Assembly (NCBI GenBank): GCA_036676395.1
Contig: JAKFCY010000003.1
Span: forward strand, 128,001-192,000
Direction of reading: 5' to 3'
DNA: 64,000 bases
Source: Bdellovibrio sp.
GTDB lineage: Bacteria; Bdellovibrionota; Bdellovibrionia; Bdellovibrionales; Bdellovibrionaceae
In this document: piece by piece, positions 1 to 64,000 of the stretch
How the letters are laid out: every line of letters starts with the position of its first letter
How positions within the stretch are numbered: position 1 is the stretch's first letter
Notes under the pieces: model-generated
Database searches by the model: none
What the model saw: the letters and a program-made list of their open reading frames with translations, nothing else
Told to the model about the DNA's origin: nothing
Made by a program: the position numbers and the translations under genes

Positions 1-137
1 ACCTTTTCTGAAGAAACCACGTCTAACTTTTCAACGAGCGTGGAATCAATACACGGATAGGGCTTGCTCAGCTGCAGCAGTGCCAGAAAAGATAAGTAAA
101 ATCCAATAGTTAGAATGACGTACACGTTTTGTTTCAT
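1..137 (-). CDS. 5' part of a hypothetical secreted/membrane protein (runs off window start)
   Basis: Manual translation from ATG at 137: MKQNVYVILTIGFYLSFLALLQLSKPYPCIDSTLVEKLDVVSSEK..., open to the edge; hydrophobic N-terminus. Confidence 0.6.
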   Translation of the reverse strand, partial: MKQNVYVILTIGFYLSFLALLQLSKPYPCIDSTLVEKLDVVSSEK

Positions 138-220
138 TACTCATTGTTAAAAGCAAAACAAGGACCAAATAGTAAAATGCAGCTTACTAAAGCTAGGCTT
201 ATTTAGGGGTTTGTAATACG

Positions 221-1369
221 ATGCAAATATCAATGTTAACGAAGAGTTATAAATTCACAGATAATGAGTGGTCCGAGCCTTTTGATCCGTCGATGGATTC
301 AGAAAACACTATGATTTTGGTCTTCTTCGAATCAACATTAGTCATTGATCAGCATTTAAAAAATATCAGAGCTGTTTATCCAAAAAGTAAAATAGTAGGG
401 TCATCAACATCTGGTGAAATTCAAAATGGCGAGATCAACGATAATTCAATTGTTTGTGTTGTTACACGGTTTAAACACACACGTTTAAAACTATTTTCAA
501 CACCCATTGATTTTACAACATCAGCCGAAGTAGGCCGAACAATTTCTGAGTCTTTGGCTTCGCCTGAATTAAAAAATATTTTACTTTTTACCGATGGCTT
601 AAACATTGATGGCTCTGATCTCATTAAAGAAATGCATCAAACTTTACTTGAAAAAAATATTTATACCCCAATTACCGGAGGATTAGCCGGAGACGGAAAC
701 CGCTTCATTAATACTTTTGTTATTTTTGACACCGAAATAAAAACTCACCACGCAGTGGCTTTAGGTTTTTATGGCGAACATATTCAAGTTTTTGCAGGCA
801 CTGGCACAGGTTGGGATCCATTTGGTCCGTTACGTGTAGTTACAAAAGCAAAGCACAATACAGTTTTCGAAATTGACGGCATTCCTGCTCTAAAACTTTA
901 TCGTGAGTATTTAAAAGAAGATGCCCAAAATCTTCCGGTCTCTGGAGTTTTGTTTCCGCTAGGTGTTTCATGGGGAAAAAACGAAAATATTGTTCGCTCT
1001 GTGGCACGCATTGACGAAGCTAATAACGGATTAATTTTTGCCAGCAGAATTCCTGAGAACTCAAAAGTACAGCTGATGCACAGTAATGTGATGAAGCTCA
1101 TCAACGCGGCTGAAAACGCATTAGATAACTGTCCGATGGATTTCACACAAGACACGCCAACATTGGCCTTGATCGTCAGTTGTATTGGACGGCGTATGAT
1201 CATGGGGCAAAAAACTGAAGATGAAATTGAAATTATCCGTGATCGTTTACCTATTCACGCTGAAATTTGCGGATTTTATTCTTACGGAGAATTTGCACCT
1301 ACGGCAAATAAACAGAATGAATTGCATAACCAAACGATGACTTTAATTATCTTTCAGGAAAGGCCTTAA
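221..1369 (+). CDS. FIST N/C domain sensory protein
   Basis: GSSTSGEI, GGLAGDG, GWDPFG, SCIGRR, GFYSYGE and HNQTMT motifs typical of FIST proteins. Confidence 0.9.
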   Translation: MQISMLTKSYKFTDNEWSEPFDPSMDSENTMILVFFESTLVIDQHLKNIRAVYPKSKIVGSSTSGEIQNGEINDNSIVCVVTRFKHTRLKLFSTPIDFTTSAEVGRTISESLASPELKNILLFTDGLNIDGSDLIKEMHQTLLEKNIYTPITGGLAGDGNRFINTFVIFDTEIKTHHAVALGFYGEHIQVFAGTGTGWDPFGPLRVVTKAKHNTVFEIDGIPALKLYREYLKEDAQNLPVSGVLFPLGVSWGKNENIVRSVARIDEANNGLIFASRIPENSKVQLMHSNVMKLINAAENALDNCPMDFTQDTPTLALIVSCIGRRMIMGQKTEDEIEIIRDRLPIHAEICGFYSYGEFAPTANKQNELHNQTMTLIIFQERP

Positions 1370-2644
1370 GTGAAATCGAAAATGCTTCAGCGACAATTAA
1401 AGAAGCTTAATTTCAGCGAACAAGATGCCCCTGCAACCGCGCAGGAATGGCAAGAATTGCTAAAACTAATTGATATCACCTACAACGAGTACGAAAGTCA
1501 TTTATATCGTTCACACAATACCTTAAATGTCGCGACCGATGAATTACAACGTCTTTATTCAGAACTTGAATCGAAATCATCACAAAAAATTCAATCTTTA
1601 GATTCTAGACTGCAAAACATCATGAGCACAGCTCCCTGTATTATTATGTGGGTTGATGATCAGGGCAATATTGAAGGCTGTAATGATTTTTTTCGCCAGC
1701 TTCTAAAATTTAATGATTCTTTGGATGATAAAAAAATTTCGTTAGGCGATTTAAAATTGCATGATCTGCTTGAAAAAACTAACGAGTTTGTTAAAGCTTC
1801 ATCGACACAAACGAGCTTTATTAAGCAAATTGGTAATCATTATTTTAAAATGACTTTAAATAAAATGCGTGATCAAAATAAGATCTCGATTTTAGGTTTT
1901 GATGTGACCGAAGATATTAATAAACAAAATACGATCAATCAGATTCAGGCTAAAGCTGTGCAAACTTCAAAATTAGCGGTATTAGGTGAATTAGCTGCTG
2001 GCGTTGCCCACGAAATTAATAACCCGTTAATGATTTTAACTTCGGTAGCTTTTGTCGTGCAAAAACACATCGAGCAAAACAAATACGATCAGCTTCCTGA
2101 AAAATTAGAAAAAATTCAGAGCACGATTACCCGTATTAGCCGTATTGTGAATGGCCTTCGCACTTATGCACGCGACGGTGAAAATGACCCAATGATGCCG
2201 GTCAATATTGCCGATGTTATTTTAGAATCTCTGGAATTATGTGTTGAAAGTATTCGTTATCAAAATATTGAAGTTAATTTTGATAATCAGATGACTGTTC
2301 CTCCGATTGTGAACTGTCGTGATACCCAAATTTCTCAGGTGATTTTAAATTTAATCAGCAACGCTAAAGATGCCGTACTACCGTTAAAAGAAAAATGGAT
2401 TAAAGTTATCTTACGCCAGCAAAATAATAACATCGTATTGCAAGTGATCGATTCTGGCCCTGGTATTTCATTAGATATTCGCGATCAGATTTTTCAGCCA
2501 TTTTTCACCACGAAAGATGTCGGTAACGGAACTGGTTTAGGTTTAAGTATTTCGACTGAAATTATTAAAATCCACCTTGGCCGACTTTTTGTCGACACAA
2601 GTTTTCCGAACACGTGTTTTACTATTGAATTACCGTTAGCTTAA
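1370..2644 (+). CDS. Sensor histidine kinase (PAS-like + HisKA + HATPase)
   Basis: H-box AHEINNPL, N-box NLISNA, DSGPG, FQPFFTTK, GTGLGL; abuts the FIST gene. Confidence 0.92.
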   Translation: MKSKMLQRQLKKLNFSEQDAPATAQEWQELLKLIDITYNEYESHLYRSHNTLNVATDELQRLYSELESKSSQKIQSLDSRLQNIMSTAPCIIMWVDDQGNIEGCNDFFRQLLKFNDSLDDKKISLGDLKLHDLLEKTNEFVKASSTQTSFIKQIGNHYFKMTLNKMRDQNKISILGFDVTEDINKQNTINQIQAKAVQTSKLAVLGELAAGVAHEINNPLMILTSVAFVVQKHIEQNKYDQLPEKLEKIQSTITRISRIVNGLRTYARDGENDPMMPVNIADVILESLELCVESIRYQNIEVNFDNQMTVPPIVNCRDTQISQVILNLISNAKDAVLPLKEKWIKVILRQQNNNIVLQVIDSGPGISLDIRDQIFQPFFTTKDVGNGTGLGLSISTEIIKIHLGRLFVDTSFPNTCFTIELPLA

Positions 2645-3556
2645 TTAAACTTTTAAAGTGCCGACACGGCCGACACGTGATGAGAGTGCATGATTCATTT
2701 GTGGTTCTAACCAACGGTTGATTTCGCACAGCTTGTCGATATCAAGGCCAGTCACAACACCCATACCGTCAAACATATAAACCACATCTTCAGTAGCTAC
2801 ATTGCCTGTAGCGCCTTTCGCATATGGACACCCACCTAAACCACCAATACTTGAATCAAATACGCGAACCCCCACCTTATAGGCTTCAAGAATATTAGCT
2901 AAAGCCTGCCCGCGGGTATCGTGGAAATGACCTGCAAGACGTGCAATCGGAACTGCTTTTTTTAATTTTTTAAATAATGAATTCACTTGGTTAACAGTCG
3001 CCACACCAATGGTGTCGCCGATAGAAATTTCGTAGCAGCCCATTTTATAAAGGCGTTTGGCCAGTTCTACGACTTTTTTCTCGGGCACAGCACCTTCAAA
3101 CGGGCAACCAAAGCACACCGACAAATAACCGCGCACTTTGATCTTATTTTTTTTGGCCATTTTTATGATGGGTTCAAAACGTTTAAAACTTTCTTCGATG
3201 CTGCAGTTAATGTTTTTTTGCGAAAATGCCTCTGAACTTGAAGCAAAAATAGCGACTTCTTTAATACCTGTCTCAAGGGCTGCGTTCATGCCCATTTCAT
3301 TAGGTACAAGTACGCTTGATTGATATTTTTTTTGATCTGGATATTTATCTAATACTAATTCAGTTAATTCTTTTGATACCGCCATTTGTGGCACCCATTT
3401 AGGTGATACAAATGCCCCGACTTCGAAAGTTTTTGTTCCTGCCGCGACTAGTTTTTCTAAAAGTTCAAAACGTTGAAATACAGATAAAACAGTGGATTCA
3501 TTTTGTAATCCATCTCGTAAACCTACTTCAACAATTTTTACTTTTGTTTTTGCCAC
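2645..3556 (-). CDS. liuE: Hydroxymethylglutaryl-CoA lyase
   Basis: EVGLRDGLQNE, HFHDTRG, GGLGGCPYAKGATGNVATED. Confidence 0.93.
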   Translation of the reverse strand: MAKTKVKIVEVGLRDGLQNESTVLSVFQRFELLEKLVAAGTKTFEVGAFVSPKWVPQMAVSKELTELVLDKYPDQKKYQSSVLVPNEMGMNAALETGIKEVAIFASSSEAFSQKNINCSIEESFKRFEPIIKMAKKNKIKVRGYLSVCFGCPFEGAVPEKKVVELAKRLYKMGCYEISIGDTIGVATVNQVNSLFKKLKKAVPIARLAGHFHDTRGQALANILEAYKVGVRVFDSSIGGLGGCPYAKGATGNVATEDVVYMFDGMGVVTGLDIDKLCEINRWLEPQMNHALSSRVGRVGTLKV

Positions 3557-3558
3557 GC

Positions 3559-3924
3559 TTATATACTTTCTACTTTAACTAATTTTACAAGAACTGCGCC
3601 AACCTGCACTTGGTCATTTATTTTACCAGTTACAGTTTCAACAGTTGTTTCTAAGTCTGATTTTAAGGTGTATTCCATTTTCATGGCTTCCATAACTAAT
3701 AACGCCTGACCCACTGTGACGGCATCACCAGCTTTAACAAACACTTTGGTAATTTTACCCGGCATCGGGGCAACAATCACATCAGGGCTAGCCGTATTTG
3801 ATTTTTTACGACGCTGGCCTTCAGAAGATAAATCAATAATATCATACGACCAGGTTTCGCTGCCCGATTTAATCCACAGAGTTTGACCAACTTTTTCAAC
3901 CTGCATGTTGTCGATTGTTTTCAT
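3559..3924 (-). CDS. Biotin carboxyl carrier subunit of an acyl-CoA carboxylase
   Basis: APMPG...EAMKM biotinylation motif; start placed at ATG 3924 (TAATG overlap with upstream stop, GGAGAGG RBS). Confidence 0.88.
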
Positions 3925-5423
3925 TAGATACCTCTCCAATGACTAAGCCATGGTGAATTTTCAGTCGTCGTTTGACTTGAGCCAGCTGCTCCCGCTCCTG
4001 CACCACTTGCGATAAACTTTTTATAAATTTCTTGGCTTAATTTTTTACGATCGGCTTCGACATGTTTTGATTTTAAGCCGTCAGCAAAATTTTTCTCGAT
4101 AAAACGAGTTGTCATCGTGCCGTCAATAAATTCAGGGTGCGATAAAATTTCAATTAAATACGGGATATTCGTGTGCACGCCAAACACTGTTGAATCTTTT
4201 AATACACGAATCATTTTTTCAATAGCCCGCGGACGCGACTCATCCCATACGATCGCTTTAGCAATCATCGGATCATAATGTGAAGTGATCGTGTCACCTT
4301 TTTCAAAACCAAATTCATAACGTCGGCGTGGGCCCTCTGGCCAGTGAACCGTACCTAATAAGCCTGTCGAAGGCACTCCGCCCATGTAAGAGTTTTCGGC
4401 ATAGATACGACATTCAATTGAATGCCCGCGTGGAATTCTGATTTCGTTATCATTCCAGACAAATTTTTCTTGCGCCGTTAATAATTGCATTTTAACTAAA
4501 TCAACACCCAGTACTTCTTCAGTGACCGGATGTTCAACTTGTAAACGTGTGTTTACTTCTAATAAATAAAATTTTCCGTCTTGTAATAAAAATTCAACAG
4601 TGCCGGCACCTTTGTATTTACCAAGTGTACCTAACGTCACGGCCACTTCGCCCATTTTACGGCGAAGATCTTCAGTTAATGAAGGCGACGTAGCTTCTTC
4701 GATAATTTTTTGGTGGCGACGTTGCACTGAACATTCGCGATCAAATAAGTGCATAACTTTTCCGGTGCTATCGCCGAAAATTTGAAATTCGATATGCTTT
4801 GCACGATCTAAATATTTTTCTAAGAAAACTTTTTCTGAACCAAAAGCCGATTTGGCTTCACGTTGCGCTGATTCAATCGCTTCAACGGCTTCAGACATTT
4901 GTTTAATTAATTTCATACCGCGACCACCACCACCAGCAGCGGCTTTCACGATCACAGGTAAGCCAATAATTTCAACTTCTTTAAGTAAAGTTTGAACTGT
5001 TTGGTCTTCGCCTTCATAACCCGGAACCAGGGGTAAGCCAGCTTTTTTGGCTAAGGCTTTACAGCTGACTTTATCACCCAAAGTGCGAATGGCTTCTGCC
5101 GAAGGGCCAATGAAGGTTAAACCAGCTTGCTCACAACGTCCGGCGAAGTCTGCGTTTTCAGACAGGAATCCAAAACCAGGATGAACTGCTTGCGCTCCCA
5201 TGGCGATGGCACCTTGAATATTAGCTTCGATATTTAAATAACTTTCGGCTGTGGCCGCAGGACCAATACAGACTTTGTGAGTCGCCATACGAAATGCGCG
5301 AGAATTAATATCAGCTTCAGAATGCAGCAGCACGGTTTCTAAACCTAGCTCCTCGCAAGCTTTAATAATTCGAACAGCGACTTCTCCACGATTAGCAATA
5401 GCAACACGACTGAATTTTGGCAT
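3924..5423 (-). CDS. liuD: Biotin carboxylase subunit (methylcrotonyl-CoA carboxylase alpha, BC part)
   Basis: [51 protein letters not shown]; leucine catabolism context. Confidence 0.85.
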
Positions 5424-5467
5424 AAAATTAGGTATAAACTTCTTTTAAAGTTTTGTACAATAGAGAG

Positions 5468-5845
5468 ATGAAAATTGGCCTCTATTTAGATAACGTTGCT
5501 ATGCATATATTAAACCGAGGCATTTTTGTCAGTTGCGAACCTGTGGATCGCATAGAATCTGCTCAACCCGGCCTTGTCGACGAACGCTTAAGCGAAGTTG
5601 GAATGGTTTATTTAGTCTGTGATACTGAAAAAGAGATTCAAGGCAAAGCCAAGCTGACAGACGCTTTCATTACCACTTATGGCGATCCTGACCCTATCAT
5701 GCTTGAACATATGGGCTTTAAAGATAAGCCTGATCGCTTTAAATCTGAATATGCTGGTCTTTTTAAACAGCAATTTCCCGAAGACCCCCTAATGGATGAG
5801 ACCGAACTGTTCGTCTGTATATACGAACCTGTAAAAGATAGCTGA
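5468..5845 (+). CDS. Hypothetical protein, divergent ASCH/PUA-like
   Basis: C-terminal two-thirds follow the ASCH pattern by eye; ATG 5468 preferred over TTG 5453. Confidence 0.55.
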   Translation: MKIGLYLDNVAMHILNRGIFVSCEPVDRIESAQPGLVDERLSEVGMVYLVCDTEKEIQGKAKLTDAFITTYGDPDPIMLEHMGFKDKPDRFKSEYAGLFKQQFPEDPLMDETELFVCIYEPVKDS

Positions 5846-5916
5846 TCAAACTTTTGACAGTCTCTATTTCGCCGCACCCGTGGTATAACCTTTGAAAATT
5901 AACGAAAGGTTCCCCC

Positions 5917-6225
5917 ATGAAAGCTTTTACCGTTATCTTTGCTATTCTTACTTTATCTGCTTTTGCCAATGCATCTTGTATCGGCGAAGCACAAATCATC
6001 GCAAAAGTTGATTCATTAAAAACTGACTCAATGACTACTTGTCGCGTGATGATTTCTAGCGTGAGATTATACAACGAAAGCATTATCTGCCCGTTAGATC
6101 TTTCAGAAGTTATGTCTGAAGGTATCGAAATTGGTCTTAAAAATGGCCATGATTGTGAATTCGAATCAGACGTGATCTCTGGTATTTTAGTTAAAAACAA
6201 AGCCGGCGTAATCTTTTTAGAATAA
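5917..6225 (+). CDS. Small secreted hypothetical protein (4 Cys)
   Basis: Signal peptide MKAFTVIFAILTLSAFANA, AAAGG RBS. Confidence 0.8.
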   Translation: MKAFTVIFAILTLSAFANASCIGEAQIIAKVDSLKTDSMTTCRVMISSVRLYNESIICPLDLSEVMSEGIEIGLKNGHDCEFESDVISGILVKNKAGVIFLE

Positions 6226-6230
6226 TTTTT

Positions 6231-7019
6231 TTATTTACACTGATCCCATTGTAAGTGGTAAGAAACGCTGTTCTTATCACTTACTTGGCCGTCAATCGTA
6301 TCAAGCGTAATCATCGCTTGTTCGCCAGTTGCATTGCTCGTTACCGCAATGCTCACATCAACTTCTAAATTGTAAGTTCCACCGCAAGTTTTAAGAATTG
6401 GATTCAGCAGCGGATTTAATTTTTTAATATTTACCAGCGGTTTGTTTTGAATGACTGCACTCATAAAAAAATCTTCAACTAATGGGCCTTCGAATGTTTG
6501 TTGGCTTTTCACACGCGCGCCTAAGGCTTTTAATCCTTGATGGCGAATCTGATGAATAGCTGAAAGTCTTGCGCGGGCTTTTGCCGGTAAAGCGTGAAAG
6601 CCACGGTAATCCATTTGCGCTACAGCCATACGAAAACCTTTGGGCGCTTCAATCGGAATAATTAATCGACAAGTTTTTTCAGTTGTTTGTTTCATCGCCT
6701 GCTGGCCCGCTTCAGTCGTGAAGTTATCAAACACAATTGAAATTGCCCGGTTATCGCCCGACATGACAACTGACGCTGTTCCCTCCGGGCAACCTGAACC
6801 TTGATAATTAGGTTTTTGCATAATTACTTTTGATGGCGCTGGTTTATCCTTACTGGGTTTTTGTTTTTTCTTTTTGTTATCAAAAAATGGCCGGTCTTCT
6901 TCTTCCTGTTTGGCCTGCTGAGACTTACCTGGCAAAAGAGCACCAAGCTGAGCCTGTGCTGAGAAGCTATAAGTTAGAATTAGGGCTATAGTTATACAAA
7001 AAGATTTAGAAATAAGCAT
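6231..7019 (-). CDS. Secreted DUF4360-like protein
   Basis: YQGSGCPEGT...IVFDNF...C..., DYRGF; signal peptide; start moved to ATG 7019 (GGGGG RBS, downstream of the sigma-54 motif). Confidence 0.8.
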   Translation of the reverse strand: MLISKSFCITIALILTYSFSAQAQLGALLPGKSQQAKQEEEDRPFFDNKKKKQKPSKDKPAPSKVIMQKPNYQGSGCPEGTASVVMSGDNRAISIVFDNFTTEAGQQAMKQTTEKTCRLIIPIEAPKGFRMAVAQMDYRGFHALPAKARARLSAIHQIRHQGLKALGARVKSQQTFEGPLVEDFFMSAVIQNKPLVNIKKLNPLLNPILKTCGGTYNLEVDVSIAVTSNATGEQAMITLDTIDGQVSDKNSVSYHLQWDQCK

Positions 7020-7044
7020 GATTCCCCCGTTGCTATAGCTATAT

Positions 7045-7060
7045 AGCAAGCGAGGGACCA
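7045..7060 (-). promoter_or_regulatory. Sigma-54 (-24/-12) promoter candidate
   Basis: TGGTCCCTCGCTTGCT = GG-N10-GC upstream of the 7019 start. Confidence 0.6.
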
Positions 7061-7080
7061 GACATTTTGGCGCTACTTAA

Positions 7081-7374
7081 TTAATGAATGCTTGGACGAT
7101 CAATAGAATCATGGCCTTCAAGTTTTACTAATTTATTATAAATACCAATAAGCATAAAACTTGGACCACAAAGCCCGATAAAATTAGCTAAGAATTTCTT
7201 TTTCGTAAATGCGGTAAGGCCTGCAGAGATGGCCATGCTACCCAGCGCTAATGCTAAATAACCAACTGATGGAACCTTTGCAGTCACATCTTCGATTCGT
7301 TTGGTCATTTCGCCTTCTTTAGGAATTTTATTAGAATATTTCCCCATAAAACCCTGTAGTGTATTTTGCTTCAT
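7081..7374 (-). CDS. Small membrane hypothetical protein
   Basis: AAGGAG RBS, two hydrophobic segments. Confidence 0.75.
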   Translation of the reverse strand: MKQNTLQGFMGKYSNKIPKEGEMTKRIEDVTAKVPSVGYLALALGSMAISAGLTAFTKKKFLANFIGLCGPSFMLIGIYNKLVKLEGHDSIDRPSIH

Positions 7375-7410
7375 AAATAACTCCTTTTGTTTATGTCAAA
7401 ACAAGTAAGG

Positions 7411-7427
7411 AGCAATCTTTACGCCAA
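7411..7427 (-). promoter_or_regulatory. Sigma-54 (-24/-12) promoter candidate
   Basis: TTGGCGTAAAGATTGCT, near-consensus TGGC-N-TTGC with exact spacing. Confidence 0.7.
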
Positions 7428-7435
7428 TGAAAGTT

Positions 7436-8206
7436 CTATTTTTTTTTGTTTAAAAAAGCTTTTAGACGCTCTTGGCCTTCTTTAGACATTCTGCGTTCAC
7501 TAATCACAGTTGTAGTTAGTTTTTTCTGCTCGGCCCAAGATTTTTCAGTCTTAGAATTTTCGATATTATTTAATAATTTTTTTGTTTCACGAACGGCTTC
7601 TAAACCTAAGCCAGAAAATTTTCTGGCTTCTATTAAGCCATCGTCTGCATTTTTAATGACGTGAACTAAACCCATACGTTGTGCCGTAGTTGAATCAAAA
7701 ACTTCAGCATTCAACATATACGGGCGAACCTGGCTGTCAGCACATTTACGTAAAATAAAAGCTGAAATTACCGCCGGTGATAAACCAAGCTTTACTTCAC
7801 TGAAACAGTATTTTGTAGCTTCGTCAGCGATCACATAATCACAAGCTGCGATTAAACCTAAAGCGCCACCAAAAGCTGCGCCGTGAATTATTCCGATCAC
7901 CGGAGCTTCACACAAAGCGATCGCTTCAAACATATCCCAAAGTTTTTCTGAATCTTTGATGTTTTGTTCGAATGAAAAATCAACCATCGACTTCATCCAG
8001 TTTAAATCGGCTCCGGCGCAAAATGCTGTGCCTGCACCTTTTAAAATGACAGCACGAACAGTTTTATCTTTAGAAATCGTTTGAAATGCTTCTGTGATTT
8101 CAGAAATCATTTCTGGGTTAAATGCGTTTTTTAATTCTGGTTTATTTAATTCAACAATTTTAATCGATTTATCGTTCAGGTCAGAAGTGATATTGATATT
8201 TTTCAT
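7436..8206 (-). CDS. liuC: Enoyl-CoA hydratase family, probable methylglutaconyl-CoA hydratase
   Basis: AFCAGADL, GGALGL, FSEVKLG; start ATG 8206 just after the liuB stop. Confidence 0.85.
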   Translation of the reverse strand: MKNINITSDLNDKSIKIVELNKPELKNAFNPEMISEITEAFQTISKDKTVRAVILKGAGTAFCAGADLNWMKSMVDFSFEQNIKDSEKLWDMFEAIALCEAPVIGIIHGAAFGGALGLIAACDYVIADEATKYCFSEVKLGLSPAVISAFILRKCADSQVRPYMLNAEVFDSTTAQRMGLVHVIKNADDGLIEARKFSGLGLEAVRETKKLLNNIENSKTEKSWAEQKKLTTTVISERRMSKEGQERLKAFLNKKK

Positions 8207-8208
8207 AA

Positions 8209-9813
8209 TTACATCCTGAAGACACCCTGTTGTTTCGGGCCCCAATCCGCATTTAAGCTGGCTGAAATTCCCAGAGCCAATACACGACGAGTGTCTACAG
8301 GATCAATAATGCCATCATCCCACAAACGTGCTGTCGAAAAATAAGCTGAGCTTTCAAAATCATATTTTTCTAAAGTTGGTTTTTTAAAATCTTCTTGTTC
8401 AGTGGCTGTCATGCTTTGGCCTTTAATAGCCAACTGATCAAGTTTTACAGTTAATAAAACATTTGCCGCTTGTTCGCCGCCCATTACGCTGATGCGGGCA
8501 TTAGGCCACATCCACATTTGACGAGGCTGAAATGCACGACCGCACATTCCGTAATTGCCTGCGCCATATGATCCACCGATCACCACTGTGAATTTTGGCA
8601 CTCGTGCATTTGATACAGCCATCACCATTTTAGCGCCATGCTTGGCAATACCTTCTTGTTCATACTTTTTACCAACCATAAAGCCAGTAATATTTTGTAA
8701 GAAGATTAAGGGCACTTCACGCTGTTCGCAAAGCTCAATAAAGTGAGCTGCTTTTTGCGCGCTCTCAGAAAATAAAACTCCGTTATTGGCGATAATCCCA
8801 ACTGGCATTCCCCAGATATGAGCAAAACCAGTCACCAAAGTTTTTCCGTAAAGGGCTTTAAACTCATGAAAATTAGATCCATCCACAATTCGCGCAATGA
8901 CTTCGCGCACGTCAAACGGAATACGCGAATCAGCTGGTAAAATTCCGTAAATCTCATTCGCATCGAATAAAGGTTCTTCGACAGGAATTGTTTTTAAGCT
9001 AATTACTTTTTTATGATTTAAATGTTTTACGATTGAACGGGTAATTTCAATGGCATGCTGATCATCTTCTGCGAAATGATCAGTTACACCTGATAGTTCA
9101 CAGTGAGTGTTTGCACCACCAAGCACTTGCGCATCCACCACTTCGCCAGTAGCTGCTTTTACTAACGGAGGTCCACCTAGAAAAATTGTGCCGTTATCTT
9201 TTACGATCACGTTTTCATCTGACATTGACGGAACGTAAGCTCCGCCTGCGGTACATGATCCCATCACTACTGAAATTTGCGGAATATTACGAGCGCTCAT
9301 TCTGGCTTGGTTATAAAAAATTCTTCCGAAATGATCACGATCTGGAAACACTTCTGATTGCAAAGGCAAAAAGGCGCCGCCGCTATCCACTAAATAAATA
9401 CAAGGTAAGCCATTTTCTAAAGCGACTTCTTGCGCACGTATGTGCTTTTTTACTGTCATTGGAAAATATGTTCCACCTTTTACTGTGGCATCATTAGCAA
9501 CGATAATACATTCAACACCCTGAATAACACCAATTCCCGTGATCACACCCGCTGCTGGCGCTTGGTCTTCGTACATACCGATGGCTGCTAAGGTAGAAAA
9601 TTCTAAAAATGCAGTGCCTTGATCAAGTAAGCCTTCAATACGTTCACGTGCAGTTAATTTACCGCGTGATTTATGTTTTTTTTGGGCTTCTTCGCCGCCA
9701 CCTAATTTAACTTTTGCAACTTTTGCGCGCCAGTTTTCAACTGTCGTCATCATTTGTTTATAATTTTTTTTAAAATCTTCTGATTGAGTTTGTACGCTAG
9801 ATTCTAGAATCAC
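8209..9813 (-). CDS. liuB: Methylcrotonyl-CoA carboxylase beta (carboxyltransferase) subunit
   Basis: [47 protein letters not shown] end. Confidence 0.93.
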
Positions 9814-9839
9814 AGTTTCCTCGAGTTCGCAAAAATCAC

Positions 9840-10391
9840 TTAAGCCAAAAGCTTAAGTTTAGTAATATTTAATTTAAGTTTTAATGAATCAGATTGGCTT
9901 GAGTTTTTAACCGCAATAAAAACTGTGCCTTCAAAAATCACATGGTCATTTTTTTGTAATGAAAGAATTAATTTATCCATGTCGTTTTCGCTGCAAGTAA
10001 ATTGCAGCATAAGATCTTTATCCCATTTAATATTTTTATTGAGCTCAAGTTGATAGCTTTTGATTTCCCACAGATTTTTTGCCCAATGTTTAGCAATGTA
10101 AGTGCTAATCACTTCTAAACCGGCATTGACCACAAGACCTGCATGAATTTGATTATGAAAATCGCAATTTGTACGCTGGTAAGGGATCTTAGCCGTGATA
10201 CTTTCGTCGCCGGCTTCAGTAATACTAAAGCCTGTGCCCAAAAGTTCAGGGGCTAACCAGTCTAACGCATAGCTTAAAGCGGGCTTCAGCAAGGCAGGTG
10301 TATGCAAATCACTCCAGACTTTAAAGTCTCTGATTTTATCAACGTAGCTCGACTGAATGAGTGGCAATTTTCCGACTAATTTCTTTTTCAT
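9840..10391 (-). CDS. Hypothetical protein, possible hot-dog (thioesterase-like) fold
   Basis: [11 protein letters not shown] resembles the N-x-x-G-x-I-H-G-G motif of PaaI/YiiD-like proteins; start uncertain (10391 or 10415). Confidence 0.55.
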
Positions 10392-10456
10392 AGCTTGATT
10401 GCGCAAGCCTAACATGGTGAAGTTTACTTGTACACAACATGATAGGAACTTGATCT

Positions 10457-10933
10457 ATGATTAAAATTTTCAGCTTTGTTTTATTTGTTTCAGCATTTAT
10501 TTGGACTTGGTGCCTTTTTAACTCACCGGCGCAAATGGGAACTGACATCCATGCTGGTATTCAAAGCAAATTAACGATCCTTATTGAAGAGACAATTCAG
10601 GCGAAACGCCCGTCTATGACGAATTTTCGCTTAAACAAAATGTACACAGAGAAAATGGACGACAACAAAGTTAAGGCCCATTTTTCTTACCAATTCGATG
10701 AAAACGAAGCGACGCAAACGATTTCTGGCGATGCTGTTTTAACAAAAGCCTTATCAGAAGATGCCAATGTACAAAAATGGGTTTTACAATCTGTTAAAAC
10801 TGGCAGCGATATCGTTGAGTTCCAAGATGGTTTAACAATTTCTTCTGATGGCACTGATGCTCCTGAAACTCCTGCTGCAGAACCAACAACAGAAACCGCT
10901 CCTGCTGTATCCGCTCCAACTGAAAGTCACTAA
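10457..10933 (+). CDS. Hypothetical membrane-anchored protein
   Basis: N-terminal hydrophobic helix, AGGA RBS, Pro/Ala/Thr-rich tail. Confidence 0.8.
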   Translation: MIKIFSFVLFVSAFIWTWCLFNSPAQMGTDIHAGIQSKLTILIEETIQAKRPSMTNFRLNKMYTEKMDDNKVKAHFSYQFDENEATQTISGDAVLTKALSEDANVQKWVLQSVKTGSDIVEFQDGLTISSDGTDAPETPAAEPTTETAPAVSAPTESH

Positions 10934-10940
10934 TATCTAA

Positions 10941-11972
10941 ATGAACTATCTTACAATCAATGAACACGGCGAATTGTTTTTAGACAAAAGTGAAAAACCA
11001 GTTCCCGATGGCGAAATCGCACAAACGTTATTACGTAATGTGCGATTAACAAATAATTTCAATTTAGAAACCTCATTCGAAAAAACAAAATATTTAATCG
11101 AAGCTTTTGATCATCCGCTATTTGCCTACAGAGTTCAGGCCCAGGCGGGTAAGGTTTTTATTCAAACTCAACAGCAATTAAGTTTTGAAGCTGATCTGAC
11201 AAAGTTTAGTTTAGATCCTTTCGACCGTATTTGTGGATTAACCACATCAAATGCACCGTTTCGTCTGACTGAAAAAGCGCAATCGCAGCTTTTTGATGAC
11301 TGTGACGAATTCGATGACGAAAGTTTTACTTTAAATGGCCTTCGCATTGAAACTCCGGATTATTATTTTGAAAATGAGAACTTATCTGACTCTGAATTTT
11401 GGACAGATATTTATAATGAAGGTAATCCAGGCTGGGATCTAGGCGAACCCGCAGTGGCCTTTAAAGACATGATCCAAAGAATTAAATTACCCAAAAGCCG
11501 CATCCTAGTTTTAGGTTGTGGTTCTGGCCACGATGCCGCACTTTTTGCTGTGGCAGGACATGTGGTCACTGCAGTAGATTTTTCTGAAGGCGCTATTCAA
11601 AAAGCTAAGTCTTTGTATGGTCATTTAGAGAATATTACTTTTGTTCAGCAAGATATTTTTACATTGCCTCACGAATGGAATGAAACTTTTGATGTGATCG
11701 TCGAGCACACTTGTTTTTGCGCAATCGAACCCGATAGGCGCAAAGAAATGGTCAAACTATGGCGCCGACTGCTTCACGAAGAAGGCCAGTTGATGGGTGT
11801 CTTCTTTGCGATGCTTAAACGCGCTGGTCCACCATACGGCAGCAGCGAGTGGGAAATCCGCGAGCTTTTAAAAAATAGTTTTCACTTTTTATTTTGGGGA
11901 CGCTGGAGAGAATCTATTCCGCGCCGAGAAGGTCGTGAACTTTTTGTCTTAGCTAAGAAGAAAAAAGCTTAG
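10941..11972 (+). CDS. TPMT/thiol methyltransferase-like SAM-dependent methyltransferase with extra N-terminal domain
   Basis: PGWDLG, VLGCGSGHD, VDFS, EHTCFCAI, GPPYG. Confidence 0.85.
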   Translation: MNYLTINEHGELFLDKSEKPVPDGEIAQTLLRNVRLTNNFNLETSFEKTKYLIEAFDHPLFAYRVQAQAGKVFIQTQQQLSFEADLTKFSLDPFDRICGLTTSNAPFRLTEKAQSQLFDDCDEFDDESFTLNGLRIETPDYYFENENLSDSEFWTDIYNEGNPGWDLGEPAVAFKDMIQRIKLPKSRILVLGCGSGHDAALFAVAGHVVTAVDFSEGAIQKAKSLYGHLENITFVQQDIFTLPHEWNETFDVIVEHTCFCAIEPDRRKEMVKLWRRLLHEEGQLMGVFFAMLKRAGPPYGSSEWEIRELLKNSFHFLFWGRWRESIPRREGRELFVLAKKKKA

Positions 11973-12000
11973 GGCCAGTGATTAGCTGGCCCCTGTAAAA

Positions 12001-12687
12001 TTACTTCACATTAGCAATGGCTTGAATAGCGCAATTTTCATGTAGAAAATTGGTATTACCCATGCCCGTAACTATCGAAGAATAACAACGTAACTGAATG
12101 TTTTGTAATTTCAGCTCAACTTCATATAGAAGATTACTTACATTTACTTGCGGATTAGTAAGACCTATCGGTTTATGGATTATATATTTTAAACCTGGAA
12201 CTTTATGTTTATTTTCCATCAAGATATTTAAAATGCGGGCTTCGTAGCTGGCTTTGCTGCCATCTAACTGTTTCGTGCTGTTTGTAAGTAAAATCTGATT
12301 TTCTGCCAAGCCTTTTACTGAAGTATTAAATGACTTTGTATAATAGTCTTCGCCATCTTTATTAGAAAAAGCATCGCCTTTAAAAACTAATGTACAGGTC
12401 TCATCAGAGTCAGAACACTTTAAAGAACGAATGTCGCTGTTATCATTTTGTTCGGCATTTTTTGCCAAAACTGTATCCATAGTTTCATCATATCCAGCAA
12501 GTAATTTTCTTAGGGTTTTGGCATCTTCGCCTGCGATCAGAAGGGTTCTTGGTTCATTCGAATATTGAGCCGCTTCACTTTTTGCGATCGTAATAAAGTT
12601 TTTTAGCGAACCTGACCCTATATCACCGGTAGCAGCAAATGTGTTAACTGCAGTTATTAACGAAAGGGCAAATATTGTTTTTTTCAT
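12001..12687 (-). CDS. Secreted hypothetical protein
   Basis: MKKTIFALSLITAVNTFA signal peptide after an AGGAG RBS (start 12687). Confidence 0.8.
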   Translation of the reverse strand: MKKTIFALSLITAVNTFAATGDIGSGSLKNFITIAKSEAAQYSNEPRTLLIAGEDAKTLRKLLAGYDETMDTVLAKNAEQNDNSDIRSLKCSDSDETCTLVFKGDAFSNKDGEDYYTKSFNTSVKGLAENQILLTNSTKQLDGSKASYEARILNILMENKHKVPGLKYIIHKPIGLTNPQVNVSNLLYEVELKLQNIQLRCYSSIVTGMGNTNFLHENCAIQAIANVK

Positions 12688-12721
12688 ATGAAGTCTCCTG
12701 ATATTGATGAATTGAAGCATT

Positions 12722-12737
12722 TGCAAGGGCAACACCA
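12722..12737 (-). promoter_or_regulatory. Sigma-54 (-24/-12) promoter candidate
   Basis: TGGTGTTGCCCTTGCA = GG-N10-GC. Confidence 0.6.
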
Positions 12738-12887
12738 GCCCTAACGCAAATAATGCGATCTCAGGCAGTGGCCCTGACCAGACAATTTACAACTCATGCT
12801 TTTTGCGGCTGTGCTTAAACAGGGTGTGCAGCTTTGCACACCCTTTATCGCCTTTACGGCAAAGTTATTTTCTGCTCCAATTTCTTT

Positions 12888-13751
12888 ATGGATAAAAAAC
12901 CCAATATTAAAAACTACCTTTACGTGAATGATTTTTTGAAAGATCTTTATCTGTTTCAAAAACAAAAAGATCCTAAGTTTTCATACGAGCTTTGGGCTAA
13001 GCAATTGGGCTTAAACAACAAATCATTTTTACGTCAAATCATTATGGGCCGCAGAGCTTTAACTGATTCAACTCTTAAAATTTTCAGTGATAATTTAGAA
13101 TTCGATCATTCTGAAAAAGAATATTTTCAGCTCATGGTTTTATATTCAAAGGCCAAATCTGCCGAACAAAGAAATCTTTATGGCCGCGAAATGCGCCGCT
13201 TTATCAAAGCCGATTATTCTCAAGAAGAAATTTTAAATGCGCAGAATTTCATACTTAAACCGCTGTATCCCCGCTTACAAACTTTACTGGGATTTACAGA
13301 TGTTGAAAAAAACGTTGATGCCTTATCAAGTCTGCTTAAGTTACCAACACAGGAAATCCAAGCTGCACTGGCCATTCTAGAGCAGTTAAATTTAGCCGAA
13401 CCGGTACAAACTTTAGATAAAATTCAGTGGCAAGCCAAAACAAAGGCCTTTAAAGTTCCCTCAGATCTGGGTAACGAATCGCTGTTAGATTATCACGAAC
13501 AAAGCCTTAAAGAAGCCATCAAGGCCCGCAGCCTTGATAAAAACTCGCGACGCTATCGCAGCTTACTTATGGCACTCTCAGAAAAAGATTTTGAAGATTT
13601 TTTGGCCGACTTAGAAATTTTCGTTAAACAAACCCTCAGCAAGTATGATTCTGATGAGTTTTTGCAGAGAAAACTTTTTCAGTTTAATTTTAATATTCAT
13701 GCTGTGTCAGGTAGCTTAAAAAAAGATGCTGAAGTTACAATCTCAATTTAA
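12888..13751 (+). CDS. TIGR02147-like protein (N-terminal HTH, DUF4423-like C-terminus)
   Basis: FLKDLY...KDPKFSYELWAKQLGL..KSFL..II.GRR.LT and FQFNFNIH tail typical of the family; ATG 12888. Confidence 0.8.
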   Translation: MDKKPNIKNYLYVNDFLKDLYLFQKQKDPKFSYELWAKQLGLNNKSFLRQIIMGRRALTDSTLKIFSDNLEFDHSEKEYFQLMVLYSKAKSAEQRNLYGREMRRFIKADYSQEEILNAQNFILKPLYPRLQTLLGFTDVEKNVDALSSLLKLPTQEIQAALAILEQLNLAEPVQTLDKIQWQAKTKAFKVPSDLGNESLLDYHEQSLKEAIKARSLDKNSRRYRSLLMALSEKDFEDFLADLEIFVKQTLSKYDSDEFLQRKLFQFNFNIHAVSGSLKKDAEVTISI

Positions 13752-13790
13752 GCGCCAGGGCATGTAGCCCTGCCACAAAAAAGGTGGGTC

Positions 13791-14198
13791 GGTTTCGCGA
13801 TAAGCCGGGTTCTGTTCCCTGTGCTGACTCCCACATTGTCCACACAGTTCGATAATCATTCCTCTAGGCCCAACATTACTGGTGGGCTCGAGCGATCGTA
13901 CCCGGAATCTTCAGGCGAGCAGCCCTTATTCTCTGTTCGGAAACATTGCTGTCTCCGCCAAGAACCTCTTATTGCTAAGAGGGATTCCCTATTTGATCTT
14001 GCTTCGCGCACGAGTTTAGCTGTTTTCACTCCAGCGGCTCCCCTTAATTCTCCCGTTCCCGAAAAAAGGATCACTGCCCTGGACATTCTCTCTGTTCCAC
14101 TGTTCCTCACCTTGCGATGGAGGGGCGTTACCCCAGGCGCTGCTCTGCGAAGCCCGGACTTTCCTCGTACGTTGCCGCACGCGATTATCTACGAAACC
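13791..14198 (-). ncRNA. rnpB: Ribonuclease P RNA
   Basis: Minus strand has GAGGAAAGTCCGGGC near the 5' end and ACAGAACCCGGCTTA near the 3' end (P4); termini GGTTTCG/CGAAACC form P1. Confidence 0.96.
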
Positions 14199-14255
14199 TT
14201 GCTGAGATTTTTAGCACCGAGCGCCGCCCAAATACAAGCGATATTCGCGAAATTC

Positions 14256-14284
14256 TTGCCCCGCTCACGACCTTGCATTAGATT
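14256..14284 (+). promoter_or_regulatory. Sigma-70 promoter candidate
   Basis: TTGCCC-N17-TAGATT upstream of the 14328 start. Confidence 0.5.
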
Positions 14285-14327
14285 AAATCATTCTAGTTTG
14301 TTTACAGTTATTTTCGAGGAGATTTTT

Positions 14328-14909
14328 ATGAAAATTTTAGTGGCCATTGCGGCATTTTTATTAGTTTTAGGTTTTAACTTAAAGTCAGTTGCTGAAGAAG
14401 AGCATGCGGCTCCGGCTGACACAGTTTCTTGTTCAAAAGAAGACGCTGGCAAAGATTGCGCTGAAGGCGATCATGGCAAAGCCGGTCACGATGCTCATGG
14501 CGCAAAACCTGGTTACGGCGCCAACTATGACTGGAGCCATAAGCGCCAAGAACAAGTGGCTGCGATTTTTCCTGCAAAACAAAAAAAAGATGGCGCAAGC
14601 AATGTTCCTGCAAAAGTAAAATTATCTTCACCTAAATTTTTAGAAAAAGTTTCTGGCGATGCAGTTACGTTAGCTTGGAACGCTTCTGAAGGTGCAACAA
14701 CTTACCACGTTCAGGTTTCAAAAGATGCTGGCTTCAACAATCGCTCAATGTATGTTGTTGAAGATAAAAAATTAGCGGCAACTTCTTTAGAAGTTAAAGG
14801 TTTAGAAACTGGTGTTAAATATTTCTGGCGTGTAGCTGCTGTTAACGGCGAGCTAGAATCTACTTTCACTAAATCAGGTTTTGCTTTTTCTGAATTTGAA
14901 GTGAAGTAA
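14328..14909 (+). CDS. Secreted protein with His-rich N-terminus and C-terminal fibronectin type III-like domain
   Basis: GAGGAG RBS + signal peptide; VTLAW...YHVQVS...GLETGVKYFWRVAAVN; start at 14328 rather than 13821. Confidence 0.85.
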   Translation: MKILVAIAAFLLVLGFNLKSVAEEEHAAPADTVSCSKEDAGKDCAEGDHGKAGHDAHGAKPGYGANYDWSHKRQEQVAAIFPAKQKKDGASNVPAKVKLSSPKFLEKVSGDAVTLAWNASEGATTYHVQVSKDAGFNNRSMYVVEDKKLAATSLEVKGLETGVKYFWRVAAVNGELESTFTKSGFAFSEFEVK

Positions 14910-14911
14910 GC

Positions 14912-15562
14912 ATGTCTGCAGTTGATAACGAAATTATTCATAAACAATTAAATTGGCGCTATGCTTGTAAAAAGTTTGATCCAACAAAAATCATTCGCGA
15001 GCAAGACTGGAATATTCTAACTGAATCTTTGCGTTTATCAGCTTCGTCGTACGGTTTACAACCCTGGAAATTCATCGTTGTGCAAACTCCAGAAATTCGT
15101 AAACAGTTACAAGCTCAATCGTACGGCCAAACTCCGGTCACTGAAGCTTCTCACTTTGTCGTGTTAACTTATAAAGAAACATTAGATGAAGCTCATATCG
15201 ATCTTCATGTTGCAGAGGCTGCAAAAGCACGCGGCGTTGAGCCAGCTTCTTTAGAAAAGTATAGAAATTTAATGGTGAGTGATTTAATCAAAGGCCCACG
15301 TTTCGAAACAATTAAATGGTGGGCTCAACGTCAGGTTTATATCGCGATGGGATCAATCCTGACAACAGCGGCCATGATGGAAATCGACACTCTTCCAATG
15401 GAAGGCTTAAATGCAGCTGGTTACGATAAAATTCTAGGGCTTGAAGGCTCTGGCTGGAAAACTTTAGCGGCAGTAGCTTGTGGTTATAGAGCTGAAGATG
15501 ATAAATACCAACATTCTAAAAAAGTTCGCTTTCCGGCGGCGGATGTTATTACTTACAAATAA
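14912..15562 (+). CDS. Nitroreductase family protein (NfsB-like)
   Basis: WRYACKKFD, SASSYGLQPWKF, PMEG. Confidence 0.92.
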   Translation: MSAVDNEIIHKQLNWRYACKKFDPTKIIREQDWNILTESLRLSASSYGLQPWKFIVVQTPEIRKQLQAQSYGQTPVTEASHFVVLTYKETLDEAHIDLHVAEAAKARGVEPASLEKYRNLMVSDLIKGPRFETIKWWAQRQVYIAMGSILTTAAMMEIDTLPMEGLNAAGYDKILGLEGSGWKTLAAVACGYRAEDDKYQHSKKVRFPAADVITYK

Positions 15563-15601
15563 AGCCGTTGTTTTAAAATATTAATTACTTAGAATAAAGC
15601 T

Positions 15602-17734
15602 ATGAAAAACATCATAGCTTTATTTTTTTGTGCTCTAACTATTTCATCATGCTCGCTTAAATCAAATGCCCCGAACGATCCATTATCTAAAAACTTAGAT
15701 TATCTTGAAGAAATTGATTCAGCACCAGTACGCCGTTTTGTTGAAATCGAAAATGTTTTATCAGTCGCCCGTTTGAAAACTGATCCTTTGTTTCCAGCGA
15801 TTGAAAAAGAAATACTAGATGTAATTACGGCAAAAGATAAATTACCGGCGATCTTTTTTCATGACGGCCAATTATATCAATACTGGCAAGATCAAGTACA
15901 TGTACGCGGTGTTCTTAAAAGAACTTCAGTGGCTGACTTTAATGCCCACAAAAACAACTGGGAAGTCGTTTTTGATTTAGATGCGATAGCCAAAGCTGAA
16001 AACAAAAACTGGGTTTGGAAAAGTTTCACTTGTTATAAAAAGAATGAAAAAACCTGCTTGGTTTTTTTGTCTAACGGCGGAAAAGACGCCATCACTGCCC
16101 GCGAGTTCAATCTAGGAACAAAAGAATTTGTTAAAGATGGTTTTTCGTTTCCTGAATCAAAAAGTCAATTCGAATGGTACGATGAAAACACCCTGCTTTG
16201 GACAGACGCCACTAATCCAGAATTATTAACAACCTCTGGCTATCCGCAAACGTTAAAATTTATTAAACGCGGGCAAAAGCTAGATGAAGCAAAACTTATT
16301 ACGGATGTACCTAAAAATTACGTAAGCATTGATAGCTGGGCTGTACTAGATCAAGGTAAACTTCATTTCATAATTTATAAATCGATTTCGTTTTACGAAT
16401 ACGAAGTGTTTTACTTAGCTGATTTAAATACACAAAAATTAGTTAAAGTTCCGGTGCCAAAAGATGCAGAAGTCAGAACGATTTATAAAGACCAATTATT
16501 GTTTTCGATTAAGTCAGATTATAACATCGGCACAAAAACAGTTCCACCAGGAACACTCTTATCATTTCCACTTTTTTCATTGCAGAATATGCAAAATCCA
16601 GAAGTGGTCTTATTGCCGACACCGACTCAGGTTCTGCAAGCTGTTGTTCGCGGTAAAAATCAACTTTGGTTAGGCACATTAGATGATGTCAAAAAAACTT
16701 TAGTTCCTATCGACCGCGTTGATCATCGCTGGGTGCTAGAAAAATTTAAGCATGGCTTAAATAATCATAATAAAGGTAACTGGTCTGTATTAGCTCTTGA
16801 GCAGGAATCGAATAAAACTTTTTTTAGCTACACTGATTTTTTAACTCCTGCCCAGGTTTATTTTTCTGAAAACGGCCAACTACCTAACCTAAAACTAAAA
16901 TTAATTCAGACTGCGCCTGAACGTTTTAATTCGAAAAATTTTACGTCTCAGCAGTTTAAAACTAAAAGTAAAGATGGAACATTAATTCCCTATTTCGTGG
17001 TGCATGCGAAAAATCTTAAATTCAACGGTAAAAACCCGACTCTACAATATGGCTATGGAGGTTTTGAAGCCGCTATGACGCCGTACTATTTAGGTGTTGC
17101 CGGTAAAGTTTGGTTATCACGTGGTAATGTTTATGTATTAGCTAATATTCGCGGTGGCGGCGAATACGGGCCAGCTTGGCATAAAGCAGCTCAAGGTGTA
17201 AATCGCCAAAAAGCCTTCGATGATTTTATCGCTGTTAGCGAAGATTTGATTAAACGTAAAATCACATCACCAGAGCACTTAGGCATTATGGGTGGATCCA
17301 ATGGTGGCTTACTCACAAGTGTGATGTTAACGCAAAGACCTGATTTATATGGCGCCGTGGTTAGCGAAGTGCCTCTGACAAATATGATTCGTTATAACAA
17401 ATTATTAGCCGGAGCCAGCTGGCAGGCTGAATACGGTAACCCTGATGTTCCTGCCGATCGTGAGATGTTAATGAAATATTCTCCGCTTCATAACATAAAA
17501 CCAAACATGAAATATCCAGAAGCTTTCTACATCACCAGCACCAAAGATGATCGCGTTCACCCAGGCCATGCCAGACAAATGGTGACGCGTTTAAAACAAT
17601 TAGGTTATCCAGTGATGTATTTCGAAAATACTGATGGTGGCCACGGCAGAGCCGCAAACTTAAAAGAGTATGCAACTATGCTTGGAATGGAATACACGTA
17701 TTTATTCCAAAAATTAACTCCAGACAAAAAGTAA
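15602..17734 (+). CDS. Prolyl oligopeptidase (S9A), probable lipoprotein
   Basis: YGYGGF, NIRGGGEYG, GGSNGG, DDRVHP, GGH triad motifs; ISSC lipobox-like. Confidence 0.92.
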   Translation: MKNIIALFFCALTISSCSLKSNAPNDPLSKNLDYLEEIDSAPVRRFVEIENVLSVARLKTDPLFPAIEKEILDVITAKDKLPAIFFHDGQLYQYWQDQVHVRGVLKRTSVADFNAHKNNWEVVFDLDAIAKAENKNWVWKSFTCYKKNEKTCLVFLSNGGKDAITAREFNLGTKEFVKDGFSFPESKSQFEWYDENTLLWTDATNPELLTTSGYPQTLKFIKRGQKLDEAKLITDVPKNYVSIDSWAVLDQGKLHFIIYKSISFYEYEVFYLADLNTQKLVKVPVPKDAEVRTIYKDQLLFSIKSDYNIGTKTVPPGTLLSFPLFSLQNMQNPEVVLLPTPTQVLQAVVRGKNQLWLGTLDDVKKTLVPIDRVDHRWVLEKFKHGLNNHNKGNWSVLALEQESNKTFFSYTDFLTPAQVYFSENGQLPNLKLKLIQTAPERFNSKNFTSQQFKTKSKDGTLIPYFVVHAKNLKFNGKNPTLQYGYGGFEAAMTPYYLGVAGKVWLSRGNVYVLANIRGGGEYGPAWHKAAQGVNRQKAFDDFIAVSEDLIKRKITSPEHLGIMGGSNGGLLTSVMLTQRPDLYGAVVSEVPLTNMIRYNKLLAGASWQAEYGNPDVPADREMLMKYSPLHNIKPNMKYPEAFYITSTKDDRVHPGHARQMVTRLKQLGYPVMYFENTDGGHGRAANLKEYATMLGMEYTYLFQKLTPDKK

Positions 17735-18904
17735 TTACTTCGACAACCAGTCGATGATCTTTTTTGTTTTAACTTCGGTCTGATCTAAAATGGTCTTACG
17801 CCATTCACGATCAGACGGGTTAAACATCTCTACAAAATCATTTTTAATTTTTTCGGCATCTTGTGGGTCTTTAGCCGGATGCCAAAAATTTTGATTTTCA
17901 TAAACCATACGACGCAAAGATTCAATTGATCCTGTTGTTTTCTGACTGTCTAAGGTTCCATATTCAAAAGTAATTCCCACAGATGCCGGGGCTTTATCTT
18001 TAAGTTTGTAATTCGTTTCATGAATAAAAAAACTTAGCATTTCACCCTGAATTGAATAGAACTTTTTATCAGATCCGAAATCAATTTCACCTTCTTCGGC
18101 AAAAATTTCGGCAAGTGGGTTACCTTCTTTTTTACCATTAGCTAAAAGATGTAATTTACCTCGGGCACCGTAACCCGTGTGTAAATCGATGACGAACATT
18201 TTCGTGTGGCCACTGACATATTTATCAATTAATTGATTCATCAGATCCCATTGTTTAGCCACCATGTTGCCGCCGAAGTATAACCCCTGTGGATAAGAGT
18301 ACTGTCCGCGTAAAACCGAATTTCTTAAGTTTTCTAAACCGTAACGAACGATTTTTGTAACCGCAGTCCACATGAATTTCACATTGCTGATAAAACCATG
18401 CGTTGCAGCTGATTCCGGATTTAAATAGTCATACAAATTTTTGTAACCGCTATCATCACTTTCAGACACTGAACGATTGGGGATAAAGTTGCGATTTAAA
18501 TCGATGTTGTTTTCATTCACACGGCGTTTATTTTTAAAACCATACACGTTTAACCCATGCACCATCAAAATATTCACATTTTCGCGGTTTTGCACATAAG
18601 ACTGATCCACCAACCATCGTTGCACAGCTGAACCTACAAAAGCTTCGATGCCATGAGTTCCTGAAAATAAAACTAATAATTTATCGGTTTTATTTTTTGC
18701 TGGCCAATAGATCGACTTAATAGTGCCCTGATCAAAAGTAAATTCATGTTTTTCGGCCGCTGGCTGCAGGGCTTTAACTGTTTGAAAAGCTTGATCGAAA
18801 GCTTGATCAGACTCTTCGAATGAATTTTTAAAATAATCGTTAAAGTCAGCTGCGAATAGGCGTAGGCCCAAAAATAATGAAAGTGTAAATACTATTTTGT
18901 TCAT
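17735..18904 (-). CDS. Secreted M14-like metallopeptidase (DUF2817-like)
   Basis: GTHGIE, NENNIDLNRNF, DLHTGYG, FEYGT. Confidence 0.82.
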   Translation of the reverse strand: MNKIVFTLSLFLGLRLFAADFNDYFKNSFEESDQAFDQAFQTVKALQPAAEKHEFTFDQGTIKSIYWPAKNKTDKLLVLFSGTHGIEAFVGSAVQRWLVDQSYVQNRENVNILMVHGLNVYGFKNKRRVNENNIDLNRNFIPNRSVSESDDSGYKNLYDYLNPESAATHGFISNVKFMWTAVTKIVRYGLENLRNSVLRGQYSYPQGLYFGGNMVAKQWDLMNQLIDKYVSGHTKMFVIDLHTGYGARGKLHLLANGKKEGNPLAEIFAEEGEIDFGSDKKFYSIQGEMLSFFIHETNYKLKDKAPASVGITFEYGTLDSQKTTGSIESLRRMVYENQNFWHPAKDPQDAEKIKNDFVEMFNPSDREWRKTILDQTEVKTKKIIDWLSK

Positions 18905-18937
18905 ACACCTATTACAGCAAGATCTAAAGTGCTTTGT

Positions 18938-19492
18938 CTAGTCTTTGCTAATTGGTATTACCGCACAGACCGAAGATGCGATATCCAGAGTAAACGCTTC
19001 GGCTTTAGTAGATCGATAATAACGATCGTACGAATGACTCGAGTTGAAACTAGCTAGCGCTAAAACCACTTTTCCATTATTATCAAACGATTTTGTCATT
19101 TCAATAGCGACAGCATGGTAATTGGTTCCAACTCTGGTCGACTGGCTCGCACTAGCCGAAAAGACATACTTATCGTAATTAAAAACCAACTCTGTATTGC
19201 GACCGCCGAAACCTAAATCGCTGAAATAGCCATTATCTGTGGTTTCGCCGTTTTCATTTAACGTGTAAATTAATTTATCTTCCCACTTCGGTGTTGTCGA
19301 ATATTTTGCCGGCTCGGCATGCCACTCTATATCTAGTGTATAGTTTTTTGCATCCGTGGCTATGATCACGCACGAATATTTTTCCCCGTACTTCACAGAT
19401 TTATCCACAACCGTATCTTCTGCACCAGCATTGGTGCTCAGGCTCGTTAGTAAAATTGTAAAAATCATTGATGTATAAATATTATTTTTCAT
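18938..19492 (-). CDS. Secreted hypothetical protein
   Basis: AAGGAG RBS before ATG 19492; signal peptide. Confidence 0.78.
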   Translation of the reverse strand: MKNNIYTSMIFTILLTSLSTNAGAEDTVVDKSVKYGEKYSCVIIATDAKNYTLDIEWHAEPAKYSTTPKWEDKLIYTLNENGETTDNGYFSDLGFGGRNTELVFNYDKYVFSASASQSTRVGTNYHAVAIEMTKSFDNNGKVVLALASFNSSHSYDRYYRSTKAEAFTLDIASSVCAVIPISKD

Positions 19493-19588
19493 TTCTTTCT
19501 CCTTATTTTTGTAAGCTACAAAAGTTTTCCACACGACATGTGTTGATAACTCTGTTGCTGCGAATCTAGAAAAAAACAAAGTGTTTGT

Positions 19589-19605
19589 ATAATTCATAAT
19601 TATGA
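19589..19605. promoter_or_regulatory. LysR-type binding box candidate
   Basis: ATAA-N7-TTAT (T-N11-A) overlapping the TCATAATTATGA palindrome between the divergent genes. Confidence 0.5.
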
Positions 19606-19622
19606 GTTTATTATGATTTTAA

Positions 19623-20477
19623 ATGAGTTTACTCAGCCCCACCCTAGAGGCTTTTTGGGCAGTCGTTCAAAAAGGCACCGTTCAAGAAGCCTCGCAAATT
19701 TTAGGAATTACTCAAACCGGAGTAACCCAACGAATTAGATCTTTAGAAAAGCAGTTACAAACCACTGTCTTTATTAGATCAAGGAAAGGTATGAAGCTTA
19801 CGACCGAGGGAGAATCTCTTCTTCAGTACGTAAAAGTTAGTTTAGAAAATGAGGGAATGGCCCTTTCAAAGATTCAAAAGGCAGCTTTTGAACACAACAT
19901 TGAAATAGGCATCTCGGGACCATCTAGTATTTTGCGATCGAGGGTCATTCCCAACTTATTAGCTTTAAAAACTAAGCTTCCAAAAATCAGATTCAGATTT
20001 GATTTGTCCGACGGTAACCACAATCAAGAAAAACTAAAAAATGGCCATTGCGACTTAGCCATCTTAGAACACCATCAAGTCACCAAAGAGATGGATTCAC
20101 GCATTCTAAAGGCCGAACGCTACAAACTCTATGTGCCAAAGACCTGGAAGAAGCGTAAGCTTGCAGAGATCATCGAAAACGAAGCCATCATTGATTTCGA
20201 TGCAGCCGATAGAATGACATTTCAATATCTGGAAAAGTATCGCCTAAAAAATAAAATCCAAGCAGATCGCCATTATGCAAACAATACCGATGCTTTGATG
20301 TCGATGATCGAACAAGGTTTAGGATATTCAGTGCTGTCAGAAGAATTCGCAAAAAAAAATGGAGAAATATTTGATATTTCTCCAGATCAGCATTTTGATT
20401 ATAAAATTGCTCTTGCTTGGTACTACCGCCCTGAAATGCCTGAGTACTTCAGAGCTATCGTTAAAGCCTTATCGTAA
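19623..20477 (+). CDS. LysR family transcriptional regulator
   Basis: HTH LEAF..V...GTVQEAS..LGITQTGVTQRIRSLE...F.RSRKGMKLT.EG. Confidence 0.93.
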   Translation: MSLLSPTLEAFWAVVQKGTVQEASQILGITQTGVTQRIRSLEKQLQTTVFIRSRKGMKLTTEGESLLQYVKVSLENEGMALSKIQKAAFEHNIEIGISGPSSILRSRVIPNLLALKTKLPKIRFRFDLSDGNHNQEKLKNGHCDLAILEHHQVTKEMDSRILKAERYKLYVPKTWKKRKLAEIIENEAIIDFDAADRMTFQYLEKYRLKNKIQADRHYANNTDALMSMIEQGLGYSVLSEEFAKKNGEIFDISPDQHFDYKIALAWYYRPEMPEYFRAIVKALS

Positions 20478-21689
20478 CTATTTTAAGCGATATTCAAGAC
20501 GAATATCAGTGCTTTCAGATTTTAAAAGTTTAACAACCTGAGTTTTGCTAAATGGACCATCAATGTCTAATCCATAACAATCTATTTTTAAACCTTCAGC
20601 AGTTACAAGCACCATCATTTTTTGCTCGAAACCACGAGTGTCAGTCACTAGTGCTTTACGACCAGAATAATCAATAGCGTTATCAGTGCGGTTTTCAACT
20701 ACGCAGTTACCTAATGATACAAACGATTGTGCTTCAAAACGCTGTTGAGCAAAATGGCTTAAATCGACATAAAGATCTGCATTCGGAAAAATCAAAGTCG
20801 TTTTATTTTGAACATACTCATAAAAATAAGTGCGTGCTGTTTTACAGCGGCTAGCGATTGAATCTTTAGTGTATTCACGCTTAATCACAGAACCATCATC
20901 TTGCTTGATGTTCTTTTCACAAGGAGTGTCTTGATGGTATTTCATTAAACTCTCACAAGACTTAACCGCCAAAGCAGAATTAGTAATAGATGCATCGTCG
21001 TATTTCCAGCCTGCTTGCGATCCAAGCTTAGCAATAGATTTATTAGCGCGATCTAAAGAAGCTGACCATTCAGTTAATTTTGAAAATTCGTTCTGTGAAC
21101 AAACGGCAAATACGCCCGGACCATTATTATCAATCACCGGAGGCAGCGATGGATCTACCGGTAGTGGTGTTGGATCTATAGGAGTCGGCGTATTATCAAT
21201 TGAATCATCCGGGCGTAAGTTGAATTTTGTTAAGTAACCATCAACTTTACCGCAATCACGATGAATAGTGTAAGCGTCGTAAACTTTAACTTGAGTGCTT
21301 ACGATGGTAGTTTTAGTTTTTTTGCACGGTTCAATTTTGTGGTAGGCAAAACGACTGTCGCAAGCATTGATGGCTTTTAGACTTGCATCAACGGCTTGAG
21401 CTTGTTGTTTACCTTTAGCGGCGTCGATTAAACCGTTAGCTTTATCAACAGCATTGCGCCAAGAAACTAATTGCGCAAATTCGTTATTAGTACATTCACG
21501 CACTTGTTCAGGCTTTAAGGGCTCTAAAACCGTTGTGTCATCGGGATTATTGCCATTGTTTGGAGTAACTGGAGCTGCTAAATCAGTTCCTGAATTTCCG
21601 CCTGAATCTGCACAGCCTGTGGCTGCTAACATGTAAGCGGCACAAAAGATCACCATCATTGTAAACACAGCTTTTGAAAGCTTTTTCAT
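20478..21689 (-). CDS. Hypothetical lipoprotein with two internal Cys-patterned repeats
   Basis: ATGC lipobox-like, GGGGGA RBS, duplicated domain. Confidence 0.82.
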   Translation of the reverse strand: MKKLSKAVFTMMVIFCAAYMLAATGCADSGGNSGTDLAAPVTPNNGNNPDDTTVLEPLKPEQVRECTNNEFAQLVSWRNAVDKANGLIDAAKGKQQAQAVDASLKAINACDSRFAYHKIEPCKKTKTTIVSTQVKVYDAYTIHRDCGKVDGYLTKFNLRPDDSIDNTPTPIDPTPLPVDPSLPPVIDNNGPGVFAVCSQNEFSKLTEWSASLDRANKSIAKLGSQAGWKYDDASITNSALAVKSCESLMKYHQDTPCEKNIKQDDGSVIKREYTKDSIASRCKTARTYFYEYVQNKTTLIFPNADLYVDLSHFAQQRFEAQSFVSLGNCVVENRTDNAIDYSGRKALVTDTRGFEQKMMVLVTAEGLKIDCYGLDIDGPFSKTQVVKLLKSESTDIRLEYRLK

Positions 21690-21852
21690 ATATCCCCCAT
21701 ACGAGAAAAATTACGCTTTTAAACGACAGGTTTTAGTAGCACAAACCTATAGCTAAGAGACCCTATCTTTAGGGCTCTGGTAAAACTTACCCAGGGTGAC
21801 AATTTTGGAGTGTTTTATTCACTTTTGGCCCTATTTAAATTACATACTAGGG

Positions 21853-22779
21853 ATGATCAAAAACCGTTTGGAAAAAAACTTTAAAAAATTAAAGCCATGG
21901 GCTGATAAAAACAAAATCGAAGCTTACCGACTTTACGATAAAGATATTCCTGAATTTCCGTTTTTGGTCGATATCTACAAAGACTACTGTGTTATCTACG
22001 ACAAGACTGAATTGATCGACGAAGGCAAAAATAAAGATGCCGAAGTTGTTGCTGCGGCTCAAGAAGTTTTGAATTTTCCAGTTGAAAAAATCATTTTAAA
22101 AAAACGTGAAAGACAAAAGGGCGTAAGCCAATATCAAAAGCTTGAAGCCTCAAACCGTCGTTTTGCAGTTTTAGAAAATGGTGTTCCAGTTTTAGTAAAT
22201 CTTTGGGATTATTTAGATACGGGATTATTTATCGACCACCGTCCAATGCGCTATTTTTTCTTAAAAAATTCTAAAGAAAAAAAACTTTTAAATCTTTTTT
22301 CTTACACTTGTGTTGTGTCGTTAATGGCTGCGCGCGGTGGCGCTAAAACTGTCAGTGTTGATATGTCGAAAAATTATCTTAACTGGGGTAAAGATAATTT
22401 TGAATTAAACAATATCGACCTTAACGATCACCGTTTTATCGAGCAAAACGCCTTGGAATTTTTGAAAACTGCCTGTGAATGGCCAGATTATGAGCATTCA
22501 TTTGATATGGTGTTTTTAGATCCTCCGACATTCTCGAATTCAAAGGATATGGCGACAGATTTCGAGGTTGAAGAAGATCAAAAATTTATTATCGAACAAT
22601 CGATGAAATTTTTGAAGCCGAATGGCGTTTTGTATTTCTCGACGAATAAGCGCAAGTTTAAGCTAGATCCAGCTCTAGAAACTGCTTTTAATATCAAAAA
22701 TACGACTGAAAAAACGATTCCTCAAGATTGCTTCGACCAAAAAATTCATCATTCTTTTGAGATCAGACAGAAAATCTAA
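21853..22779 (+). CDS. Stand-alone RlmK-like 23S rRNA methyltransferase
   Basis: NRLEKN, AYRLYDKDIPE, DYLDTGLFIDHR, LNLFSYT, DPPTFSNSK match the C-terminal half of RlmKL; ATG 21853. Confidence 0.85.
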   Translation: MIKNRLEKNFKKLKPWADKNKIEAYRLYDKDIPEFPFLVDIYKDYCVIYDKTELIDEGKNKDAEVVAAAQEVLNFPVEKIILKKRERQKGVSQYQKLEASNRRFAVLENGVPVLVNLWDYLDTGLFIDHRPMRYFFLKNSKEKKLLNLFSYTCVVSLMAARGGAKTVSVDMSKNYLNWGKDNFELNNIDLNDHRFIEQNALEFLKTACEWPDYEHSFDMVFLDPPTFSNSKDMATDFEVEEDQKFIIEQSMKFLKPNGVLYFSTNKRKFKLDPALETAFNIKNTTEKTIPQDCFDQKIHHSFEIRQKI

Positions 22780-22786
22780 AAAAGGC

Positions 22787-22815
22787 TTGCCCTTACCCCC
22801 CCTAGGCCTTAGTTT
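22787..22815 (+). promoter_or_regulatory. Sigma-70 promoter candidate
   Basis: TTGCCC-N17-TAGTTT upstream of speD-speE. Confidence 0.5.
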
Positions 22816-22854
22816 CAAAACCTAAATTTAACCCTGTTCAAAGGATCGTAAGGT

Positions 22855-24153
22855 ATGAAAGCTTTAGGAAGTCATATTTTAGTTGAGTTCACCAACTGCA
22901 AAGCAAACGTTTTGAATGACGTTGGTGCCATCGAAGCCGCAATGGTTAAAGCCGCACAGACTGCGGGTGCTACCGTCATCAACTCTACATTTCACCATTT
23001 TTCTCCCTACGGCGTATCTGGTGTTGTTGTCATTCAAGAATCACATTTAGCAATTCACACTTGGCCTGAATACAACTACGCAGCTGTTGATTTATTCACG
23101 TGCGGTGGTTCTGTTGATCCTTGGGTGTCTTTTGAATTTTTAAGAAATGCTTTTGGCGCAAACTATTCAGCTTTAGAAATGAACCGCGGTTCTACACAAG
23201 TTATTAAAAAAGGCGAAACATTACAAGTTAAGCCAAATGATGCTGAAAACTATGATCCATCAAAAGGTTACAAAATCAGCCGTAACGTTTGGTTCACTGA
23301 TAAAGATGAAAACCAAGCTTTATCACTTCGCTACACGGGCGATATTTTATTTGACGAACAATCTCCATTTCAACGCGTTCGTATTTTAGATTCGTGCTCT
23401 TACGGCAAAATGTTAGCGATCGACGACATGGTGATGTGCACTGAGCGTGATGAATACCACTATCACGAAATGATTGCTCACCCTGCGGCGCAAGCTTTTC
23501 AATCTGTAGCTGGTCCATTGAAGAATGTTCTAGTTATCGGTGGCGGCGATGGCGGAACAATCCGTGAATTATTCAAATACACTTCGATCGACAAAATCAC
23601 GATGGTTGAAATCGATGAAGCTGTAGTTCGTGCTTCTAAACTTCACTTACCAAATATCGCTTCTGAATTTAACAACCCGAAATTAAACTTAATCATCGGC
23701 GATGGTATTAAACACGCTGCTGAAGCAAAACCAGAAAGCTATGATTTAATCGTAGTTGATGGTTCTGACCCTGCAGGTCCGGCTGAAGGCTTATTCACTA
23801 AAGAATTCTACACAAACTGCATGAAGGCGTTAAAACCAAATGGCGTATTAGTGACACAAGGTGAATCACCAATGTTTCACTCAGACACTTTTGTTGAACT
23901 TAATAAGTGCTTAAAAACTGTGTTTGGCCAAAACCAAGTTCACACAATGTTATTCCATGCGACAACATACCCATCTGGGATGTGGAGCTTACAAATGGCG
24001 ATCAAGGGTCAATATCACCCTGTAAAGGATTTTAAAGCCACTCAAGCCGCGCAATTTGTGAATTCACAACAACTTAAGTACTACAACGAAGATCTACATA
24101 GTGCGGCGTTTACACTGCCTACGTTTGTTCGTAACATGCTTAAAGGAGAATAA
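22855..24153 (+). CDS. speD-speE: Fused S-adenosylmethionine decarboxylase / spermidine synthase
   Basis: N-terminal [11 protein letters not shown] and DLFTCG; C-terminal [24 protein letters not shown]. Confidence 0.93.
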
Positions 24154-24158
24154 TTACT

Positions 24159-24779
24159 ATGTTCAAACTACCTCAATTACCATATGCAAAAACTGGCTTA
24201 GCGCCGTTATTTAACGAAGAGCAAATGACTTATCACTATGATAAGCATCACAACGCTTACATCGTAAATTTAAATAAATTCATCGAAACTGATCCCTCTT
24301 TAAAAGGTAAATCTTTAGAAGAAATCGTTTTATCTTCATCAGGCGGCATCTTTAACAATGCAGCTCAAATCTGGAATCACACGTTTTACTGGTTCGGCAT
24401 GAGCCCTGCTGGAGCTGGCGGACAACCTTCAGCTGAGTTAACTGCACAAATCACAAAAGATTTCGGCAGTATGGATGAGCTTAAAGCTAAATTCGTAGAC
24501 GGCGGCATGAAAACTTTCGGATCTGGCTGGATCTGGTTATGTGTTGATAACGCTGGAAAACTTTCTTTAGTATCAACTTCAAATGCAGCAGTTCCGTTCA
24601 CGAACAATGGCCCTACACCGCTTTTAACAGCTGATGTTTGGGAACACGCTTACTACGTTGATTACAGAAATTTACGTCAAAAATATCTTGAGACGTTCTG
24701 GACTCACGTTAACTGGAACTTTGTTAACGAAAACTTCGCTTCTAAAAAAGTACGCGATTTAACAAAAACAATGGTTTAA
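24159..24779 (+). CDS. sodB: Fe/Mn superoxide dismutase (probably Fe)
   Basis: HYDKHH, FNNAAQIWNHTFYW, FGSGW, DVWEHAYY. Confidence 0.93.
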   Translation: MFKLPQLPYAKTGLAPLFNEEQMTYHYDKHHNAYIVNLNKFIETDPSLKGKSLEEIVLSSSGGIFNNAAQIWNHTFYWFGMSPAGAGGQPSAELTAQITKDFGSMDELKAKFVDGGMKTFGSGWIWLCVDNAGKLSLVSTSNAAVPFTNNGPTPLLTADVWEHAYYVDYRNLRQKYLETFWTHVNWNFVNENFASKKVRDLTKTMV

Positions 24780-24784
24780 TTCTT

Positions 24785-24813
24785 AAAAGGGAGATTTCGA
24801 TCTCCCTTTTTTT
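24785..24813 (+). terminator. Rho-independent terminator
   Basis: AAAAGGGAGAT-TTCG-ATCTCCCTTTTTTT. Confidence 0.9.
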
Positions 24814-24838
24814 ATGTCCGAATCTCGGATAAAAATCC

Positions 24839-24854
24839 TGGTCCTCAGGTTGCT
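24839..24854 (+). promoter_or_regulatory. Sigma-54 (-24/-12) promoter candidate
   Basis: TGGTCCTCAGGTTGCT = GG-N10-GC, 13 nt before ATG 24868. Confidence 0.6.
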
Positions 24855-24867
24855 ACAGCACCTACTT

Positions 24868-25404
24868 ATGAAATCTTTGAACCGAAAAGTTAAATTCAAT
24901 AAAGACGTAACCGAATACTTTCACCTAAATTTTGCGTTTACGATTCACCCTCTATTTCCTGAACTTGATTGGCTGATGATCAATTATCATCTAAAGCGTT
25001 TAGGCGAAATTTATAAAATTGAAATGCATGCCTTTGTGATGATGTCGTCGCATTCTCATTTGCTGTTTAAGGCTTCGCTGCAGAATGAAAATTACTTTGC
25101 TGATGCACTGTTAAATGAATTAAAAGTAAAAACCGGCGAAGCCTCACTTGTAGAACCGATTACGAATATCGCTCAGTATTTAAATTGTTATAAATATGTT
25201 TACCGTAATCCGGTCGAAGCTAGGCTTTCTGCGAAAGTTGAACAGTATCGTTTTAGTTCACTGCATGGGTTATTAGGAAAAAGTGAATTAATCACTCCCG
25301 TGATTGACCCACTTTCGATCACCCAAAATCCGATAAAAATTTTAAATTGGTTAAACAATCACTTCGAGAAAAAACTTTTCCATTTCAACTCTGTTGAAAT
25401 ATAA
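24868..25404 (+). CDS. RAYT / Y1 HUH transposase-like protein
   Basis: HAFVMMSSHSHLL (HUH), YVYRNPVEA (catalytic Tyr), YRFSS. Confidence 0.75.
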   Translation: MKSLNRKVKFNKDVTEYFHLNFAFTIHPLFPELDWLMINYHLKRLGEIYKIEMHAFVMMSSHSHLLFKASLQNENYFADALLNELKVKTGEASLVEPITNIAQYLNCYKYVYRNPVEARLSAKVEQYRFSSLHGLLGKSELITPVIDPLSITQNPIKILNWLNNHFEKKLFHFNSVEI

Positions 25405-26972
25405 TTTTTTAAGTCTTGTTTTTGTTTTTCGATAGCGTCATTAGATAAATTTAATTCTGATCTAAAAACTTCAGATACTTCATCTAAAAATTCTAAACCA
25501 TGATCTTTTTGCGCTAAAAATAATGGCGCCCGGCGCGTATAAAAATCGATCAAGTTCAAACACATCGTCGTGTTAATAGCTTGGTAGGCTTCTAACGCCC
25601 AAATACGATCGGTGTAGCCGTATTTTTCTAAGATCACTTTGTTTTCTTTACCGTAACGATCAGCTAATTGTTTTAATAACGGATTTTCTGCCGTATTCAC
25701 GGCTTCGCTATACGCATCGGGCGAAATGTAGGGATTAAGTGGTTCGTTAGTTTGGCATCGCTTTAAAGAAGCCCTAGTATCAAAAGAAAAAGATTTTAAA
25801 GCACAATCAACAATTTGTTCAGCCATTAATCTATAGGTCGTGTATTTACCACCGGCCACAAATGTAAATCCGCGATCATCTGACATGATCGTGTGTTCAC
25901 GGCTGGTTTTACCCTCTGATGATGATTCATCTTTTACTAGTGGGCGCACGCCAACATAACTTGAAATGATGTCTGAAGCCTGTAATTTAGCTCCAGGAAA
26001 ATACTGATTCGTAATATTTAATAAATATTCGACATCTTCAGGTGTAACAATGGCATCTGTTGGATTACCTTTAAAATCTGTATCTGTTGTTCCGACAATG
26101 ATCATTTCATGGCGAGGAATCGCAAATACAATACGACTTGATTCTTGCGCTGCCATAACTACGGCTGAAGAGAGTGGTAAACGATCTTTAGCAAAAGTTA
26201 AATGAATGCCTTTTGTCGGACGCAAAATTGTTTTCCAATCGTCGACAACTTTTTCTCCGACGATGTCTGTCCAAGGGCCAACAGAACAAATCACGTGTTT
26301 TGCCGAGATCTTAATTTTTTTACCGCTAATACTATCTTGAGCGAAAATGGCTTTGATTTTTCCATCAGTGCCAAATTCTGATTTTTCAGCAGATACGTAA
26401 TTTACACAAACTGCGCCGTGTTCATTGGCTGAACGTAAAGTTTCGTGAACTAAGCGATCATCATCCATATATGCATCTGAATAAATAAATGAACCTTGCA
26501 ATTCTTTGGCTTTAACGATCGGCATGCGATCCATAGTTTCATGGGCATTTAGGCGTTCGTGCATTTCTGGAGTCTGAAATAACGATAGGGCATCGTAAAG
26601 CCACATGCCTAATCCCATTTTAAACATGCCAACACGGCTATCAGAAAATAGCGGAATCATAAAACGTAAGGGATGCACTAAATGTGGTGCCATGTGAAAT
26701 AATTTAGTGCGCTCGTTTAAAGCTTCGAACACTAAATGAAATTCTTTATTTTCTAAATAACGAATACCACCGTGAATAAGTTTACTAGAACGTGATGAAG
26801 TTCCAAACGCGAAATCATTGGCTTCGATTAAGCCTACTCTTAGACCGCGGGCGGCCGCATCTCTGGCTACACCAGCTCCGGTAATACCGCCACCTAAAAT
26901 TAATAAATCAAAAGTCTCTGATTCAAGTTTTTTAAGGTTATCAATTCTGGTTTTAAAAGAAAAATCTTTCAT
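25359..26972 (-). CDS. glpD: FAD-dependent glycerol-3-phosphate dehydrogenase
   Basis: GGGITGAG, GTSSRSSKLIHGGIRYL, GTTDT, GVRPL, GGKYTTYR. Confidence 0.93.
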   Translation of the reverse strand: MKDFSFKTRIDNLKKLESETFDLLILGGGITGAGVARDAAARGLRVGLIEANDFAFGTSSRSSKLIHGGIRYLENKEFHLVFEALNERTKLFHMAPHLVHPLRFMIPLFSDSRVGMFKMGLGMWLYDALSLFQTPEMHERLNAHETMDRMPIVKAKELQGSFIYSDAYMDDDRLVHETLRSANEHGAVCVNYVSAEKSEFGTDGKIKAIFAQDSISGKKIKISAKHVICSVGPWTDIVGEKVVDDWKTILRPTKGIHLTFAKDRLPLSSAVVMAAQESSRIVFAIPRHEMIIVGTTDTDFKGNPTDAIVTPEDVEYLLNITNQYFPGAKLQASDIISSYVGVRPLVKDESSSEGKTSREHTIMSDDRGFTFVAGGKYTTYRLMAEQIVDCALKSFSFDTRASLKRCQTNEPLNPYISPDAYSEAVNTAENPLLKQLADRYGKENKVILEKYGYTDRIWALEAYQAINTTMCLNLIDFYTRRAPLFLAQKDHGLEFLDEVSEVFRSELNLSNDAIEKQKQDLKNYISTELKWKSFFSK

Positions 26973-26985
26973 TTAAGCCTTTGCT

Positions 26986-27438
26986 CTATTTAGTGGTTTT
27001 AACCCAAACACATTCATCAGACCATTTTTGAAATTTAAAAGCCGAGTTTTCAAAATGCAGGGTTTCAACTGATTTTGGCAATATCACTTGTTGTAAATGT
27101 TTATCACGTGAAAGTTTAATTGCAATTTCAACAAGCTCAGCTTCGATCTTAAAATTTTCAGCTGAAATCATCTCGACCCATAGTGTTTGCGTATGCCCTT
27201 GAAAAAATAAAAATGGCTGACCAAGAAAAAATCCATGAATTTTTTGATTTTCATCGTACGCGATAAAGCTCCAGCCCATTTTTAAGTAATGTTCTAGGGC
27301 TTCTTTGCGAAAACGTGAATTCCATACTTGCATCATCAGTTCCATATCATCAGGATACTGAAGGCGAAGTTTATCTTCAGCAAATTGATAGACTTGCGGA
27401 ACATCTGCAATTTGGGCGATGCGGTAGTTTATAGACAT
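26986..27438 (-). CDS. Hypothetical protein, possible degenerate GNAT fold
   Basis: INYRIA...D, SFIAYD...IHGF pattern; no clear acetyl-CoA motif. Confidence 0.6.
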   Translation of the reverse strand: MSINYRIAQIADVPQVYQFAEDKLRLQYPDDMELMMQVWNSRFRKEALEHYLKMGWSFIAYDENQKIHGFFLGQPFLFFQGHTQTLWVEMISAENFKIEAELVEIAIKLSRDKHLQQVILPKSVETLHFENSAFKFQKWSDECVWVKTTK

Positions 27439-27499
27439 TTGTCTATTTGAACTTAATTTTTTACTAGAGCCAAGTCCTAACCGGATGTAGCATTAGTGT

Positions 27500-28246
27500 G
27501 TGAATTACAAACCATACCCTACTGAATTTTGGACAAACATCGAAAAAACTATTCTCGAGTTAAAAAATGCGCAAAAGCCGTTAATTGCTGCCTTTGATGC
27601 TGACGGAACTCTCTGGGATACAGATCTTGGTGAAAATTTCTTTCATCATCAGATCGATCATAAGCAAGTGGCTTTACCGCCGAATCCTTTTGAGCACTAT
27701 CTTGAGATGAAAAAAATCGATAATGATCCTCGCCAAGCTTACGTGTGGCTGGCTCAAATCAATCAAGGTAAATCCGTAGAACAAGTTCGCACCTGGGCAA
27801 AAGAAGCCTTTGAATCTATTAAGCCAAATCCAATCTTTACTGAACAACAAAGATTGATCGAATTATTAAAAAATCACGGTGTGAAAATTTATATCATTAC
27901 AGCTTCGACCAAGTGGGCCGTTGAACCAGGAGCTATCGCTATCGGTTTAAGTGCAGATAATGTTATCGGTGTTGAAACAGTTATTAAAGATGGCATCATT
28001 ACCGACACCCCGGTATTACCAATCACTTACCGTATCGGAAAAGTTGAAGCCCTACTTCAGCAAACCAAACAGGCACCATTTTTAGCCAGTGGCAACACTA
28101 TGGGTGATTTTGAATTATTAGAATGCGCCACTCACCTACGTTTGGCCGTGAGTGCGGCGTCTCGTGATGATCGTTTATTTAAAACTGAACTTGAACTTGC
28201 GAATGAAGCAAAAAATAAAAACTGGATGCATCACCGCTTTATCTAA
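27500..28246 (+). CDS. HAD-superfamily hydrolase
   Basis: FDADGTLW, ITAS, GK, GNTMGD. Confidence 0.88.
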   Translation: MNYKPYPTEFWTNIEKTILELKNAQKPLIAAFDADGTLWDTDLGENFFHHQIDHKQVALPPNPFEHYLEMKKIDNDPRQAYVWLAQINQGKSVEQVRTWAKEAFESIKPNPIFTEQQRLIELLKNHGVKIYIITASTKWAVEPGAIAIGLSADNVIGVETVIKDGIITDTPVLPITYRIGKVEALLQQTKQAPFLASGNTMGDFELLECATHLRLAVSAASRDDRLFKTELELANEAKNKNWMHHRFI

Positions 28247-28255
28247 AGGATTAGA

Positions 28256-28639
28256 ATGCTAAATTTAGTAAAAAACTTATGTATTGTCTTTATCGCAGTC
28301 GCTATTGCCCTAATGCTCTATACGCGCGTGAAAAAAGAATATGCAGCTGATCAAAAACACAAACAAGATTACACCAGAGCTCTTCAGGTAAAAAAAGAAA
28401 TCATTAAATACAAAAAACCTGCAAGAGTTGAAATCGAAACGTTCACAAAACGTTACCAAAAAGATCTTGAAGATATTAAAGCTTTGAAAATTCCATTAGA
28501 TGAAAACGCTGGTCACTACATGCAGGTACAGCTATTTAGCGAAGACACAGATGAAACTTCACCATTGATATTACAAATCAAATTTAAAGATGTTAAATCT
28601 AATGCTCTCATCAAAGAAGAAAGCATTAACCTAGAATAG
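28256..28639 (+). CDS. Hypothetical membrane-anchored protein
   Basis: AAAGGA RBS, N-terminal TM helix. Confidence 0.78.
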   Translation: MLNLVKNLCIVFIAVAIALMLYTRVKKEYAADQKHKQDYTRALQVKKEIIKYKKPARVEIETFTKRYQKDLEDIKALKIPLDENAGHYMQVQLFSEDTDETSPLILQIKFKDVKSNALIKEESINLE

Positions 28640-28646
28640 GCCCAGG

Positions 28647-29987
28647 CTAGCGCGTGCTAGCCATCAATTTTTCGATCTCATCAACTTCTTTAGGTACCCC
28701 AGCTGTCATATTTTCACAGCCTTTTTCAGTGACCAGAATATTGTCTTCGATACGAATACCAATGCCACGCAATTCTTCGGGAGCCGTCATATCATTTGCC
28801 GGAATATAAAGACCTGGCTCAACCGTAAACACCATACCAGCTTCGATTGGGCGCGCTTCGCCTTTGATCATGTACATTCCAGAATCATGCACATCCATAC
28901 CTAACCAGTGGCCGATACCATGCGGATAGTACTTACGATGTTCATTAGCTTTCATGATGTCTTCTTTGCGACCACGCACTAAACTTAATTCGATCATTAG
29001 ATCAGTTAAAAGGCTTTCACCCATTGCGTGTAAATCTTTAAAATAAATTCCGGGCTTAACGTAATCAATAATCTCTTTTTGAATTTTTAAAACACCTTCA
29101 TAAACTTTTTTCTGAATTGGTGTAAAACGACCATTCACCGGAAAAGTTCTTGTGATGTCGCCAGAGTAGAAATTCATTTCACAACCAGCATCAATTAATA
29201 ATAACTCGCCATTTTCACAAACTTGGTCATTAAAGTTATAATGTAAAGTTGTCGCGTTGTTACCGCTGGCTACGATGAAGTTGTATCCTTCACGGCCTGA
29301 ATTATTTGAATAGAATGAATGCGTAAGCACGGCTTGCACTTGGCGCTCAGTCACACCTGGGCGAGTAAATTTCATCGCTTCGACATGAGCTTTCGCTGAA
29401 ATTTCGCAAGCTGCACGTTGATTGCGAAGATCCTCTTCATTTTTACGTAGGCGAAATTCACCTAAAAACGTGTCAGCATCTTTAATAGATAATAAGCCAT
29501 AACCAGAACGGCCATAGGCACGTTTTAAATTTAATAGAATATTTTGCACCTGACGATCAGCTTCTGGATTTTTAAATAAACGGTAATATAAATCTTCATA
29601 GCCCTTTAAAAGTTCTACAGATTTTTTTTCGAACTCTTCAATTGGATAAACTTCATCGATTAAGAATTCTTTTTTCGTGCCTTCTGGACCAAAACGAAAT
29701 CCATCCCATGTTTCGCGCTCAACATTTTTTTGGCGCACGAACATCACAGATTCAGGCGTTTTACCTGGGCGTAATAATAAAAAAGCTTCTGGCTCTTCAA
29801 AACCAGTTAAGTAATACATATTTGAATCTTGGCGATACGGGTAATGAACATCATCGTTTCTGACATGCTCTGGATGGGCCGCAACTAATAAGGCTGCATT
29901 ATGAAGACCCGCCATTACTTTTTGGCGACGGCGTTTAAAAATTTCTGCATTTTCGGTCGACTTGCGAGTCGCTTTGCTAATTGCCAT
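28647..29987 (-). CDS. pepP: Xaa-Pro aminopeptidase
   Basis: YRQDS.MYYLTG, LIDAG, DITRTFP, HGIGHWLGMDVHD, TVEPG, RIEDN. Confidence 0.93.
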   Translation of the reverse strand: MAISKATRKSTENAEIFKRRRQKVMAGLHNAALLVAAHPEHVRNDDVHYPYRQDSNMYYLTGFEEPEAFLLLRPGKTPESVMFVRQKNVERETWDGFRFGPEGTKKEFLIDEVYPIEEFEKKSVELLKGYEDLYYRLFKNPEADRQVQNILLNLKRAYGRSGYGLLSIKDADTFLGEFRLRKNEEDLRNQRAACEISAKAHVEAMKFTRPGVTERQVQAVLTHSFYSNNSGREGYNFIVASGNNATTLHYNFNDQVCENGELLLIDAGCEMNFYSGDITRTFPVNGRFTPIQKKVYEGVLKIQKEIIDYVKPGIYFKDLHAMGESLLTDLMIELSLVRGRKEDIMKANEHRKYYPHGIGHWLGMDVHDSGMYMIKGEARPIEAGMVFTVEPGLYIPANDMTAPEELRGIGIRIEDNILVTEKGCENMTAGVPKEVDEIEKLMASTR

Positions 29988-29998
29988 ATACTATATCC

Positions 29999-30949
29999 TT
30001 ACAACCGATATTTATCGGCGATTTTCTTAATCTGACTGTAACCCAATTCAGAGCCTTTGACCATGATGTCGCGACGTTTATCAAAATCATCGATATCGTA
30101 ATCACTTAGATCAATATCAATAACTTCGTCGATGCCTGGGTTTTTCTTAGCGATAGAGGCTGCAAACTGCCCCCAGATCTGATTTTCAGCCGAATCCGCT
30201 GATTTAATGATGCTTGAGTCATTTTTACCCGCGATCACGTTGATTAAAATGATCTTATTAACACCTGTAGCTTTTAAATGCTGGATCGTTAAATTCAGGT
30301 CAGTCAAATTTGCTACGCTATTTCCAAAAGGCTTTACGATACCTGCCGAAGGTATACAGAACGGCAAAAACTGATCAACTTGGCCACGGTTTAACATATA
30401 ACTAGTTTTAGTTTTTAAATTCACTGATGGACAAACGAACGGCATTTTAAAATCTTGCGTAGTTTTACGGCCGAAAGCTGCTTGCACGAATTCTTGCCAG
30501 TCATCGATATCTTTAAATTTGGCTAATTCCCATTCAACTTCATTCACTGAAGCATTTTGCGCAAAACTTGCAGCAACAACAGAACCCCATTCAATACCAG
30601 CAACGCTAATCACCGGAAATTTAAACTTTTGCATTTCTTTTAATACGCCAACATGCGCCCAAGCTTTGGCTCCCCCTGCAGAAAAGATAATTCCAAACTT
30701 AGGAAGCCCTTTTACGGCACCAGTTGTAAACTGGGGCGTAATAATTTGTGGAGTCACAATTACCGGTGCTGAGGCTATAGGTATCGTCGTCGTTGGTTGT
30801 GTTACCGTCGTTGTCGTAGTTGTAGTTCCAGAAGTAACCACCTGTGGAGTAAATGGTTTTGTCGGTTGAGCTCTACGCATCGACTGACAACCAAAAGTAA
30901 ACAGAACTGAAACCAAAGCTAAAATTAAAAAATTATTTTTTACGACCAT
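29999..30949 (-). CDS. Patatin-like lipoprotein, catalytic motifs degenerate
   Basis: SAGGAKAWAHVGVL present; GxSxG replaced by GIEWG; TFGC lipobox-like; start ATG 30949. Confidence 0.78.
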   Translation of the reverse strand: MVVKNNFLILALVSVLFTFGCQSMRRAQPTKPFTPQVVTSGTTTTTTTVTQPTTTIPIASAPVIVTPQIITPQFTTGAVKGLPKFGIIFSAGGAKAWAHVGVLKEMQKFKFPVISVAGIEWGSVVAASFAQNASVNEVEWELAKFKDIDDWQEFVQAAFGRKTTQDFKMPFVCPSVNLKTKTSYMLNRGQVDQFLPFCIPSAGIVKPFGNSVANLTDLNLTIQHLKATGVNKIILINVIAGKNDSSIIKSADSAENQIWGQFAASIAKKNPGIDEVIDIDLSDYDIDDFDKRRDIMVKGSELGYSQIKKIADKYRL

Positions 30950-31670
30950 AAATGAAGAACTCCTTGTTGCCATCTTTTCCAGTGATCGAACTTTCAAAGT
31001 ATTTACATTCACATTGAAATAGGTTTTCGCAAAGTGAAGTTATGTTCGCTTGGATGGTGTTGTAGACCTTAGCATCACTGACAATACCATTTTTATCAAG
31101 GGCCTGCGGGCCACATTCAAACTGGGGCTTTACGAGCAATAAGAAAAAGCCTTTTGTCTTAAGCAGTGGTTCCAAAAAGGCAACGACCTTCGTCAGGGAA
31201 ATAAACGAGACATCGCACACGATACCATCAAAGCGTTCGTTGGCTAATACATGAGTTGCAATATCTTTGACGTTCAGATTTTCAAAATAAGTGACGCGAG
31301 AATCAGATTTAATCTTGTCATGCAATTGCACCGAGCCCACATCTAATCCGGTGACATGTTTAGCATGACGCTGAATTAAAGCATCAGTAAAACCACCGGT
31401 TGATTGCCCGACGTCTAAAATAGTTAGACCTGTTACATCTTGCTGAACAAAATCTAAGGCTCCCGCAAGTTTAAAACCGGCGCGCGAAACATATTGGCTT
31501 AAATTATTTTCTGCAATTGTGATCTCAGAAAACATATCTTCATTCACTTCAAAGCTTGGTTTAGTTAATACTTTATTTTTATGTAGCACTAATCCTTGCG
31601 CGATCAAATCTTGCGCTTTGGTGCGAGATTCTATTTTTTTATGTTTTACTAGAAAAAGATCTAAACGCAT
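30933..31670 (-). CDS. tlyA: TlyA family rRNA methyltransferase
   Basis: MRLD S4 domain, YVSRAGFKL, DVGQSTGGFTD, DVSFISL, LVKPQFE, GKDGN. Confidence 0.93.
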   Translation of the reverse strand: MRLDLFLVKHKKIESRTKAQDLIAQGLVLHKNKVLTKPSFEVNEDMFSEITIAENNLSQYVSRAGFKLAGALDFVQQDVTGLTILDVGQSTGGFTDALIQRHAKHVTGLDVGSVQLHDKIKSDSRVTYFENLNVKDIATHVLANERFDGIVCDVSFISLTKVVAFLEPLLKTKGFFLLLVKPQFECGPQALDKNGIVSDAKVYNTIQANITSLCENLFQCECKYFESSITGKDGNKEFFIYGRKK

Positions 31671-32528
31671 TTATGCATTTCTGTTTTGATTATAAAAAAC
31701 TAAGTCTTTAAGAGGTTGAATATTCAAATGCTTTAATGATTCTAACGCTTGTGTTGAGATTTCAACTTGTTTTGCTAATTGGGCTTTAGTTTTATCTAAA
31801 CCAATCAGTGCTATGTAACTTTTAAAATCCTGATCTTTATCGCCAGCATCTAAAATATCGTCTTTAATCTGAAACGCCAACCCGATGGATGAAGCAAAAG
31901 CTGCAAAAGCCTTAGTTTCAGTATCATTAGCTTCGCAAATGGCAGCTCCGCCCATAACTGCCGCTTCGATTAAAGCGCCGGTTTTTAACCGGTGCATTAG
32001 TTCAACCTGTGAAAGTGTAATATCAGATTTACTTTTCATATCTAAAACTTGGCCACCGATCATTCCTAAAGCACCGGCTTTAGTTGATAGTAACTGAATT
32101 AATTGAACAGCTAACTTTGGGTTATTGGCATATTCGAAAGCTAATAAAGATAAAGCTTGGGTCTGAAAAGCATCCCCAGCTAAAAGCGCGATGTCTTCGC
32201 CGAACACTTTATGATTCGTAGGTTTTCCACGTCGGGTATCATCGTTATCCATACACGGTAAATCGTCGTGAATCAGTGAATAGGTGTGAATCATTTCAGT
32301 CGCCATCGCGAAAGCTAAATAATTCTGTGGTTTATTATAAGCCTGTACGACTAAAGAAGTCAGAAACGGGCGAAATCTTTTGCCACCCGATTCGAATGAA
32401 TATTTAAGGCTTTCCCATAACACATTAACTTCAGGCAGCTTTTGTGAAAGCTGAGCTAACGAATTTGCAGCGTACTGATCAAATTCAGCAATAAAGTGGG
32501 TTTGTAACTGCAAAAGCGCTGGGGTCAT
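31671..32528 (-). CDS. ispA: Farnesyl/geranyl diphosphate synthase
   Basis: GGKRFRP, SLIHDDLPCMDNDDTRRG, FQIKDD; follows xseB. Confidence 0.92.
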   Translation of the reverse strand: MTPALLQLQTHFIAEFDQYAANSLAQLSQKLPEVNVLWESLKYSFESGGKRFRPFLTSLVVQAYNKPQNYLAFAMATEMIHTYSLIHDDLPCMDNDDTRRGKPTNHKVFGEDIALLAGDAFQTQALSLLAFEYANNPKLAVQLIQLLSTKAGALGMIGGQVLDMKSKSDITLSQVELMHRLKTGALIEAAVMGGAAICEANDTETKAFAAFASSIGLAFQIKDDILDAGDKDQDFKSYIALIGLDKTKAQLAKQVEISTQALESLKHLNIQPLKDLVFYNQNRNA

Positions 32529-32536
32529 ACTAAATA

Positions 32537-32761
32537 CTAATTTTCTTCAGAAAATTTTTCAGTAACAGCGTTACCTTTATCATCAACAGAAACTAATTTT
32601 TTAACCTGGGCTTCAGCTGTTGTTAGTTGACCGTGGCAATCACGAGAAAGCTTAACGCCTTCTTCAAATAACTTTAAAGAATCATCTAACGATAATTCTC
32701 CTTTTTCCATTTTTTGTACGATCTCTTCTAAGCGATTTAATTTTTTTTCAAAATCCATCAC
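32537..32761 (-). CDS. xseB: Exodeoxyribonuclease VII small subunit
   Basis: FEKKLNRLEEIVQKMEKGELSLDDSLKLFEEG. Confidence 0.93.
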   Translation of the reverse strand: MMDFEKKLNRLEEIVQKMEKGELSLDDSLKLFEEGVKLSRDCHGQLTTAEAQVKKLVSVDDKGNAVTEKFSEEN

Positions 32762-32767
32762 ATACTC

Positions 32768-34117
32768 CTATTTAATATTTTTAACTTCTGTTTCGATGGT
32801 TCCGTCTGCAACTTTGATGGCAAGCAGGTCGCCGACTTTCACTTGTTTCACTGATTTCACAACGTCTTTACCTTTAGTCGTAATGCTATAACCGCGATCT
32901 ACAACCTTAAGCGGGCTTAATGAATCTAATAACGCCATTGCACTTTCAACACGAAACTTAAATTGCGTTAGATTTTTTGCAAGACTATTGCTTAATTTTT
33001 GCTGGCGCTGCTGCAATGAAACTTTTTTAATTTCGATAACTTGCTTTGGTGAAACTAAACGTGAACGCAATAACTGGATATCACGGCGGGCATGCGCTAA
33101 ATAATTTGTCATCGCCAGGTCCATACGCGAATACAAATCATCATTGCGGATAAATAAATCCTGTAATTTCTTTTTCGGATCTACCAAGCGTTTAGCCTGC
33201 AATAACAATGATTGTTGTTTGTGTTGTAAGCGGCGCTGAATCGCTAAGCGTAATAATCTTTCAAGCTGTTCTAATTTATTAATAATTTCAACTGAACTTT
33301 TCGCCACTAATTCAGCTGCTGCTGATGGTGTTGGTGCACGAAGGTCAGCTACGAAATCACAAATTGTAAAATCAATTTCATGGCCTACTGCTGAAATCAC
33401 AGGAATTTTACTCTCAGCAATAGTGCGCGCTAATCTTTCATCATTAAAGCACCACATGTCTTCGATTGATCCACCACCACGGCCGATGATGATCACATCT
33501 GGCTTTAGCAATTCAGCTTTTTTAAAAGCTTCAACTAAAGATGGTGCCGCTGCTGCACCTTGTACGATCGCAGGAACTACGATCACCTGAACGCCGCGGG
33601 CACGACGATTCATGATATTTAAAATATCCTGAATCGCAGCTCCTGTTGGTGAAGTTACGATGGCTACAGTTTTTGGGTACGTAGGAATAGGTTGTTTTCT
33701 TGCGGAATCAAACAAACCTTCGGCTTTTAATTTATCACGTAATTGTTCAAATTGTTTTTGTAAAGCTCCGGCGCCCACAGGCTCCATCATTTCACAAGCG
33801 ATTGAATATGTGCCGCGAGGTTCATAAACCGTGATTTTTCCACGCACAATAACTTCTAAACCGTCATGAGGTTTAAATTTTAATTTCGAATTATGCCCAC
33901 GAAACATCATGGCGCTGATTTGCGCTTTTGAATCTTTTAAAGAAAAATAAAAATGCCCTGAAGAGTGAGGTTTGAAATTCGAAATTTCACCTTTGATCCA
34001 AATAGTCCCAACATTGGTTTCGATCAGACCACGCAAAATATTATTAACCTGCTCAACAGAAAAGATTTGTGGTGCTGCGGTGCTAGGAGCGTTTGTGGAA
34101 TTTACCTCTTGCGACAT
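32768..34117 (-). CDS. xseA: Exodeoxyribonuclease VII large subunit
   Basis: GEISNF, SGHFYFSLKD, TSPTGAA, RGGGSIED, GHEID, APTPSAAAE. Confidence 0.96.
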   Translation of the reverse strand: MSQEVNSTNAPSTAAPQIFSVEQVNNILRGLIETNVGTIWIKGEISNFKPHSSGHFYFSLKDSKAQISAMMFRGHNSKLKFKPHDGLEVIVRGKITVYEPRGTYSIACEMMEPVGAGALQKQFEQLRDKLKAEGLFDSARKQPIPTYPKTVAIVTSPTGAAIQDILNIMNRRARGVQVIVVPAIVQGAAAAPSLVEAFKKAELLKPDVIIIGRGGGSIEDMWCFNDERLARTIAESKIPVISAVGHEIDFTICDFVADLRAPTPSAAAELVAKSSVEIINKLEQLERLLRLAIQRRLQHKQQSLLLQAKRLVDPKKKLQDLFIRNDDLYSRMDLAMTNYLAHARRDIQLLRSRLVSPKQVIEIKKVSLQQRQQKLSNSLAKNLTQFKFRVESAMALLDSLSPLKVVDRGYSITTKGKDVVKSVKQVKVGDLLAIKVADGTIETEVKNIK

Positions 34118-34129
34118 CCACGAAATGTA

Positions 34130-34339
34130 TCAAGAAAACCAGAGATTTTGCAATGACCAAAGACCGCCAACATAGAGCGATATTACAGCCAAATGACGGT
34201 GCTTTTCAAACTGGGCGTGATAGACAGGCATTTCTTTCTGGGCCAATTTTACTAAATATGGGATTTCAAGCACAAAAGTGAGCACCAGACCATAAAAGAA
34301 AACTAAAAATGGGAAATAAAAATCAATTTGCGAAATCAT
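34130..34339 (-). CDS. Small membrane hypothetical protein
   Basis: Two hydrophobic segments, co-oriented 12 nt before xseA. Confidence 0.65.
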   Translation of the reverse strand: MISQIDFYFPFLVFFYGLVLTFVLEIPYLVKLAQKEMPVYHAQFEKHRHLAVISLYVGGLWSLQNLWFS

Positions 34340-34384
34340 GCCAACCCTTCGGGCTTTTTTTTCACTTTCTGAAGTCCTGATGCA

Positions 34385-34412
34385 TGGACTTTTTTAGGAT
34401 CTTTGATATTAT
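34385..34412 (+). promoter_or_regulatory. Sigma-70 promoter candidate for the putative 6S RNA
   Basis: TGGACT-N16-TATTAT about 6 nt before the predicted RNA 5' end. Confidence 0.5.
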
Positions 34413-34418
34413 GAAGTT

Positions 34419-34592
34419 GGGGGTTCGCTGACGTAAAACTCATCGAAAATAAACCTTACAAGCTTATATACGGGATCTGTCCCTGACAATGGTGTGCAAG
34501 CTCACCTCGTAGTGAGAAGCCTAAAGTTGTTATATGGAAACCCACCTAGCGAAAAGAGGTTTATGTTTCAGAGTTGTCTTCGAGCCTTTTTT
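34419..34592 (+). ncRNA. ssrS: Probable 6S RNA
   Basis: ~170-nt rod: GGTTCG/CGAGCC, GAC/GTC, AACTC/GAGTT and GAAAATAAACCT/AGGTTTATGTTTC pair; central bulge with AACCCACCT; T-run at the 3' end. Confidence 0.72.
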
Positions 34593-34718
34593 TATTCTCT
34601 TTTAGAGTCAATACGTTGGCCTAAAAGTCCTGTTTCACTTTGAGAAACTGGACCATTTTTCTCTCTTAAAATACCTTAAATTCATCAATCTTTACCTTAC
34701 TTTGACCGATAAATACTT

Positions 34719-36854
34719 GTGGTTTTCACGAGCAGATTTTTGATTTTATTCAACTTATTTTTATTAACAGCTTTTACACAAAGCTGCGGACCCCGTTTAA
34801 GCTCTGAAGCCCAAGAATTTTTATCCGAATCACAAGAAGTTCCTGCATGTACGACACAATACAATTATGCAAGCTCGGTAAATGTATCTGCACAGGCTAT
34901 ATTTTTTAAACGCGGTACCGAGCCAGTTATCGTTAACAATAAAATTACAAATTTAATTTTAAGTGATCCACTCGTTGATGGGCTACCGATTCCCTATGCT
35001 GAAGTAGCAGTTTACACGAGTGACAAACAATTAGTGCAATGTGGAGTGACCGACGTTGCTGGCAATCTTATCGGCTTATCAGGCGGAGCCTTAGAAATTC
35101 CAGATACACCGCAATCTTATATAATTCGTGTTTATGCGCGCGCTAACAAAGTAATGCCAACCAAAGGCTTCACAGCAAACGCCGCAGTTAAAGAAGATCC
35201 TTACACAAATAAAGTTCATTACATCGAAACAACGTTTGATTCTGATGGCGTTAATACCACGCCAATTTCATTAATCGCCTATGCCCGTCAGACTGATGAT
35301 GTAAATATCAAAGGTGGCGCATTTAATATTTATAATAATTTTATTCAGACTTATACTTACCTGGATGATAACTTATCGGTTCCAAACTCTGAGCTAACTT
35401 GCCTGTCAAAACCATTCAGTATGTATTGGAAGCCCGGGTTTAATCCATTTCAATACGAGTACCCAAATGCTGATCCAAATACATTGGTGAATTCATCGTA
35501 TTACAAACATGAATCAGATAGTTTATTCATCAGCGGTGGCCAAGTTGGTGATATCAGCTTAGCAAACACTGATCACTTCGATGATTTTGCTTCAATTCAT
35601 GAGATAGGTCATTTTATTGAAGACCAGTGCGGACGCTTTGATACTCCGGGCGGAGGTCATGCGATTATCGTACGTATCGATCCACGCTTAGCATGGCATG
35701 AAGCCTGGGCAAATTATTTTGCCGGTGTTGTCACTAATGAACGCCAAGATTTTTTAAATCCAGAAATGAGCACTCTCTTGGCCGCAAGCCCAACAGGTGA
35801 TTTAAGTTGGAGCTTTCTATTTAACTCATTTGGTTTTTCTGATTCTGTACAAAACGTCGGTAATGGCACTGGTTTCATGATGGATCTTAAAAGGCCAGGA
35901 ACCTCTCCGGGCGAATGGCAAATTGCACCGTATTTTGGTTCACCGTTTGATCAGGTTAATCCTACACTGTACCCCGGTGAAGGGCATTTTCGCGAAGGTG
36001 CTATCACACGCGCTTTGTTTAAAATGACTGTAGCGCCAGCTACACTTTGTTCGTCATGCGGAAGCTCAGTGTTTGCATCTAGCCCGGTGCCATTCAATGT
36101 GATGTGGCAGGCTTTTGATGCTAACGGCGGCATGGGTGATTCTACAAATCACTTCTCAAGCTCAAATCAATTTTTAGAAAAAGTTAAAACTCTACTTACT
36201 GCACCAACTTGGGCTTCATTTGTTCAAGGAGCTGCTGACGCTGAAGCATTGCATTTATTTTCTGATCATAACACGGCCGGAAAAGCATATGTCACTAATA
36301 TTACTGGCACCGATTATTTAAATTGGCTTCCATTAGGGCATAAGTTGCAGCAATCAGTTTGCACCAAGCCAACGATCATGCAAGAGCGCAGTGATGACCC
36401 GGCATTTACCGGAATCAACTCTGATCAGCGTTATTCAAATCACTTCTACATGCTCGATCCGAGCGTGCTATCAGGGCTTAACACCTTATCGATTACATTT
36501 ACTAAAGTAACCGGCACAGACACAGACCACGATATCATTATTTTTGATGAAGCTTATCGCTTTAACGGTGATTATGCCTGTAAACAACCCGAAACCGATG
36601 ATGGCAATTGCCCCGGCAATGAATACGAAGCTTCGCGATCGACCAATGCTTTTGTGGTCGCCTCTAATCGCGCGACTTCTTCAAACTTAGGCACTAATTA
36701 TACAAAATCAATTTCAAGTCTTTTAACAAAACTTGATCCAACAAAAAAATACTTACTTAATATTCGCGCTTACACCGCTAATAAAAGTTTAAGCAATGCA
36801 ACGTCATATATATATACTATGACGAGTAACTTGGGGACGCTATGCCCAGAATAA
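34719..36854 (+). CDS. Large lipoprotein with HExxH zinc-metallopeptidase motif (paralog A1)
   Basis: TQSC lipobox-like; HEIGHFIE and downstream AWHEAWAN. Confidence 0.8.
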   Translation: MVFTSRFLILFNLFLLTAFTQSCGPRLSSEAQEFLSESQEVPACTTQYNYASSVNVSAQAIFFKRGTEPVIVNNKITNLILSDPLVDGLPIPYAEVAVYTSDKQLVQCGVTDVAGNLIGLSGGALEIPDTPQSYIIRVYARANKVMPTKGFTANAAVKEDPYTNKVHYIETTFDSDGVNTTPISLIAYARQTDDVNIKGGAFNIYNNFIQTYTYLDDNLSVPNSELTCLSKPFSMYWKPGFNPFQYEYPNADPNTLVNSSYYKHESDSLFISGGQVGDISLANTDHFDDFASIHEIGHFIEDQCGRFDTPGGGHAIIVRIDPRLAWHEAWANYFAGVVTNERQDFLNPEMSTLLAASPTGDLSWSFLFNSFGFSDSVQNVGNGTGFMMDLKRPGTSPGEWQIAPYFGSPFDQVNPTLYPGEGHFREGAITRALFKMTVAPATLCSSCGSSVFASSPVPFNVMWQAFDANGGMGDSTNHFSSSNQFLEKVKTLLTAPTWASFVQGAADAEALHLFSDHNTAGKAYVTNITGTDYLNWLPLGHKLQQSVCTKPTIMQERSDDPAFTGINSDQRYSNHFYMLDPSVLSGLNTLSITFTKVTGTDTDHDIIIFDEAYRFNGDYACKQPETDDGNCPGNEYEASRSTNAFVVASNRATSSNLGTNYTKSISSLLTKLDPTKKYLLNIRAYTANKSLSNATSYIYTMTSNLGTLCPE

Positions 36855-37336
36855 TTCTGATTTCAATCTTAGCTTCATTATTTTTGCTTCTTACAGGTTG
36901 TTACGATGAACAAGCTGGCAGTAAACATGGTTTATCAAAAGTGCCGCTGACTCAATTTAGTTACCGCGGAGTCGTTGACCGTACCATTAAATTAAATTTT
37001 AAAATTGAAAAAGGCGCAGTCAGTAAACTGATTGCCCACATCGAAACTGATTATGATTATAATTTTCCATTAACTTACGAATGGAAATTAGGTGAAGGTG
37101 TACAAGTTAGTTCAGGATCTCTTAAGGGCCAGATTTCAAGTCTGCAAAAAAATTCTCCCTTAGAAATCGAACTTGAAGTTACAGGATTCAGTGGCGACAT
37201 CGCCCGCTTTGCCCGCTTTGAAGTTATCGGGTCTAATCCGCAAAAACGCGCTTTCGCCGATGGTATTTTAAGTTCGCAAGATAAATCGTTTGAAAAAATC
37301 GTTCAAGAAATCGAAGAATACAAAAAAAGTAATTAA
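36842..37336 (+). CDS. Small lipoprotein partner (paralog B1)
   Basis: LTGC lipobox; start overlaps the A1 3' end. Confidence 0.8.
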   Translation: MPRIILISILASLFLLLTGCYDEQAGSKHGLSKVPLTQFSYRGVVDRTIKLNFKIEKGAVSKLIAHIETDYDYNFPLTYEWKLGEGVQVSSGSLKGQISSLQKNSPLEIELEVTGFSGDIARFARFEVIGSNPQKRAFADGILSSQDKSFEKIVQEIEEYKKSN

Positions 37337-37349
37337 TAGGATTTTAATA

Positions 37350-39383
37350 ATGAACCATTTGACCGCTAGATTTTTTATTTTATCTTTTCTGTTAGCAACT
37401 TTAGCAAGTTGCGGGGCAAGTTTAACTGCTGGCATCGAGGATGATGGCGCGGCTACGCCCGTTACGGCTAACGAAATTGCATTTTGTTCAACTTCGACTA
37501 GTTATAGCCCAGGAGTCTTCGTATCTGGCACAGCTAAATATCGTCGTCGCGACACTAATATACAAATCAATAGTGGCGTCGTCACGAGCGCTACGACTGG
37601 TGCTGTTATTACGCCTACACTTCCCATTAAATATGCTGAAATTCGGGTGCTGAATGCTGCGGGGACAATCATTCAATGTGGAACTACAAATAGTATTGGC
37701 GAATTACGTGCTCTTGATGGCACATCGGCTTTATTTTTACCTAACGATGCCGGAAATTTCACAATCGAAGTTCTTTCGCGCGCAAATTTCACGTTTCCTT
37801 CTGTTGGCAAACCAATTAGTGCGACCCTTTCTGCAGCAGTAAAAGAAGATCCCACTTCAAATACTATTTATAAAATTTCTGGCACTTTGGCTTCAAGCGG
37901 CTTTGGCGGCAGTGCCAACTCGCCACTTAATTTGATCGCCGAAGCCAGCGAGTTTGCATCTAGTAAAATAGAAGGTGGCGCATTTAATATTTACAACGAC
38001 TGGGTAACTACTTTTGAATATTTAACCAGTACTAGTAACACCGGCAGTTTAGACGTAAGTTGTTTGAATCCCCGTTTAGATATGTTCTGGAAAGCTGGAT
38101 TTAACCCCGGCGCTTATCTTGGATATGACCCGAACAGTACAATTTCTTTTTACGCGCGTGACAATAACGAACTTTATATTTGCGGCGGCGTCTCGGGCAA
38201 TGTGTCTACTGCGGATACCGATCATTGGGATGACACGGTCATTTTACATGAAATAGGTCATCATATTGAAAATGTTTGCGGCACGATGGATTCACCGGGC
38301 GGACAACATTCCGCGCAGTACCGAATTGATCCGCGCTTAGCTTGGTCTGAAGGCTGGGGAAATTTCATCGGTGGCCATATCGTAAAAAACAATACGGCTA
38401 AAATTAATCCTAACTTAGTCAGCGCCCTACCTAATGGTGAATGGCTTCATTATAGCGATACAGTCGGTTATGTTGAAGGTAGTCCAACATTTAACGGTTC
38501 GGCTATTTTGATTCGTTTAAATAAAAATGGTAATGGCTCGGGCACTGGCGCCACCCATGATGCTGTGGATGCCGCAAACAATCCTGGCGAAAGTCACACG
38601 CGCGAGGCTTCGATTGCCCGTGGCTTATTTAAAGGTGTTAACACTTGCACCAATTGCGGTGGCGGCGTGGGCTTTGATAAATATTGGACAGCTCTTGGCC
38701 GCACTAGCGGTGGCATGGGGTTTTCAACATCGCCATTCAGTAGCTCTGCAAAATTCTTTGCGAAAGCCTTTACCGCAAACAGTAATTCTTTTTCTGCAAC
38801 AATGACAAATATGATGACCAACGATGAAGCTCTGCACATGGTGGGATCTGCTTCTTTTACTACCACAGCAACTTCAACATCTTCGGGAAGTATTGCAACA
38901 AATACTTGGCCTGGTTATGGAATAAAACTTACGACTAACACCAGTTGTAATCAAAATTTATTACAAGCGCGTAACTTAGATGAAACTTTCGGACTTGAAA
39001 GTGATCAGCGTTACACCAATCATTTCTTTGCTTTTAGAACATCGGATTTAAGTGGCGTCACTTCAATCCGCCTAGTGCCGGATAGCACATGCCCTGTAGA
39101 TTTAGATCTTGTTGTTTTTAATTTAGGTTACGATTACGTCGAAGATTGCGCTAATAGCTCATGTAGCAAAAAAGGCGTTGATGGAACCAACATCGTTGCC
39201 GTATCACGTAATCCCACCAATACCACTGAGTCAGTGAGCATTTCAGGATTAAGCAGCAGTTATTACTTATTAAATGTTCGCGGCTATTCGACAAATCCAT
39301 ACACAATTCCAGCCAATAGCGCCTGCGTTTACAAATTGACCAATCAAAATGGGAGTACTTTATGTCCAAGCACGTCGTATTAA
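37350..39383 (+). CDS. Large lipoprotein with HExxH zinc-metallopeptidase motif (paralog A2)
   Basis: LASC lipobox; HEIGHHIE and AWSEGWGN; ATG 37350 with AGGA RBS. Confidence 0.82.
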   Translation: MNHLTARFFILSFLLATLASCGASLTAGIEDDGAATPVTANEIAFCSTSTSYSPGVFVSGTAKYRRRDTNIQINSGVVTSATTGAVITPTLPIKYAEIRVLNAAGTIIQCGTTNSIGELRALDGTSALFLPNDAGNFTIEVLSRANFTFPSVGKPISATLSAAVKEDPTSNTIYKISGTLASSGFGGSANSPLNLIAEASEFASSKIEGGAFNIYNDWVTTFEYLTSTSNTGSLDVSCLNPRLDMFWKAGFNPGAYLGYDPNSTISFYARDNNELYICGGVSGNVSTADTDHWDDTVILHEIGHHIENVCGTMDSPGGQHSAQYRIDPRLAWSEGWGNFIGGHIVKNNTAKINPNLVSALPNGEWLHYSDTVGYVEGSPTFNGSAILIRLNKNGNGSGTGATHDAVDAANNPGESHTREASIARGLFKGVNTCTNCGGGVGFDKYWTALGRTSGGMGFSTSPFSSSAKFFAKAFTANSNSFSATMTNMMTNDEALHMVGSASFTTTATSTSSGSIATNTWPGYGIKLTTNTSCNQNLLQARNLDETFGLESDQRYTNHFFAFRTSDLSGVTSIRLVPDSTCPVDLDLVVFNLGYDYVEDCANSSCSKKGVDGTNIVAVSRNPTNTTESVSISGLSSSYYLLNVRGYSTNPYTIPANSACVYKLTNQNGSTLCPSTSY

Positions 39384-39967
39384 AAACAATTTGTGTTTCA
39401 TTACTGGGAATTAGCTTTGGCTATGGCGTAACTCAATTAATGCATAATGAATATGAAATCGCGAGTCGCAATACGGCATCTGTTCCATTAGGTAAATTGG
39501 GATTTGATCAGGCTTCATATGATTACATTGATATTAAAATTGAAAATATTTCTATAGCCGAAAAAAAAGAAGACACTTCCATTGTGCAAGTTCGTGTCAC
39601 CGCTTTAAAAGATATTCCGGCTTCTTTAAATTACAAATGGATCTTGGGTAAAGATGTTGTTAGCTCTGAAAATTTAGACGGAGTACTTGAACCACTGACC
39701 CAAGGTCAAAGCAAAATTTATGAAATTCGGGTGCAGAATTATTCGAAAGAATGGCAATCACATGTAAGTCTATCTTTATCAGGTGATATGTCAGGCCATT
39801 CGGTTCGACGTGACGTCATTGTGTCGTCACGCCCTGAAGATTCTTTTGAATATGTAGTTCAACAAGCACAACTTGCAGAAAAGCAGGCGGCCCCTGGTAA
39901 AGTGCAAAAACTAGGTAACAAACGTTCAATGAGCGATCGCTTTCGCCCAGGCAATATCGTTCGTTAA
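39362..39967 (+). CDS. Small membrane-anchored partner (paralog B2)
   Basis: N-terminal TM helix; GGGAG RBS inside A2; motif similarity to B1. Confidence 0.8.
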   Translation: MSKHVVLKTICVSLLGISFGYGVTQLMHNEYEIASRNTASVPLGKLGFDQASYDYIDIKIENISIAEKKEDTSIVQVRVTALKDIPASLNYKWILGKDVVSSENLDGVLEPLTQGQSKIYEIRVQNYSKEWQSHVSLSLSGDMSGHSVRRDVIVSSRPEDSFEYVVQQAQLAEKQAAPGKVQKLGNKRSMSDRFRPGNIVR

Positions 39968-40530
39968 ACCGGAATCACTTCGACATTAGGATCAAATTCA
40001 TCTTTAAGAATGCCTTCAATGGCCATTAATGTACCTGTGGTTGAACTTGGGCATGTGCCACATGCCCCTTGGTAAGTGACATAAACTTTATTATCTTCAA
40101 ATTTAATCACTTCGATATCACCGCCATCGCCTTGTAAACCAGGGCGAATCGTACGATCTAAAATCTCTTCGATTTTTTGTTGTTCAGGCGATAAATTTTG
40201 ACGAGCAATTTTTTTCTCATCAACGATAGTTTGATTTGGGTTATGCACCGGCATACGTGTTTGAATAACGGCACAAACTTGTTGAATGATTTCTTCTGAT
40301 TCCACATCGAATTGGTGGGTCACCGTGATCACGTTTTGAAAGTAATGCACTTGTTTGACACCCGGAATTTGAAATAGTGAACGCGCTAAATTATTGTGTT
40401 CAGCTTCCTGAATATTTGAATAGGTTGCCTTACCTTCGGTTAATACCGGACGGTCTAAGACAAACTTCCAAGCACTAGGGTTTGGTGTTTCTTGCACACG
40501 AATTAAAACTTCATTTTGTGTCGGGGTCAT
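39964..40530 (-). CDS. NifU/Nfu-type Fe-S scaffold or carrier
   Basis: ETPNP N-domain, IRPGLQGDGGD, GACGTCPSS. Confidence 0.9.
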   Translation of the reverse strand: MTPTQNEVLIRVQETPNPSAWKFVLDRPVLTEGKATYSNIQEAEHNNLARSLFQIPGVKQVHYFQNVITVTHQFDVESEEIIQQVCAVIQTRMPVHNPNQTIVDEKKIARQNLSPEQQKIEEILDRTIRPGLQGDGGDIEVIKFEDNKVYVTYQGACGTCPSSTTGTLMAIEGILKDEFDPNVEVIPV

Positions 40531-41744
40531 AATAACATCCTTTTTGCCTTTTCTACAGCAAGGACTAATCGTTCAACGTCTTCTTTATTGTTATAAATCG
40601 AAAATGAGGCGCGCACAGTTCCGGTTAACCCGAACTTGCGCAACAATGGCTGGGTGCAATGGTGGCCAATACGTACGGCAATACCCATTTTATCTAAAAT
40701 TTGGCCAACGTCAGCATGATGCACGCCTTTTAAATTAAAACTTAAAATAGCCGCTTTCTCTTTAGCTTCACCAAAAAATTGGATCTCTGGAATTTCTTTT
40801 AATTTTGAAACAGTTAAATTTAATAACTCTTGCTCGTGCGCAAAAACTTCTTTGATATCGTATTGAGTAAAGAAGTTAATAGCTTCTGCTAAGGCTAGAG
40901 CTCCTTCAATATGTGGAGTACCTGCTTCAAATTTGAATGGCAGATCATTGTAAGTGGTTTTTTCAAAACGCACTTCGCTGATCATGCTGCCGCCGAATTG
41001 ATATGGTGGCATTTTTAATAATAATTCTTTTTTACCGTACAAAATACCGAAACCGTACGGACCAAATAGCTTGTGGGCCGAGAAAACCAAGAAATCCACA
41101 CCTAAATCCACAACGTTAACAGCTTTTTGCGTCACTAACTGAGCAGCGTCTAATAAAGTGAGTGCGCCTACGGATTTAGCCTTAGCGATAATTTTTTTAT
41201 ACGGAGTGATTGTGCCTAAAATATTTGAACAACCTGAAAAAGCCACAAGTTTGGTTTTTGTGGTGATTGTTGTATCGATTGAAGCTTCGTCAATAGAACC
41301 ATCTGCATTTACGGCAATAAATTTTAAAATGGCCTTGCGCTGTAAAGCTACATTTTGCCAAGGCACTAAATTGGCGTGATGTTCTAGTTCAGTGATAACA
41401 ATTTCGTCGCCTTCATTGATAAAATTCATTCCATAACTTTGGGCAACTAAGTTAATACTTTCAGTCGTGCCTTTAGTAAAAATAACTTCTTCAGTACTAG
41501 CGGCACCAATAAATTTTTGAATGGTTTGTCTGGCATTTTCAAAATGTTTTGTCGCCTGATCACTTAAAAAATGTGATCCACGGTGAACATTCGCTGCTTC
41601 TTCAGCATAAAATTTTTCGATACGCGAAACTACGCGGTCTGGCTTCAGGGTTGTATTTACGCTGTCTAAATAAACCAATGGGTAACCGTTCACCATTTGG
41701 CGTAAAGATTTAAACTGGCTGCGGATGGCATTTACATCATACAT
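40527..41744 (-). CDS. sufS: Cysteine desulfurase, SufS type
   Basis: ANVHRG, EHHAN, FSAHKLFGP, FEAGTP, RIGHHC. Confidence 0.93.
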   Translation of the reverse strand: MYDVNAIRSQFKSLRQMVNGYPLVYLDSVNTTLKPDRVVSRIEKFYAEEAANVHRGSHFLSDQATKHFENARQTIQKFIGAASTEEVIFTKGTTESINLVAQSYGMNFINEGDEIVITELEHHANLVPWQNVALQRKAILKFIAVNADGSIDEASIDTTITTKTKLVAFSGCSNILGTITPYKKIIAKAKSVGALTLLDAAQLVTQKAVNVVDLGVDFLVFSAHKLFGPYGFGILYGKKELLLKMPPYQFGGSMISEVRFEKTTYNDLPFKFEAGTPHIEGALALAEAINFFTQYDIKEVFAHEQELLNLTVSKLKEIPEIQFFGEAKEKAAILSFNLKGVHHADVGQILDKMGIAVRIGHHCTQPLLRKFGLTGTVRASFSIYNNKEDVERLVLAVEKAKRMLL

Positions 41745-43010
41745 TTAAAATATCTCGTTTAATTTGTTCTCTAGAGTTTGGAAGATAAAGCCTTCCATCA
41801 CTTCGTTTTCTAATTTATAAACTAATTCTTTGGCAAAACCGTGCGCTATCATCTGCACAGCTTGTTTTTCACTGATACCACGGCTTAAGAAATAAAAAAT
41901 TTCATCTTTATTTAATTGGCCTACAGTTGATCCATGCCCGGCTTTAACGTCATCAGCATAAATTTCTAACTGCGGAATACTTGTCGCTTGCGCGGCTTTT
42001 GAAATCAGTAAGTTATTATTTAATTGCTCAGAGTTCGCTTTTTGCGCGTCTTGTTCGATACGCACGCGACCACGAAATACTGACTGAGATTTATCAGTTA
42101 AGATTGATTTGTAGTGCTGAGATGAATTGTTATGACCGATTTTATGGTGAATATATGTGTAATGGTCACAATGTTGTTGATCAGCTAATAATGTTAAACC
42201 AAATACACCGGCATAAGCATTTTCAGAATTAAATTCAGTCGCCAAATAATGACGCGAAGTTTTTGCGCCTATGGCTAAATCTAAACTAGTTAATTGGCTA
42301 TCTTGTGCTAATGAAAACTGAATACGGCCAAAAACAAAATCATTGTTATTCGCATTTTGTAAATTCGCAAACTTGACCTTTGCTGCACGACCCAGATTAA
42401 CTTGTAAATCATTGTTAAAGGCATGGGTTTGATTCACCTGCGATGTTAGGCCCAAAGTTTGCTGAATTAATTTTAACTCGCACTGCTCAGCAATGTTTAC
42501 TTCAATCATTGGCTGAACCAATGTGGCTTGTTTTGCAGAAACCACATGAACGATTTGTAAGGGTTTATCTAATTGTGATTTTTTATCAATCGTGATGACC
42601 ACTTTTTGAAAGCCAAAACCACGCGATAAATTAACTAGTTTTAATTCAGGCATATCGTTAGCGACTGTAAAATCTTTTTCTTCAAGATCTATAAGACTAA
42701 TTGGCACATCTGAATCAGATAATGTTTTATTTAAAAAACCATTCACAAAAACTAAATTGTAAAAATCAGAAGATAACTGTTTAGAAACATAAACCATTTC
42801 ATCATGGCTTAACATTGATTCTTCTAAAGCGATGTTCCAATCAATAGCTTTAGCATCTGATAAAGAAGTGAATTTCCAAGCTTCTTCTTTTTTGGTCGGA
42901 AAACCTTGGCTTGCAAATGCTTCGAATGACTTTTCGCGAAGCCCGGCAGCCTTTAGACTTTCTAAAGGGTATCTTAATTTAAATTGGTTATAGGTATTTT
43001 GATCTAACAT
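41745..43010 (-). CDS. sufD: Fe-S cluster assembly protein SufD
   Basis: EAWKFT, PQLEIYADDVKAGHGSTVG, FYFLSRGI. Confidence 0.92.
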   Translation of the reverse strand: MLDQNTYNQFKLRYPLESLKAAGLREKSFEAFASQGFPTKKEEAWKFTSLSDAKAIDWNIALEESMLSHDEMVYVSKQLSSDFYNLVFVNGFLNKTLSDSDVPISLIDLEEKDFTVANDMPELKLVNLSRGFGFQKVVITIDKKSQLDKPLQIVHVVSAKQATLVQPMIEVNIAEQCELKLIQQTLGLTSQVNQTHAFNNDLQVNLGRAAKVKFANLQNANNNDFVFGRIQFSLAQDSQLTSLDLAIGAKTSRHYLATEFNSENAYAGVFGLTLLADQQHCDHYTYIHHKIGHNNSSQHYKSILTDKSQSVFRGRVRIEQDAQKANSEQLNNNLLISKAAQATSIPQLEIYADDVKAGHGSTVGQLNKDEIFYFLSRGISEKQAVQMIAHGFAKELVYKLENEVMEGFIFQTLENKLNEIF

Positions 43011-43759
43011 TATACCAACCAGTCGTAGCCTTTTTTCTCTAGTTCATGGGCTAAAGTAGCATCACCTGTTTGGATGATTTTACCGTCAGCAAGTACATGA
43101 ACAAAGTCAGGCTTAATGTAATCTAATAGTCTTTGGTAATGCGTAACTAAAATGATCGCTTTATCTTTTGAACGAAGTTTATTAACACCTTCAGCAACGA
43201 TTCTTAAAGCATCGATATCAAGACCAGAATCAGTTTCATCAAGAACAGCTAAACGTGGTGATAACACTGCCATTTGCAGAATTTCATTACGCTTTTTCTC
43301 GCCACCAGAAAAACCAACGTTTACAGGACGCTCTAAGTATTCAGGCTTCATGCTTACTAATTTCATTTTTTGATATAAAAATTCTCTGAAATCACCTTCA
43401 GTCATCGCGTCAGAGCCTTGGTGTTCTAATACAGAATTAAAAGCCGTGTGCAAGAAAGTAAAATTACTTACTCCTGGCACTTCAACCGGATATTGAAAAC
43501 CTAAAAAGATGCCTTCTTTAGCGCGCACATCCGGAGTTAGCTCTAGAAGGTTTTGCATCTTAAAATTAATATCATATTTAATTTCACCAGAAGTGATTTC
43601 ATACGCAGGGTGTCCGGCTAAGATTTTTGCTAATGTCGATTTACCGGCGCCGTTTGGCCCCATGATCGCATGCACTTCACCTGGTTTAACTGTTAGGTTT
43701 AAACCTTTTAGAATCTCTTTATCATCAATTTTAGCTTTTAAATTTTTAATTTCTAACAT
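43010..43759 (-). CDS. sufC: Fe-S cluster assembly ATPase SufC
   Basis: GPNGAGKSTL, FQYPVEVPGV, FSGGEKKRNE, DSGLDIDA. Confidence 0.96.
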   Translation of the reverse strand: MLEIKNLKAKIDDKEILKGLNLTVKPGEVHAIMGPNGAGKSTLAKILAGHPAYEITSGEIKYDINFKMQNLLELTPDVRAKEGIFLGFQYPVEVPGVSNFTFLHTAFNSVLEHQGSDAMTEGDFREFLYQKMKLVSMKPEYLERPVNVGFSGGEKKRNEILQMAVLSPRLAVLDETDSGLDIDALRIVAEGVNKLRSKDKAIILVTHYQRLLDYIKPDFVHVLADGKIIQTGDATLAHELEKKGYDWLV

Positions 43760-43764
43760 CTTTA

Positions 43765-45201
43765 CTACCCTACGCTATTTTCTAATTTCATTTCGATTAA
43801 CTTAACGGCTTCGACCGAGAACTCTAGAGGTAATTCTTTGAAAACCTCTTTACAGAAACCATTCACCAGCATGGAAATAGATTTTTCTGTATTTAACCCA
43901 CGTGATTGTAAATAGAAGAGCTGATCTTCTGAAATACGTGAAGTCGTCGCCTCATGCTCAAGAACTGCGGTATTATTTTTTACTTCAATATACGGAAACG
44001 TATGCGCACTAGATCTATCACCCACAAGCATAGAATCACATTGTGAATAATTACGCGCATTTTCTGCTGACGGCATGATTTTCACAAGTCCGCGGTAAGC
44101 ATTTGATGACTGCCCTGCTGAAATCCCTTTAGAGATAATCGTGCTTTTTGTATTTTTACCGATATGGATCATTTTAGTTCCGGTATCAGCCTGCATATAA
44201 TCATGAGTTAAAGCGACACTGTAAAATGCGCCCTCAGAGTTATCTCCTTTTAAAATTACCGAAGGATACTTCCAGGTAATGGCTGAACCGGATTCAACCT
44301 GTGTCCAAGAAATTTTAGAATTCTTACCTTGGCAGATACCACGCTTAGTTACGAAATTATAAATTCCGCCTTTGCCTTCTTTATCGCCGGTGTACCAGTT
44401 TTGCACAGTTGAATATTTGATTTCAGCATTATCCAATGCAACAAGCTCAACAATTGCCGAGTGCAGCTGGTTTTCATCACGCTGAGGCGCTGTACAGCCT
44501 TCAAGATAATTTACGAAACTGCCCTCGTCAGCCACGATCAATGTTCTTTCGAACTGACCGGTTTCTTTAGCATTGATACGAAAGTACGTCGATAAATCGA
44601 CCGGACAACGAACACCTTTTGGAATGTACACGAAACTGCCGTCAGAAAATACAGCTGCATTTAATGCTGCATAGTAATTATCTGTAAACGGAACTACTGA
44701 TCCAAAATATTTTTCTACCAGTTCAGGATATTTTTTAATAGCTTCAGAAATTGAACAAAAAATAACTCCAACTTTTTCTAAGTCTTCGTTATGAGTCGTT
44801 GCGATACTGACAGAGTCAAAGACCACATCCATCGCCACACCCGAGATACGTTTTTGTTCTTGTAGCGGAATCCCTAAACGTTCAAACGTTTTAAGTAATT
44901 CTGGATCAATTTCATCCATCGATTTTTTAGCATCAATTTTTTTCTTTGGGGCTGCGTAATAAGTTAAATCCTGAAAATCAATCGGCGGATATTTAACTTG
45001 TGCCCATTTATTTTCACTCTGTGCAGGTTCGGTCAAAGTTAACCAATGACGGTAGGCCTTTAAGCGGTAATTTAATACCCACTCAGGCTCTTCTTTTTTG
45101 GCAGAGATTAAACGTAAGATATCTTCAGAAAGACCTTTAGGAACAGTCTCCATTTCGATATCGGTGGTAAAGCCATATTTATATTCATAAGAATCAGACA
45201 T
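43765..45201 (-). CDS. sufB: Fe-S cluster assembly protein SufB
   Basis: [41 protein letters not shown] 45201. Confidence 0.96.
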
Positions 45202-45592
45202 GGAAGACCTCTTCAATAGAAATAGATTTATAAAAATCTTGAACTTTTTTATTCAAATTTTCGACAGGTGTTACGATCGTACATTTTTTTAAAAGATCAC
45301 ACTCTTTATCAGATAGGCATTTTGCAAGACCAGTCGAACCATCAACGATATTCACTAATTCATAAACAGAAACTTTTGATAAATCTTTAATTAGGCGATA
45401 GCCACCATGTAAACCATATTCGGCTTTTAAAATTCCATGCGAGCTTAACGTTTGTAAAACACGTGCTGTGACTTCAGCCGGTGCGTGTGTTGCCTCTGCG
45501 ATATCTTTGGCGGATACAGTTGTATCATCACCTTCAGAAAAATGTTTTAACGCCATCAAAGCGTATTCAACTTTTTTGTTTAGTTTGCTCAT
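45194..45592 (-). CDS. Rrf2 family regulator (IscR/SufR-like, three Cys)
   Basis: [15 protein letters not shown]-x5-C-x5-C; heads the suf operon. Confidence 0.9.
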
Positions 45593-45615
45593 CTATTATT
45601 TACCCACATTTGCCT

Positions 45616-45708
45616 AAAGGCGACAAATTTAGTCGTATATATTTAAGGCCATTTATACGCCGTTTTAGATGAAAGGCAATTGAAAATCCGATCTTTTTTG
45701 TCGTACAT
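45616..45708. promoter_or_regulatory. Two IscR-like operator sites
   Basis: AAAGGCGACAAATTTAGTCGTATAT (45616-45640) and AAATCCGATCTTTTTTGTCGTACAT (45684-45708). Confidence 0.6.
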
Positions 45709-45822
45709 TCAAGGGCTCAAATTCAATTAAACAGCCCTAGAGTTACATTGTAGCATAAATACCGCAGTTTGCTGGGGTTTTTGTCACTAGAAGCCGTCTA
45801 AATCGCGTGCTAGGTTATTCGC

Positions 45823-47055
45823 ATGGTAAGGCTCTGTTTATATCTAATTACCTGTTTGTTTTTCGCAAGCTGCGCCAATAAAACTCTTATTCGCGACAGT
45901 GAATACCAACCTGTTTATTCAACTTTAGAAAAAAATTATCCTGATGAAGCGCTGTTAGTATTTCCGCAAAAAGAAGAAAATGGATTTATCACAACTTTTG
46001 AAAAAGCATGGATCAAATTTTGGGGCGGAGAAAAGTTTTCTGAAACTGATATTAAAAAAGTGCAGGCCCTTTCTGATCAAATCGAAAAAAGAAAATTTGT
46101 CAGCATTAGTTATGAAGCTTCAGTGTTTTTAGTTGGCGAAAGTGAGGATGGCTACATTCCATCTGAACATGAAATTATCTCACTTCATCTATTTCTAGCG
46201 ATGTTATATTTAGACCAAAATAAAACCGATTCGGCACATGTTGAACTTAAACGTGCCGTCGAGTACCTGGCTAATAATCCTGAGGGTAAAGAAACAACTT
46301 TTGACGATGCTGCAGTTAGAGTTTGGCTTGCAAGCTTATGGGAAGCCATTGGCGATCGCAATGCATCTGATGTAGATTTGCGCAAGGCAATGGAACTTTC
46401 AGGAAATAAATCTATCGAAAAATTAATTAAACCACACAAGCGTAAGATTCGACTTTTGATGAGTGGATTAGGACCTCGAACAAACTGGTCAAGCAGCGGA
46501 CAAACCTTTTACTTTGAATATAAATTAAAACCTGAATCGACTTCAGAAAATGATTTTATTTTTTCAACCCGCAATTGGTACGAATGGCATCAAAGCCGTA
46601 ATACAAAAATTCGTGAACGCTTATTATCAAGCCACTACATGGCAAATTCTTTAGGCCATAAGACATCGCGAGTAACACAAAAAACTGCGGGCTTAGCCTT
46701 TACTGGAGCAATGTACACAGCAGCCGTGGGTGTTTTTTTGGGAGGCCTTTATCTGGCCGCCCAATACGGCGGAGTTGATCCTGAGAGTATTGTCTATTTA
46801 GCAGCGGGCTTGGCAACTGCGATTGTTGGTTTAGCTGAAGATCTGCGTATAAGTGTCGATAAAAAAATTGAAGCCTCGAAATCAAATGAAGCTGAAAATC
46901 TTAAAGTTTACCGCAGGATTCGCTTCTTACCGAGCCAAATTCAGTACATTGATGAAAACTTAGCCACAGCTTCTAAAAACAAAACCTATAAAGGTTTTCG
47001 TAAATTGTTAGGCACAGGTCATAATCAGGTTGAGTTTATCTGGAACCCTGAATAG
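45823..47055 (+). CDS. Hypothetical lipoprotein with TPR-like helices and a C-terminal hydrophobic hairpin
   Basis: FASC lipobox; helical repeat pattern; Gly/Ala-rich hydrophobic segments. Confidence 0.75.
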   Translation: MVRLCLYLITCLFFASCANKTLIRDSEYQPVYSTLEKNYPDEALLVFPQKEENGFITTFEKAWIKFWGGEKFSETDIKKVQALSDQIEKRKFVSISYEASVFLVGESEDGYIPSEHEIISLHLFLAMLYLDQNKTDSAHVELKRAVEYLANNPEGKETTFDDAAVRVWLASLWEAIGDRNASDVDLRKAMELSGNKSIEKLIKPHKRKIRLLMSGLGPRTNWSSSGQTFYFEYKLKPESTSENDFIFSTRNWYEWHQSRNTKIRERLLSSHYMANSLGHKTSRVTQKTAGLAFTGAMYTAAVGVFLGGLYLAAQYGGVDPESIVYLAAGLATAIVGLAEDLRISVDKKIEASKSNEAENLKVYRRIRFLPSQIQYIDENLATASKNKTYKGFRKLLGTGHNQVEFIWNPE

Positions 47056-47066
47056 ATTGAGTTCAA

Positions 47067-47831
47067 ATGAGAGTTATTCAAGCTATCTTAATATCGTTAT
47101 TCGTCAGCGCCATCGTATTTTTCACAATTAAATTTTGGGGCTTAGGCGTACCTTACGCGGATTATAAACATCCGTTTACTGAAACAACTGAAATTTTAAT
47201 TTTCAAAAAACCAACGTTTGCAAATGTTGATCAAGCAATTCTTACGACAACTGACAATTTGTATTTAGATGTGGCGAACACCCGAGATCAAAAGCTGGTG
47301 ATCATTGCGACAAATAACGATCAATCTATGGATCACACTAAAGACATCCGTAATAAACAGTATGTTGAAGTTGAAAAAGATGTTTTGTTATTAGAAAAAT
47401 ATAAAGACCATTTAAAAAACAGAAGAATTATTTTTAACATCAATGAAAATGCCATCGGTGGGCATCTGATTTTTACAGATCATGTTAAATCGTTAGGTTT
47501 AGAAAAAGGCGATAACATTTTAATTACGACCCCGTATGAAACATTATCAAAAACAATCAAAGAAATCTTACCCACTTTTATTTACGGAACAACGGCTCCT
47601 GAAATTCTAAAACTAAAAGCTATGGAATCTTTAAATCTAATCGAAGCTGCCACTATGCGTGCAGATGTTTTGATTTATCCTTTAACCTATTACAAACAGC
47701 CCTTTTACACTGACAAATTACAGGCTGAACTTAAACGTCGGTTTAAAAGAATTATCATTGGGCCAATCCCAGCCAGTGATGTTGAAGAAGCAAAAAAATT
47801 AAATCCACTGGGCATTGTTATCCAAGAATAA
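47067..47831 (+). CDS. Membrane-anchored degenerate GDPD-like protein
   Basis: LYLDVANTRDQKLVII resembles ExDVxxTkDGxxVxxHD but lacks the His/Glu. Confidence 0.6.
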   Translation: MRVIQAILISLFVSAIVFFTIKFWGLGVPYADYKHPFTETTEILIFKKPTFANVDQAILTTTDNLYLDVANTRDQKLVIIATNNDQSMDHTKDIRNKQYVEVEKDVLLLEKYKDHLKNRRIIFNINENAIGGHLIFTDHVKSLGLEKGDNILITTPYETLSKTIKEILPTFIYGTTAPEILKLKAMESLNLIEAATMRADVLIYPLTYYKQPFYTDKLQAELKRRFKRIIIGPIPASDVEEAKKLNPLGIVIQE

Positions 47832-47832
47832 T

Positions 47833-48969
47833 TTAGTCGACGCAACGATTTTGCGTATGACGGCGAACCAAGTCGCGGGCTTCGGCCATATTAGCCATAT
47901 ACGGTTGATTTTGAATAATCGCGTATTCCATAAAACTTAATTTTTTAATTTTACTTTTCTTTAATTGTTCGCGCATAGCTGGCTCTCGGCGCATTGATGA
48001 ACGAATCTCACTTAAATTTTGATAGGTGACAAAGTCTGATGATTTAACTATTTGGCCTGCCAATTTGCGATTCTTATAATAACCATCAATCAAACGTAAC
48101 GTGCCTGTTACACCGCGGTTATAAGCGAAATACACAAACTGTTCGATCATTTGCGGAGTTAAGATAGGTTCAATTTCTGGTCGCTGCTTTACAAGCTGCT
48201 GTTTAAAAAACATTTGATCACGTAGCGCATGCAAATAATGTAATAAAAATCCACGATATGGATTTTGTGGCAACGACATCATCGAACAGCGTTTGTTAAC
48301 CTGAAACGCATCTACATCCAACTTACCAATAGTGCTTGCAATGCGCTGGCAGCTAGAGCTGTTGCTTTCTAAAAGCACGCGACGTGTTCTTTCAACAAGA
48401 TCACGTTCAGTTACGCGCAACATGCCATTTTTTGTAAACTGGGCGACACCCGCATCGAAGCCTGTGCGATTGATCGCGTTCACATGAAAACCACTTTCGA
48501 TCATGATTTGCAGAAATGAACTTTTCGGATCTAAATTAAAACAATCTTTTACATCATGATAGGCGTTGTAAACTAAACGCGTGTAATTTTCACTTAAACA
48601 AGGGCGAGGCGCACCGACTTTTGGTTTTTCATCTTCGTTACTACAGTAAGCAAAACTGCCGTTGAAGTTTTTCTGCGCAAATTGAATACACTGAATTGGA
48701 AGTTTTTTATCCCATTCATCACTATGGTCTTCGTAATATTCAGTGGGCATTCGTAAAATTTGATCTTCTAGGTAAAGTTTACTGCGCGAGTGACAAATTT
48801 CGAACTCGGGTTGTTTTGCTGAAGGTTGTGTAACTTTAGTAGCTTTTGGCAATGGAACTGAGCTCGGCAAACGATCTACAGTTTTCTGAACACACTGAAT
48901 CAAAAAAAATGAACTCAATAACAGAAAAATTAATATCTGATTCGAGTTGCGTGTGCCTTTAAACTTCAC
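47833..48969 (-). CDS. SLT-like lytic transglycosylase domain protein
   Basis: IESGF..NA (catalytic Glu), GVAQF, AYNRG. Confidence 0.75.
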   Translation of the reverse strand: MKFKGTRNSNQILIFLLLSSFFLIQCVQKTVDRLPSSVPLPKATKVTQPSAKQPEFEICHSRSKLYLEDQILRMPTEYYEDHSDEWDKKLPIQCIQFAQKNFNGSFAYCSNEDEKPKVGAPRPCLSENYTRLVYNAYHDVKDCFNLDPKSSFLQIMIESGFHVNAINRTGFDAGVAQFTKNGMLRVTERDLVERTRRVLLESNSSSCQRIASTIGKLDVDAFQVNKRCSMMSLPQNPYRGFLLHYLHALRDQMFFKQQLVKQRPEIEPILTPQMIEQFVYFAYNRGVTGTLRLIDGYYKNRKLAGQIVKSSDFVTYQNLSEIRSSMRREPAMREQLKKSKIKKLSFMEYAIIQNQPYMANMAEARDLVRRHTQNRCVD

Positions 48970-48981
48970 TAAAATATCCTC

Positions 48982-49773
48982 ATGAAAAAAATCAATTCTT
49001 TACTCTTCATCAGTGTATCACTTTTTTTATGTCTTGAAACGGCTATGGCACAAACTCAGGCCTCGACAAACGTCGCGGTTAAGATGGGTGCACTTGAATC
49101 CATCATGCACGCTAGCCTTATCGTACAAGCGGTGATCATGATTTTAATTTCACTTTCAATTATGTGCTGGGGAATTGCCTGGAACAAATATCAAGACCTT
49201 AAGCAAGTACAAACAGCTAATAAAGCGTTTGATAACTTATTCTGGAAAACAAGTTCATTGGATGAACTGCACGAAAAAATAGAAGCTTTCAAAGATTCAT
49301 CGCATGCGCGTGTATTTAAGGCGGCTTACGCTGAAATGAAAAAAATTGCTGAATCCCCAATGTTAAACAAAAACATTAATAGCGAAACTGAACCACCATT
49401 ATTAGCAGGTTTAGATAATTTAGATCGCGCGATGAGAAAAGCGATTGAAAATGAAGTTTCAGCTTTAGAGTCACGTTTAATAGTATTGGCGTCGACTGGT
49501 TCAACTGGCCCGTTCATCGGATTATTCGGAACCGTTTGGGGGATTATGAATTCATTTCAAATGATTGGCCAAACCGGCAATGCAAGTCTTGCGGCTGTAG
49601 CCCCGGGCATTTCAGAAGCCTTAATCACAACGGCGATCGGCCTGGCCGCGGCGATTCCGGCAGTAATGATGTATAATCACTTTATTACCGAAATCAAACG
49701 TGAAGAATCACAATTAAATAATTTCAGTTCAGATTTTTTAAACATCGTAAAACGCAATTTCTTTAGAGGTTAA
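48982..49773 (+). CDS. tolQ: TolQ
   Basis: GPFIGLFGTVWGIMNSF, VAPGISEALITTAIGLAAAIPA. Confidence 0.92.
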   Translation: MKKINSLLFISVSLFLCLETAMAQTQASTNVAVKMGALESIMHASLIVQAVIMILISLSIMCWGIAWNKYQDLKQVQTANKAFDNLFWKTSSLDELHEKIEAFKDSSHARVFKAAYAEMKKIAESPMLNKNINSETEPPLLAGLDNLDRAMRKAIENEVSALESRLIVLASTGSTGPFIGLFGTVWGIMNSFQMIGQTGNASLAAVAPGISEALITTAIGLAAAIPAVMMYNHFITEIKREESQLNNFSSDFLNIVKRNFFRG

Positions 49774-49778
49774 TCACT

Positions 49779-50195
49779 ATGGGAATGAGTAGCGGCGGAA
49801 ATAAAAATTCAAAAATGGCGATGAGTGAAATCAACGTCACGCCATTTGTGGACGTGATGTTGGTGTTACTAGTGATCTTTATGGTTACGGCACCCATGAT
49901 GCAACAAGGAATTGATGTGAATCTGCCAAAGACATCATCTGCTGGTGTTGAATTAAACGAAGATCCTTTTGTATTAGTGATTGATGTGGCTGGCAAAATT
50001 AAAATTGCCGGCACGACAGTAGGTATGGATACTTTAAAAACAAAATTAAAAGCTATTTTTGAAAATAAAAAAAATAAACAGATCTACATTCAAGCCGATA
50101 AAAAAGTTGATTACGGTATTGTCGCTGAGGTGATGGGCGAAGCTCGCGCTGCAGGAATTTACAATCTTAGTCTAATCACGATCCCTAAGGAGTAG
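49779..50195 (+). CDS. tolR: TolR
   Basis: SEINVTPFVDVMLVLLVIFMVTAP. Confidence 0.92.
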   Translation: MGMSSGGNKNSKMAMSEINVTPFVDVMLVLLVIFMVTAPMMQQGIDVNLPKTSSAGVELNEDPFVLVIDVAGKIKIAGTTVGMDTLKTKLKAIFENKKNKQIYIQADKKVDYGIVAEVMGEARAAGIYNLSLITIPKE

Positions 50196-50199
50196 TTTT

Positions 50200-50988
50200 T
50201 TGGTTTTAAGTCGCGGAACTACCTTTTCATTAATCGCACACGGCACGTTGTTCTTGGCAATAGTCATCAATGTATCGTTTTTTAACAAGCCCAGGTTAGA
50301 CCTGTCTGAAGCGATTCGCGTTGATATGGTAGGCTTACCTGAAAAATATAATCCCGCACAAAAATCGACTGACCTGCCAGAAAAAATCGAAAAACCAGTC
50401 GAGCCCGTCGTTGAAGAAAAAAAACCAGAACCTAAAGTTGAACCCAAAGTAGAGGCCAAGCCTGAAGCGAAACCCGAGCCTAAAGCAGAAACGAAGCTTG
50501 ATCCAAAAGCCAAACCAGAGCCCGATGCGGTTAAATTGGATAAAGCTAAACAAAAACAAAAAGCCGCTTTAGAAAAATTAAAAAAACTTTCAGCAATAGA
50601 TAAAATCCGCCAGCAAGTTCAAAACGAAAAAACGGCTGCTGCGACGGCCAAAATTTTAAAAGGCCGCGTAATCACAAGAGGCACTGCTTTAACAGGTCTT
50701 GATCGCATTCAGTCTGATAATTATACCGGGCAATTAGATGCTTTAATTAAATCACACTGGGCCTTGCCACAATGGCTGATTGGCAAACAGCTAAAAACAA
50801 AAGTCTTAGTTAAGATCGAACCCGATGGTCGTGTTAGCGACAAAAAAGTCGTGCAATCATCTGGAAACCCTACTTATGATGATTACTGCTTACAAGCTGT
50901 AACGAAAGCCTCACCGTTTCCGAAAGTACCGGATAAATTTACCGAAATTTACGCAGAAGATGGTGTGATCTTTGGATTTCCAGAATAA
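50200..50988 (+). CDS. tolA: TolA/TonB-like protein
   Basis: S..H TM motif, EPK-rich linker, SSGNPTYD C-domain; between tolR and tolB. Confidence 0.85.
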   Translation: MVLSRGTTFSLIAHGTLFLAIVINVSFFNKPRLDLSEAIRVDMVGLPEKYNPAQKSTDLPEKIEKPVEPVVEEKKPEPKVEPKVEAKPEAKPEPKAETKLDPKAKPEPDAVKLDKAKQKQKAALEKLKKLSAIDKIRQQVQNEKTAAATAKILKGRVITRGTALTGLDRIQSDNYTGQLDALIKSHWALPQWLIGKQLKTKVLVKIEPDGRVSDKKVVQSSGNPTYDDYCLQAVTKASPFPKVPDKFTEIYAEDGVIFGFPE

Positions 50989-51000
50989 AAAAGGATAACT

Positions 51001-52362
51001 ATGAAAAATTTAGCTTTATTATTTTCAATATTAACTTTCAGTTCAATCAGTTTTGCACAAACTTACATTAAAGTCGGCGATGCCCAGGCTAAAAAAAGTA
51101 ATTTAGCTTTTCCGGTAATGAATCAGCTGAATGCAACTAAAACTGGTAATCACGTAAAACTTGCAGCGCAAGTTCACAGCACAGCATCGAAAGACTTAGA
51201 ACTTTCAACGTATTTCAACATCATGAAGGCTGGGGCCTTTTTAGAAGACACAACGACGACTTCGATTAAATCAAAAACACTTGATGCTAACGGTTTCAAA
51301 TTCGATTCTTGGAAAACAATTGGTGCAGAGTTTTTAATTCGTTCATCATTTGCCTTAGTAGGCGATGAAGTTTCTGTTGAAATGTATTTGTATCACATCG
51401 GCGAAGCTCGCGCGGTAGTAGGAAAAAAATATTCTGCTAAATCCAGCAAAACAGTCGAGCTAGGTCACAGCTTGGCTAACGATGTTCTTGAAGCCTTAAC
51501 CGGCCGTCGTGGCGTATTTTTATCTAAGATTGTAGCTACAACTGATCGCACTGGTTATAAAGAAGTTATCACTATGGATTGGGATGGAAATGATTTTAAG
51601 ACAGTCACTAAAGATCGCAGTGTTGCGATTGCCCCCAATTGGTCACCTGATGGTAAAAAATTATTGTATTCAATCTACACTCGTCGTGTAGGTTCTGCCC
51701 AAATGAATCTAACTTTGTTTCAACATGATTTAAATTCAGGAAAACGTTCAATCATTTCTAATCGTAATGGATTAAATCAAGGTGCAAGTTATTCTCCGGA
51801 TGGAAAAAATATTTATTTAACGATCTCACAAGGTGGATCACCTGATTTATACAAATTAAATCTTAAAGGTGACATCGTAACTCGTTTAACAAAAGGCCCC
51901 GCAGGCGCTATGAACGTCGAAGCTGCAGTTTCTGATGATGGAGCTAAAATTGCTTTCTCATCTGATCGTGGTGGCAACCCTTCAATTTATGTTATGAGTT
52001 CTGATGGCGGCAACGTGAAACGTTTAACGTTTCAGGGTAAATACAATTCAACACCGACTTGGTCTCCTGATGGTAAAAAAATTGCCTTCGCCAGTCAGAT
52101 TGAAAACTATTTTGATATTTTTATAATGGATAGCGATGGCACAAATTTACGCCGTATTACAACAGCCACAAAACCCAACGGTAAGCGCGCCAGCAATGAA
52201 GATCCAAGCTTTTCTCCGGACGGTCGATTTGTAGTTTTTACGAGCAATCGCACTGGCACATTTCAAATTTTTGTAAGCAGCGTTGACGGAAATGAAGAAC
52301 GCCGTGTCACTCACGATTCTTATAACTATTATAAGCCTAAATGGTCGAATAACTTGGAGTAA
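51001..52362 (+). CDS. tolB: TolB
   Basis: Repeated P.WSPDG PD40 blades, signal peptide, operon context. Confidence 0.9.
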   Translation: MKNLALLFSILTFSSISFAQTYIKVGDAQAKKSNLAFPVMNQLNATKTGNHVKLAAQVHSTASKDLELSTYFNIMKAGAFLEDTTTTSIKSKTLDANGFKFDSWKTIGAEFLIRSSFALVGDEVSVEMYLYHIGEARAVVGKKYSAKSSKTVELGHSLANDVLEALTGRRGVFLSKIVATTDRTGYKEVITMDWDGNDFKTVTKDRSVAIAPNWSPDGKKLLYSIYTRRVGSAQMNLTLFQHDLNSGKRSIISNRNGLNQGASYSPDGKNIYLTISQGGSPDLYKLNLKGDIVTRLTKGPAGAMNVEAAVSDDGAKIAFSSDRGGNPSIYVMSSDGGNVKRLTFQGKYNSTPTWSPDGKKIAFASQIENYFDIFIMDSDGTNLRRITTATKPNGKRASNEDPSFSPDGRFVVFTSNRTGTFQIFVSSVDGNEERRVTHDSYNYYKPKWSNNLE

Positions 52363-52423
52363 AAATAAGCACGCTTAATGGGATCTTGACGATCCCTAAG
52401 CCTCGTCAGGTATAAAAACACCT

Positions 52424-53068
52424 ATGAAAACACAAGTGTTAAAAGTAAAGAATTCGCAAGTTAATGTTATTGTTTGGATCTACTTACTAGCTTTCGTTTT
52501 AATGACTTGGTCATTTAAAACTCACGCTAAAGACGCAAGCACCGATGCTAAAAAAGCTGCTGCTCCAGCGGTCGCGCAAACAGTTACAATCGACACATCT
52601 CTTGGCAAAATCAAAGTTAAATTAAACTCTGAAAAAGCACCCATCAGCACTGAAAATTTCTTAAAATACGTCGAAAAAAAATTCTACGATAAAACGATTT
52701 TTCACCGCGTAATCAAAGACTTTATGATTCAAGGTGGCGGCCACACAGCTGACATGAAAGAAAAAGCACCACTTTTTCCGCCAATCACTAACGAAGCAAA
52801 AAATGGTTTATCAAATATGCGTGGAACACTGGCGATGGCTCGTACTAACGACATCAACTCTGCCACTGCACAATTTTTTATTAACGTAGTTGATAACCAG
52901 CGTTTAGATCACAAATCTGAAGATCGTTATGGTTATGCTGTATTTGGCGAAGTGATCGAAGGCATGGATGTAGTTGATAAAATCCGTGATTCGAAAACGA
53001 CAACTAAAGGCGAATACGCTGACGTTCCTGAAAAAGTAATCACAATTAAATCAATTCGTAAAAACTAG
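52424..53068 (+). CDS. Exported cyclophilin-type PPIase
   Basis: [37 protein letters not shown]; signal sequence. Confidence 0.92.
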   Translation: MKTQVLKVKNSQVNVIVWIYLLAFVLMTWSFKTHAKDASTDAKKAAAPAVAQTVTIDTSLGKIKVKLNSEKAPISTENFLKYVEKKFYDKTIFHRVIKDFMIQGGGHTADMKEKAPLFPPITNEAKNGLSNMRGTLAMARTNDINSATAQFFINVVDNQRLDHKSEDRYGYAVFGEVIEGMDVVDKIRDSKTTTKGEYADVPEKVITIKSIRKN

Positions 53069-53077
53069 GATAAAAAT

Positions 53078-53581
53078 ATGATAGCTACATTCGATACAAA
53101 CCGCGGAACATTTAAAGTTAAACTTTTTGCAGATAAAGCGCCTAAGACAGTTGAAAACTTCGTAGGCCTTGCGACTGGCACTAAAGAATTCACTGATCCT
53201 AAAACGGGCGACAAAGTAAAACGTCCTTATTTCGACGGTTTAGTTTTTCACCGTGTAATTAAAGATTTTATGATTCAAGGTGGTTGTCCGCTTGGGACAG
53301 GCACTGGCGGCCCAGGTTATAAATTCGGTGACGAATTTCACCCTGAATTAAAACACAATAAACCAGGTCTTCTTTCAATGGCTAACGCTGGTCCTGGCAC
53401 GAATGGTTCACAATTTTTTATCACGACTGTGCCAACACCATGGCTTGATAACAAACACACAATTTTCGGTGAAGTGACTGAAGGTTATGATGTTGTTGAT
53501 GCTATCGGTAAAACTAAAACTGGCCCGATGGATCGCCCTGCTGAACCAATTGTTATTAATAAATTAACGATTGCACAGTAA
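53078..53581 (+). CDS. Cytoplasmic cyclophilin-type PPIase
   Basis: [41 protein letters not shown]. Confidence 0.94.
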
Positions 53582-53604
53582 TCGCTAAAATTACATCTTT
53601 AAAG

Positions 53605-53632
53605 AAAAAGGGAGTCTCAAGCTCCCTTTTTT
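53605..53632. terminator. Bidirectional rho-independent terminator
   Basis: AAAAAGGGAG-N7-CTCCCTTTTTT between convergent genes. Confidence 0.85.
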
Positions 53633-55230
53633 TATTTATCTAAAGTTAATTCAACAAAAGTGGTATATGTCGGCCGCAATGGAATTATAACCTGGCGTTT
53701 TTTCAAACCAGGAATATCAATATCAACCTTTAATGGAAATGTTTTTTCATTCCAGCCAACAGGATTAATTGAGGTTGGTTTCCAGTTTACATCTGCAGGT
53801 TTTACGTTTCCGGTAAATTGCACATTCAATTGATTGGTTTCTTTAAAATGCTTTGCCACACGCGAACCCCATTCGCGGTAACGTCCCAATTGAATGCGAT
53901 AGTCTTGCGTTGGCGTTTCACGACTAATCAGGGCATCATCAAAGACTGCGACATCTTTATTAGCAGATTTTTTACGCCCATATTGGTAATCGACTTTTAA
54001 ATATTTCGAAATGCCTTCGCTTTTTAAAAAATCTTTAGGTGGAACAAAATCTTTCGGCAACTGAATATTTACGCTTAATTGAAAAGTGCGCATTTGATTC
54101 ATTAAAGCATCGCTGGCTAATTTTCCGAACGATTCATCGCCTGCATAAAGCTTTCCACGCAAAAATTCATAGTTACTTTGATTACAGCTATTTTCTTTTT
54201 CTTCGCAACGTGAAAGATGCGTAAACACCGGAGCATATGTTGGCTGATCACAGCTAGAAGTATCAATACATTTACTCGGAACCATGGCCATACCATAAGA
54301 TTTTTTACCGATCTTAGTGTGAATGGTTTCAATTAATTTTAACTTTGGGTCATGACTGAAATACTGAGAATAATGAAAATCATTCATTGAAACATTATCT
54401 GGAATTGATTCACGAATAGCCTTGATGATTGAGTCACTGTAAAAATAAAAACCTAAACGAGCACTCGGAACATTAACCACCTGATCAGATTCTAACCGAT
54501 GCCCCATATTCATTCTTTGCGATTGCAACGAGTTGACAGAATTAACGCCGGCGATATTTAACATATACGGTGTATGTAAACGTTCAACGTTCGCTGTGGA
54601 TTTTTCACGAAAGAAAGTAAAAATTTTATTTGAAGCCGTTGACATGTCACGCACCTCAAGTTTGCCAACTGCCATAATTTTATAGACTAAGTTTTGCATC
54701 CACTCGAATGGCAATTTGTCATTAATGATGTGAGCCATGTTTGAGCCCCAAAATGGCGTACCTTGGGTCACAATTGTTTTAACTTTGTCTGCAATTTCAT
54801 TTTGGCGGGCATCAGTTCCGGCAATAGTTTTTGCATACCAAAGGGTTGTCACTAAGCCACCCTGCGAGTGACAGACAATTGAAATTTTATCGTCTTTATC
54901 TAAACGATTGATTGCAAAAAACTGATCCAGAAAATTTTCAAAACCTTCAATAAACTGCGGCACATCAGCATCCATTCTGCCGGTTCCATATAAAAATGGC
55001 TGTGTAACAACTTCGTATTTTGGATCAGCATACTCAAGATGATTTTTTAAGTTCGGTAGCAGGCTGCCAAAAGTCGTTTCGTTACCAGCTAAACCGTGCA
55101 CCGTAAAAATATAATGTTTCGCCGTCCGGGCTGTATCTGAAGACGGTTCACGCGCGAACCATTTCGATAAGCTTTGACAAGATAAACTGCAAATCAAGAT
55201 GACAAATAACAATAGGTTTTTCATAGCCAA
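53632..55230 (-). CDS. Alpha/beta hydrolase (lipase-like) lipoprotein
   Basis: VHGL, CHSQGG nucleophile elbow, GTPFWGS, SDQVV; SLSC lipobox-like; start 55230 or ATG 55224. Confidence 0.8.
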   Translation of the reverse strand: MAMKNLLLFVILICSLSCQSLSKWFAREPSSDTARTAKHYIFTVHGLAGNETTFGSLLPNLKNHLEYADPKYEVVTQPFLYGTGRMDADVPQFIEGFENFLDQFFAINRLDKDDKISIVCHSQGGLVTTLWYAKTIAGTDARQNEIADKVKTIVTQGTPFWGSNMAHIINDKLPFEWMQNLVYKIMAVGKLEVRDMSTASNKIFTFFREKSTANVERLHTPYMLNIAGVNSVNSLQSQRMNMGHRLESDQVVNVPSARLGFYFYSDSIIKAIRESIPDNVSMNDFHYSQYFSHDPKLKLIETIHTKIGKKSYGMAMVPSKCIDTSSCDQPTYAPVFTHLSRCEEKENSCNQSNYEFLRGKLYAGDESFGKLASDALMNQMRTFQLSVNIQLPKDFVPPKDFLKSEGISKYLKVDYQYGRKKSANKDVAVFDDALISRETPTQDYRIQLGRYREWGSRVAKHFKETNQLNVQFTGNVKPADVNWKPTSINPVGWNEKTFPLKVDIDIPGLKKRQVIIPLRPTYTTFVELTLDK

Positions 55231-55396
55231 CTTATCGTAATTCTTATAGACAAATTCGAGTCTAGTACACCATTACCTGCTCCACTGTTGACCCCTAATT
55301 GTCACTTCTCAGTCTGAGACGCATTCTCTGCAATCTATTGAATTTGGCAAGCAAGCCGTTTGCTTTATTTAAGAGTAACCAAGGAGCCTTATCATT

Positions 55397-58300
55397 ATGA
55401 GACATTTACAAACTATTGCGACATTCGTAGTTTTAATGACCTCATTGGCTGCTTTCGCTAATCCAACGATACTATCAACAACGACTCAATTCGGTGACCA
55501 AGTGAACTTGGACATCGGCAATAATGAACCTAAGCCTGACCCAAGTTTCTTACGTCGTTTACGCCAGGAATTAAATAAAATCGAGATGGAAGAGGCTAAA
55601 AAAAATCAGGGTGAGGGTACAAGACATGTGCTTCGCCATGTAAAAGCCCATTTTGTACCAGACAGTATTACATTCGCTATTGCCGGTGGTTTAGTTTATT
55701 TTACGCAATTGCAAATTGCCACTAAGTCAGATCCAGAATTAATGGTTAAACACATTGAAGCATTAAAAGATCCTATTGCTCACATTTCATTTGCAGCCTT
55801 TATGGTCGCGAACGGGATCTACATCGACATGAAAACGCGTGGCTTAGATCCGATGACAAAACAATTAGCGATGAAAACACTGACCTACAAAGGTTTAGCG
55901 GTTGGTTCATTTGCTTCAAGCTTAACCGCAGATTTACTAGTCACAATGAAAGAGTGTACTAAAGGTTGGATCACTAACAAAAATGATCCCGCTTCTCAGG
56001 CCGCTTGTGATTATTCTTACAAACAATGGACGAATAGAAGTAAATATGTTCAATACACTACGCAAATTTTAGCACTAATTGTTGCGCAAAAGGCGACTGA
56101 AGTCGTTGAAGCAGGTGCCCGCGGGGTTGGTAGAACAGTTATTAAACCCGGAGCAAAAGCTCTTGAATCAACTTTTGTTAAACTTTTAAAAGTAAGTGCT
56201 GCAAATGTTGATCTGGCTTTTTCTGGTGGCACTTGGTGGATCAAAGCCATTCGCTGGGGCGGAAAATTAACTAAATTCAGTATGTTCTTAGCTGTTGATC
56301 ACTATGTAGCTCCTCATGTTAACCGTGCAGGCAATAACCTACTGCAACCGGCATTCTTTGATTTCGATGCTATGGCTCTTGGAAAATCACTGGCACATGG
56401 AAGCAAACATAATTGGAATGTAACTGCGGCTGATAAAGCTAATGAATCTTTTCAGAACTTTCCAAAACAGATCGAAAATTTCACAGAGCGTATGGCTCAG
56501 TGGCGCATGCATTTAAATGCCAAAGCAGAGGCAAACCTTGCTGGCTGGTTAGATGTATCGTCAAAATTGCTTCACCAAGTAGATTACTCTAAAAACTTTT
56601 ACTTAAAATATGTTGAAAACTTATTTGATACTTTGAATCGCCAGCATTTAATTAATCAAGGCGAATTCAAAGATGCACCAAGCCGCGCTTGGGCTTTAGA
56701 AAGAAAGTATCCATTAAGACTTTTACCATTATACGGTGTTAAGAGCGGTAAAGATTTTGGTGATCAACCAGAAAATGATGTTTATATATCACATCCATTC
56801 CAGCTTGAACCCGCGCAAAATGAAATGGTTCAAAAAGTGGCCGCAGCTTTTTATCCTAAACTTCAAACTTTCGAAATGTCCGCTGAACATTTGGGTGAAG
56901 TTCAAAGATTAATTTCGCCGTTAACACAGAAGCTATCTCCGATCAGACAAGGTATTCAATTAGACAAAATCAATAGACGTTTAAAAATGCTTCCATTCAT
57001 TAAAAAGAATGATGATCCAAATAAAGGAATTCGCACTGCTTTAACACAATTCAAATCAACTTTAGGCGATCCAAAGCCACAACTTAAAGAAGGCGCCGGA
57101 TTTAACATGGCCTTTGATACGAACATTGGAAACTACCAATCAGCTCAGACGGCTGGCTTCGACTTAAGAGCCAAAAACTTTGCTTTTGCTAAAACTTCAG
57201 ATTTGATGCTGTTAAAAATGATTTGCGGTGATAAACAAGCTAAAATCAAAGAAGGTACTTTTGCGGGCGTAACTTTCTACCCGCCACGTATCGTTAATTA
57301 CAATGGTGAATTAGATATTTGTAAAAATACTTTCTACGGGAAAAACACAACAAGTGATACTTTACACGATTGGAAAATCGAAACAGACGGTAAAACTTTT
57401 GAGAGTCCAACTCGCTTTATTATGGCGCGCATTTACCCACAAGTATTAGGTAACTGGCGCAGCGAAACTAAAGACGATAAGGGCGTTGCCTTTGACCAGT
57501 GGTGGGTAACAAGCATTCTACCTGGCTTACAAGCACAGCTTAAAAAAATGGATGCACGCTATGGCCAAGTCGTTGCCGAAGCTGATCAGCAGCTGAATAA
57601 CCACAGATCTTGGTATGACAAAGCCATTGATAATGTTTTTACTGGCGAAGCTTACATGAAAGATAAAATGATTTTAGATAATAATTTGGGCGACAACTTA
57701 CGCTTCGAATTTGAATTCTATTTATCAGCTCTTAAAACAGTTCTTTTAAAAGAAAAAGTTGCCGCACAAAAAACAAACCACGAATATATTCTTGAAATTT
57801 CAAAACGCGCCAGAACGAATGGTTATACGATTCCGAATGTTTCTTCAGAAAACGAAGCTAAACGTTTAAAAACTAAATATAAGAATTTGTTCATTTTAGT
57901 AAAAGATGTGGCTGCTGAAGATATTACGACTGTAGATGACCTATCAGAGAAAATTGTAATACCAGCTCGTGAATTAGTTGAAAAAGCAAAGAAAAATCCT
58001 AAAGATTTTTCTTCGATTGCCCAATACGAAAGAGCATTAAATACGTTAACTTCTGAATTAAATGTATTTCGCGTGAATGAATTAGAAATGAATTACAAAA
58101 ACTTCATGGCTTTATTACGTCTTAAATCATTGAAGTTTGAAGATATGATCGCCGCTAAAGAAAAACTTTATAAAGCGAACACGATCATTTTCAGTGGCTT
58201 TAAACAAATAGCTGAACTAGCTGGAGCAGAAGCTGAAACATTACCTGCTGATTTTAAATCCATCCTGGCCATAGCAAATGGTTTAGAAGCGCTTGAAATT

Positions 58301-58447
58301 GAAGTGAATCGTTATTTGTTAATGAAAGTAAAACTAGCTGATCGCTTAGAGATCGATATGTCACAGCTTAATACTTTCTTAAAACACAGATCTTTGGCTC
58401 CTCAGCAAAGACAAGGCTCTAGAGCACACCAAACCGGTGGACAGTAA
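55397..58447 (+). CDS. Large secreted hypothetical protein (1016 aa)
   Basis: AAGGAG RBS, signal peptide, long ORF; no family recognised. Confidence 0.85.
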   Translation: MRHLQTIATFVVLMTSLAAFANPTILSTTTQFGDQVNLDIGNNEPKPDPSFLRRLRQELNKIEMEEAKKNQGEGTRHVLRHVKAHFVPDSITFAIAGGLVYFTQLQIATKSDPELMVKHIEALKDPIAHISFAAFMVANGIYIDMKTRGLDPMTKQLAMKTLTYKGLAVGSFASSLTADLLVTMKECTKGWITNKNDPASQAACDYSYKQWTNRSKYVQYTTQILALIVAQKATEVVEAGARGVGRTVIKPGAKALESTFVKLLKVSAANVDLAFSGGTWWIKAIRWGGKLTKFSMFLAVDHYVAPHVNRAGNNLLQPAFFDFDAMALGKSLAHGSKHNWNVTAADKANESFQNFPKQIENFTERMAQWRMHLNAKAEANLAGWLDVSSKLLHQVDYSKNFYLKYVENLFDTLNRQHLINQGEFKDAPSRAWALERKYPLRLLPLYGVKSGKDFGDQPENDVYISHPFQLEPAQNEMVQKVAAAFYPKLQTFEMSAEHLGEVQRLISPLTQKLSPIRQGIQLDKINRRLKMLPFIKKNDDPNKGIRTALTQFKSTLGDPKPQLKEGAGFNMAFDTNIGNYQSAQTAGFDLRAKNFAFAKTSDLMLLKMICGDKQAKIKEGTFAGVTFYPPRIVNYNGELDICKNTFYGKNTTSDTLHDWKIETDGKTFESPTRFIMARIYPQVLGNWRSETKDDKGVAFDQWWVTSILPGLQAQLKKMDARYGQVVAEADQQLNNHRSWYDKAIDNVFTGEAYMKDKMILDNNLGDNLRFEFEFYLSALKTVLLKEKVAAQKTNHEYILEISKRARTNGYTIPNVSSENEAKRLKTKYKNLFILVKDVAAEDITTVDDLSEKIVIPARELVEKAKKNPKDFSSIAQYERALNTLTSELNVFRVNELEMNYKNFMALLRLKSLKFEDMIAAKEKLYKANTIIFSGFKQIAELAGAEAETLPADFKSILAIANGLEALEIEVNRYLLMKVKLADRLEIDMSQLNTFLKHRSLAPQQRQGSRAHQTGGQ

Positions 58448-58597
58448 TGTCTAAGCATTTAACACTGACGACGCGATTGGCGTCTTTGGTGTTTCAAAAT
58501 GAGATAATACGCTCTGGAAGTGCATTTAAAACGATTTAAGTAGGCATTAAAATTGAAATTAACTTTAAACGAAGAATTAAAAAACGGAGATTTGAAC

Positions 58598-59170
58598 ATG
58601 AAAAAATTAATAATCTTAGCCATCCTGGTAGCTTCAAACATCGCTTTAGCGCAAGTTAGAGAAGTGAATAAGCCTTTGTCTCGCGAGCAAGCACGCCGTG
58701 CAAACGTTGAGCGCAAAGAGACTAAAGATTATTTAGAAGCCGTTAAAAAAGGTAAAGTTACTCAGCCAATCAAAGCAGCTCTAGTTAAGCTTTTAAGTGA
58801 TGCTACATCTAAAATCGGTGGTGTCGATTCTACTAATTTAGAATCTTTAATTTCTACCCGTCCAGAAACTTTAGACAAAGTAACTCAATTAATCAGTCTT
58901 CACAGAGATGGTACTGTTGAGCAAAAATCAAAAGCGGCCACTGACTTAAAAATCTTAAGCGAAGGTTCTAAATATGAATTAACGAAAGAAAGTGCTGAGA
59001 TTTTAGAAAAAATCACTGAAATGGCCGAATACAACGAAGCGGCAAAACAATTTAAAGCTGAATTAATCAAGACCTTAAGACTTGGTAAGGCTAAATCGAT
59101 CGAAGAAGCTATTAAAATCGCCTCGAACGGTAAAATCACTTTAGAAAAAATTAAGGAATGCATCATTTAA
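58598..59170 (+). CDS. Secreted helical hypothetical protein
   Basis: GGAG RBS, MKKLIILAILVASNIALA signal; ATG 58598. Confidence 0.82.
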   Translation: MKKLIILAILVASNIALAQVREVNKPLSREQARRANVERKETKDYLEAVKKGKVTQPIKAALVKLLSDATSKIGGVDSTNLESLISTRPETLDKVTQLISLHRDGTVEQKSKAATDLKILSEGSKYELTKESAEILEKITEMAEYNEAAKQFKAELIKTLRLGKAKSIEEAIKIASNGKITLEKIKECII

Positions 59171-59192
59171 TAAAATTGTGTAACCTTGTTGC

Positions 59193-59774
59193 ATGATTGA
59201 ATGGCTATCAAACTTAGAAAAATCGATTTTACTTTGGATTCACCAAACAAACTCGAACTCTATCTTTGATGGCCTTTTTCCGTTTTATACCGACATTCAT
59301 AAAATTAACTGGTTCATTATACCTGCTGTTTTAATTCTGCTTTATTTTTTCATTCATAGATACAAACGCGCAGGCTTAACTTATTTCTTATTCTTGGCTT
59401 TAAGTATGGGTATCAGCGACTTTGCCGGAAAACACGTAAAAAATAATTATCCTCGTATGCGCCCCTATACAGTTAAAGAACTGCAAATCACCGAAAAAAG
59501 CCCTGCAGGGCCTACAAGTAGTTTTTATTCTAATCACACATCGAACATGTTTACCTTTGCCACTTACACGAGTCATTTTTTTCCGGCGGCTAAACTGCTG
59601 TTCTTTGCCTTAGCTTTTTTAACTGGATATTCGCGCATGTATAACGGCGTTCATTATCCGTCTGATGTTTTAGCGGGCGCGCTCATGGGCTTACTTATCG
59701 GCTGGCTACTTGCTCGCCTAGCTAAAAAAATAGTTTATAAAATTCATTATTCGCATTTGGAGAAAAATCCATGA
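59193..59774 (+). CDS. PAP2 family membrane phosphatase
   Basis: K..RP, SFYSNH, SRMYNGVHYPSDV. Confidence 0.88.
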   Translation: MIEWLSNLEKSILLWIHQTNSNSIFDGLFPFYTDIHKINWFIIPAVLILLYFFIHRYKRAGLTYFLFLALSMGISDFAGKHVKNNYPRMRPYTVKELQITEKSPAGPTSSFYSNHTSNMFTFATYTSHFFPAAKLLFFALAFLTGYSRMYNGVHYPSDVLAGALMGLLIGWLLARLAKKIVYKIHYSHLEKNP

Positions 59775-60739
59775 AAACAATAGTTACCGGCGCTAATGGT
59801 TTTTTAGGTTCTTGGTTATGCAAGCGTCTCTTAGATGAAGGACATGAAGTTACAGCCCTGGTTCGTAAAACCAGCGACTTAAGCGAAATTGAACATCTAA
59901 AATTAAATTATGAATACGGCGATGTGACCAACAAAGCATCTCTACAAACCGCTTTTAAAAATAAAGATTATGTTTTTCACTTAGCTGGTTTAATCGCTTA
60001 TAAAAAAGCTGATCGCCCGATGATGGATAAAGTAAATATCGGTGGCACGCAAAACGTGGTCGATGTTTTAACTGAACAAAAACAAGCTAAGCTTTTAAAT
60101 CTATCTTCAGTGGTTGCTGTAGGTGCCAGTTTTACTCCCAAAGAATTAACTGAAGAATCACCATACACGATTCACAAATTAAACTTAGGTTATTTTGAAA
60201 CTAAGCACACCGCTGAAAAAATTGTATGTGCGGCTGCTAAAGAAAATAAAATACATGCGATCAATGTTAATCCAAGCACAATCTATGGTTTTGGCGACGC
60301 TAAAAAAGGCAGCCGTAAAACCCAAGTTAAAGTCGCGCGCGGAAAGTTTCCGTTCTATACCGGCGGTGGCGTGAACGTGGTCGCAGCCGAAGACGTTACT
60401 GATGGTATTATGAAGGCGATTACCAAAGGCCGTAGTGGTGAACGTTATTTGTTAACCTCAGAGAACATGACGATCAAAGAATTATTCACAAAAATTTCTG
60501 GCTTTGCCGGAGTAAAAGCACCTAAGATTTTAATGCCATTTCCGGTGTTAAAATTAATTGGCCAAATCGGCGATTTAACGGGTTCTGGCTTGTCTGTAGA
60601 AAATGCTTATACCGCATCTATGTATCACTGGTTTAACTGCGATAAGGCAAAAAAAGAACTTGGCTTTAGTCCGAGACCCTCTGATATTGCTATCGAAAAC
60701 AGTGTACGCTGGATGAAAGATCACGGTTATTTGGACTAA
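59771..60739 (+). CDS. NAD-dependent epimerase/dehydratase (extended SDR)
   Basis: VTGANGFLG, FHLAG, YFETK. Confidence 0.9.
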   Translation: MKTIVTGANGFLGSWLCKRLLDEGHEVTALVRKTSDLSEIEHLKLNYEYGDVTNKASLQTAFKNKDYVFHLAGLIAYKKADRPMMDKVNIGGTQNVVDVLTEQKQAKLLNLSSVVAVGASFTPKELTEESPYTIHKLNLGYFETKHTAEKIVCAAAKENKIHAINVNPSTIYGFGDAKKGSRKTQVKVARGKFPFYTGGGVNVVAAEDVTDGIMKAITKGRSGERYLLTSENMTIKELFTKISGFAGVKAPKILMPFPVLKLIGQIGDLTGSGLSVENAYTASMYHWFNCDKAKKELGFSPRPSDIAIENSVRWMKDHGYLD

Positions 60740-60744
60740 ATTAA

Positions 60745-61605
60745 ATGAAAATATTCTTCCTAATCATACTTTTATCAGTGGCATCGGCTGCAGGATTTGT
60801 CTTCTGGCAAATTCCATCGCAAGAGACGATCAAGGGGTGTTTCAAAACATCAATGTACGGTATTGACCTATGCCCCACAGAAAAAACTTATGTTAAACTG
60901 AAAAATATTTCTTCTAAATTACAGCGCGCCATTTTGTTAACCGAAGATTCAGCTTTTTACACACATAAAGGGTTTGATGAAGAAGGTTTAACCCGTTGTT
61001 ACGAAAAACTAAAAGAAACTGGTAAAATCACTTGTGGTGGTTCGACGATCACCCAACAGCTGGCAAAAAATTTATTTCTCTACAAAGATAAAACGTTCGT
61101 CCGCAAAGGCTTAGAAGCTTTAATCACGATCAAGTTAGAAAAAACTCTGACAAAAAAAGAAATCTTAGAGCGCTATTTGAACGTCGTGCAATTTGGTAAA
61201 AATATTTACGGCGTAAAACAAGCGGCACTGTTTTATTTTAAAAAACACCCGTCTGAATTAGATGTGGTTGAATCGGCCTTTTTAGCTATGGTATTACCGA
61301 ATCCTGAAAAGTATTCACAAAGTTATTATCGTAAAGATCTGACGCGTTTCGCGAGAAAAAGGTTATCAGGCATTATTAAAGATATGCATCGCTATAAATC
61401 GCTAAGTGACGATGACTATTTTATGGCGATGGGAAAACTTGAATACTTTCTGACTGCAGGGCAAGCCACTATTAACACGGCCCCTGAAGAATTATCTTCT
61501 GAAGATTTAAATGAAATGTTAGACGGCGTTGAAGAAACCACGACTCCGGATGCAACGGCAACAGCTGAACCACCTACCGAAGCTGTCGAGCCGAGCAGTA
61601 ACTAG
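60745..61605 (+). CDS. mtgA: Monofunctional peptidoglycan transglycosylase (GT51)
   Basis: EDSAFYTH, GSTITQQLAKN, RKGLE, KKEILERYLN; no transpeptidase domain. Confidence 0.88.
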   Translation: MKIFFLIILLSVASAAGFVFWQIPSQETIKGCFKTSMYGIDLCPTEKTYVKLKNISSKLQRAILLTEDSAFYTHKGFDEEGLTRCYEKLKETGKITCGGSTITQQLAKNLFLYKDKTFVRKGLEALITIKLEKTLTKKEILERYLNVVQFGKNIYGVKQAALFYFKKHPSELDVVESAFLAMVLPNPEKYSQSYYRKDLTRFARKRLSGIIKDMHRYKSLSDDDYFMAMGKLEYFLTAGQATINTAPEELSSEDLNEMLDGVEETTTPDATATAEPPTEAVEPSSN

Positions 61606-62342
61606 TTTACTAATTTTTTTCTGAATAAGCGTAAGCCGATAAAGCTAAAGATCATTAAATATACGACGAGTACGGCAATATGACCCAGATCAATCCAGCC
61701 GATTTCTTTATACAATACGTTACGCACTAAACGTACAGCATGCGCTAAAGGAAAAATATAAGCCGCTGTTTTTAAATAGTACGGAATTTCATCAAGTGAA
61801 AAATAAGTTCCACTGATCATCGATAGCGGAACAATTACTCCTGATGTAGAGAAAACAAAACTATCGTAGTTTTTCGCAATCGAAATCATAATCATACCAA
61901 ATGATGCGAACACTAAACTTAATAAAAACAGAATCGGTGCAACGACGAAAAAGTTCGAATTAAATAAGCCAAATAACGAAGAAATTAAGAACACCCCTAA
62001 TACACCTAAAAATCCCTTAGTGGCTGCCCATAACATTTCACCGAAAAATATTTGTTGAGTTGAAACCGGAGTTAACAACATCGCAGCATAAGTTTTTTGA
62101 TGAGTCATTTTCGTGTAATTAGGATAAGTCGATTCAAAGTAGGCGACCATCATCGCCGTCGTACAAAGTAGTCCCGCAAAATAAAACTGCAAAAACGACA
62201 TGCCTTCGATTGAAGAAATGTAATGACCAAAGCCAAAACCAAATGCTCCTAAAAACATGAGAGGTTCAAGTGTTGTCCAAAATAAAGAGACGACAAATGT
62301 TTTACGAAAGAATAAAAAATTACGTAGCCAAACATTATACAT
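61602..62342 (-). CDS. ABC-2 type permease (NodJ-like)
   Basis: About six TM helices, EPLMFL, SGTYF, PLAHAV. Confidence 0.88.
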   Translation of the reverse strand: MYNVWLRNFLFFRKTFVVSLFWTTLEPLMFLGAFGFGFGHYISSIEGMSFLQFYFAGLLCTTAMMVAYFESTYPNYTKMTHQKTYAAMLLTPVSTQQIFFGEMLWAATKGFLGVLGVFLISSLFGLFNSNFFVVAPILFLLSLVFASFGMIMISIAKNYDSFVFSTSGVIVPLSMISGTYFSLDEIPYYLKTAAYIFPLAHAVRLVRNVLYKEIGWIDLGHIAVLVVYLMIFSFIGLRLFRKKLVN

Positions 62343-62344
62343 GC

Positions 62345-63265
62345 TTAGCTCTTTTCACGGATTTGATATCCGGCCAATTTTAAAAACACGTCATTTAAAT
62401 TCGCAGCCCGCACATAATAATGTGTGTTCTGAATATGACTTATAAAACTTTGTTTTGATTCGGTAGTTTCAAAAAAGATAAATATGTTGTCTTCATACTC
62501 TTGAAATTTAAGCCCTGCTTGTTCAACTTTACTTAACCAGTAGCCTTTTTCACTGCCGACATGAAGTTCGATCACTTCAGTACCTATATGCTTCAAGATA
62601 AGTTCTTTAGCTGTGCCCTGGTCTAAAATCACCCCATGATCGATCATAATAATGCGATCACAAAGGCGTTCAGCTTCTTCCATATAATGAGTCGTTAACA
62701 CCAGAGTTGTGTTATTCGCTTTTAAACGTTCAAAATAATTCCAAATCCATAAACGCGCTTGTGGATCAAGGCCCGTTGTTGGTTCATCCATTAGAATGAA
62801 TTGTGGTTTATGAATCAGTGCACGGGCGATGGCTAAACGACGTTTCATGCCGCCACTTAACGCTTCAACTTGTTTGTGCTTAAATTCAGATAATTTCATC
62901 TCAGCTAACAAATGTTCAGCTTGAGCATGCGCGAGATCGCTATCCATATTGTGATAGCGTGCGAACAATAATAAATTTTCAAGTGCGCTGAAGTCTGTAT
63001 CTAAGCAGTCGTCTTGTGGCACGACGCCGATGCGTGAACGAATTTGCGTAATATCATTTTTAGTATTTAAACCTAGAACTAATAATTCGCCAGCTGTCGG
63101 AATCACTTGGCCGTAGATCATTTTAATTGTGGTAGTTTTACCGGCGCCGTTAGGTCCAAGAATCCCGACGCATTCACCAGGCTTAATATCAAAAGAGATT
63201 CCGTTAACTACTGGAATACCGTCGTAATTTTTTTTAAGCCCAATGGCATTCAATGCTAAAGACAT
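62345..63265 (-). CDS. ABC transporter ATP-binding protein (NodI-like)
   Basis: GPNGAGKTT, GVVPQ, LSGGMKRR, DEPTTGLDPQAR, TTHYMEEAERLCD. Confidence 0.92.
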   Translation of the reverse strand: MSLALNAIGLKKNYDGIPVVNGISFDIKPGECVGILGPNGAGKTTTIKMIYGQVIPTAGELLVLGLNTKNDITQIRSRIGVVPQDDCLDTDFSALENLLLFARYHNMDSDLAHAQAEHLLAEMKLSEFKHKQVEALSGGMKRRLAIARALIHKPQFILMDEPTTGLDPQARLWIWNYFERLKANNTTLVLTTHYMEEAERLCDRIIMIDHGVILDQGTAKELILKHIGTEVIELHVGSEKGYWLSKVEQAGLKFQEYEDNIFIFFETTESKQSFISHIQNTHYYVRAANLNDVFLKLAGYQIREKS

Positions 63266-63396
63266 GACATAAGACTAACAGTGGATAAACCTAACAGCAA
63301 TTCCATGTTCGCCAATAACTTCCGGGGATTTTAAGTCCCTACCTTGGTCTTGATTACAAATCAAAATCTAGGAGTAAACGTGCAGAATCTAGATGG

Positions 63397-63507
63397 CTAA
63401 ATACTTTTAATAACTATGACAATCATTAAGATCATCATAATTAATCGCAAAATTTCTTTAGAAATACTTAAAAGGCGACGATAACGTAAATACTTTGGTT
63501 TACGCAT
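63397..63507 (-). CDS. 36-aa cationic/hydrophobic peptide, candidate type I toxin (below ORF-track cutoff)
   Basis: MRKPKYLRYRRLLSISKEILRLIMMILMIVIVIKSI*, preceded by AAGGAGG 6 nt before the ATG. Confidence 0.7.
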   Translation of the reverse strand: MRKPKYLRYRRLLSISKEILRLIMMILMIVIVIKSI

Positions 63508-63546
63508 GTCGAACCTCCTTCCGCAAATCGGAAGTTTGGCATAACT

Positions 63547-63588
63547 AAAAAGCTGTTAGGCTATCCGTCTAGCAGCTTTTGCATTTTT
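63547..63588 (+). terminator. Hairpin/terminator, candidate 3' end of an antisense RNA
   Basis: AAAAGCTGTTAG-GCTATCCGT-CTAGCAGCTTTT followed by GCATTTTT. Confidence 0.55.
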
Positions 63589-63600
63589 AAGGCCTTAAAA

Positions 63601-63634
63601 TAAAAAACCCGGTTATTACACCGGGTTTTTATTT
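63601..63634 (-). terminator. Rho-independent terminator after typA (bidirectional form)
   Basis: AAAAAACCCGGT-N6-ACCGGGTTTTTAT. Confidence 0.88.
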
Positions 63635-63659
63635 AACTGGGATTATAAATCGACACTAA

Positions 63660-64000
63660 TTAGTCTTTGTTAGATTTTGCTTGTTTAGGGCGTTTGTGTG
63701 GATCTAATTCTTTTAAACGTAGACGAATCGATTTTGGAGTCACTTCGATAAGTTCTGTTTCTTTGATCCATTCCATACCAAATTCTAAAGTCATTGGTTT
63801 AACTGGAGTAACACGAATTGCTTCGTCTGAACCAGACGCACGAACGTTCGACATTCTTTTTGCTTCTTGAATGTTAACGATCATATCGTTGTCTTTAGCA
63901 TTTTCGCCTACGATCATACCTTCGTAAACAAGGTCGCCGTCATTCACGAACATTCTGCCACGTTCTTGCTTATTCCAGATCGAGTAAGCATTTGCTTCAC
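63660..64000 (-). CDS. typA: Translational GTPase TypA/BipA, C-terminal part (truncated by window end)
   Basis: QERGRMF, VYEGMIVGEN, NVRASGSDEA, EVTPKSIRLR. Confidence 0.93.
   Translation of the reverse strand, partial: EANAYSIWNKQERGRMFVNDGDLVYEGMIVGENAKDNDMIVNIQEAKRMSNVRASGSDEAIRVTPVKPMTLEFGMEWIKETELIEVTPKSIRLRLKELDPHKRPKQAKSNKD

Follow-up and report, generated by a model that had tools for sequence, protein, structure and literature searches.

A putative type I toxin-antitoxin-like cassette between typA and an ABC-2 exporter operon in Bdellovibrio

The locus and the layout of the module

Downstream of typA and ahead of an ABC exporter operon, the window (the whole stretch of 64,000 nucleotides of Bdellovibrio DNA that was analysed) carries a module of 316 nt on the minus strand (63282..63597), which comprises a 5' block, a leader, a 36-codon open reading frame (ORF) and a structured 3' untranslated region (UTR). 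One flank is the end of typA, which lies on the same strand, encodes the C-terminus of TypA and stops near 63660. The typA terminator (63603-63630), a symmetric hairpin that is bidirectional and flanked on either side by runs of A and T, ends only a few bases before the module starts. The counterpart copy in a related genome (G016) is placed in the same way after its own typA terminator, and in several other copies a terminator adjoins the 3' end of the module. The other flank is a NodI/NodJ-like ABC-2 exporter (minus strand, start at 63265), whose ATPase gene begins 16 nt downstream of the module in the same orientation. The stretch from the module end to this gene (63265-63282) contains neither an SD-like sequence nor a terminator. 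Because there is no terminator, the module transcript may read into the exporter operon in the window copy.

Read along the putative mRNA, the module begins with a conserved 5' block of the pattern GG-N9-TGCA (GGCCTTAAAAATGCA; 63580..63594, minus strand), which was delimited in an alignment of 72 modules and is a candidate sigma-54 -24/-12 promoter or contains a -10-like AAAAAT. Immediately behind it comes a hairpin (63548-63580) that, together with a T-tract, would form an intrinsic terminator on the plus strand (63548..63590) for an antisense RNA that covers the leader and the start of the ORF, as indicated by a terminator scan and covariation. The loop and the right arm of the same hairpin, plus GCCAAACUUCCG, make up the 5' strand of a predicted long-distance interaction (63529..63566, minus strand; minimum-energy fold, RNAalifold and RNAduplex). 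It is followed by an anti-SD CUUCCG, a loop and CGGA-AGGAGG (63514..63534, minus strand; sequence and fold of the truncated RNA), which includes the Shine-Dalgarno (SD) sequence at 63519-63514, and by the ORF with its stop codon (63397..63507, minus strand; ORF list, copies and dN/dS).

The 3' UTR contains a second anti-SD-like element, CUCCU, 22 nt past the stop codon (63370..63374), a hairpin UUGAUU-UGU-AAUCAA (63351..63365; RNAalifold helix, columns 246-264) and its most conserved stretch (63319..63348), which stands out by cross-family identity and holds the hairpin GGGA-CUUAAAA-UCCC (63339-63325). The 3' strand of the long-distance interaction and the module end (63283..63324; repeats, RNAalifold, RNAduplex and fold) complete the module; all of these elements lie on the minus strand. 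Every sequence feature that an earlier, sequence-only reading of this DNA had named was found in its place. At other loci and in other genera, 86 distinct modules have the same layout, and the features therefore exceed chance.

The encoded peptide

The minus-strand ORF (63507..63397) encodes a peptide of 36 amino acids, MRKPKYLRYRRLLSISKEILRLIMMILMIVIVIKSI, with a basic N-terminal half (net charge about +7) and a hydrophobic C-terminal half. Its length is exactly 36 codons in 14 of the 16 copies that were collected first, the remaining two being truncated, and the family peptides range from 30 to 43 amino acids across the extracted modules. Of 53 diverse members, 90% or more retain each of the residues Y6, R10 and R11, and the SD and the ATG are conserved across modules. 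Comparison of 91 copy pairs gave a mean pS of 0.57 and a mean pN of 0.25, while the median dN/dS is 0.31, with values below 1 in all 79 computable pairs. Variable sites at codon positions 1, 2 and 3 number 27, 14 and 29 of 36, respectively. Judged by these comparisons, the ORF is a real gene under purifying selection with a fixed length.

Several synonymous sites are unusually fixed as well: codon 8 is CGT in 34 of 36 arginines, codons 9 and 16 end in T in all 49 cases, and codon 17 is AAA in 41 of 42 lysines. Part of this fixation fits a predicted CGUAAA/UUUACG hairpin just past the start codon.

AlphaFold, provided with a 14-row alignment, predicts a single helix that spans residues 4-35 (mean pLDDT 85). 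The small peptide with a basic and a hydrophobic part that had been described from the sequence is borne out by this predicted helix, by the charge split and by the conservation of the family. The run of hydrophobic residues is short, and the C-terminal half of distant members is amphipathic rather than clearly membrane-spanning. With 36 amino acids, the peptide falls among the small (<60 amino acids) hydrophobic or membrane-active peptides that characterize toxin-antitoxin (TA) systems of type I.

The peptide of the window copy matches no Pfam family at E<=10 and no NCBIfam entry, none of 14 family members matches a toxin family, and the ESM Atlas returned nothing informative, its best score (0.83) being to unnamed clusters. 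When the peptide profile was compared with 1.84 billion cluster representatives, 29 clusters were found at E<=0.001, including seven at E<=1e-10, and none of the ten matching clusters that were looked up carries a name. The earlier statement that the peptide could not be assigned to a known family agrees with the Pfam and NCBIfam searches, and also with a search of Rfam.

Copies, relics and distribution

The genome contains a second copy on another contig, which is 86% identical over 63281-63588. A profile search revealed a third, divergent paralog (G000:C3:85516-85860, plus strand) with the same 5' block, hairpin and anti-SD/SD arrangement and a peptide of 40 residues; the sequences of its hairpin and of its 3' partner differ from those of the window copy. 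Genomes of the same genus carry several copies each, and these have unrelated flanks. Overall, 86 distinct modules with a start codon were collected from Pseudobdellovibrio, Bdellovibrio and relatives, along with six further profile matches that lack one; the copies are related, and their counts overstate independence. Copies decayed by frameshift, truncation or internal deletion are frequent. A metagenome-assembled genome of the Bdellovibrionaceae has three modules in tandem, about 356 nt apart, of which the third contains an ORF of 71 residues instead of the usual 36. A miniature derivative lacks the ORF, and there the conserved 3' UTR motif comes almost immediately behind the 5' block and the beginning of the hairpin.

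Of 301 genomes of the order, 52 had a match to a narrow peptide profile; the window's genus contributed 17 (of 25 genomes), and a genus with complete genomes of 3-4 Mb contributed 16 (of 38). With a broader profile, matches appeared in 41 of 401 genomes from the phylum; 40 of these, this genome included, belong to the order, and the about 299 genomes outside it yielded one weak match with an internal stop. The 3' UTR motif was also searched in one genome for each of 185,579 species, which gave ten loci. Nine of them are of the Bdellovibrio type and are labelled Pseudobdellovibrio, Bdellovibrio, Bdellovibrionaceae, Bdellovibrionales or Bdellovibrionota, and no module surrounds the tenth, in Bradyrhizobium. 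A 30-nt stretch of the 3' UTR is 100% identical in the genome of another family. Neither the peptide pattern in IMG/VR nor blastn against PLSDB found anything. Across these collections, the module appears essentially restricted to Bdellovibrionales, and sequence comparison identifies the region as a single representative of a self-contained cassette that occurs in multiple copies on the chromosomes of this order. Its behaviour resembles that of chromosomal TA loci because there are two copies and a paralog in this genome, up to 13 profile matches per genome, a tandem array, decayed copies and unrelated flanks.

The same distribution bears on the relation between the module and the exporter genes. 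A leader or attenuator (an upstream ORF) that is specific to the ABC-2 exporter operon would fit the short distance to the ATPase gene, the shared orientation, the missing terminator and the fact that the module occupies the same position in two related genomes. However, the typA-ABC locus accounts for only the window copy and the counterpart in one relative (plus one deleted copy) among the 86 modules, all others have unrelated flanks, and a close relative retains the operon with a mere relic of the module. This reading is already contradicted by where the modules occur, and we regard it as highly improbable.

The close relative in question (G018) also sets the edges of the module (63282-63597), in addition to nhmmer. 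At both orthologous loci (the typA locus on C11, and C1:565240-565380) it holds deletion relics, in each of which the 5' block or short internal fragments are left after two internal deletions; elsewhere, it has two intact copies of another subgroup. Since both loci hold relics, neither a clean empty site nor a target-site duplication was found, and the two junction pairs examined show no such duplication. These observations are relevant for a MITE-like, non-autonomous mobile element, in which the repeats would be transposase-binding ends and the ORF incidental. Such an element would account for the sharp edges, the multiple copies and their unrelated flanks, for inverted-repeat ends that co-vary, and for ORF-less or internally deleted derivatives that retain both ends. 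Yet about 30 conserved nt lie beyond the left repeat, the seemingly empty sites are relics of double internal deletions, and the viral and plasmid collections contain no match. The sequence-only reading had named genome-wide recurrence as a MITE with target-site duplications as evidence against a TA module; the element does recur, but no duplication accompanies it, its ORF of fixed length is under purifying selection, and the G.U pairs of its long-distance helix lie on one strand. A mobile element of this kind is improbable in our judgement.

The fold of the mRNA and the pairing of the SD

The RNA corresponding to the minus strand from 63577 to 63282 has a predicted minimum energy of -91.8 kcal/mol (z = -6.0), and none of 200 shuffles is as stable. 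Two inverted repeats constitute the closing long-range helix of this fold, an outer one (63283-63298 vs 63552-63566, 9 nt exact, extended) and an inner one (63311-63324 vs 63529-63540, 8 nt exact, extended). Both had been described as nested repeats before; the outer 5'-3' helix proved to be universal, whereas the inner repeat is kept solely in the closest subgroup.

For 13 copies, RNAalifold chose the long-distance helix, with compensatory changes in 11 of 42 predicted pairs. The 3' end of the module is complementary to the loop and the right arm of the 5' hairpin, and the partner sequences are entirely different between lineages while their complementarity is retained. When the first 44 nt were paired by RNAduplex with the 300 nt past the stop codon and compared with 100 dinucleotide shuffles (p<=0.05), 63 of 74 modules had a helix better than the shuffles, at a median z of -3.5 and with truncated copies among the failures; the window copy reached E -38.1 and z -4.7. 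The fold-back of the 5' leader onto the 3' end is therefore supported by the fold of the window copy, by RNAalifold covariation and by RNAduplex, and the search for relatives that had been proposed as a check produced the 86 modules, among which the outer 5'-3' pairing recurs.

G.U pairs make up 15% of the long-distance helix. In 52 of 63 modules the mRNA strand gives a more stable duplex than its complement does, and for the module as a whole the mRNA strand has the better fold in 60 of 62. Because a terminal repeat that acts at the DNA level would lack such a bias, the strand preference of the G.U pairs argues for an RNA feature of the mRNA strand.

The SD AGGAGG (63519-63514) is located 6 nt 5' of the ATG. 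A local hairpin formed by CUUCCG (63534-63529) and CGGAAG (63523-63518) is present in the fold of the 3'-truncated RNA, and the local folds of 76 of 83 modules pair 3 nt or more of the SD with a CU-rich anti-SD located a few bases upstream. The sequestration of the SD in a local hairpin, as suggested earlier, is thus seen in the fold of the truncated RNA and recurs among modules. Across the folds of 62 modules, the probability that the SD is unpaired averages 0.12 for the full-length RNA and 0.11 without the 3' strand. Its partner in the full-length folds is the upstream anti-SD in 27 modules, a site within the ORF in 16 and the CUCC of the 3' UTR in 16, and the SD is mostly unpaired in three. 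Truncation shifts the partner from the 3' UTR to the upstream anti-SD in several modules of the Bdellovibrio type. These models describe a putative toxin mRNA that would be held untranslatable by its own fold. That the SD is predicted to stay paired after removal of the 3' strand counts against the reading as a TA module.

The anti-SD CTCCT that had been noted past the stop codon is indeed present, as CUCCU at 63374-63370, and a CUCC soon past the stop codon recurs in modules of the Bdellovibrio type. The 3' UTR hairpin at 63351..63365 retains its pairs in 13 of 13 copies, with G.U variants (RNAalifold), and a GGGA-loop-UCCC hairpin is found in many modules. The window copy of the latter (63325-63339) shares 13 nt, loop included, with the anticodon arm of tRNA-Leu(UAA) (G000:C2:1752567-1752658). 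Mimicry of a tRNA was considered and rejected, as the loop varies (CUUAAAA, CUUUAAA, UUUAAAA, CUCUAAA) and ARAGORN recognizes no tRNA in five loci. A REP-like repeat was likewise dismissed, because the module hairpin is absent from the genome outside the copies.

The plus-strand hairpin and a putative antisense RNA

A terminator scan of the region found two sites (shuffle mean 0.5), including a plus-strand hairpin at 63548-63580 with a T-rich tail. The hairpin co-varies across 82 distinct rows: 87.6% of the cells are paired, compared with 59.7% in shuffles (0 of 500 as high), a result that is somewhat favoured because the alignment was fitted to seven of the ten pairs. Controls in which the pairing was slid gave 28-59%, and double-sided changes occur in all ten pairs. 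When the cells that are not Watson-Crick pairs are read on the mRNA strand, A.C or C.A (48) outnumber G.U (20), and of the 57 distinct hairpin variants 29 contain A.C and 13 contain G.U. The sole C.A mismatch on the minus strand of the window copy is a U.G pair on the plus strand. Over the 8 nt past the stem, the antisense direction has on average 4.8 T and the sense direction 2.9, and the antisense value is higher in 76 of 82 rows.

As an A.C on one strand is a G.U on the other, the hairpin is best preserved on the plus strand. The terminator-like hairpin that had been postulated there is consequently upheld by the scan, the covariation, the wobble bias and the T-tract. The long-distance helix and this hairpin show opposite wobble biases within the same sequences, which excludes base composition as their cause and provides indirect evidence that both strands may be transcribed. 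The 5' hairpin is best read as the terminator of an antisense RNA, and we infer a plus-strand RNA that runs over the ORF start, the SD and the leader and ends at 63583-63590.

A search for a sigma-70 promoter of this RNA placed the best matches at codons 21-27 in 29 of 83 modules, where AT-rich codons confound the signal. Two soil metatranscriptome runs from two studies contain one contig each, at 63384-63540 and 63371-63524 (157 and 154 nt), which cover only the part with the ORF and the SD and share two differences, at 63418 and 63420; as contigs from a multi-copy element that carry neither strand nor ends, they are no proof of transcription. The attack-phase small RNAs of B. bacteriovorus in Table 2 of PMC3627812 do not overlap with modules in the searched Bdellovibrio-type genomes, among which strain HD100 may be missing. 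Rfam has no match at the gathering score, and none of its 35 sub-threshold matches is meaningful; weak ones to ohsC (20.6 bits vs 50) and AgrB (30.4 vs 40) both lie on the typA terminator.

These data have to be weighed against a gene for a non-toxic small membrane or cationic protein, which would be controlled by the structure of its own mRNA without an antisense antitoxin. It could be sigma-54 dependent or specify a dual-function RNA, and the plus-strand hairpin would then insulate it from convergent read-through. The conserved ORF and mRNA structure, the negative search for an antisense promoter and the terminators that are encoded in the flanks behind many modules are all compatible with such a gene, and conservation is higher in the 3' UTR motif than in the peptide, possibly a sign that the RNA acts in trans. 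Nonetheless, the terminator is fixed within the cassette at every locus, whichever genes are its neighbours, and multi-copy spread, tandem arrays and frequent inactivation are expected of addictive or selfish loci and not of a housekeeping function. We consider a non-toxic protein rather unlikely.

The conserved 5' block and its possible promoter function

A scan of both strands for sigma-70-type promoters gave no match (shuffle mean 1.9), in line with the previous failure to recognize a clear promoter for either RNA. The 5' block has the consensus (A/T)GG(C/T)N(C/T)N-AAAAA-TGCA-AAAG. In the TGCA-anchored alignment, G occupies the two GG positions in 76% and 97% of the modules, and T, G and C follow with 100, 97 and 82%. 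The spacing GG-N9-TGC is invariant in 72 of 72 modules, and upstream of the block nothing is conserved beyond A/T richness.

According to PMC3844500, the core of sigma-54 recognition is formed by a GG at -24 together with a TGC at -12; among the Salmonella sites in its Table 3, those of fdhF, hycA and zraP have A-rich spacers and ATGC. The GG/TGC spacing of the module equals that of the sites in this table, and the genome encodes rpoN together with about 12 strong matches to activators. Several observations speak against a sigma-54 promoter: the first G is replaced by A in 22% of the modules, the A of the canonical TGGCAY is A in only 26%, a subgroup with a C->A change (18%) reads TGA, and the canonical sites of the genome itself follow TGGCAY-N5-TTGCT (14 strict matches). 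We therefore treat the assignment of the 5' block to sigma-54 as a serious but doubtful possibility. With such a promoter, the mRNA would start near 63569, so that its beginning coincides with the 5' strand of the long-distance helix. Only the antisense RNA would then contain the left arm of the hairpin, and this would explain the opposite wobble bias of the hairpin.

In a more far-reaching version, the cassette would be a portable gene for a type I toxin that brings its own sigma-54 promoter, and the antitoxin RNA would terminate inside the opposed promoter. We put this forward tentatively, and as a whole it is rather unlikely. If true, it would represent the first type I TA family in Bdellovibrionota. 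A sigma-54 promoter would link toxin expression to enhancer-binding proteins, so that the toxin would stay silent unless an enhancer-binding ATPase fires, and it would possibly tie expression to the life-cycle switches of the predator. We know of no type I TA family that is driven by sigma-54.

Proposed mechanism and significance

The features described above probably belong to a new, previously undescribed type I TA-like family, as far as sequence comparisons can tell. In the mechanism that we propose, the fold of the full-length mRNA would keep translation silent, and translation would require that the 3' strand be trimmed or opened, as in hok and aapA1. A plus-strand RNA would be transcribed across the ORF start, the SD and the leader, with its end at the conserved hairpin and the U-tract behind it (63548-63590). 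It would serve as the antitoxin through base pairing with the mRNA, and the peptide, when made, would damage the membrane.

With a well-delimited family among predatory bacteria, type I TA systems would be known from a wider range of hosts. Moreover, the opposite wobble bias of two overlapping helices allows a purely computational inference of transcription on two strands, which may be reusable for other elements.

Comparison with known systems

To our knowledge, type I TA systems have been described almost only in Enterobacteria, Helicobacter/Campylobacter and Firmicutes. The T1TAdb paper (PMC8594479) lists 24 type I TA families, and the words Bdellovibrio and Deltaproteobacteria are absent from its text. 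Supplement file 5 of Fozo et al. 2010 gives 0 type I loci for B. bacteriovorus HD100, and the supplements of that study, one file apart, contain neither of the strings YLRYRR and YLRIRR. No description of the module family was found in literature searches on type I TA systems or on antisense and small RNAs in Bdellovibrio.

Bacterial MITEs include Correia, ERIC and RUP elements. Like these, the module is short, multi-copy and intergenic, often lies beside terminators and has inverted repeats. It differs by a coding ORF under selection, by RNA pairing that is strand-specific and by the lack of a visible duplication. In addition, MITEs have terminal inverted repeats at both extreme ends, whereas the left repeat of the module is not terminal but lies about 30 nt inside the edge.

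The hok mRNA encodes a small hydrophobic peptide, its 5' region pairs with its 3' end in the tac/fbi fold-back, and its SD is occluded. The module resembles hok/Sok of plasmid R1 and of enterobacterial chromosomal loci in having a small hydrophobic peptide, 5'-3' pairing and an occluded SD, and also in its occurrence at multiple chromosomal loci with decayed copies. An antisense RNA over the leader, which is inferred for the module, would correspond to the layout given for hok/Sok in PMC8594479. Unlike hok/Sok, the module has no Hok_Gef domain and no conserved overlapping frame like mok, to which translation of hok is coupled; the ORF lists of 16 copies contain only upstream extensions in frame, and these are not conserved. 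Its peptide has a strongly basic N-terminal half, and the host group is another one. The antisense RNA of the module would furthermore end inside the promoter block, and the promoter may be of the sigma-54 type.

With aapA/IsoA of Helicobacter pylori, the module shares the approximate size of the toxin (about 30 amino acids) and a 5'-3' interaction that would lock the full-length mRNA. The several successive anti-SD partners of the module recall the metastable, successive anti-SD hairpins of aapA1 (PMC6733600). The proposed antisense RNA would overlap the 5' UTR and the ORF start, as it does in aapA/IsoA according to PMC8594479. In contrast to aapA/IsoA, the SD of the module is still paired in the folds after 3' truncation, the 3' UTR elements differ and the family is confined to Bdellovibrionales. 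With no Hok domain, mok-like frame or match to an Rfam antitoxin, the module appears, on these criteria, to lie outside the hok/Sok and aapA/IsoA families. Its 86 natural variants of one RNA architecture would provide a covariation data set for the 5'-3' lock of the hok and aapA type.
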